Source of the DNA: a virus | Taxonomy: Duplodnaviria > Heunggongvirae > Uroviricota > Caudoviricetes | Virus record (IMG/VR): IMGVR_UViG_2563366964_000004 | Length of the DNA: 6,806 nucleotides | Reading direction: 5' to 3' (one strand) | The notes under the pieces: model-generated | What the model was told of the DNA's origin: nothing | Database searches by the model: none | The model's input: the letters and a program-made list of their open reading frames with translations, nothing else | Translations under genes and position numbers: made by a program | Shown here: piece after piece, positions 1 through 6,806 of the stretch | Layout of the letters: every line of letters starts with the position of its first letter | Numbering within the stretch: position 1 is the first letter of the stretch

Positions 1-228
1 ATGGAAAGAAATGAAGTACAGCGTGACTGGCATCGCATTGATATTGTCGCCGAGCTGCACAAGCGTGGCGTCACTATGCGCGGCCTTTCCGCCAGCGCGG
101 GACTAAAACCCGACACGCTGAAAAATGCGCTGGCACGCTCTTATCCAAAAGGAGAGCGCATTATTGCAAATGCTCTCAATTTAGAACCCGCCAGTATCTG
201 GCCAAGCCGTTACAACAAGGACCTGTGA
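1..228 (+). CDS. ner: Ner-like DNA-binding transcriptional regulator (Mu Ner / Nlp family), 75 aa
   Basis: 75-aa ORF matching the size of Mu Ner. Motifs DWHRIDIVAELHKRG ... PKGERIIANALNLEPASIWPSRY parallel Mu Ner and E. coli Nlp as I recall them (DWH.AD..., PKGE.IIA.AL, IWPSRY). Stop TGA at 226-228 lies 1 nt before the transposase ATG. The ATG is at window position 1, so its promoter and operators are off-window. Confidence 0.85.
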   Translation: MERNEVQRDWHRIDIVAELHKRGVTMRGLSASAGLKPDTLKNALARSYPKGERIIANALNLEPASIWPSRYNKDL

Positions 229-229
229 C

Positions 230-2287
230 ATGTTCGTGACTGTTAACGAATTAGTTGGCGTCCCTGGATTGCCAACAACACAACAAGGACTGCGATACAG
301 TCTTAAAAAAAGTGCAGGCAACTCCCCTGAACTGGTTCGCAAGCGTGCTGGCAGCAAAGCATTCGAGTACCACATCGACTGCCTTCCTGAACAGGCGCGT
401 GAAATAGTCAAAGCCCGGCATTATCGGGAGGTGTTGAAACAGTCTGATTGCTCACCCGCTCCAGCGGCACCAAAGCGGGAAGTCACCACGACCCGTGATG
501 AGCTGGCGTTATTACGGCAGTGCCCGGTATTGCTGGAGCGTGAAGTTTCCGACCTTACCGAACGCCAGAAACAGATCGCCGATGCGCGTGCATTATTAGC
601 CGCAGAGGTTGAGCGCCTTCGGGATATCGGTATGTCTCGCGCATCGGCGGTTGAGTTCATCGCCAAAGAGTCACGCAAGGGTTCACTCCCGGAGAACATC
701 CAGGCTGCGGCTGATATTGCCAATGCCCGTAAAGGCTCCAGCCGCCGTGGCGTGGGGGAAAGAACACTCCAGGAATGGCTGTCTGTTTACCTTTCAACCC
801 GCCCTGGTATCGAACGCCTTGCTTTACTGGCCCCAGGCCATCTTAAAGCGCGTAAGCCTGAACAGATTAAGTGGCTCCCTGATTTTCTTGCTCACTGGCG
901 GAAACTCTCAGGCCCTTCCCTGGTTGATGCGTGGCGTTCATTCAAGACTGAATGGCAGGCTATCTATGCGGGACAGCCAGCGATGCTCGCAGTCTGCCCG
1001 TCTTATGATGCCGTTCGCCGTGCGATGGAAAAGTTGCCCAAACGTGAACGCGCTCGCGGCCGTATCAGCGGTTCAGCGGCTCTGGCCTTTGAGGTTTACC
1101 AGAAACGTGACTGGTCACAGATGCCTGTAAATGGTTGCTGGATTGCGGATGGTAAATCGCTGGATATGAAAGTTGCTCATCCGGTCCATGGCCGCCCATT
1201 CACGCCCGAACTGACGCTGGTGATTGATGGACGAACCCGCTTCCTGGTGGGCTGGAGCCTGGCGCTCTCGGAGAACGTCATCGCCGTAGCGGATGCCTAT
1301 CGCTACGCCATGAAATTCCACGGGAAACCTCTTTTTGTTTATTCGGATAACGGTGGCGGCGAAACGAACAAAACGCTGGATGCTGATATCACCGGTATTT
1401 TCACCCGCATGGGGATTGATCACCCGACCAGTATTCCTGGCCGACCTCAGTCTCGCGGGATTATCGAACGCCTGAACGCCGTAATACCGAGAGCGATCGC
1501 CAACAAATTTGATACTTACAACGGATTCGGGGCCGACCGTGAGCATGTCCGGATGACCGGTCGCGCCATCCAGTCAGCGATTAAGGCTCAGGAGAATGGC
1601 CGCGAGCTCACGAGCGTACAGCGTAATGCGCTGCGTAAACTGCCGTCATGGCAGATGCTGCTGGATACCATTGCCGAGGAAGTCGACAAATACAACAACC
1701 TGCATGAGCACAGCGAGTTACCGAAGCGTAATGGTGTTCATATGACGCCAGCACAGTACCGTCGCGAGGTCCTGGCCACTGAGGGGGACGAGATTGAATA
1801 TCTGACGGATATCGAACTTCGTGAAGCCTTCATGCCGGAAATGTGCCGTACGGCCCAGAGAGGCTGGATTGACCTGATGAACAACCAGTATTTCAGCGCT
1901 GACCTGATACAGGTCGATGGTGAAGAGGTTCGTGTTGCCTATGACATTCACGACCCTGCCGCCGTCATCGTTCGCCGTATGGACGGTACTTATGTCTGCA
2001 CCGCCATCTGGAACGGCAACAAGCGTGCCGCGCTGCCAACCAGCATGATGGATATCGCCGTTGAGAAACGCCGCCAACGTCGTCTGAAGCGCATTGACGA
2101 ACAGCGAGAAGAGATTGAAGCAGAGGCGCGAGGACTGCTGCCAGAAAGCGATATGTACCCTGATTTCGGCGCATTAATACCATCAGATGCCGAGCGTATT
2201 AATGATGACCGGGAACACGTGTTCCTGTTCGAGTCAGAGCGAGAAGAGTGGCTGAAAAGTCAGGGCAATAAAAAAGCGGCCTTCTGA
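230..2287 (+). CDS. A: Mu-type DDE transposase (MuA-like), 685 aa
   Basis: Long ORF directly after ner, with AAGGA (216-220) upstream of ATG 230. The N-terminus (VTVNELVGVPGLPTT) resembles the MuA N-terminal DNA-binding domain (SPKECANLPGLPKT). Candidate DDE triad: D307 in WIADGKS (nt 1148-1150), D373 in VYSDNGGG (nt 1346-1348), E413 in SRGIIERLN (nt 1466-1468), with Mu-like spacing. Basic, charged C-terminal tail as in MuA. Confidence 0.9.
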   Translation: MFVTVNELVGVPGLPTTQQGLRYSLKKSAGNSPELVRKRAGSKAFEYHIDCLPEQAREIVKARHYREVLKQSDCSPAPAAPKREVTTTRDELALLRQCPVLLEREVSDLTERQKQIADARALLAAEVERLRDIGMSRASAVEFIAKESRKGSLPENIQAAADIANARKGSSRRGVGERTLQEWLSVYLSTRPGIERLALLAPGHLKARKPEQIKWLPDFLAHWRKLSGPSLVDAWRSFKTEWQAIYAGQPAMLAVCPSYDAVRRAMEKLPKRERARGRISGSAALAFEVYQKRDWSQMPVNGCWIADGKSLDMKVAHPVHGRPFTPELTLVIDGRTRFLVGWSLALSENVIAVADAYRYAMKFHGKPLFVYSDNGGGETNKTLDADITGIFTRMGIDHPTSIPGRPQSRGIIERLNAVIPRAIANKFDTYNGFGADREHVRMTGRAIQSAIKAQENGRELTSVQRNALRKLPSWQMLLDTIAEEVDKYNNLHEHSELPKRNGVHMTPAQYRREVLATEGDEIEYLTDIELREAFMPEMCRTAQRGWIDLMNNQYFSADLIQVDGEEVRVAYDIHDPAAVIVRRMDGTYVCTAIWNGNKRAALPTSMMDIAVEKRRQRRLKRIDEQREEIEAEARGLLPESDMYPDFGALIPSDAERINDDREHVFLFESEREEWLKSQGNKKAAF

Positions 2288-2332
2288 CTGGACATCACAG
2301 GCCGCTGATTTACTAAAACAGAGGAAGTAATT

Positions 2333-3226
2333 ATGTCAGCTAAAAATGAACTTGTCGAACTGATGAAAGCAAAAGGTCTTAACCAGACGCAGGTCGCCCG
2401 CGCTATTGGTAAGAGCTCTGCCGTAATCAGCCAGTACCTGAATAATAAATACGACGGCGATATTGCATCGCTGGAAAACGATATTCGTAGCTTTATCGAT
2501 CGTCAGCATGAAAAAGAGCGCTCGGCACGTATCAGCGTCAAATTTGTTGATACCCCAACAACGCGCAAAGCCGTTGATGTTATACGCATGGCGCACGTCG
2601 AAGGTGATATCAACGTGCTTTACGGCGAAGCCGGTCTGGGCAAGACGATGATTTGCAAAGCCTACGTCTCTAAATACCGGGATGCGTTGCTGATTGAGGC
2701 CGACCCTGGCTACACCGCACGCGTAATCCTGGAAGAACTCTGCAACCTGCTGGGGCTCAGTACCCGCGGCAATATGCATGAACTTAGCGAAGCCTGCATC
2801 AACAAGCTGCGCGACTCTGGGCGCGTGCTGATTATTGATGAAGCTGAGAACCTCCCTCTGCGTGCGCTGGAATCTATCCGCCGCATTCATGACAAAACGG
2901 GGATCGGCATCGTCCTGGTTGGTATGCCTCGCCTGATTCTGAACCTCAAGGGCAAACGCGGTGAGCTCGTACAGCTCTATAGCCGTGTCGGTTTCGCCCT
3001 CAACCTCGGGCATAGCCTGCCGGGTGCTGATATTGACGTCATCGCCAGCAGCGTTCTCCCGGATGGCCTGAATGAAGACCTGAGCAAAGCGCTGTTCAAC
3101 GCATCAAAAGGTAATGCCCGCCGACTGTTCAAGCTACTGCGCGGTGCAGTTCGTACCAGTGCAATGAATGATGTTCCGGTCAGCGGTCATATCGTCAATC
3201 AGATAGCCGAAATGCTGATCCATTAA
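2333..3226 (+). CDS. B: Mu-type transposition ATPase / target DNA activator (MuB-like AAA+), 297 aa
   Basis: RBS GAGGAAG before ATG 2333. N-terminal HTH-like segment (LNQTQVARAIGKSSAVISQYLNNKYDGD, compare MuB FINDKYNGD). Walker A GEAGLGKT (about nt 2624-2647) and Walker B VLIIDEAENL (about nt 2825-2854). Size and position immediately after A match MuB. Confidence 0.9.
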   Translation: MSAKNELVELMKAKGLNQTQVARAIGKSSAVISQYLNNKYDGDIASLENDIRSFIDRQHEKERSARISVKFVDTPTTRKAVDVIRMAHVEGDINVLYGEAGLGKTMICKAYVSKYRDALLIEADPGYTARVILEELCNLLGLSTRGNMHELSEACINKLRDSGRVLIIDEAENLPLRALESIRRIHDKTGIGIVLVGMPRLILNLKGKRGELVQLYSRVGFALNLGHSLPGADIDVIASSVLPDGLNEDLSKALFNASKGNARRLFKLLRGAVRTSAMNDVPVSGHIVNQIAEMLIH

Positions 3227-3246
3227 TCCGGATTTAAGGGGGTTTT

Positions 3247-3525
3247 ATGCTGACTTTAACATCAGATAACACGCTGGTTTCAGCGCTGTATCGTACCGAA
3301 GCTGTTGTCGTTTCCCTCCAGGCTCGTGGCGTGGAAGTGAAAGGCATCGTGGTTCGGGAAGGTCAGCCGGTCATTCGTATTCAGCGCCATGCCATGTGTG
3401 ATTACCTGCTCACCAGCGGTAAAGCCAGCTACATCGAATATGGCCAGGGGAAATCGGGTAAATACCGCCAGGGCCTTTTCATCCAGGACGGCTGTCGTGT
3501 CGTCTGGTCAGAATCTATTCATTGA
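3247..3525 (+). CDS. Hypothetical early-region protein, 92 aa (occupies the position of Mu kil)
   Basis: ORF with RBS AAGGGGG (3236-3242) 4 nt before ATG 3247, 20 nt after the B stop. Same strand and codon usage as neighbours. No family recognised by eye. Confidence 0.6.
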   Translation: MLTLTSDNTLVSALYRTEAVVVSLQARGVEVKGIVVREGQPVIRIQRHAMCDYLLTSGKASYIEYGQGKSGKYRQGLFIQDGCRVVWSESIH

Positions 3526-3537
3526 AGGAGAAAATAA

Positions 3538-3729
3538 GTGGCAAAAGTCGTAATCAGCATAACCGATGCACCGCGCGGCATCAGTGTGGAGTGCCAGGTT
3601 TTTCCAGATGAAAAAGACAGTGAACTGACCCAGAAGGTCGCAGCCACTGTGGGGTATGGCCTGGCTGGCCATGTTAACGAAAAAATCCGTAATGCAATCC
3701 AGAAAAAGGGGAAGTCCAATGTCCACTGA
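3538..3729 (+). CDS. Hypothetical small protein, 63 aa, GTG start
   Basis: Strong RBS GAAGGAG (3524-3530) 7 nt before GTG 3538. Begins 12 nt after the previous stop and its last 11 nt overlap the next gene's start (ATG 3719), suggesting translational coupling. No family recognised. Confidence 0.5.
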   Translation: MAKVVISITDAPRGISVECQVFPDEKDSELTQKVAATVGYGLAGHVNEKIRNAIQKKGKSNVH

Positions 3730-4369
3730 AAACACCATCAAACAATACACTACCACCCAGGCTCCAGAGGGATACTGGACTGATGCTCGCGGCGTTCTGA
3801 CGCCAGTCAGTCTGATTAAAGAAATCGACCGCGATCGCGACCAGCTCGTTGGCGAACTTGTTGAGCAGGCGATTGTCGTTTCCTCTGCTCTGAGTGAGCT
3901 GAAATCACGCGCCTTTGCTGATATTCAGGCGTTTATCGACCTTTCGGCTGAAAAATACGGGGCCACCAAAGGCGGTAAAAAAGGTAATGTCACGCTCTAC
4001 AGCTTTGATGGCCGTTTCAAAATCCAGCGAGCCATGCAGGACAGAATTGCCCTGGACGAGCGTATACAGACTGCAAAGGCGCTTATTGATACCTGTCTTG
4101 CTGACTGGACAGAAGGTGCCCGCCCGGAGCTGAAGGCGCTGGTCAATGAGGCGTTTGATACTGACAAAGAAGGCAATATCAATACCGGGCGCGTTCTGGC
4201 ACTTCGTCGCCTGGAAATTGATGATGAACGCTGGCAGCAAGCCATGCAGGCAATCGGTGAAGCGGTGCAGGTCGTCGGTAGCCGTTCTTATATCCGCGTG
4301 TATGAACGTGTTGGTGACTCGGATGAATATCGTCCGATTGCTCTCGATATTGCCGGTGCGGGGGTGTGA
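3719..4369 (+). CDS. DUF3164-like Mu-prophage early protein, 216 aa
   Basis: The ORF track gives 3656-4369; I prefer ATG 3719 because GGGGAAG sits 5-8 nt upstream and that start overlaps the preceding gene's stop. Size, acidic composition and position after B match the DUF3164 family proteins common in Mu-like prophages. The family call is from memory, not a search. Confidence 0.6.
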   Translation: MSTENTIKQYTTTQAPEGYWTDARGVLTPVSLIKEIDRDRDQLVGELVEQAIVVSSALSELKSRAFADIQAFIDLSAEKYGATKGGKKGNVTLYSFDGRFKIQRAMQDRIALDERIQTAKALIDTCLADWTEGARPELKALVNEAFDTDKEGNINTGRVLALRRLEIDDERWQQAMQAIGEAVQVVGSRSYIRVYERVGDSDEYRPIALDIAGAGV

Positions 4370-4370
4370 T

Positions 4371-4604
4371 ATGTATGTTCTGGTAGATCGCACCCATGCC
4401 CGTAAACCATGCAGTCCATTTATGTCTTATGCAGTCAGCGCTGTACTTGCTGAGCAAGTTGGCGATTTTCATAACGCTGCAACAGCCTGGAAAACTGCAT
4501 TCAGCCTGGCGAAAACAGAGGTCAATTCTATCTGGGCAATATCGCGAATGGAGTTCTGTCTTCATGCGGCGAATCGTGGTTGGGGGATTCCGAATGAAAG
4601 CTAA
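4371..4604 (+). CDS. Small protein, 77 aa, possible ANR/PerC-like regulator
   Basis: ATG 4371 lies 1 nt after the upstream TGA (4367-4369), with GGGGGTG just upstream. The pattern A..AE..GD...AA.AW..A...A...W...R.EFC resembles small ANR/PerC-type prophage regulators as I remember them. The ORF track's longer 4146 start lies inside the upstream gene and is rejected. Confidence 0.45.
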   Translation: MYVLVDRTHARKPCSPFMSYAVSAVLAEQVGDFHNAATAWKTAFSLAKTEVNSIWAISRMEFCLHAANRGWGIPNES

Positions 4605-4785
4605 AGAGTTCAATCTGCGATACCCGGTTGGCAGCGTCTTTATTTATCAGCCAAATCCGGTTTTACGTGGCGGTAAGGTCGTCAGCACCGTTGACCAGGC
4701 TCGTGACTGCCGCGATGTATCGGTAGTTGAAATAAATCAAGAACCTTATTTCGCCAATATTAAATCGCTGATACCAGCTAGCTGA
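4594..4785 (+). CDS. Hypothetical small protein, 63 aa
   Basis: ATG 4594 preceded by TGGGGGATT, overlapping the previous gene's end (4604) by 11 nt. Product MKAKEFNLRYPVGSVFIYQPNPVLRGGKVV... No family recognised. The track's 4396 start would make most of the ORF overlap the previous gene out of frame, so the internal ATG is preferred. Confidence 0.45.
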   Translation: MKAKEFNLRYPVGSVFIYQPNPVLRGGKVVSTVDQARDCRDVSVVEINQEPYFANIKSLIPAS

Positions 4786-4865
4786 AATAACTTTTAATTA
4801 AACCTGTTTTAAATATGGCGTAAACCCGCCGGGGCTGGCTTACGCCTGAATTAAGGAGTTCTGTA
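4786..4865 (+). promoter_or_regulatory. Intergenic region with AT-rich tract, imperfect hairpin and RBS; candidate internal promoter or RNA structure
   Basis: The only intergenic gap over 50 nt in the window. AT-rich TGAAATAACTTTTAATTAAACCTGTTTTAAATAT (4783-4816), then inverted repeat GGCGTAA (4817-4823) / TTACGCC (4840-4846) around a 16-nt GC-rich loop, then AAGGAG (4852-4857) and ATG 4866. No T-run after the stem, so not a classic intrinsic terminator. Confidence 0.3.
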
Positions 4866-5588
4866 ATGGAAAATAAAGAGAAATATCTCCAGCGTATTAA
4901 AAAACTGCTGGCAATGGCGCGTAATAACTCCAGCGCTGAAGAAGCAGCACTCGCGCTGAGCCGCGCCCAGCGCCTGATGGAAACCCACAAACTGACTGAA
5001 GCCGATGCGGCGATGATGGATATCAACGAGGCATCCACTCAGAAAGCCCCATCACATGCTGAAAAGATGCCTGAATATATGGCGCTACTGGCTCATATGA
5101 TAGCGCTGGCATTCGGGGTTAAGTTCTATACCACCCACGGTCATGAGCGCTGGGATGCTCCAGCAAAACGCACCATCACCTATTACGGACCGGACGAACG
5201 TCCGCAGGTTGCAGCTTATTCCTTCGAGGTTCTTGGCAAGCAGCTGGCGAAGGCCCGTCGTGAATACACCGCCACGTTGCGTAAAAATATCAAACCCGCC
5301 ACCAAGGTGGCTCGTGCCGATACGTTCTGCTCTGCCTGGGTGAATGGTGCCTATGCCGTTATCAGTGACTTTGCCGTCACTGAGGCCGAAGAGACTCTCA
5401 TGGAGAGCTATCGCAGCAAAAAACTGAGTCAGGGCATGAAGAAACTGGAGCCTCGTAAACCGGGAAAAGCCAGCGGCACCGATGATGCAGCTAATCAGGG
5501 TTATCGGGCTGGCCGCAATGCGCAGTTACATCATGCTGTGACGGGGTCTTCAAATGCTGTAGCTCGAATTGAAGGGGGACCTCAATGA
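4866..5588 (+). CDS. DUF2786-like phage protein, 240 aa
   Basis: RBS AAGGAG 8 nt before ATG 4866. The N-terminus KYLQRIKKLLAMARNNSSAEEAALALSRAQRLMETHKL matches the DUF2786 signature as I recall it (K.L.LA....N..EAE.A...AQ.LM). The family is frequent in prophages. Its stop overlaps the next start (ATGA at 5585-5588). Confidence 0.7.
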   Translation: MENKEKYLQRIKKLLAMARNNSSAEEAALALSRAQRLMETHKLTEADAAMMDINEASTQKAPSHAEKMPEYMALLAHMIALAFGVKFYTTHGHERWDAPAKRTITYYGPDERPQVAAYSFEVLGKQLAKARREYTATLRKNIKPATKVARADTFCSAWVNGAYAVISDFAVTEAEETLMESYRSKKLSQGMKKLEPRKPGKASGTDDAANQGYRAGRNAQLHHAVTGSSNAVARIEGGPQ

Positions 5589-6088
5589 GAGATATCACCG
5601 CACTGGCGCAACACCTAAGAGTGTATGCCGAAGAATTCAGTTATCCGGTTCTATCTCCTGATGATTGCAAAACGCTGGTAGATGCGCTGGAAGCAGGACA
5701 ACCACACCACAACGGCCTGATGCAGCTCTCTAATGAACTGGTGATGGCTAAGCAGAGAATCGCAGAACTGGAGTCCGGCACAGCCACCGCGTCGCAGAGC
5801 GATTACTTTGCCTCTCTGGTAGCAATGGCTCGTGTTTCAGCAGAAAAAGCGATGCGGAAGTTCCCTCAGCCGAACTACGTGCTTCTTAAGGTTGCGGAGG
5901 AAGCTGGCGAGGTCGTGCAGGCCGGGGTCCATTACGCAGAGAAACGGATGGAGTGGCAGCAGGTAGAGGGCGAGATTGTCCAGCTGTTGGCAATGCTGAT
6001 TCGCCTGGTGACGGAGGGCGACCAGATTAATGGCATCACTCCTCCGGCCGATGGCATCCAGGTTATCGAAGGGGATAATTATGACTGA
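5585..6088 (+). CDS. Protein with MazG-like (all-alpha NTP pyrophosphohydrolase-like) C-terminal half, 167 aa
   Basis: RBS GGGGGA before ATG 5585. The C-terminal half LLKVAEEAGEVVQAGVHYAEKRMEWQQVEGEIVQLLAMLIRL shows the two acidic helices typical of MazG/HisE-like nucleotide pyrophosphohydrolases (EE.GE ... E.E..LL..L..L). The N-terminal ~90 aa is unassigned. This is a fold-level call from motif only. Confidence 0.55.
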   Translation: MRDITALAQHLRVYAEEFSYPVLSPDDCKTLVDALEAGQPHHNGLMQLSNELVMAKQRIAELESGTATASQSDYFASLVAMARVSAEKAMRKFPQPNYVLLKVAEEAGEVVQAGVHYAEKRMEWQQVEGEIVQLLAMLIRLVTEGDQINGITPPADGIQVIEGDNYD

Positions 6089-6446
6089 ACAACAGCGCAA
6101 GCCGGTGGTATTCATCGCCGGGCCGATGACCGGGTATCAGGATTATAACCGGGCAGAGTTCGACGCCGAGGCTAGTGTCCTGTCCGATCGAGGCTTCACC
6201 GTACTAAATCCGGCGATACTTCCAGATGGCCTTGAGCACCAGCAATATCTGGCAATTACGCTGGCGATGCTGGAGCAGGCTGATTCCGTTTTCCTCCTGG
6301 ATGGATGGGAAAAAAGCCGGGGCGCAATGCAAGAATTTCAGCGTGGCCGTGAGTTAGGTCTGGTATTTATGTTTCAGTCATGGGAGACAGCAACCCTCGC
6401 CATTATGCATAACCGCTACTCTCTTCGGGAGGTGACCAGTGAATAA
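6081..6446 (+). CDS. DUF4406 / nucleoside 2-deoxyribosyltransferase-like (DNPH1-like fold) protein, 121 aa
   Basis: ATG 6081 preceded by GAAGGGGA, overlapping the upstream stop (ATGACTGA). Motifs VVFIAGPMTG, VLNPA and LLDGWEKSRGAMQEF (conserved Glu77 at nt 6309-6311) match the DUF4406 signature and the D-G-x-E-x-S-x-G catalytic pattern of that superfamily. The track's 6030 start lies inside the upstream gene and is rejected. Confidence 0.65.
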   Translation: MTEQQRKPVVFIAGPMTGYQDYNRAEFDAEASVLSDRGFTVLNPAILPDGLEHQQYLAITLAMLEQADSVFLLDGWEKSRGAMQEFQRGRELGLVFMFQSWETATLAIMHNRYSLREVTSE

Positions 6447-6654
6447 TGTTATTGGATGCCAGTTCCTGGACAATGGCAATCGACGCATCTGGCATTTTCG
6501 AAACACCAGCCAGGTTGTTGAATACCCCAAATTACCTCTCCGAATCCGATTCCAGTTTTTTGATGCTCATAACAGGAAAATTCGTGGCAAGGCCGAGCAA
6601 AGTGAAATGAGAAAAGCCATTGACCATTATCGGAAGTTACGGGGGATTAAATAA
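6439..6654 (+). CDS. Hypothetical small basic protein, 71 aa, GTG start
   Basis: Strong SD GGGAGGTG (6427-6434) before GTG 6439, which overlaps the upstream stop (GTGAATAA). Arg/Lys-rich product (…RKIRGKAEQSEMRKAIDHYRKLRGIK), possibly nucleic-acid binding. No family recognised. Confidence 0.45.
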   Translation: MNNVIGCQFLDNGNRRIWHFRNTSQVVEYPKLPLRIRFQFFDAHNRKIRGKAEQSEMRKAIDHYRKLRGIK

Positions 6655-6806
6655 TGGATATCGGCTGGGTTTTAATTCTTATTATTTTTTATTTTCACCT
6701 GGGCTGGTGTTGGGTCAGCGTCCTGGAACGTATTAATCCAGATTACGTCTGGTCACCTCTCAAGCACACCGCTGCACTGCTCCTTTGGCCATTCAGTCTA
6801 ATCCTT
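6654..6806 (+). CDS. Partial CDS (3' end off-window): small hydrophobic, probably membrane protein
   Basis: ATG 6654 overlaps the upstream stop (TAATG). Open to the window end (51 codons) with no stop. Translation MDIGWVLILIIFYFHLGWCWVSVLERINPDYVWSPLKHTAALLLWPFSLIL has two hydrophobic stretches consistent with transmembrane segments. Not in the ORF track, presumably because it is truncated. Confidence 0.35.
   Translation, partial: MDIGWVLILIIFYFHLGWCWVSVLERINPDYVWSPLKHTAALLLWPFSLIL

Follow-up and report, generated by a model that had tools for sequence, protein, structure and literature searches.

A putative divergent relative of Mu Kil and a small gene joined to DUF3164 in the early operon of a Mu-like prophage of Enterobacteriaceae

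The kil gene of phage Mu is among the oldest unexplained phage toxicity genes. Its product (gp5, AAF01084), assigned to PHROG 2743 and Pfam family PF26843, forms together with relatives from Vibrio, Shewanella and Klebsiella (PHROG 6381 and 2679) the described system that lies nearest to the first of the two small genes considered here. Expression of Mu kil kills the host and yields spherical Escherichia coli cells, not filaments, according to PMC3961180, which cites Waggoner et al. 1989; the kil genes of Mu, lambda and Rac are unrelated to one another, and those of lambda and Rac cause filaments (PMC3961180). For Mu Kil our literature search yielded the 1989 phenotype and no mechanistic study besides. 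In RefSeq and PHROG, Mu Kil (NC_000929) and lambda Kil (NC_001416) share the product name "Kil protein for bacterial septation inhibition", a wording that fits the unrelated lambda protein; Mu kil yields spheres. The second small gene adjoins a gene for a DUF3164 protein (PF11363). We found nothing on the function of DUF3164 in the literature, and no relative of it in the PDB.

The early operon and its two small genes

The window, by which we mean the whole stretch of 6,806 nucleotides that was analysed, covers the early, left-hand end of a transposable prophage of Enterobacteriaceae that is Mu-like, as judged from its list of open reading frames and their Pfam and PHROG matches. Its features are as follows.

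1-228: Ner-type regulator
230-2287: MuA transposase
2333-3226, plus strand: MuB-type AAA+ transposition protein (phrog_296 "DNA transposition protein", E 2.3e-94; Pfam AAA_22, E 3.7e-23), the upstream anchor of the slot
3236-3242, plus strand: Shine-Dalgarno site AAGGGGG of ORF1, 4 nt before the ATG, read from the sequence
3247-3525, plus strand: ORF1, ATG start, 92 aa, member of PHROG 2041 and putative remote Mu Kil homologue
3526-3530, plus strand: Shine-Dalgarno site AGGAG of ORF2, 7 nt before the GTG, read from the sequence
3538-3729, plus strand: ORF2, GTG start, 63 aa, orphan small protein directly upstream of DUF3164
3719-3729, plus strand: overlap of ORF2 and DUF3164, ATGTCCACTGA, 11 nt, with the DUF3164 ATG (3719) inside the end of ORF2 and the ORF2 stop at 3727-3729
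3719-4369, plus strand: DUF3164 protein, 216 aa (Pfam PF11363, E 2.4e-83; phrog_846, E 2.6e-94)
4371-4604, plus strand: 77-aa gene of the ANR family, directly after DUF3164 (NCBIfam NF033650, E 2.6e-18)
Between the 77-aa gene and the DUF2786/DUF7168 gene: 63-aa gene
4866-5588: DUF2786/DUF7168 gene
5585-6088, plus strand: 167-aa gene, between the DUF2786/DUF7168 and DUF4406 genes
6081-6446: DUF4406 or nucleoside 2-deoxyribosyltransferase-like gene, adjoining the 167-aa gene

No promoter-like or terminator-like sites above chance were detected in 2200-4900 and no Rfam matches in the region, and thus both ORF1 and ORF2 lie inside the early operon. Contigs that carry the exact ORF1 come from E. 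coli, Salmonella, Citrobacter, Enterobacter, Kluyvera and Yersinia. The same prophage was located in four genomes at four different chromosomal sites, as expected of an active transposable phage. In one locus (L004, 1-5628; GCA_040591245.1) the Mu-like prophage sits next to or inside the tail-gene region of another prophage of lambdoid type. Several IMG/VR viral contigs (L016, L017, L019, L020 and L022) begin exactly at window position 1, which is the ner start codon; the repressor gene and the left end are found upstream in genomic loci and are absent from the window, which probably stems from a predicted-prophage contig of this kind. At the DNA level, positions 3100-3900 had no match in the phage collection, and megablast of the window against complete E. 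coli genomes returned fragments only.

Short reading frames are common by chance in the window, where 68 of at least 30 aa are listed, and the reality of ORF1 and ORF2 therefore rests on gene calls, conservation, dN/dS and the evidence for their starts. Independent public gene calls include the exact ORF1 on 499 contigs and the exact ORF2 on 265, in all cases as "hypothetical protein", and both proteins are conserved (alignments A1, A2 and A5). Pairwise dN/dS values (Nei-Gojobori, with ranges taken from unsaturated comparisons) are 0.05-0.14 for ORF1, for example 0.067 between the window and L009 (12 nonsynonymous and 35 synonymous differences), and 0.05-0.16 for ORF2 (0.085 for the window against L011, 0.13 for the window against L009, 0.16 for L005 against L010), compared with about 0.02 for MuB and 0.03-0.15 for DUF3164. 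Closer relatives keep the Shine-Dalgarno site of ORF1 as AAGG(G/A)GG. An in-frame TAA (3535-3537) immediately precedes the GTG of ORF2, which has no internal methionine, and the GTG start is confirmed by four relatives (L005, L009, L010 and L013) in which an ATG occupies the same codon and opens the same N-terminus, MAK(V/I)(V/I)I.

The abundance of short frames is what would favour reading one or both ORFs as non-coding chance frames. To this we assign a negligible probability in view of the low dN/dS, the conserved lengths and N-termini, the interchange of GTG and ATG, the Shine-Dalgarno sites and the hundreds of independent gene calls. Judged by sequence comparison, ORF1 and ORF2 are both real genes, and the chance-frame reading is already refuted by the comparative data. 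The initial annotation had described two small ORFs of 92 and 63 aa directly after B, and their coordinates, starts and lengths are exactly as claimed there; the ribosome-binding sites that it reported are present for both, and the 11-nt overlap by which it had coupled ORF2 to the next gene is in place. Its recognition of that gene as DUF3164-like agrees with the Pfam match, as does the MuB-type AAA+ identity of the upstream gene. The conservation and purifying selection on which it had made its reading depend are both seen across related Enterobacteriaceae prophages (dN/dS about 0.05-0.16), and the GTG initiation that it proposed is borne out by the ATG of the relatives.

Further along the operon, the 77-aa gene at 4371-4604 belongs to the ANR family (AraC negative regulator, Aar-like), and Vibrio phage martha has an ANR gene at a comparable position. 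An anti-AraC regulator that a phage carries in its early operon might affect virulence or metabolic regulons of the host. The 167-aa gene at 5585-6088 is variable cargo, being absent from L005, with genes of 141 aa in L006 and 226 aa in L007 taking its place; its only PHROG matches are weak and MazG/NTP-pyrophosphohydrolase-like. Together with the adjoining DUF4406 gene it might form a nucleotide-modifying or anti-defence island.

ORF1 and the Mu Kil superfamily

ORF1 belongs to phrog_2041, a family of "unknown function" (E 4.4e-17, with residues 9-90 aligned to positions 16-99 of the 101-position profile). An exhaustive profile search with ORF1 gathered 56 clusters at 50% identity, nearly all of them 70-120 aa in length, and a scan of contigs with alignment A1 gave a single locus, from Citrobacter murliniae. 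One match of a search among representatives, P0128 (761 aa), was rejected as spurious, as it is a repeat-rich surface protein. We aligned 54 sequences of the ORF1 family (alignment A4). All 54 match phrog_2041 (best E 5.8e-31), and the next most frequent PHROGs are the three that carry the Kil label: phrog_2743 (8 members, best E 3.9e-5), phrog_6381 (4) and phrog_2679 (1). Mu Kil, for its part, belongs to phrog_2743 (E 1.3e-42), also matches 6381 and 2679, and has phrog_2041 as its fourth PHROG match, aligned over the full length.

BLASTP of ORF1 against the Mu Kil sequence of AF083977 gives an alignment of almost full length at 25% identity (E 0.002), and the two share the ending GC.(V/I)(V/I)W. 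With the A4 HMM, Mu Kil obtains 12.3 bits (E 8.5e-6 as a single comparison), with HMM positions 16-92 on Kil residues 2-73; the highest score among 5000 shuffled Kil sequences was 10.8, and the 12 other Mu early proteins with a score stayed at or below 2.1 bits. Kil-like proteins of two Vibrio phages and of Shewanella phage MuM16-2, located by tblastn with Mu Kil, obtained 8.5-17 bits with the same HMM, compared with about 0 for their small neighbours. Profile-profile alignment with hhalign was informative only after both sides had been broadened: the probability was 6% with shallow alignments (A1 against A3), 69% with the broad ORF1 alignment, 94% (E 1.3e-7, 89 columns) once the Kil side was extended with the Klebsiella, Vibrio and Shewanella proteins, and 93.6% when further 77-aa Kil-type proteins were added, with 86-89 columns aligned over the two deep comparisons. 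Ranking of 2,598 plus-strand ORFs from about 57 loci gave a reciprocal result. A Kil HMM built without ORF1-type sequences placed the ORF1-type ORFs at ranks 13-43, right behind 12 of Kil type, and the ORF1 HMM placed these 12 at ranks 43-54, right behind the ORF1-type ORFs; the two families are thus each other's best non-self matches in this set.

The genomic position of ORF1 was compared as well. In the window and in every close relative ORF1 is the next gene after B; in the BcepMu-like phages KP12 and PhiKM, a relative with 37% identity comes after the genes for the transposase and the ATPase. Prophages with MuB, ORF2 and DUF3164 homologous to those of the window fall into two groups, which have after B either the ORF1 type or a 77-aa Kil type (MC(N/Q)LPINNPELM...RGAHIIWR; L045-L054, L059 and L060, for example L046 2761-2994) that matches Mu Kil directly by phmmer (E 3e-6 to 3e-4). 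Among about 43 distinct loci with a homologous B (L015 was left out as too short), the slot holds one type or the other in every case, with none carrying both and none carrying neither, which we read as the exchange of alleles in a single functional slot. In L037 and L040-L045 (for example L042 2778-2999), among prophages that are otherwise near-identical, a homologue of Mu gp6 (E5; Cys-rich, zinc-ribbon-like, 73-75 aa) separates the Kil slot from ORF2, and these insertions mark the junction between ORF1 and ORF2 as a recombination hot spot.

From these relationships we regard ORF1 as a remote homologue of Mu Kil that represents the divergent PHROG 2041 branch of a Mu Kil superfamily (PHROGs 2743, 6381, 2679 and 2041), to which it belongs both by profile homology with controls and by its position downstream of A and B in the early operon. 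ORF1 would then be the kil gene of the present phage and a divergent member of a known family. It falls outside the narrow Mu Kil family (PHROG 2743/PF26843): in the precomputed Pfam field PF26843 is assigned to every Mu Kil relative and to no ORF1 relative. The Pfam copy that we searched lacks PF26843, and Mu Kil itself retrieves 0 families there. This difference in Pfam assignment is among the observations that would suit an unrelated early protein in the kil position, with a different function and a Kil likeness due to chance or convergence, as would the comparison of the window's ORF1 alone with the Kil model of PHROG 2743, which is not significant (E 0.11), and the shallow hhalign result. 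The low pairwise BLASTP similarity to Mu Kil and the lack of Mu Kil among the matches of the BFVD fold search also weigh against the Kil assignment. We consider such a coincidence quite improbable, because the deeper profiles reach 94%, the shuffle and neighbour controls are clean, the reciprocal ranking favours homology and the ORF1 and Kil types exclude each other in the slot of homologous backbones.

In the AlphaFold2 model of ORF1, a small alpha/beta fold predicted with confidence (mean pLDDT 89.9), a long helix at the N-terminus leads into a beta-hairpin, and a short helix then precedes a sheet of three strands. An ORF1 profile gave noise only against PDB sequences, with no relative of a solved structure, and a fold search of BFVD with the model returned one uncharacterised family member, Mu Kil not being among the matches. 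Only L24, P41, A60 and W87 are nearly invariant in the family (A4) and there is no acidic motif, and for these reasons ORF1 is not read as an enzyme. A nucleotidyltransferase or RelA/SpoT-like enzyme was considered for ORF1 and rejected, as a fold match together with conserved catalytic acidic residues was not obtained.

Because ORF1 is homologous to Mu Kil and occupies the same slot, its role is likely to be a Kil-like killing of the host or disruption of cell shape. By analogy with Mu Kil, the protein would be made early after induction and be toxic to the host, most likely by disturbing the maintenance of the cell envelope or of cell shape. We infer an early host-toxic protein that acts on cell shape or envelope rather than a classical FtsZ inhibitor. 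The placement of these genes in the kil position by the initial annotation was right, and the case is stronger than it had claimed, given that ORF1 is also a remote Mu Kil homologue. Its statement that neither protein resembles a family stands for ORF2 and falls for ORF1, a PHROG 2041 member related to Kil. Likewise, the host-lethal role that it offered for both is supported for ORF1, by analogy through Kil homology; ORF2 belongs with DUF3164 and not with the kil slot. Division inhibition, another of its candidates, sits poorly with the spherical and not filamentous cells that PMC3961180 describes for Mu kil (citing Waggoner et al. 1989). For the suggested anti-defence role, no match was obtained in PADLOC, Pfam, PHROG or NCBIfam; these libraries detect anti-defence proteins poorly, and the lack of matches is therefore absence of evidence only. 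Finally, the annotation had counted clear homology to a characterised Mu early protein against its own reading; the remote homology of ORF1 to Mu Kil goes part of the way there and lowers the novelty.

These results provide a functional lead for PHROG 2041, a family of at least 56 clusters at 50% identity, and link to Mu Kil a protein whose exact sequence occurs on hundreds of Enterobacteriaceae contigs. The two very divergent Kil types that swap in one slot represent a natural pair for finding the target of Kil. Specialists in transposable phages should find nothing surprising here, and ORF2 is the one small question in a mostly ordinary finding.

ORF2 and its linkage to DUF3164

Searches with ORF2 gave no match in Pfam, PHROG, NCBIfam, PADLOC or PDB sequences, nothing significant by Foldseek against the PDB (best match E 1.4), and only chance matches in Microbacterium primases by tblastn against phages. 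ORF2 thus falls into no described family, and is a lineage-restricted small orphan protein. Its structural model is of moderate confidence (pLDDT 69.7) and consists of a beta-hairpin (residues 3-22), a long helix (29-57) and a basic tail; the predicted helix bears an invariant G.AGHV motif and a glycine-rich GYGLAG face. The last residues, VH, are fixed by the overlapping start of DUF3164, and their invariance is therefore uninformative on ORF2 itself. A pattern scan of viral contigs identified 26 ORF2 loci at 47-98% identity, every one of them followed by DUF3164.

The association with DUF3164 is close. ORF2 lies immediately upstream of DUF3164, and overlapping its start, in what we propose as a module; the adjacency holds in 31 of 31 distinct ORF2-carrying loci compared. 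All intact relatives examined retain the overlap ATG(T/C)(C/T)CA(C/T)T(G/A)A. The exception is the frameshifted L055 (3001-4003), in which ORF2 runs on to 85 aa and DUF3164 is broken into pieces of 145 and 128 aa; judged from its sequence, this copy of the module is a probable pseudogene. Five loci (L005, L016 and L056-58) have MuB and ORF1 identical to those of the window and carry a 68-aa allele of ORF2 that is about 49% identical to that of the window, and with it another allele of DUF3164 (214 aa, 62-69% identity). With the same B and ORF1 and a changed ORF2 and DUF3164, these loci place a mosaic junction between ORF1 and ORF2. Identity of ORF2 correlates with that of DUF3164 (Spearman 0.53) and less with that of MuB (0.33), and in the loci compared insertions such as the gp6 homologue occur between ORF1 and ORF2 and never between ORF2 and DUF3164. 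This adjacency and co-inheritance form a pattern that plain genetic linkage would also give.

Outside these loci the two small genes and DUF3164 occur in other combinations. ORF2 is absent and ORF1 kept in L012, L024-L030, KP12 and PhiKM, so ORF2 is not a partner of Kil. DUF3164 without ORF2 is found in L012, L024-L030, KP12 and the Vibrio phages, and ORF2 is thus not required for DUF3164 function in general. In other lineages an unrelated small ORF takes the place of ORF2, for example a 66-aa ORF with a GTG start (L024 3509-3709), or p08 of Shewanella phage MuM16-2 (71 aa; L034 1735-1950), which shares 8 nt with the start of DUF3164. Such a placement of a small gene, immediately ahead of DUF3164, may recur.

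We consider it probable, with moderate confidence, that the two genes are separate things, ORF1 a Kil relative and ORF2 a translationally coupled accessory of DUF3164. ORF2 would be translated together with DUF3164 through the fixed 11-nt overlap and is inherited with it as one module, and by extension it may interact physically with DUF3164, as a stoichiometric accessory or partner. The main rival for ORF2 is an independent host-modulating or anti-defence gene of the "moron" type that lies before DUF3164 through tight operon packing only and has no functional tie to it. Such a gene would fit a narrow and fast-evolving family whose alleles fall to 45-50% identity in otherwise identical prophages, its absence from related phages and the unrelated small ORFs in the same place elsewhere, a pattern expected of accessory counter-defence genes. 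ORF2, however, matches no defence-related or other family, all intact copies retain its overlap with the start of DUF3164, and insertions fall upstream of ORF2 and never between it and DUF3164, and we regard an independent gene as possible, if somewhat doubtful. A further joint reading, which we hold to be unlikely, would make ORF2 and DUF3164 a two-subunit early machine in which a fast-diversifying small subunit (ORF2, or in other lineages the unrelated small ORFs found at its position) fits a conserved DUF3164 core to different hosts or their defences, and the Kil superfamily a catalytically dead, minimal nucleotidyltransferase-like fold that poisons cell-shape maintenance. ORF2 could also be imagined to regulate the Kil-type toxin of the preceding gene or to serve as its antidote, since ORF2 directly follows the kil slot in prophages of both the ORF1 type and the 77-aa type. 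We rejected this very improbable role, because ORF2 is absent from phages that have ORF1 (L012, L024-L030, KP12 and PhiKM) and changes allele while ORF1 stays identical; moreover, the gp6 homologue can part the kil slot from ORF2, and Mu has Kil with no ORF2 homologue. ORF2 represents a small, uncharacterised family tied to a widespread protein of Mu-like phages and offers a modest handle on DUF3164.

Comparison with known systems

With respect to the DUF3164 genes of Mu-like phages, ORF2 is always joined by its overlap to the DUF3164 start, and DUF3164 commonly follows a Kil-type gene, as in Vibrio phage martha and KP12. ORF2 is nevertheless a separate polypeptide without similarity to DUF3164, and most DUF3164 genes outside this Enterobacteriaceae prophage group stand without it. 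Lambda Kil and Rac KilR, inhibitors of FtsZ or of division, resemble Mu Kil in name and, like it, are small early prophage proteins toxic to the host. Lambda Kil (47 aa), an FtsZ inhibitor, returned no score with the ORF1-family HMM and -1.5 bits with the Kil HMM, which indicates no sequence relationship, and ORF1 does not join it by sequence similarity.

Relative to Mu Kil, ORF1 is only about 25% identical and about 18 residues longer, the additional residues falling in the second beta-hairpin region and in a C-terminal SE..H, and it has a PHROG of its own (2041) and lies beyond the precomputed Pfam domain of Kil. On the other hand, both are encoded in the early operon by the first small gene behind B or by an early one, and the 92 aa of ORF1 compare with 74-114 aa in the Mu Kil group. 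The two have in common the pattern L..(R/A)G..V....(R)P(V/I)(I/L).I, followed near the C-terminus by G(C)..(V/I)(V/I)W. The types are interchangeable in the same slot of homologous prophages, and their profiles are related at 94% probability.

Follow-up and report, generated by a model that had tools for sequence, protein, structure and literature searches.

Does a short gene in the early region of a Mu-like prophage encode a protein that acts on regulators of the host, and is the second ORF that overlaps its 3′ end tied to it in function? We addressed this for positions 4371-4785 of a 6,806-nt window, by which we mean the whole stretch of DNA that was analysed. An earlier note made from the letters had proposed a small regulator of the ANR or PerC type at this site; its observation proved to be real, and its ANR interpretation essentially right. 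In our preferred reading, to which we give a probability of about 0.78, the gene encodes an Rnr-type ANR protein in a Mu-like early operon and acts by contact with host regulators of the AraC/XylS and/or H-NS families.

Results

The gene lies in the early operon of a Mu-like prophage

The window covers the start of the early operon of a Mu-like prophage of Enterobacteriaceae and opens at a ner-like gene. On the plus strand follow each other the ner-like HTH gene, which marks the operon start (1-228), the MuA transposase gene (230-2287, a 685-aa ORF) and the MuB ATPase gene (2333-3226, a 297-aa ORF). Two small ORFs, after 3226, separate MuB from a DUF3164 gene (3719-4369, plus strand, with an alternative start at ATG 3656), which is conserved to the left of the ANR gene. 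To the right, the conserved neighbour is a DUF2786/DUF7168 gene (4866-5588, plus strand), and a 167-aa ORF, a DUF4406 gene and a 71-aa ORF lie after 5588. Matches among the Mu-like genes of the window were to AAA_22 and phrog_296, and near-identical or related loci gave Pfam matches to HTH_35, HTH_Tnp_Mu_1, Mu-transpos_C, GemA and Mor, with the related loci running on to GemA, Mor and lysis genes. A repressor-like ORF is encoded divergently upstream of ner in L007, an IMG/VR contig that is 100% identical to the window. The locus thus has the layout of a Mu-like early operon (divergent repressor, ner-like HTH, MuA, MuB, then small accessory genes up to GemA/Mor), and the assignment to such an operon in the earlier note is borne out by the genes at the window start and by the divergent repressor.

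The order Ner-MuA-MuB-...-DUF3164-ANR-ORF63-DUF2786, in which ORF63 is the 63-aa ORF overlapping the ANR gene, is conserved across related Mu-like prophages. Its distal part, from DUF3164 to DUF2786, was found in a Trabulsiella prophage as well as in 11 of the 13 IMG/VR loci, at ANR protein identities as low as 40%; the other two loci (L018 and L019) keep DUF3164-ANR, and homologues of ORF63 and DUF2786 were undetected there. The Trabulsiella locus was the sole return of a scan of genome contigs, and the A4 scan of viral contigs matched nothing. A megablast search with positions 3600-5000 against phages and complete E. coli genomes returned no close copy.

Neither a sigma-70-like promoter nor a plus-strand terminator-like site was detected within 3200-5200; the sole terminator-like match in this interval lies on the minus strand inside DUF3164 (3843-3826) and is within the expectation from shuffled sequence. 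Since no internal promoter was detectable, we infer that the ANR gene and ORF63 are most likely transcribed from the early promoter upstream of ner.

Two gene starts in the operon deserve comment. The longest DUF3164 ORF begins at 3656, while relatives and gene callers favour 3719, which gives an 11-nt overlap with the preceding 63-aa ORF (3538-3729). For DUF4406 (6030-6446), gene callers give 138 or 121 aa, the longer form overlapping the 167-aa ORF by 59 nt.

The 77-aa ORF is a genuine gene under purifying selection

The ORF at 4371-4604 (plus strand, 77 codons and a stop) yields the product MYVLVDRTHARKPCSPFMSYAVSAVLAEQVGDFHNAATAWKTAFSLAKTEVNSIWAISRMEFCLHAANRGWGIPNES, a protein of 8.56 kDa with 3 Trp and 12 Ala; its description as an ANR-family gene of the Rnr type draws on profile, alignment, structural model and Ka/Ks. 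The start codon ATG 4371 follows the DUF3164 stop codon (TGA, 4367-4369) after 1 nt. A G-rich Shine-Dalgarno sequence, GGGGG, was read from the sequence 6 nt 5′ of the ATG (4360-4364, plus strand) and is kept in relatives.

Compared with relatives, the ORF has Ka/Ks values of 0.10-0.27 and is a genuine coding gene under purifying selection. The notion that this ORF or the 63-aa ORF is a random open frame and no gene, which could be raised because both are short and the window lists many spurious ORFs, has next to no probability left: Ka/Ks is 0.10-0.29 in both ORFs but > 1 in the alternative frame, both have strong HMM or PHROG matches, and synteny is kept among loci whose ANR proteins are just 40-78% identical. 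Selection and homology tests thus already rule it out.

[quoted passage not shown] The protein belongs to the small anti-activators of the ANR family, and within it to the Rnr type carried by prophages; the ANR-like regulator that the earlier note had supposed is supported by this match. At the level of annotation this identity is already known: NCBI calls the exact sequence 'ANR family transcriptional regulator' and lists 232 contigs with it, from Salmonella, Citrobacter, E. coli, Kluyvera and Yersinia. An exhaustive phmmer search gave 39 ANR representatives (clusters at 50% identity), as against four relatives from a word-indexed protein search. In an alignment of 34 homologues E28, A36, W40, W55, R59 and C63 are invariant and A21, A24, G31, A43 and A47 almost so. 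The published ANR signature (A10, E14, A22, W26, A29, W43 and R47, followed by aromatic-Cys; PMC4983702) is carried by the protein as A24, E28, A36, W40, A43, W55, R59, F62 and C63, and with 77 aa and 8.56 kDa it falls within the < 10 kDa given for ANR proteins (PMC4983702). The protein had been described as ending in R.EFC; the motif, R59-M-E-F-C63, is present, but 14 residues still follow it.

Other family searches were less informative. Pfam had no family for the 77-aa protein or for ORF63, PADLOC gave no match, and the 77-aa protein matched none of the DNA-binding families in Pfam or NCBIfam at E ≤ 1. Its PHROG match was phrog_2227 (function unknown), with a weak match to phrog_10396, 'transcriptional activator' (E 0.0056).

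The ANR model leaves out about 16 residues at the N terminus of the protein and 8 at its C terminus (RGWGIPNES). Prophage-type ANRs keep an N-terminal extension, M-x-V-x-V...KPCSPFM (window 4371-4421, residues 1-17), and a C-terminal tail, RGWG-x-x-x-ES (window 4578-4601, residues 70-77), and both of these conserved extensions fall outside the 54-position model. The tail overlaps the Shine-Dalgarno sequence and start of ORF63, so that constraints at the protein and nucleotide levels are confounded there.

Unlike the Aar and Cnr loci, neither the window nor the prophage early region holds an AraC-family gene. Rnr of EPEC, an accepted ANR member, likewise has no such gene nearby, so a neighbouring cognate AraC/XylS activator is not universal in the family.

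The closest functional reference is Aar (AggR-activated regulator), whose sequence we took from plasmid pAA of EAEC 042 (NC_017627). The two proteins share the family model, three predicted helices and a gap-free alignment with 33% identity over 52 residues (hhalign probability 96.7%). Mutations of A14, E18, A26 and W45 abolish Aar activity (PMC4983702); these residues correspond to A24, E28, A36 and W55, all four of which are kept. Aar binds residues 69-181 of AggR, blocks AggR dimerisation and DNA binding, and binds H-NS (PMC4983702, PMC5570504). It differs from the window protein in being 63 aa long, plasmid-encoded, located near its AraC-type partner AggR and activated by AggR; the window protein is extended at both termini and comes from a prophage locus with no AraC-family gene nearby.

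PerC is a remote relative only

The second half of the original proposal, PerC, did not hold. The 77-aa protein left the Pfam PerC model (PF06069) unmatched even at E ≤ 1, whereas EPEC PerC (pMAR2), the positive control, scored 143 bits. In an hhalign comparison the ANR profile aligned with EPEC PerC at a probability of 88% (E 3e-6, 47 columns), with the common pattern E..G.[FY]..AA..W...R..FC; the alignment reaches PerC residues 7-53 only, and PerC scored 18.2 bits on NF033650, below the cutoff of 32. To judge from these profiles the two families look remotely related, as was also suspected in a paper on PICIs (PMC11773190). Like ANR proteins, PerC is a small regulator on mobile elements, and the likeness is confined to its N-terminal ∼50 residues (PMC11773190); unlike the window protein it is 89 aa long, has an additional region at the C terminus and no second Trp, and activates LEE1.

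We therefore weighed whether the protein might be a PerC/Pch-type transcriptional activator instead of an ANR-type negative regulator. The hhalign result, the 18.2 bits of PerC on the ANR model and the weak match to phrog_10396 all point that way, but the PF06069 result speaks against it, as do the lack of the ∼35-residue C-terminal extension of PerC, the retention of W55, which is absent in PerC, and a score at twice the ANR cutoff. This alternative is very improbable; the protein belongs to ANR, not to PerC.

A TPR-like three-helix module is predicted

AlphaFold2, run with the homologue alignment, predicted three helices (residues 16-30, 33-46 and 50-69, pLDDT > 90) at a mean pLDDT of 83.8, in agreement with the three α-helices and lack of β structure expected of ANR proteins. 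A helix-loop-helix had been anticipated by the earlier note: the all-helical character was predicted with high confidence, but the model has three TPR-type helices and no simple helix-loop-helix. Against the PDB, the ANR profile matched consensus TPR proteins at E 1e-7, and the model superimposed on the TPR helices of Tom70 and TM1634 with an rmsd of 0.7-1.2 Å over 52 columns (Foldseek E > 0.5). Searched singly, the 77-aa protein gave weak TPR-like matches only (phmmer versus PDB) and no match to the Pfam TPR models; Foldseek against the PDB returned nothing significant for this model or that of ORF63, and sequence searches found no solved ANR or PerC structure. We also considered the pattern G-[DN]-[YF]-x-x-A-x-x-x-[WY]-x-x-A as a TPR-like helix-turn-helix repeat. 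With the TPR motif the protein shares the profile match and the close helix superposition; it differs in having a lone ∼1.5 repeats. The predicted structure can best be seen as a free-standing module of three TPR-like helices (∼1.5 repeats) with no DNA-binding domain, which fits a protein-binding rather than a DNA-binding role.

The protein is the positional counterpart of Rnr

The published lambda-red primers for deletion of rnr in EPEC E2348/69 (PMC10148876, Table 2) allowed the gene to be placed. Their sequences include the 3′ end of a DUF3164 gene and the beginning of an ORF63-like gene, and in NC_011601 they map to E2348C_RS14140, which encodes a 77-aa 'ANR family transcriptional regulator'. 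This gene is part of a Mu-like prophage that has inserted into eutC (NC_011601, 2716247-2731761; L111). Gene order in this prophage is that of the window, with a 63-aa ORF that overlaps the ANR gene by 20 nt; identities to the window are 38% for ANR (E 1e-13), 49% for ORF63, 81% for DUF3164 and 46% for MuA. Because of the same gene order and the homologous neighbours, the window protein is the positional counterpart of Rnr, and Rnr itself is an early-operon gene of a Mu-like prophage. A DUF3164-ANR junction of the EPEC type was present in 58 of 5426 complete E. coli genomes.

Rnr (E2348C_RS14140; ROD_02851 in C. rodentium) is likewise a 77-aa ANR protein of a Mu-like early operon, its locus reads DUF3164, ANR, overlapping 63-aa ORF, hairpin, DUF2786 as in the window, and both proteins end in the tail [RK]GW[GK]xPxE. 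They differ in that the 38% identity extends over 58 aa, the N-terminal 18 residues are unrelated and the prophages have diverged, as the MuA value attests.

Rnr (RegA-negative regulator) was shown by two-hybrid assays to bind H-NS and Ler; it controls > 500 genes, the T3SS among them, and can be exchanged for Aar and vice versa (PMC10148876). Its homologue from C. rodentium is a repressor of aggR when supplied in trans, regA expression increases when this homologue is deleted, and its authors placed it in a predicted phage region (PMC4038620); the 2023 paper on Rnr nowhere mentions a prophage (PMC10148876). What our analysis adds is this context: Rnr is an early gene of a Mu-like prophage, and its positional counterpart, the window protein, is encoded by a related prophage that is spread through Salmonella, Citrobacter, Kluyvera, Yersinia and E. 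coli. Taken by itself, the window gene is ordinary, having been named by the NCBI pipeline and having a studied positional homologue. The expectation of notable cargo was accordingly not upheld: the gene is a common, optional one of this prophage lineage.

The overlapping ORF63 is an independent gene

ORF63 (4594-4785, plus strand) encodes a conserved 63-aa protein of phrog_5591, as judged from PHROG, Ka/Ks and model. As the earlier note had it, this second ORF starts at ATG 4594, overlaps the ANR gene by 11 nt and has its own ribosome-binding site: the overlap, ATGAAAGCTAA (4594-4604, plus strand), is read as N-E-S-stop in ANR and as M-K-A-K in ORF63, and a Shine-Dalgarno sequence, GGGGGA (4582-4587, plus strand), lies 6 nt 5′ of the start, inside the ANR codons W71-G72-I73. 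In relatives the overlap is 11 or 20 nt. Relatives keep the position of the start (ATG, in one case GTG) but not the in-frame ATG upstream of it, and Ka/Ks against relatives is 0.10-0.29. Two longer versions of the gene were rejected: a 129-aa ORF from 4396, whose upstream frame across ANR has Ka/Ks of 1.3-2.0 and stops in relatives, and the 72- or 73-aa forms found among gene calls and in some assemblies, with Ka/Ks > 1, stops in relatives and the unconserved ATG.

The match to phrog_5591 (E 2.8e-27) carries no known function, and the homologues, all 'hypothetical' proteins from Enterobacterales, have 24 of 63 positions invariant. The best AlphaFold2 model (pLDDT 88.9; the other four 40-73) predicts an N-terminal helix and a small SH3/Tudor-like β-barrel; in the PDB, phmmer found nothing and Foldseek nothing significant.

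Each of the two genes is found without the other. In seven related prophages (L116, L123, L125, L130, L147, L161 and L162) DUF3164 is followed directly by ORF63 with no ANR gene, so ANR is an optional insert in this Mu-like lineage. Conversely, ANR stands without ORF63 in L018, L019, L030, L031, L040 and L041, in more distantly related Mu-like phages, in Serratia phage BZS1 and in the Enc34-like modules. The loci L002-L005 (e.g. L002:7475-7886) show mosaicism at the boundary: ANR and flanking genes are 95-100% identical to the window, and ORF63 is just 55% identical and resembles the EPEC-type allele (…EPYFVKI…). With ANR at 95% and ORF63 at 55%, the two genes have been exchanged independently. 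Overlapping gene starts are frequent in this operon. An obligate ANR-ORF63 pair was therefore rejected, since either gene occurs alone and the alleles are mosaic; for the same reasons the overlap is ordinary translational coupling, and ORF63 is an independent gene that is translationally coupled to ANR.

These data also bear on whether ANR, instead of regulating host transcription factors, could serve as an adaptor of phage proteins such as ORF63, DUF3164 or the transposition machinery. Such a role would suit the conserved coupling to ORF63, the fixed place of ANR directly 3′ of DUF3164 and the predicted TPR-like fold as a general protein-binding module. We consider it improbable, given that ORF63 lacks ANR at the seven loci and the converse also occurs, that the alleles in L002-L005 moved separately, that other genes of the operon overlap as well, and that host targets have been demonstrated for Rnr and Aar.

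In some relatives (L011:7500-7634, L012:8935-9069, L013:8836-8901 and L014:8113-8178) the N-terminal part of ORF63 is present a second time, in diverged form, ∼3 kb downstream; the identity is 40-59% over 22-45 aa (compare phrog_19503, 158 aa). The lineage of the window itself showed no such copy.

Host regulators as likely targets

We return to the preferred reading, an ANR protein directed at host regulators. By homology to Aar and Rnr, the 77-aa protein would act by protein-protein contact. It may bind the central dimerisation region of AraC/XylS-type activators of the host, and/or the oligomerisation region of H-NS-family proteins, and binding would alter the effect of these regulators on transcription of the host and possibly of the phage. 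Binding of one or both kinds of host regulator is likely on this homology, although the identity to the studied members is just 33-38%. The effect in the lysogenic state is uncertain, because an early-operon gene should be repressed in a lysogen. On the other side of this point, lysogens of EPEC and C. rodentium show phenotypes once rnr is deleted, and in Mu lysogens there is low-level expression of early genes (PMC3820752).

ANR genes recur in early and replication modules of other phages

Outside the lineage, ANR members were counted only above the NF033650 cutoff. Divergent Mu-like phages, including Pseudomonas phage VW-6B, carry ANR; in Serratia phage BZS1 the gene lies next to Dam, xis and int; and in 74 IMG/VR contigs (L030-L109) it lies between the genes for a family-A DNA polymerase/VRR-NUC and a SNF2 helicase. 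ANR genes are thus common in the early or replication modules of several types of temperate phage.

The setting in L030-L109 is a DUF2800 - Enc34 ssDNA-binding - PolA replication module, a second and unrelated phage context for ANRs. VW-6B gp10 (L020:5713-6177) is a 154-aa protein with an ANR domain (51.6 bits) as its C-terminal third, and its N-terminal part has weak HTH/RHH-like matches (compare phrog_30383); this protein may be an ANR fused to a DNA-binding domain.

The distribution raises the question whether ANRs serve the phage, for example by countering H-NS, instead of or besides tuning host virulence. On this alternative ANR binds the same proteins, but its selected role is that of an early antagonist of H-NS-type silencers (compare T7 gp5.5), relieving repression of the early promoter or easing replication and transposition in lytic growth, with virulence effects in the lysogen being incidental. 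No promoter specific to ANR was detected in the early operon that contains it, and the gene recurs in early or replication modules of unrelated temperate phages. The Enc34-like, divergent Mu-like and BZS1 loci all have no AraC partner nearby. H-NS is bound by Aar and Rnr, the Mu early promoter is repressed by H-NS, and other phages have anti-H-NS proteins (PMC8501957). T7 gp5.5, H-NST and LUZ24 gp4/Mip, small early proteins that bind oligomerisation regions of the H-NS family (PMC8501957, PMC5570504), offer a possible analogy at the level of function rather than of sequence or fold. In contrast, the window has ∼52% GC and no marked AT-richness, ANR is dispensable, being absent from the prophages in which ORF63 comes directly after DUF3164, no phenotype for the phage has been reported, and the Mu prophage domain is unaffected by the absence of H-NS (PMC3820752). 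On balance we regard this role as possible but rather unlikely.

A broader and still more doubtful idea is that ANRs were originally, and are mainly, early proteins of temperate phages that neutralise silencers and regulators of the host (H-NS family, AraC/XylS), Aar and Rnr being lysogenic side effects or domesticated copies. The settings would be Mu-like early operons, Enc34-like polymerase/helicase modules and lambdoid early-left regions, and the TPR-like fold may be the binding device. If ANRs do serve the phage, the induction state of a prophage would be tied to ANR-dependent virulence regulation. The reading that we prefer nevertheless remains contact of the window protein with host AraC/XylS and/or H-NS-family regulators.

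A conserved hairpin marks a variable gene slot

The operon's sole real intergenic gap, between ORF63 and DUF2786, holds an almost invariant 30-nt hairpin, GGCGTAAACCCGCCGGGGCTGGCTTACGCC (4817-4846, no strand assigned). An Rfam search of the window gave no match, and a simple terminator scan of the relatives did not call the hairpin. The exact 30-mer occurs in 56 IMG/VR contigs, in 53 of them directly 3′ of an ORF63 homologue. Because anything between 18 and 1295 nt separates it from DUF2786, a variable gene slot begins at the hairpin, and four contigs have two copies that flank an insert. As RNA, the minus strand folds best (-19.7 kcal/mol, z -3.8); a T-rich run follows the minus-strand hairpin in most relatives, and in EPEC a minus-strand ORF terminates just ahead of it. 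The hairpin may serve to terminate leftward transcription, as a site of processing or as a recombination linker.

The hairpin, which is also found at L111:9570-9599 and in loci L112-L167, is part of a longer element (4803-4846), TTTTAAA(A/T)ATGGCGTAAACCCGC(A/C)GGGGCTGGCTTACGCC. This element is 82-93% identical, compared with 58-72% for the adjoining ORF63 DNA.

Follow-up and report, generated by a model that had tools for sequence, protein, structure and literature searches.

A conserved intercistronic hairpin module that marks an accessory-gene slot in the early operon of Mu-family phages

Introduction

A stretch of viral DNA of 6,806 nucleotides, referred to here as the window, contains an 80-nt spacer (positions 4786-4865) in which an A/T-rich tract is followed by an inverted repeat and then by the ribosome-binding site of the next gene. 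What might such a spacer be doing inside what looks like an operon? A preliminary description, made from the letters of the window, had suggested an internal promoter, a protein-binding operator, or an RNA stability or processing hairpin. The surrounding genes resemble those of phage Mu, a classic model phage in which the function of the semi-essential early region and the acquisition of accessory genes are poorly understood. The accessory genes of Mu-like phages probably serve host takeover or anti-defence.

Results

Genomic context of the spacer

All plausible genes of the window lie on the plus strand. They begin with a Ner-like HTH gene (1-228), a MuA-like transposase gene (230-2287) and the gene for a MuB-like AAA protein (2333-3226), followed by two small ORFs and a DUF3164 gene (3719-4369). 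Next are a 77-aa gene (4371-4604) with a PHROG match to phrog_2227, annotated as an ANR family regulator in E. coli relatives, and a 64-aa conserved small early gene (4591-4785) matching phrog_5591, whose C-terminal coding sequence is homologous across relatives. A mechanical ORF call presents 4396-4785 as one gene of 129 aa; the PHROG matches and public gene calls indicate that these are probably two overlapping genes instead. Beyond the spacer lies a DUF2786/DUF7168 gene (4866-5588, phrog_421), the first gene past the junction in the window prophage; in relatives, other ORFs intervene between the spacer element and the DUF2786 gene. It is followed by a 167-aa ORF, a DUF4406 gene (6030-6446) from a nucleoside 2-deoxyribosyltransferase-like PHROG family, and a 71-aa ORF. 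Public assemblies encoding the identical DUF2786 protein have the same gene calls, and in these GemA and Mor come next. Because the Ner-like, MuA-like, MuB-like, DUF3164, and DUF2786 genes are found together on one strand, the window is recognisable as the early operon of a Mu-like transposable prophage.

The DUF4406 gene, located in this early region, might have a nucleotide-modifying or host-takeover function. Past the 71-aa ORF, another ORF starts from ATG 6654 (ATGGATATCGGCTGGGTT...) and runs off the end of the window (6654-6806); its N-terminus is very hydrophobic, and it probably encodes a small membrane protein. A second hairpin, at 2275-2306, spans the transposase TGA (2285-2287) and enters the gap ahead of the MuB-like gene, with perfect 8-bp arms (AGCGGCCT/AGGCCGCT), a 16-nt loop and a predicted energy of about -16 kcal/mol. 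Relatives have a hairpin at this A/B junction with other, mutually complementary arms (GCGGTCTGA/TCAGAAACCGC, GCAGTCTGA/TCAGACTGC, GCGGTTTGA/TCAAACCGC), some of them followed by T-runs. Possible roles for it are attenuation or the translational coupling of A and B.

The spacer at 4786-4865 had been described as the only intergenic gap. It is the largest, at 80 nt, but the refined gene map of the window also has gaps of 45 nt (2288-2332), 20 nt, and 12 nt. The 64-aa gene ends with a TGA stop at 4783-4785, 31 nt ahead of the hairpin. In between lies an A/U-rich tract with 13% GC (4786-4816), which includes TAAATA at 4810-4815 and AAATAT at 4811-4816. The hairpin (4817-4846) has the arms GGCGTAA (4817-4823) and TTACGCC (4840-4846), a perfect 7-bp inverted repeat, and a 16-nt interior (4824-4839; ACCCGCCGGGGCTGGC), 14 of whose 16 nucleotides are G or C and which offers weak inner pairs and an apical C-N-G-G-G motif. 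The 3' flank (4847-4865) consists of TGAAT, the Shine-Dalgarno sequence AAGGAG (4852-4857) and a short spacer, and the ATG follows at 4866. All these features are read on the plus strand, and the covariance-model match used below extends over 4791-4858. Direct reading thus found the tract, the two hexamers, the repeat with its GC-rich loop and the ribosome-binding site just where the preliminary description had placed them, and agreed with it that an intrinsic terminator's T-run is lacking, the plus-strand stem being followed by TGAATTAAGG. A mini-ORF, ATG-GCG-TAA (Met-Ala-stop, 4815-4823), overlaps the 5' arm. Its start position is occupied by ATG or TTG in most family members and by CAG in the commonest E. 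coli variant, which has no mini-ORF, and therefore the mini-ORF is not an essential part of the element.

Taken alone within the window, the spacer feature amounts to no more than chance, and its significance comes from comparative data only. When loops of 3-20 nt are allowed, perfect 7-bp inverted repeats occur 12 times in the window, as against 7.5 +/- 3.3 in shuffled versions. The stem with its inner pairs reaches -15 kcal/mol in the centroid structure, enough for the GC-rich stem-loop of an intrinsic terminator. The fold of the whole 80 nt is not unusual against shuffles (z = -0.28). The predicted probability of the stem in its native context is 0.79 in the window and 0.86 as a family mean. 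The 30-mer of the hairpin is unique in the window, and no second copy of the element was found there by a search allowing up to 3 mismatches or by either covariance model.

Distribution of the module

We compared positions 4396-5588 of the window with 5426 complete E. coli genomes by megablast. The sole matching part was 4807-4907, at 89-100% identity in Mu-like prophages of 49-59 of these genomes, and the coding parts were otherwise without a match. The core, 4808-4851, was found at 91-100% identity in 59 of the 5426 genomes, at 1-4 places in each, and the matches occupy the same intergenic position as the spacer does in the window. Scans of IMG/VR with the 16-nt interior, and separately with the two arms and a free interior, returned dozens of copies, all of the same anatomy: an A/T-rich tract is followed by GGCGTAA, a GC-rich interior of 15-17 nt and TTACGCC, and then by WRAWTC and the Shine-Dalgarno sequence and start codon of an ORF. 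The distance from the end of the hairpin to the start codon ranges from 13 to 30 nt across the family, with a mode of 18-22. In all, about 80 distinct copies were found at the same place in phage genomes of E. coli, Photorhabdus, Mixta, Trabulsiella, Intestinirhabdus, and Klebsiella, and in Mu itself. By this comparison the spacer is identified as one copy of a conserved intercistronic module of about 70 nt, in which an A/U-rich tract leads into a 30-nt hairpin and then into a ribosome-binding site.

The A/T tract has the family consensus ..TTAA.. / AATTAAA / TTTAAAWAT. Upstream of the hairpin in all loci it can be read as three A/T blocks (roughly TAATTTAAAC / ATTTAAAT / TTTTAAAWAT) with a period of 11-12 nt, and it contains TAA stops in several frames. 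These phased blocks might reflect curvature of the DNA, repeated binding sites for a protein, sites for RNase E or for Hfq/S1, or stops in multiple frames.

The copy in phage Mu was found with a covariance model built without Mu, at 6339-6409 in the gap between gam and gp11 (37 bits, E = 2e-6). This gap is 98 nt long and reads TTTTAATTAT-GGCGCGA-TACGTCAGGAGATTGC-TCGCGCC-TGAAAC, with the hairpin at 6367-6396. Compared to the window, the Mu stem GGCGCGA/TCGCGCC differs in two pairs, both partners having changed in each (U-A to C-G; A-U to G-C). The module is homologous across Mu and its enterobacterial relatives.

The hairpin-based searches had fixed part of the sequence, and therefore two samples were drawn without using the hairpin. 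In loci found through the DUF3164 protein, with one genome per species, the module was present in 11 of 11 enterobacterial loci (eight from Photorhabdus, together with Trabulsiella, Mixta, and Intestinirhabdus), 200-450 nt past DUF3164. Loci found through MuB were divided by identity: the module was present in about 40 of the 43 loci with at least 49% MuB identity, the exceptions being short contigs, and in none of the 36 loci with 48% or less. No homologous element was found in the distant Mu-like phages searched (MuB up to 48%, DUF3164 up to 65% identity), which were from Alkalimonas, Paludibacterium, Ralstonia, Stenotrophomonas, and gut metagenomes, even with filters off. Serratia and Erwinia loci were incomplete or otherwise organised. 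The complete genomes of Mu, VW-6B, and Klebsiella phage Kp4852-3 have a single copy each, at a distance of 5.1-6.4 kb from the left end.

Salmonella phage PSP3 (locus L234, 2497-2543; positions 25644-25690 of the record) has a decayed module copy (ATGGCGTAAACCCGCCGGG..TTTTGCC-TAAATTCAGGAGG), in the early operon of this P2/186-like phage and upstream of a DUF2732 gene. This suggests that the junction may have been transferred between unrelated temperate phage families.

Our literature search, older Mu papers excepted, turned up no account of the hairpin between gam and gp11 in Mu and no mapping of transcripts there. The module is a conserved cis element of the Mu family, apparently not described before, that marks an accessory-gene slot.

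Pairing in the stem

The alignment across related prophages, a check proposed in the preliminary description, found the stem conserved and with covarying positions. When 78 distinct sequences were aligned to the model, every one of the 546 outer-stem cells was paired; 5 of them are G·U wobbles and 2 are compensatory, counts that are inflated by relatedness, since many copies are related by descent, so that the covariation rests on few independent events (about four wobble events and two compensatory lineages). The one-sided stem variants are GGTGTAA, TTATGCC, TTACGTC, and TTGCGCC, and each gives a G·U wobble in the plus sense only. The third copy in locus L270 has the stem GGCGCAG/CTGCGCC. In a hand-chosen diverse set (alignment A4), 10 of the 14 pairs were changed on both sides, and none of 500 shuffles and no slid register scored as high. 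Pairs are thus kept by compensatory and wobble changes in one strand sense, as is expected generically of a structured cis-acting RNA.

Even with so few independent events, this pattern of substitutions clearly points to an outer stem under selection for pairing in the mRNA sense. It argues against a function of the minus strand and against a plain double-stranded DNA palindrome. The protein-binding operator of the preliminary description is weakened, since every one-sided change is wobble-compatible, which is not what a plain double-stranded DNA operator would give. An RNA hairpin is also favoured over a single-stranded DNA hairpin, although G·T mismatches are tolerated in the latter too.

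The 16-nt interior presents a different picture from the outer stem. It folds no better than shuffled interiors and the inner pairs show only modest covariation, so we did not adopt an extended stem, selection for inner pairing being unproven for the same reason. The sequence of the interior is nevertheless conserved, with a C-N-G-G-G apex and a length fixed at 15-17 nt, and the GGCG/CGCC base of the stem is invariant apart from the G·U wobble variants GGTGTAA, TTATGCC, and TTACGTC. Together, the conserved interior and the invariant base hint at sequence-specific recognition, which a simple decay barrier does not need. A CsrA-type GGA loop does not fit the family: GGA occurs in Mu and a few variants and is missing from the major variant.

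Tests for known classes of element

A scan for promoter and terminator consensus found no site in the spacer. In the native upstream flanks of 89 family members, the best -35/-10 score was 6.6 of 12, compared to 7.0 in composition-matched shuffles, and its position was scattered across the members. A sigma-70 promoter would be expected to have its hexamers at a spacing of 16-18 bp, above what composition gives and at a conserved position, and the internal promoter put forward previously was not supported by this comparison. A -10 element at 4810-4816 would moreover place the transcription start inside the 5' arm, in conflict with the selected full plus-strand hairpin. The intrinsic terminator was rejected, no member of the family having a plus-strand U-run.

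Covariance models of Rfam 15 gave no match overlapping 4786-4865, even at E <= 10. Elements of the REP/BIME type were set aside given that copies are confined to Mu-like prophages, in 59 of 5426 E. coli genomes at 1-4 places each. The arms GGCGTAA/TTACGCC do not fit the R''/R' core sites RYYYAAC ... GTTRRRY of integron attC sites, and no integrase of the tyrosine-recombinase kind that adjoins such sites was found among the genes of the window or the neighbouring genes. An RNase III processing site of the T7 type needs some 20 bp, or two turns of the helix, of mostly double-stranded RNA, and the helix here, with 7 contiguous pairs and 4-5 weak inner pairs, is too short. The hairpin is also not a likely translation insulator: over 48 non-redundant contexts, the predicted accessibility of the Shine-Dalgarno sequence was 0.49 whether the hairpin was present, shuffled, or deleted. 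The sequence prerequisites of an RNase E site or decay barrier, in the form of an A/U-rich single strand adjoining a stable stem, are present.

Accessory genes and mosaic junctions

In our survey, 76 copies of the module precede 60 distinct proteins, which fall into 19 unrelated clusters. Most of the PHROG phage families to which they belong are of unknown function; among the proteins are small hydrophobic peptides, zinc-ribbon-like proteins and one that resembles a host-nuclease inhibitor. Upstream of the first copy there is always the same conserved small gene (gam in the case of Mu), and upstream of any extra copy there is an accessory ORF, so that (module + ORF) units form arrays; in some loci single ORFs are flanked by two or three copies of the module. 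The flanks on the left and on the right of the module assort independently.

Similarity between related phages ends at the module in three cases. Between the window and its closest relative, locus L237, with a MuB that is 100% identical, identity is 95% up to 3546, drops to about 68% over the stretch before the hairpin, and recovers to 92.7% from 4813; L237 has an extra cassette of about 850 bp between two module copies. Similarity between Mu and SfMu or the Yersinia phages stops about 10 nt past the hairpin. Locus L321 is identical through the stem and diverges right after CGCC, with an 81-aa ORF fused onto the start of DUF2786. These mosaic breakpoints show that the DNA of the module behaves as a junction of cargo ORF exchange. 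Judged by the predicted genes around it, the module sits at the border between the conserved transposition and replication genes and the exchangeable accessory early ORFs.

Discussion

Interpretation and rival explanations

We tentatively prefer a reading that may well be correct, in which the module would be a plus-strand RNA hairpin acting post-transcriptionally as punctuation, its DNA serving also as a recombination junction for accessory genes. The hairpin would form in the untranslated gap of a long polycistronic early transcript, where it might be a barrier to the 3'-to-5' exonucleolytic decay of the upstream message. Alternatively, it might be a protective 5' stem that remains after an RNase E-type endonucleolytic cleavage in the A/U-rich tract. 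In either role the fates of the core and cargo segments of the mRNA would be uncoupled, and the near-invariant 30-70 bp of DNA would provide homology by which co-resident Mu-like phages could swap, gain, or lose accessory ORFs. For the RNA stability or processing hairpin that had been among the first suggestions, the structure and the strand are thus borne out by the 78 sequences, all paired and with wobble and compensatory changes, while for the precise role we draw on the analogy of intercistronic stabiliser hairpins and of RNase E sites that adjoin stem-loops. A simple barrier does not account for the GGCG/CGCC base, for the conservation of the apex or for the phasing of the A/T blocks, and these leave room for a specific binding factor.

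One rival explanation is a sequence-specific operator, in which a phage or host protein binds the GGCG...CGCC hairpin as RNA, DNA, or both and controls the next ORF. This is unlikely, if by no means far-fetched: the arms are invariant, the C-N-G-G-G interior is conserved past the needs of pairing, its length is fixed at 15-17 nt, the hairpin lies 13-30 nt ahead of the start codon, and Aca2 and Aca1 proteins are known to bind conserved 5' UTR stem-loops (PMC13551039). Against it, we found no candidate binding protein that co-varies with the module or adjoins it, the flanking genes differing between Mu (gam/gp11) and the window type, and pure double-stranded DNA recognition does not predict that all one-sided changes should be wobble-compatible. 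Similarly, the phasing of the upstream A/T-rich DNA near the helical repeat, the xAxxAT hexamers that end just ahead of GGCG in many members, the moron-like accessory ORFs downstream and the union of promoter and stem-loop in T4-like PeSL motifs (PMC4122927) could all be accommodated by an internal promoter in the A/T tract, activator- or UP-element-dependent, giving independent and perhaps lysogenic expression of the cassette with the hairpin in its 5' UTR. We consider this quite unlikely, as the empty consensus scan and the 89 flanks, scoring like shuffles at inconsistent positions, are joined by the ending AAAACA of the commonest E. coli variant, which lacks the -10 T, and by the incompatibility of a -10 abutting the stem, with its start within the 5' arm, with selection on the full hairpin.

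The breakpoints at the module, the (element + ORF) arrays, the reassorting flanks and the decayed copy in the P2/186-like PSP3 are what a recombination device would leave behind, whether a passive homology patch subject to gene conversion with no role in expression, or an active, integron-like site of site-specific exchange. We give little credence to either form as a full account: a passive patch needs neither strand-specific pairing nor a fixed Shine-Dalgarno distance, and for an active site there is no recombinase gene nearby and no attC core GTTRRRY, and L321 gained its cassette without a second copy. A further reading, by which a conserved Mu-family or host factor would read the module as a plus-strand hairpin and so control together, or actively exchange, all accessory early cassettes at a sequence-specific operator or exchange site, is likewise improbable on what we have. 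Strand-specific pairing would also be expected of a single-stranded DNA hairpin used in replicative transposition, for instance a priming or primosome-loading signal on the lagging-strand template; G·T pairs are tolerated in DNA hairpins, and the single copy lies at a constant distance from the left end. However, duplicated copies track ORF starts with tight spacing to the Shine-Dalgarno sequence and the ATG, and known priming signals are larger, multi-hairpin structures, so this explanation is very improbable. Least credible of all is that the repeat is an antisense terminator of the minus strand or a chance palindrome. Some members do have a short minus-strand T-run past the stem (TGTTTT in E. 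coli copies) and 7-bp inverted repeats are common in the window, but the family does not conserve this T-run, in a minus-strand RNA the wobble variants would turn into A·C mismatches, and chance is excluded because the palindrome is conserved in about 80 copies and several genera.

If the post-transcriptional punctuation that we prefer is no more than a stabiliser hairpin, then what is new is the location of an otherwise ordinary type of element. If instead the module is an operator or exchange site for all early cassettes, transposable phages, Mu included, would contain an integron-like cassette platform. In practical terms, mutation of the module, a defined cis element, at 6367-6396 of Mu offers a way to test segmental mRNA control in the early operon. 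Its covariance model provides a sequence tag by which any prophage of the Mu family can be searched for its variable cargo slot, a help in the mining of accessory genes.

Comparison with known systems

Intercistronic stabiliser hairpins and REP elements are found in polycistronic mRNAs such as that of malE-malF, and A/U-rich RNase E sites adjoin stem-loops. The module resembles these in being a GC-rich hairpin that lacks a U-tract and separates cistrons within a long operon, adjoining an A/U-rich single strand, and in its proposed effect on segmental mRNA stability. REPs, however, are repeats of the host chromosome present in hundreds of copies, whereas the module is confined to Mu-family prophages.

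In integron attC sites, too, conserved outer arms enclose a variable centre to form an imperfect palindrome; these sites delimit single-ORF cassettes in arrays and work as strand-specific folded hairpins. Apart from the lack of an integrase and the misfit of its outer arms to RYYYAAC/GTTRRRY, the module differs in that it precedes the ORF together with a Shine-Dalgarno sequence, and in that cassettes can be gained without a new copy. The operators of Aca1 and Aca2, which are helix-turn-helix proteins, combine an inverted repeat with an encoded 5'-UTR stem-loop in anti-CRISPR operons (PMC13551039). They share with the module a conserved inverted repeat just ahead of the ribosome-binding site of an accessory or anti-defence gene, readable as both DNA and RNA; the module, in contrast, has no helix-turn-helix regulator gene and no promoter, and it lies inside a long operon and not at the start of one.

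The closest analogue in behaviour is the PeSL (promoter-early stem-loop) motif of T4-like phages (Arbiol, Comeau and Krisch 2010, PMC2839356; Comeau et al. 2014, PMC4122927). Both are short conserved intergenic stem-loop motifs ahead of variable, mostly ORFan, early genes in plastic genome regions, and both are repeated around indels and implicated as junctions of modular shuffling, the module being found at boundaries of indels and replacements. In the PeSL an early promoter, with -35/-10 boxes that can be recognised, is joined to a terminator-type stem-loop, and each genome has many of these motifs (PMC4122927), whereas the module has no promoter signal above shuffles, no U-tract and 1-4 copies at one locus, and the phages themselves are unrelated (the transposable Mu family versus T4-like phages). 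The module is not a member of the PeSL class, because the defining promoter and terminator parts are absent. It would be a second, independent case, after the PeSLs of T4-like phages, of conserved intergenic motifs that organise modular gene exchange in phages.

Follow-up and report, generated by a model that had tools for sequence, protein, structure and literature searches.

Where two genes of a phage operon share a start/stop overlap, it may be asked whether their products act together or whether the genes are only neighbours. The question is raised here by a Caudoviricetes virus (IMG/VR record IMGVR_UViG_2563366964_000004), of which a window of 6,806 nt, the whole stretch of DNA analysed, contains two such genes, referred to below as gene 1 and gene 2. 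A preliminary description had read them as a translationally coupled MazG-like and DUF4406 pair, and had proposed that they form a two-step nucleotide-processing or anti-defence module. The layout of the region is as follows.

5585-6088, plus strand: gene 1 (167 aa), an early protein of Ead/Ea22 architecture with a probable MazG-like C-terminal domain
6069-6075, plus strand: Shine-Dalgarno-like AAGGGGA of gene 2, within the 3' end of gene 1 and 5 nt before the gene 2 start
6081-6088, plus strand: start/stop overlap of the two genes, ATGACTGA, 8 nt, from the ORF calls and the reading of the sequence
6081-6446, plus strand: gene 2 (121 aa), ATG at 6081 and stop at 6444-6446, a DUF4406 protein of predicted NDT/DNPH1 fold
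6439-6654, plus strand: downstream gene (71 aa, phrog_9400), overlapping gene 2 by 8 nt; context, outside the pair
5641-5787, 5837-6115, 5932-6057 and 6204-6332, minus strand: open reading frames from the ORF list

The gene content of the operon (a Ner-like gene, MuA, MuB and DUF3164, and further on GemA and Mor) confirms that it is an early operon of the Mu-like type, as had been supposed, and the 8-nt overlap of the two reading frames was also read correctly. The pair occupies a variable stretch with a DUF2786/DUF7168 gene on one side and gemA/mor on the other. The upstream junction of gene 1 is an ATGA with a 4-nt overlap (5585-5588), the downstream junction of gene 2 is an 8-nt overlap, GTGAATAA (6439-6446), and 7 of the 11 gene junctions in the operon are overlapping or at most 1 nt apart. 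Thus, the overlap is not the mark of a special pairing; the two genes overlap tightly because the whole operon is compact and translationally coupled. More generally, a start/stop overlap in a compact phage operon should not be taken as evidence for functional partnership. A sequence comparable to the Shine-Dalgarno-like element of gene 2, GAAGGGGGA, lies ahead of gene 1 at 5571-5579. The 71-aa phrog_9400 gene is also called 3' of DUF4406 in L002, L004 and L009-L013. The minus-strand reading frames were not taken as genes, because they are antisense inside two conserved plus-strand genes, and no Rfam family, terminator or significant promoter was found in the gene 1/gene 2 region.

The assignment of gene 2 to DUF4406 was borne out by a strong match to PF14359 (E = 1.3e-27; 96.5 bits, cutoff 22; residues 9-96 aligned to positions 2-89 of the 91-position profile), and gene 2 also matches phrog_355 (E = 2.6e-32) and PHROG family 12019, which is named "MazG-like pyrophosphatase." The family motifs, an AGPxTG loop, LNPA and S-x-G-A-x-x-E, are all present, and residues G14, P44, A45, S79, G81, A82 and E85 were invariant among 28 DUF4406 sequences including actinophage members, and again in a set of 30. 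The Glu previously singled out as conserved, in DGWEKSRG (E77), is variable, with GWKAS, GWRQS, DYQES or GSEKS in other members; the invariant Glu is the following:

6333-6335, plus strand: E85 codon of gene 2, the invariant Glu of S79-x-G81-A82-x-x-E85 and a candidate catalytic nucleophile

In the profile alignment, E85 is aligned with the Glu of DCGTAFEVG in 2a0k and of SPGTHIEIG in 4jen, which we take to be the catalytic residue in both. The gene 2 profile aligned over its whole length with the T. brucei nucleoside 2-deoxyribosyltransferase (NDT) 2a0k (E = 0.007), and also with the CMP N-glycosidases MilB and BcmB. Consistently, the AF2 model of gene 2 (pLDDT 89.6) has alternating strands and helices, and its best Foldseek match was again 2a0k (E = 1.5e-4, probability 1.00, TM 0.66), with further matches to the Chroococcidiopsis and Leishmania NDTs, human DNPH1 and MilB/BcmB. 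Gene 2 fell below threshold for PF15891 (E = 0.023; 15.5 bits, cutoff 30), and PF05014 gave no match in the Pfam search. Gene 2 is a DUF4406 protein with, as judged from alignment and model, an NDT/DNPH1 Rossmann-like fold in which the catalytic-type Glu is retained as E85, so that the earlier NDT/DNPH1-like reading holds. No literature on DUF4406 function was found. The family is present in 638 of the 50,697 phage records searched, and one of its genes is here given a predicted fold and a candidate catalytic residue.

Gene 1 is a mosaic protein of Ead/Ea22 architecture, a point that the preliminary description had missed. Its parts are as follows.

5585-5785, plus strand: Ea22-like N-terminal scaffold, residues 1-67, with the MRDITALAQ motif, LVDALE and a predicted coiled coil ending in QRIAELES
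5795-6049, plus strand: C-terminal domain, residues ~71-155, a predicted three-helix MazG-like module that has no family model
5897-5911, plus strand: codons of E105-E106-A-G-E109, an acidic motif of EExxE type in the second helix of the C-terminal domain
5966-5983, plus strand: codons of E128-G-E130-I-V-Q133, a second acidic motif with Gln at the position of the MazG Asp

Among 827 homologues of gene 1, many are named ead/Ea22-like or are PF13935-positive in their N-terminal part. When gene 1 was aligned with 14 of its homologues, the MxDITxLAQ start proved conserved and the C-terminal domain almost invariant, with a variable middle and then a RIAELE coiled-coil segment lying between them. 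The N-terminal residues M1, D3, I4, T5, L7, V32, A34, L35, E36 and E63 are invariant and common to gene 1 and the PF13935-positive homologues, and a Jackhmmer search seeded only with the N-terminal parts of Ea22-like proteins recovered gene 1. PF13935 (Ead/Ea22-like) itself did not match gene 1 at E <= 1 in the Pfam search; near homologues that share its N-terminus but are longer in the middle do match the model (P0001, 2.5e-11; P0057, 5.9e-15). Lambda Ea22 is a tripartite protein, tetrameric at full length and dimeric as the C-terminal domain, from a family known for C-terminal domain swapping (PMC10834534). Gene 1 follows the same plan, with a short N-terminus, a coiled coil predicted from the residue pattern, and an exchangeable C-terminal domain: this domain is found on many different N-terminal contexts, and the Ea22-like homologues carry many unrelated C-terminal domains. 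No fusion to DUF4406 was found among the proteins extending past a gene 1-type C-terminal domain, whose extensions are DUF551 and Lar.

The motifs on which the MazG-like reading had been based, AEEAGE (residues 104-109) and EGEIVQLL (128-135), are both found in gene 1 and vary hardly at all across the family. Among 58 diverse members of the C-terminal domain, E105 and E109 are invariant and E106 is at least 90% conserved. E130 is likewise invariant and Q133 at least 90% conserved, a minority of members having Asp in its place (EGEIIDNL, EDEIVDLL); K102, E105, E109, H116, E119, R121, E130, R140, G145 and D146 remain almost invariant down to 45% overall identity. In alignment with Bacillus MazG 5ie9, the EExxE motif corresponds to EEMGE and the second acidic motif to EEELGD. 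The reading stands on this family-wide evidence and on structural evidence, and it could not be recovered from gene 1 itself, which gave no MazG-type match by Pfam (E <= 1), NCBIfam or PDB sequence search, the only signal of this kind being a weak one to TIGR03188 HisE (E = 0.088). PF03819 (MazG) was matched by 13 of the 58 members (best E = 2.4e-4) and PRA-PH by four, both counted by E-value match and not by gathering score, and apart from MazG no other family recurs among them. The model of the domain has three long helices versus four or five in MazG enzymes, and its recurring top structural neighbours are the NTP pyrophosphatases (NTP-PPases) 5ie9, 2gta, 2yxh, 3cra, 2oie and 2p06, with matches below significance. 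Taken together, this weak but convergent evidence from sequence and modelled fold makes it most probable that gene 1 ends in a distantly related domain of the MazG-like all-alpha NTP-pyrophosphatase superfamily. A widespread domain (736 representative clusters) that has no Pfam model is thus recognised as a probable divergent MazG relative. It also occurs as a standalone protein, without the Ea22 scaffold, in the virulent Klebsiella phage Soft.

Several other matches of gene 1 and its C-terminal domain were set aside. Alpha-amylases were the top PDB sequence matches of gene 1 and are not meaningful (E > 0.2), a ribosomal L23 match of the first C-terminal-domain profile (A2) against PDB was dismissed as chance (E ~0.4), and gene 1 had no meaningful match in PHROGs. 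The hhalign comparisons of the C-terminal-domain profiles with single sequences (the C-terminus of Wanda gp162, Wanda gp163 and a Vibrio NTP-PPase) gave probabilities of at most 1% and are uninformative, because single-sequence templates are weak.

The two genes are not a conserved, co-inherited module, and each is found overwhelmingly in the absence of the other. In surveys of the best 80 viral loci for each family, with flanks of 3-4 kb, DUF4406 lay within 4 kb of the C-terminal domain in 5 of 80 loci, all five Mu-like and two with DUF4406 upstream, and the C-terminal domain was found at 2 of 80 DUF4406 loci, one of them in reversed order. The survey of the pair across Mu-like prophages, which had been suggested at the outset, found the C-terminal domain at 2 of 9 DUF4406 loci. 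Where both occur, their spacing and order are variable. Furthermore, 25 Klebsiella phage records have the C-terminal domain and eight have DUF4406, with none in common; given the best-80 sampling and the 3-4 kb flanks, it is only for these complete Klebsiella phage records that a distant partner is excluded. The neighbours of DUF4406 fell into 31 clusters upstream and 39 downstream, and no MazG family was among the 25 DUF4406 neighbour families listed. The sister Mu-like prophages L011, L012 and L013 retain the DUF2786/DUF7168 gene and DUF4406, with unrelated genes in place of gene 1 between them; homology to L011 ends at 5539 and restarts at 6094, the gap being precisely the gene 1 cassette. 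Downstream of the gene 1 homologues examined in the lambdoid prophages L005-L008, there is no DUF4406 gene. The two genes are not co-inherited.

As a counterpoint, the pair remains intact and occurs widely within its own phage type: the index of the assembly collection has the identical gene 1 protein in 243 blocks, and its four displayed locations are Mu-like prophages with differing host flanks. Two further candidates from these comparisons were rejected. For the L009/L002 variants, it was considered whether recombination had its breakpoint just where gene 1 meets gene 2, but the breakpoint lies inside gene 2, at ~6250-6300. For the 175-aa slot protein of a Yersinia Mu-like prophage there was no evidence that it is an NTP-PPase, and its C-terminus is a widespread uncharacterised domain.

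DUF4406 is nevertheless joined to genuine MazG-type enzymes in some other phages. In Mycobacterium phage Wanda, gp162 is a fusion of DUF4406 with a DR2231-type MazG domain, and the adjacent gene is a dATP/dGTP diphosphohydrolase; in the Vibrio phages 1.087.A and H188, DUF4406 overlaps a homologous NTP-PPase gene by 4 nt. These arrangements suggest that a functional link between DUF4406 and MazG exists somewhere and could apply to gene 1 and gene 2. By analogy with them, a two-step nucleotide route is plausible in general; it is unproven at the present locus. The DR2231-type subfamily, with its C-terminal RSN..K helix, has no detectable similarity to the C-terminal domain of gene 1, and among the best 80 DUF4406 loci there was no neighbour of DR2231 type or dGTP-diphosphohydrolase type.

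As for defence, PADLOC had no match for the gene 1/gene 2 region. Literature searches on phage NDT-like proteins with MazG, and on DNPH1 with anti-defence, returned nothing on function, and the literature searched mentioned NDT-like proteins solely as host-side retron effectors. Nothing found bears on the anti-defence role that had been proposed for the pair.

We consider it probable that gene 1, built like Ea22 with a MazG-like C-terminus, and gene 2, a DUF4406 protein of NDT/DNPH1 fold, are separate accessory ("moron-like") early neighbours in a Mu-like prophage. In gene 1, the conserved short N-terminus and coiled coil would carry an exchangeable C-terminal effector domain of ~85 aa and three helices. 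The coiled coil makes lambda Ea22 tetrameric (PMC10834534). That of gene 1 may pair two MazG-like domains, as MazG active sites require, and the paired domains, which keep EExxE and the first Glu of ExxD, usually with Gln for the Asp, could then hold a nucleoside triphosphate or hydrolyse it. Gene 2 would, via a Glu-ribosyl intermediate, cleave or transfer the N-glycosidic bond in a nucleoside or (deoxy)nucleotide. Since, in most of the phages that carry one of the genes, it functions in the absence of the other, an NTP to NMP to base route would here be opportunistic and not an evolved unit. With a probable MazG relative at its C-terminus, gene 1 shows that coiled-coil scaffolds of the Ea22 type are able to bear enzyme-like effectors, which offers a lead for the long-unexplained Ea22 family.

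The sequential scheme of the preliminary description, in which gene 1 converts a (d)NTP to a (d)NMP and PPi and the DUF4406 protein then cuts the N-glycosidic bond of that NMP, would remove a particular nucleotide in early infection, be it dUTP/dUMP, a dNTP carrying a modification or an immune signal of nucleotide type. Human DCTPP1, which is MazG-like, and DNPH1 share one pathway that sanitises the modified-nucleotide pool, both phage proteins can be placed in nucleotide-handling superfamilies, and the scheme also draws on the PHROG 12019 match of gene 2, the Wanda fusion with the diphosphohydrolase gene next to it, and the gene overlaps in the two Vibrio phages. We think it unlikely for this locus, however, as the MazG partner in those phages is of the unrelated-looking DR2231 type, which is missing, like the diphosphohydrolase, beside the best 80 DUF4406 loci; the C-terminal domain and DUF4406 families almost never co-occur, and do so in varying order and spacing; and most C-terminal-domain members lack the canonical last Asp. 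In another alternative, the C-terminal domain would not be an enzyme, and gene 1 would be an early regulator like lambda Ea22, an oligomer that by binding some factor of the host or the phage tips the decision on lysis or lysogeny, or on transposition. Its MazG resemblance would then be a relic or a helical-bundle similarity, with DUF4406 functionally unrelated. The replacement of the metal-binding Asp by Gln in at least 90% of members, the Ea22-type architecture, the many unrelated C-terminal domains of Ea22-like homologues, the three-helix model and the non-significant structural matches are consistent with such a regulator, as is lambda Ea22, which is pro-lysogenic and has no known enzymatic activity (PMC10834534). 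It appears quite improbable given that catalytic- or ligand-site-type charged and polar residues are almost invariant down to 45% identity, that a minority of members keeps the Asp, that 13 of 58 reach the Pfam MazG model while no other family recurs, and that the domain also exists without any Ea22 scaffold.

A broader reading, which we hold to be very doubtful, is that DUF4406 and MazG-type proteins constitute a recurrent, undescribed two-step phage pathway, NTP to NMP to free base plus sugar phosphate. Such a pathway would have arisen on no fewer than three separate occasions, through gene fusion in Omegavirus mycobacteriophages, through gene overlap in Vibrio phages, and here through an Ea22-scaffolded MazG-like domain placed upstream of DUF4406. 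In the Mu-like phage it would serve to destroy a specific nucleotide early in infection, for example dUTP/dUMP, a dNTP that is damaged or modified, or an immune signal made of nucleotide, and the Ea22 coiled coil would be a general platform for delivering such effector domains. For a study of the two-step route, the Wanda and Vibrio fusions and pairs are better starting points than the gene 1/gene 2 locus.

Compared with known systems, gene 1, read as a separate accessory gene, resembles lambda Ea22/Ead (PF13935) as an early accessory protein with a short N-terminus, a central coiled coil and an exchangeable C-terminus, but it does not reach PF13935 and lies in a Mu-like early operon instead of the lambdoid phage exo-xis region. 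Its C-terminal domain appears to share with the MazG-like NTP pyrophosphatases (PF03819; PRA-PH, PF01503) a predicted helical-bundle fold, with EExxE on one helix and E-x-x-(D) on the next at the same spacing and with the same flanking hydrophobic pattern. It differs in that most members have Gln for the last metal-binding Asp, in being shorter with three long helices, in lacking the C-terminal helix of the DR2231-type enzymes, and in being usually mounted on a coiled-coil scaffold, and its activity is putative. Gene 2 has the Rossmann-like fold of the NDTs, DNPH1 and MilB/BcmB, and their catalytic Glu aligns with its E85, whereas it has only 121 aa, is 15-18% identical to them and belongs to the separate family DUF4406. 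The Wanda and Vibrio arrangements likewise bring DUF4406 together with an all-alpha NTP-PPase, in one polypeptide or in overlapping genes. There, however, the enzyme is recognisably of DR2231 type (E = 1.9e-6 to 5i0m) and is placed after DUF4406, whereas the MazG-like part of gene 1 belongs to another, far more divergent subfamily, is carried on an Ea22 scaffold and stands before DUF4406.

The window corresponds to the early part of a Mu-like transposable prophage, in which MuB is followed by DUF3164, by DUF2786/DUF7168 and then by the two genes considered here, a MazG-like candidate (gene 1) and a DUF4406 gene (gene 2); in longer contigs GemA, Mor, lysis and Mu-type head genes lie downstream of these two. 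The annotated features are as follows.

Features of the early region (window coordinates)
1-228, Ner-like gene
230-2287, MuA
2333-3226, MuB
4866-5588, DUF2786 + DUF7168 protein, 240 aa, phrog_421
5585-6088, gene 1, 167 aa
6081-6446, gene 2, ATG at 6081, 121 aa
6439-6654, downstream ORF, 71 aa, phrog_9400, GTG start overlapping the DUF4406 end by 8 nt

An element in another Mu-like locus (L001) is 99.9% identical to the window, and different host genes flank the same element in different assemblies, as expected of a transposable phage. The element is absent from the phage reference collection, and E. coli genomes gave fragment-only matches. Neither Rfam matches nor terminators were found in the gene 1/gene 2 region, where the single promoter-like site is weak and shuffled sequences yield more.

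The preliminary description presented gene 1 and gene 2 as a coupled pair on account of their overlap. The overlap is real by the ORF coordinates (ATGACTGA), and a ribosome-binding site, AAGGGGA, lies 5 nt upstream of the gene 2 start. However, it is not distinctive, since 7 of the 11 operon junctions overlap or are at most 1 nt apart, including those of gene 1 with its upstream neighbour (ATGA) and of gene 2 with its downstream neighbour (GTGAATAA).

A conserved two-gene module is contradicted by the distribution of the genes, which co-occur rarely and in varying order, with gene 1 swapped out in sister elements. Among 80 viral contigs encoding the C-terminal domain (CTD) of gene 1, only five, all Mu-like, carry DUF4406 within 4 kb, and their layouts differ (overlapping, spaced, and with DUF4406 upstream in two). 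Conversely, the CTD occurs in 2 of the 80 closest DUF4406 viral loci, one being the window's phage type and the other reversed in order, and it is missing from seven of the nine Mu-like loci in that set. Complete Klebsiella phage genomes give 25 records with the CTD and 8 with DUF4406, zero being shared, and DUF4406 does not follow the gene 1 homologues in four lambdoid loci (L005-L008).

Sister Mu-like prophages retain DUF2786/DUF7168 and DUF4406 with other genes in between: 117, 81 and 86 aa (the last being DUF4752) in an E. coli assembly (L011), 175 and 66 aa in Yersinia (L012), and, in a genome bearing the label Martelella alba, one winged-helix protein of 149 aa. DNA homology between the window and L011 ends at 5539, just before gene 1, and restarts at 6094, 13 nt into DUF4406, so that gene 1 behaves as a precisely replaceable cassette. 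The DUF2786 + DUF7168 gene directly upstream of this slot is kept in all Mu-like relatives examined, and most of the related Mu-like loci have the phrog_9400 ORF called 3' of DUF4406, which makes it a steadier neighbour of DUF4406 than gene 1. The C-terminal domain of the Yersinia 175-aa protein (L012 3280-3807), …RRNLVKAGALITAEIDRLDR, recurs in 123 phage records, most of them from Pseudomonas and every one annotated hypothetical; in L106, the ORF overlapping the DUF4406 3' end has a C-terminus, …RRDLVKAGALILAEIERIDR, that looks similar to this domain by eye.

The neighborhood of DUF4406 is diverse: 31 distinct neighbor clusters occur upstream of it and 39 downstream. The family most often found beside it is Ead/Ea22 (8 of 70 cluster representatives). 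Of the 80 loci, 42 have an Ea22-like ORF no more than 3 kb away, and in 21 such an ORF comes directly after DUF4406; these ORFs carry many C-terminal domains that are unrelated to one another, the lambda-type HRYYGVGG domain among them. DUF4406 and Ea22-like genes occupy one hypervariable accessory neighborhood, whatever the Ea22 C-terminal domain, and the adjacency of gene 1 and gene 2 is thereby explained without a functional pair. In lambdoid contigs (among L099-L178) the typical order is replication genes, DUF977 or DUF1627, DUF4406, and an Ead/Ea22-like gene. The Ea22-like ORFs adjoining DUF4406 in these viral loci share a tail, ...AGI[RK][IV]xGE, despite their unrelated C-terminal domains, and gene 1 ends in ...DGIQVIEGDNYD (window 6050-6085); this tail may mark a conserved junction for recombination or for translational coupling. 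Compared with two Mu-like loci (L002 and L009), the window is 100% identical up to ~6200 and only 59-63% identical from ~6300 on (examined stretch 6200-6521). The drop indicates that the downstream gene, together with the C-terminal third of DUF4406, represents a different allele, and a mosaic breakpoint lies inside the DUF4406 gene.

Gene 2 clearly belongs to DUF4406, matching PF14359 (E = 1.3e-27) and phrog_355 (E = 2.6e-32). A 28-member DUF4406 profile aligns full-length to the Trypanosoma brucei nucleoside 2-deoxyribosyltransferase (NDT) 2a0k (E = 0.007) and also to the CMP/hmCMP N-glycosidases MilB and BcmB. Foldseek with the AlphaFold model (pLDDT 89.6) placed 2a0k at the top (E = 1.5e-4, probability 1.00), followed by other NDTs, human DNPH1, and MilB/BcmB. 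The NDT-type fold proposed earlier is upheld by both searches, whereas the glutamate singled out with it, E77 in GWEKS, is the wrong residue, since it varies freely and E85 is invariant, as are G14, P44, A45, S79, G81, and A82. In the profile alignment E85 falls on the Glu of the DCGTAFEVG and SPGTHIEIG segments of the solved enzymes, their catalytic nucleophile. The literature library searched contained no paper on DUF4406 function. Two Arthrobacter phage names are probable annotation errors: Phives gp30 (L015 1495-1863; 122 aa), called 'MazG-like pyrophosphatase', has DUF4406/NDT domains only, and Leona gp53 (L017 1486-1857), called 'deoxycytidylate deaminase', aligns as plain DUF4406.

The CTD of gene 1 (residues 68-167) was searched alone against 1.84 billion representatives (E ≤ 0.001), giving 736 matches. 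It is ~85 residues long and in most cases C-terminal, in proteins of 98 to >400 aa, sometimes with DUF551 after it or Lar before it; in virulent Klebsiella phages, e.g., Soft, it forms a 100-aa protein on its own. None of ten extension-bearing proteins scanned fuses it to DUF4406. AlphaFold models it as three long helices (pLDDT 87). Foldseek against the PDB gave nothing significant (best E = 1.6), with six all-alpha NTP pyrophosphatases, none significant, in the top 25 (2oie, 6j22, 7yh5, 2yxh, 2gta, 5ie9). Pfam MazG was matched by 13 of 58 diverse members (best E = 2.4e-4) and PRA-PH by 4, and no other family recurred. The best PDB sequence for a broader profile was Bacillus MazG 5ie9 (E = 0.28), with EEaGE on EEMGE and EgEivQ on EEELGD, and gene 1 weakly matched HisE (E = 0.088). 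These separate weak signals concur, none being proof alone, and the CTD quite probably belongs to the MazG superfamily. The earlier MazG-like call is thus favored, although family libraries fail to recognize gene 1.

Elsewhere DUF4406 is tied to a true MazG-type enzyme, in two or more independent arrangements. Mycobacterium phage Wanda gp162 fuses DUF4406 (residues 7-111) to a PRA-PH-matching domain with significant similarity to DR2231, a solved MazG-like NTP pyrophosphohydrolase (E = 1.9e-6), and gp163, directly after it, is a dATP/dGTP diphosphohydrolase; three nucleotide-handling domains are thus consecutive (L014 1483-2690). In Vibrio phages 1.087.A and H188 (L179 1992-2704; L180 1992-2701), a DUF4406 gene of 94 aa is followed, with a 4-nt overlap, by a gene for a 143-aa protein that is annotated NTP-PPase and is homologous to the Wanda MazG domain (BLASTP E = 5e-6). 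A sequential NTP to NMP to base route is therefore a reasonable hypothesis for those phages. For gene 1 followed by gene 2, the same route seems unlikely: that MazG subfamily has no detectable similarity to the gene 1 CTD, and such a neighbor occurs in 0 of the 80 closest DUF4406 loci. Two CTD-bearing viral contigs have a second NTP-PPase nearby, of Vibrio/DR2231 type (L075 1640-2194) and of dGTP-diphosphohydrolase type (L092 4179-4928).

A non-catalytic, regulatory gene 1 is rather improbable. Residues E105, E109, K102, H116, E119, R121, E130, R140, and D146 are near-invariant down to 45% overall identity, and such charged and polar conservation argues for a conserved ligand or catalytic site. 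The CTD is atypical for MazG: Gln takes the place of the final metal-binding Asp in 90% or more of members (Asp in a few), and the domain is shorter than characterized MazG enzymes. We moderately favor gene 1 and gene 2 as independent accessory early genes, adjacent in a recombination-prone region, gene 1 being an Ea22-architecture protein with a divergent, probably MazG-like effector domain and gene 2 a DUF4406 protein of NDT/DNPH1 fold and a predicted enzyme. A role on nucleotides is plausible for both, with activities and substrates that we infer; for an anti-defence role, the searches gave evidence neither for nor against. The main value lies in the fold assignments and in directing attention to other loci that suit such tests better.

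Gene 1 itself matched no family library and falls below PF13935 detection, unlike many of its 827 detectable homologs (mostly Klebsiella, Kluyvera, Citrobacter, and related prophages), which carry PF13935 or ead/Ea22-like names because the N-terminal segments are shared; PF13935 spans their N-terminal part, not the CTD. All begin with MxDITxLAQ and share LVxALE as well as a coiled-coil segment, RIAELE; the middle is highly variable in length and content, and the C-terminal ~90 residues are nearly invariant. In lambda Ea22 a short N-terminus and a coiled coil precede a C-terminal domain that differs between phages; the full-length protein is a tetramer and the C-terminal domain a dimer (PMC10834534). 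Gene 1 has the same tripartite layout and belongs to this mosaic group as a short member.

Follow-up and report, generated by a model that had tools for sequence, protein, structure and literature searches.

In phage Mu, the semi-essential early region (kil, gp6–gp15, gam and gemA) holds small, packed accessory genes between B and gemA/mor, and classical Mu genetics places host-killing, replication-enhancing and immunity-modulating activities there. The two genes described here, which we call ORF-A and ORF-B, resemble this region in layout and in their presumed transcription from an early promoter. At the slot equivalent to theirs, Mu encodes gp13 and gp14, both of which are soluble and the first of which is Cys-rich; Mu has no homolog of ORF-A or ORF-B, and neither protein matches the Pfam families of Mu Kil (PF26843) or gp6 (PF26833) at E ≤ 0.1 to 1. 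Among members of phrog_9400, full-length homologs of ORF-A at 35–45% identity include gp12 of Pseudomonas phage VW-6B (ATN93616.1) and QBA84954.1 of Klebsiella phage ST405-OXA48phi1.1; in these Mu-like phages, too, the gene precedes GemA and Mor, and its distance from the left end of the genome is the same. These homologs differ from ORF-A in being 74 aa long, in ending with …WRFE or …WRLA rather than …RGIK and in having an HD/YfdR-like hydrolase next where ORF-A has ORF-B; all are annotated as hypothetical. For ORF-B, a functional precedent comes from the Pseudomonas transposable phage Fc02, in which a 7.9 kDa protein and gene 10 are reported to give measured superinfection exclusion (PMC9936078). 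Like ORF-B, the Fc02 exclusion proteins are small and belong to the immunity/early region of a transposable phage. Their genes adjoin the repressor and ner, whereas ORF-B sits before gemA, and the likeness is one of setting.

The DNA analyzed here (the window; 6,806 nucleotides of the Caudoviricetes record IMGVR_UViG_2563366964_000004) represents the early, left-hand end of a transposable prophage of the Mu type, and ORF-A and ORF-B occupy the final 368 bases of the window (Table 1). After the MuB-type gene, the window runs through small ORFs, DUF3164, DUF2786/DUF7168, a 167-aa ORF and a DUF4406 gene, the 121-aa call of which was taken from near-identical loci. Eight loci with 10-kb flanks (L004–L011) share 96–99.6% nucleotide identity with the last 777 bases of the window and extend it. 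Beyond ORF-B they carry, in order, a hydrophobic 64-aa ORF-C, a 128-aa phrog_536 protein, GemA, Mor, one more ORF and lysis genes that include a GH19 endolysin and a small DUF2644 neighbor. The first-pass annotation had put the two genes in a phage early operon, which agrees with the Ner, MuA and MuB genes upstream and GemA and Mor downstream. Its placement of them at the distal end of the cassette does not hold, as the operon goes on with ORF-C, the phrog_536 regulator, GemA and Mor; the region lies inside a single long early operon, almost all of whose genes overlap their neighbors. In and around the region we found no terminator and no Rfam match, and promoter signals were at chance level, on which grounds non-coding readings of the region were rejected.

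Table 1. Features of the window and of its extension in locus L010. Coordinates refer to the window unless a locus is named.
Feature	Coordinates	Strand	Evidence or remark
Ner-like gene	1–228		
MuA-type transposase, 685 aa	230–2287		
MuB-type ATPase, 297 aa	2333–3226		
92-aa gene	starts 3247		anti-SD pairing −11.9 kcal/mol
phrog_5591/phrog_19503 family member	4594–4785		motif RYPVGS…VV.VEG
Apparent nucleotide-metabolism pair (167-aa ORF and DUF4406 gene)	5585–6446		directly 5′ of ORF-A
DUF4406 (nucleoside 2-deoxyribosyltransferase-like) gene, 121 aa	6081–6446	+	Pfam PF14359, E = 1.9e-27
Shine–Dalgarno sequence of ORF-A, GGGAGGTG	6427–6434	+	read directly; −11.6 kcal/mol
ORF-A, 71 aa, GTG start, TAA stop (6652–6654)	6439–6654	+	ORF listing; phrog_9400
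Weaker SD-like GGGGGA ahead of ORF-B	6641–6646	+	read directly; −8.6 kcal/mol
ORF-B, first 51 of 64 codons, predicted two-helix small membrane protein	6654–6806	+	
ORF-C, second small membrane gene, 64 aa	L010 10394–10588		just past the window end; overlaps the end of ORF-B
128-aa regulator-labeled protein	L010 10576–10962		phrog_536 "transcriptional regulator", E = 1.4e-27

The hosts of these prophages are Salmonella serovars, Citrobacter, E. coli and Kluyvera, and in the flanks of L004–L011 the prophage adjoins different host genes in each genome, as expected of an active transposable phage. Among 5,426 complete E. coli genomes, megablast gave no match and a distant search returned one genome with a remote relative, a near-absence from which we conclude that the prophage is rare there. 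A 51-aa "partial" protein of E. coli KTE40 is identical to, and of the same length as, the truncated ORF-B, which suggests that the window ends where an assembly contig ends. Upstream of ORF-A, the C-terminal half of the 167-aa ORF weakly resembles MazG/NTP pyrophosphohydrolases (PHROG E values of 0.005–0.03), and the equivalent slot in other Mu-like phages holds an HD/YfdR-like hydrolase, a MazG-like protein or a DnaQ-like exonuclease. The small beta-rich phrog_5591/phrog_19503 family, present in the window at 4594–4785 and as paralogs in related loci, occurs in one or two copies per phage at varied early-operon sites, in some phages directly after ORF-A.

ORF-A and the DUF4406 gene upstream share 8 nt, the start of the former overlapping the stop of the latter, and relatives of ORF-A start at the same codon position, with GTG or ATG. 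GGAGG is placed 6 nt 5′ of this start, and the anti-SD pairing ranks second among the gene starts of the window, behind that of the gene at 3247. The site had been singled out earlier as the best Shine–Dalgarno sequence in the window; it is indeed strong, though tied for strongest and not uniquely best. The octamer GGGAGGTG recurs within the transposase gene, at positions 425–432, a site for which no start codon context was noted. Between divergent loci, which were obtained by reading the neighborhoods of ORF-A homologs and at which synonymous divergence is near-saturated, pN was 0.09–0.26 against a pS of 0.67–0.94. ORF-A is under purifying selection, and the 71-aa gene with a GTG start proposed in the first-pass annotation is real. 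The exact protein is indexed in 65 blocks of a public assembly collection. A 54-aa ORF in the +1 frame within ORF-A (6446–6610) was rejected: its length is at chance given the ORF-A codons (P = 0.25–0.68), and the frame closes in distant relatives.

The protein has a pI of 10.95 and a net charge of about +9.8. The strongly basic C terminus reported for it is borne out by 10 K/R against 3 D/E in residues 44–71, and the whole protein is basic too. This character is shared by all 30 aligned family members (pI 9.75–10.95, net charge +5 to +16), in which C7, G13, R16, E28, P33, R37, F38, F40, M57, A60 and K66 are nearly invariant. Against the phrog_9400 HMM, ORF-A matched with E = 1.2e-20, residues 3–67 aligning to profile positions 6–70 of 74. 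The family is small, with 36 proteins reaching E ≤ 0.001 when 1.84 billion representative proteins were searched exhaustively with a HMMER profile. Confident matches are stand-alone proteins of about 70–75 aa, and a few long proteins match over short stretches with weak scores. The gene was found in 72 loci (48 distinct variants), and each time it precedes GemA within an early operon of the Mu type; isolated phages with a homolog number three (Pseudomonas phage VW-6B and two Klebsiella phages), all at an equal distance from the genome end and all annotated as hypothetical. ORF-A had no match in Pfam, NCBIfam or PDB sequences, and among the PADLOC HMMs the sole match was to CARF_RelE at chance level (E = 0.019, 12.4 bits). 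The one match from a scan of genome contigs, 16 residues in Lentisphaera, was spurious.

An AlphaFold2 model of ORF-A built on a 30-sequence alignment has a mean pLDDT of 93.2 and a pTM of 0.80, with strands at residues 4–10, 15–20, 25–28 and 38–41, a short helical turn at 34–37 and a helix at 51–68. The predicted structure is that of a soluble single domain, a four-strand beta-meander with a basic C-terminal helix. Foldseek searches with this model found no specific structural homolog (best E = 0.14 in the PDB and 0.075 in BFVD). ORF-A may resemble the Polo-box domain and a C-terminal subdomain of sulfatases, in fold alone, at 5–18% sequence identity and Foldseek E ≥ 0.14; the topology in question is generic, and such a likeness allows no functional inference. 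One distant family member, P0034, is named "KTSC domain-containing protein" in UniRef. We rejected this label, as none of the 30 family members, P0034 included, matches the KTSC family (Pfam PF13619) at E ≤ 10. The phage KASIA carries two bona fide KTSC proteins (PMC8541194), and these served as positive controls, p035 and p038 matching PF13619 at E = 1.7e-8 and 1.1e-10. An hhalign comparison of the ORF-A profile with the two KASIA proteins, for which the reference profile consisted of just those two sequences, gave a probability of 0.24% over 7 aligned columns.

The ATG of ORF-B lies at 6654, which corrects an earlier assignment to 6656, and overlaps the stop of ORF-A as TAATG. Extended past the window in L004–L011, the gene is complete at 64 aa, MDIGWVLILIIFYFHLGWCWVSVLERINPDYVWSPLKHTAALLLWPFSLILVDAGMEDTHDHHD. 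The hydrophobic, two-TM protein leaving the window that the first-pass annotation described is supported by hydropathy, which marks segments at roughly residues 3–24 and 39–52, and by a single-sequence AlphaFold2 model that predicts a helical hairpin (H3–27 and H33–59, pLDDT 73). Between divergent loci, pN was 0.32–0.42 and pS 0.64–0.87; ORF-B is under purifying selection and is no spurious frame. Conserved among homologs at 25–53% identity are the motifs Y-x-x-L-G-W-C-W (first helix) and W-P-x-S (second helix) and an acidic tail that starts D/E-A/S. Nine of 11 homologs match phrog_6436 over nearly their full length (best E = 1.5e-8), and the family therefore belongs there as a whole, although the copy of the window lineage taken alone is marginal (E = 0.012). 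Across the 11 homologs, the net charge is 0 to +4 for the inter-helix loop, 0 or −1 for the N terminus and −2 to −7 for the tail. By the positive-inside rule, this pattern predicts an N-out/C-out topology with a cytoplasmic loop and a periplasmic acidic tail.

Exact copies of the ORF-B protein are present on 232 contigs from Citrobacter, E. coli, Salmonella and Kluyvera, all of them annotated as "hypothetical". A word-indexed protein search returned near-identical copies only, and the divergent homologs came from the neighborhoods of ORF-A relatives. Variants of ORF-B gave no tblastn match among annotated isolated phages, a search in which the low-complexity filter may mask hydrophobic queries, and no match among the PADLOC HMMs. 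Both ORFs are conserved in related prophages, as the first-pass annotation required of them. Its statement that they belong to no known family needs dividing: no functionally characterized family in Pfam, NCBIfam, PADLOC or PDB sequences matched either protein, and yet both are catalogued, as phrog_9400 and phrog_6436. They are ordinary, already catalogued "hypothetical" genes of phages.

ORF-C, which follows ORF-B, shows the same purifying pattern of pN against pS between divergent loci. It bears the IMG label "UPF0716 family protein affecting phage T7 exclusion". FxsA models match five of six ORF-C homologs, all below curated cutoffs (best E = 0.0046), and these matches cover just the first ~40 of 109 profile positions. 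The phrog_536 protein after it has a basic N terminus and a Cys-rich C terminus, lies directly 5′ of GemA and is conserved in many of these phages.

Neighbors were tallied at the 72 loci with ORF-A, which comprise 48 distinct variants, and at 20 loci with ORF-B. ORF-B lies directly downstream of ORF-A in about 9 of the 48 variants, all in the enterobacterial clade ending …RGIK. An HD/YfdR-like hydrolase follows, directly or within about 600 nt, in about 20 variants (Klebsiella, Serratia, Pseudomonas and others), a phrog_19503 protein in about 5 and DUF4406 in about 3, while the remaining variants carry other cargo (a DnaQ-like exonuclease, MazG-like, Cys-rich or coiled-coil proteins). Upstream, the commonest neighbor is DUF4406 (about 13 of 48 variants), which is combinable with any downstream class. 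Outside the …RGIK clade, no recurring small hydrophobic gene follows ORF-A. On the viral contigs that carry ORF-B, ORF-A is directly upstream in 18 of the 20 loci. In one of the other two (L075, 2888–3001), a deletion took DUF4406 and most of ORF-A, leaving an …ALRGIK remnant, and ORF-B was kept; in the other (L093), ORF-B is present and ORF-A wholly absent. Frameshifts in DUF4406 and ORF-A were seen in L022/L077.

These tallies bear on whether the two genes work together. Since either gene can be retained where the other is lacking, common descent within one lineage is the best explanation of their adjacency, and we hold with good confidence that they are not an obligate pair: strict co-occurrence fails, with most ORF-A variants lacking ORF-B and L075 and L093 lacking ORF-A. 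The first-pass annotation had raised a regulator/effector pair, one form of a functional module that could also be a toxin with its antidote or a basic protein docking on an acidic tail. What speaks for such a module is that the genes adjoin with overlapping stop and start in all members of the enterobacterial clade but two, ORF-A preceding ORF-B in 18 of 20 loci, and that the charges are opposite (about +10 for ORF-A against −2 to −7 for the ORF-B tail). We consider it improbable nonetheless, because roughly 39 of the 48 distinct ORF-A variants have another gene next, whole clades (Klebsiella, Serratia and Pseudomonas phage VW-6B) are without ORF-B, ORF-B occurs without ORF-A in two loci, and no small hydrophobic gene recurs after ORF-A elsewhere. 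The overlap is itself uninformative on the pair, since stops and starts overlap generally along the operon, and the predicted topology would hold the acidic tail in the periplasm, apart from a cytoplasmic ORF-A. A similar verdict applies to a role for ORF-A as an accessory subunit or regulator of a neighboring nucleotide enzyme (DUF4406, the HD/YfdR-like hydrolase or a MazG-like protein), which is just as doubtful. In about three quarters of the distinct variants, DUF4406 or an HD hydrolase is no more than about 600 nt away, and the adjacency to DUF4406 is kept despite changed gene order (upstream in ~13 variants, downstream in 3). However, about a quarter have neither enzyme within 5 kb (L037–L042, L057–L059, L067 and L071–L073), the sampled phages are related, so that neighbor counts are not independent events, and DUF4406 and HD hydrolases have unrelated folds, which makes one 71-aa partner for both unlikely. 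The sole apparent fusion of ORF-A to an HD hydrolase (L045, 1291–2052) is a frameshift artefact: a poly-A run spanning the two overlapping genes has one A too many there.

Two further readings fare worse. A lysis-timing function for ORF-B, as holin or antiholin, would fit the small size of the protein, its two predicted transmembrane helices and the charge of its C-terminal tail. The tails of holins are typically basic, though, whereas that of ORF-B is acidic, and its charges predict N-out/C-out. The gene moreover belongs to the early operon and not to a lysis cassette beside an endolysin: the GH19 endolysin gene is about 2.1 kb further downstream, past GemA, Mor and another gene, and already has a small DUF2644 neighbor. 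We regard this function as very unlikely. That one ORF, or both, is open merely by chance in an operon so densely packed might be argued from the shortness of the two, from their having no Pfam match and from their annotation as hypothetical in every source. It is effectively refuted by the purifying selection on both, by their PHROG matches, by lengths and motifs conserved at 25–60% identity, by the confident fold predicted for ORF-A and by the finding that the competing +1 frame within ORF-A is no longer than chance. ORF-A and ORF-B are real genes.

Our overall reading, to which we assign a probability of about one half, is that ORF-A and ORF-B are two independent accessory genes of a Mu-like semi-essential early operon, each with its own putative role. 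The two genes have the same orientation in the operon, and the start of each is placed as for translational coupling. Both would be transcribed from the early promoter along with the transposition genes, and the translation of each would be coupled to that of the gene before it. Nucleic-acid binding is the activity we judge likeliest for ORF-A, given its uniformly high positive charge and its siting among nucleotide and nucleic-acid enzymes, and we put it forward tentatively: the protein would stay in the cytoplasm and bind phage or host DNA or RNA in early lytic growth. ORF-B would form an inner-membrane helical hairpin, its neutral-to-basic loop facing the cytoplasm and its short N terminus and acidic tail the periplasm. 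By analogy with small exclusion proteins of transposable phages, it could possibly act on an envelope process, in exclusion of a superinfecting phage or in interference with a host membrane function, a suggestion that we hold more loosely than the one for ORF-A. The host-takeover role proposed in the first-pass annotation is plausible by context. A more ambitious proposal would make ORF-A the founder of a new class of small basic nucleic-acid-binding proteins of transposable phages, and ORF-B with the FxsA-like ORF-C a new envelope-acting system. We think this unlikely; in that case, the ORF-A class may, for example, modulate transposition-replication or shield phage DNA, and the ORF-B and ORF-C system may exclude competing phages or counter host exclusion.

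Salmonella, Citrobacter, E. coli and Klebsiella commonly carry Mu-like prophages, and to our knowledge most genes in the semi-essential early region of these prophages have yet to be given a function. ORF-A is among the more widely retained small genes of these phages, and this retention, together with its confident compact fold, makes biochemical work on it tractable. ORF-B and ORF-C, for their part, may have functions directed at the envelope. While suggesting no new principle, a function for ORF-A or for ORF-B/ORF-C, once assigned, would add a piece to the biology of transposable phages.
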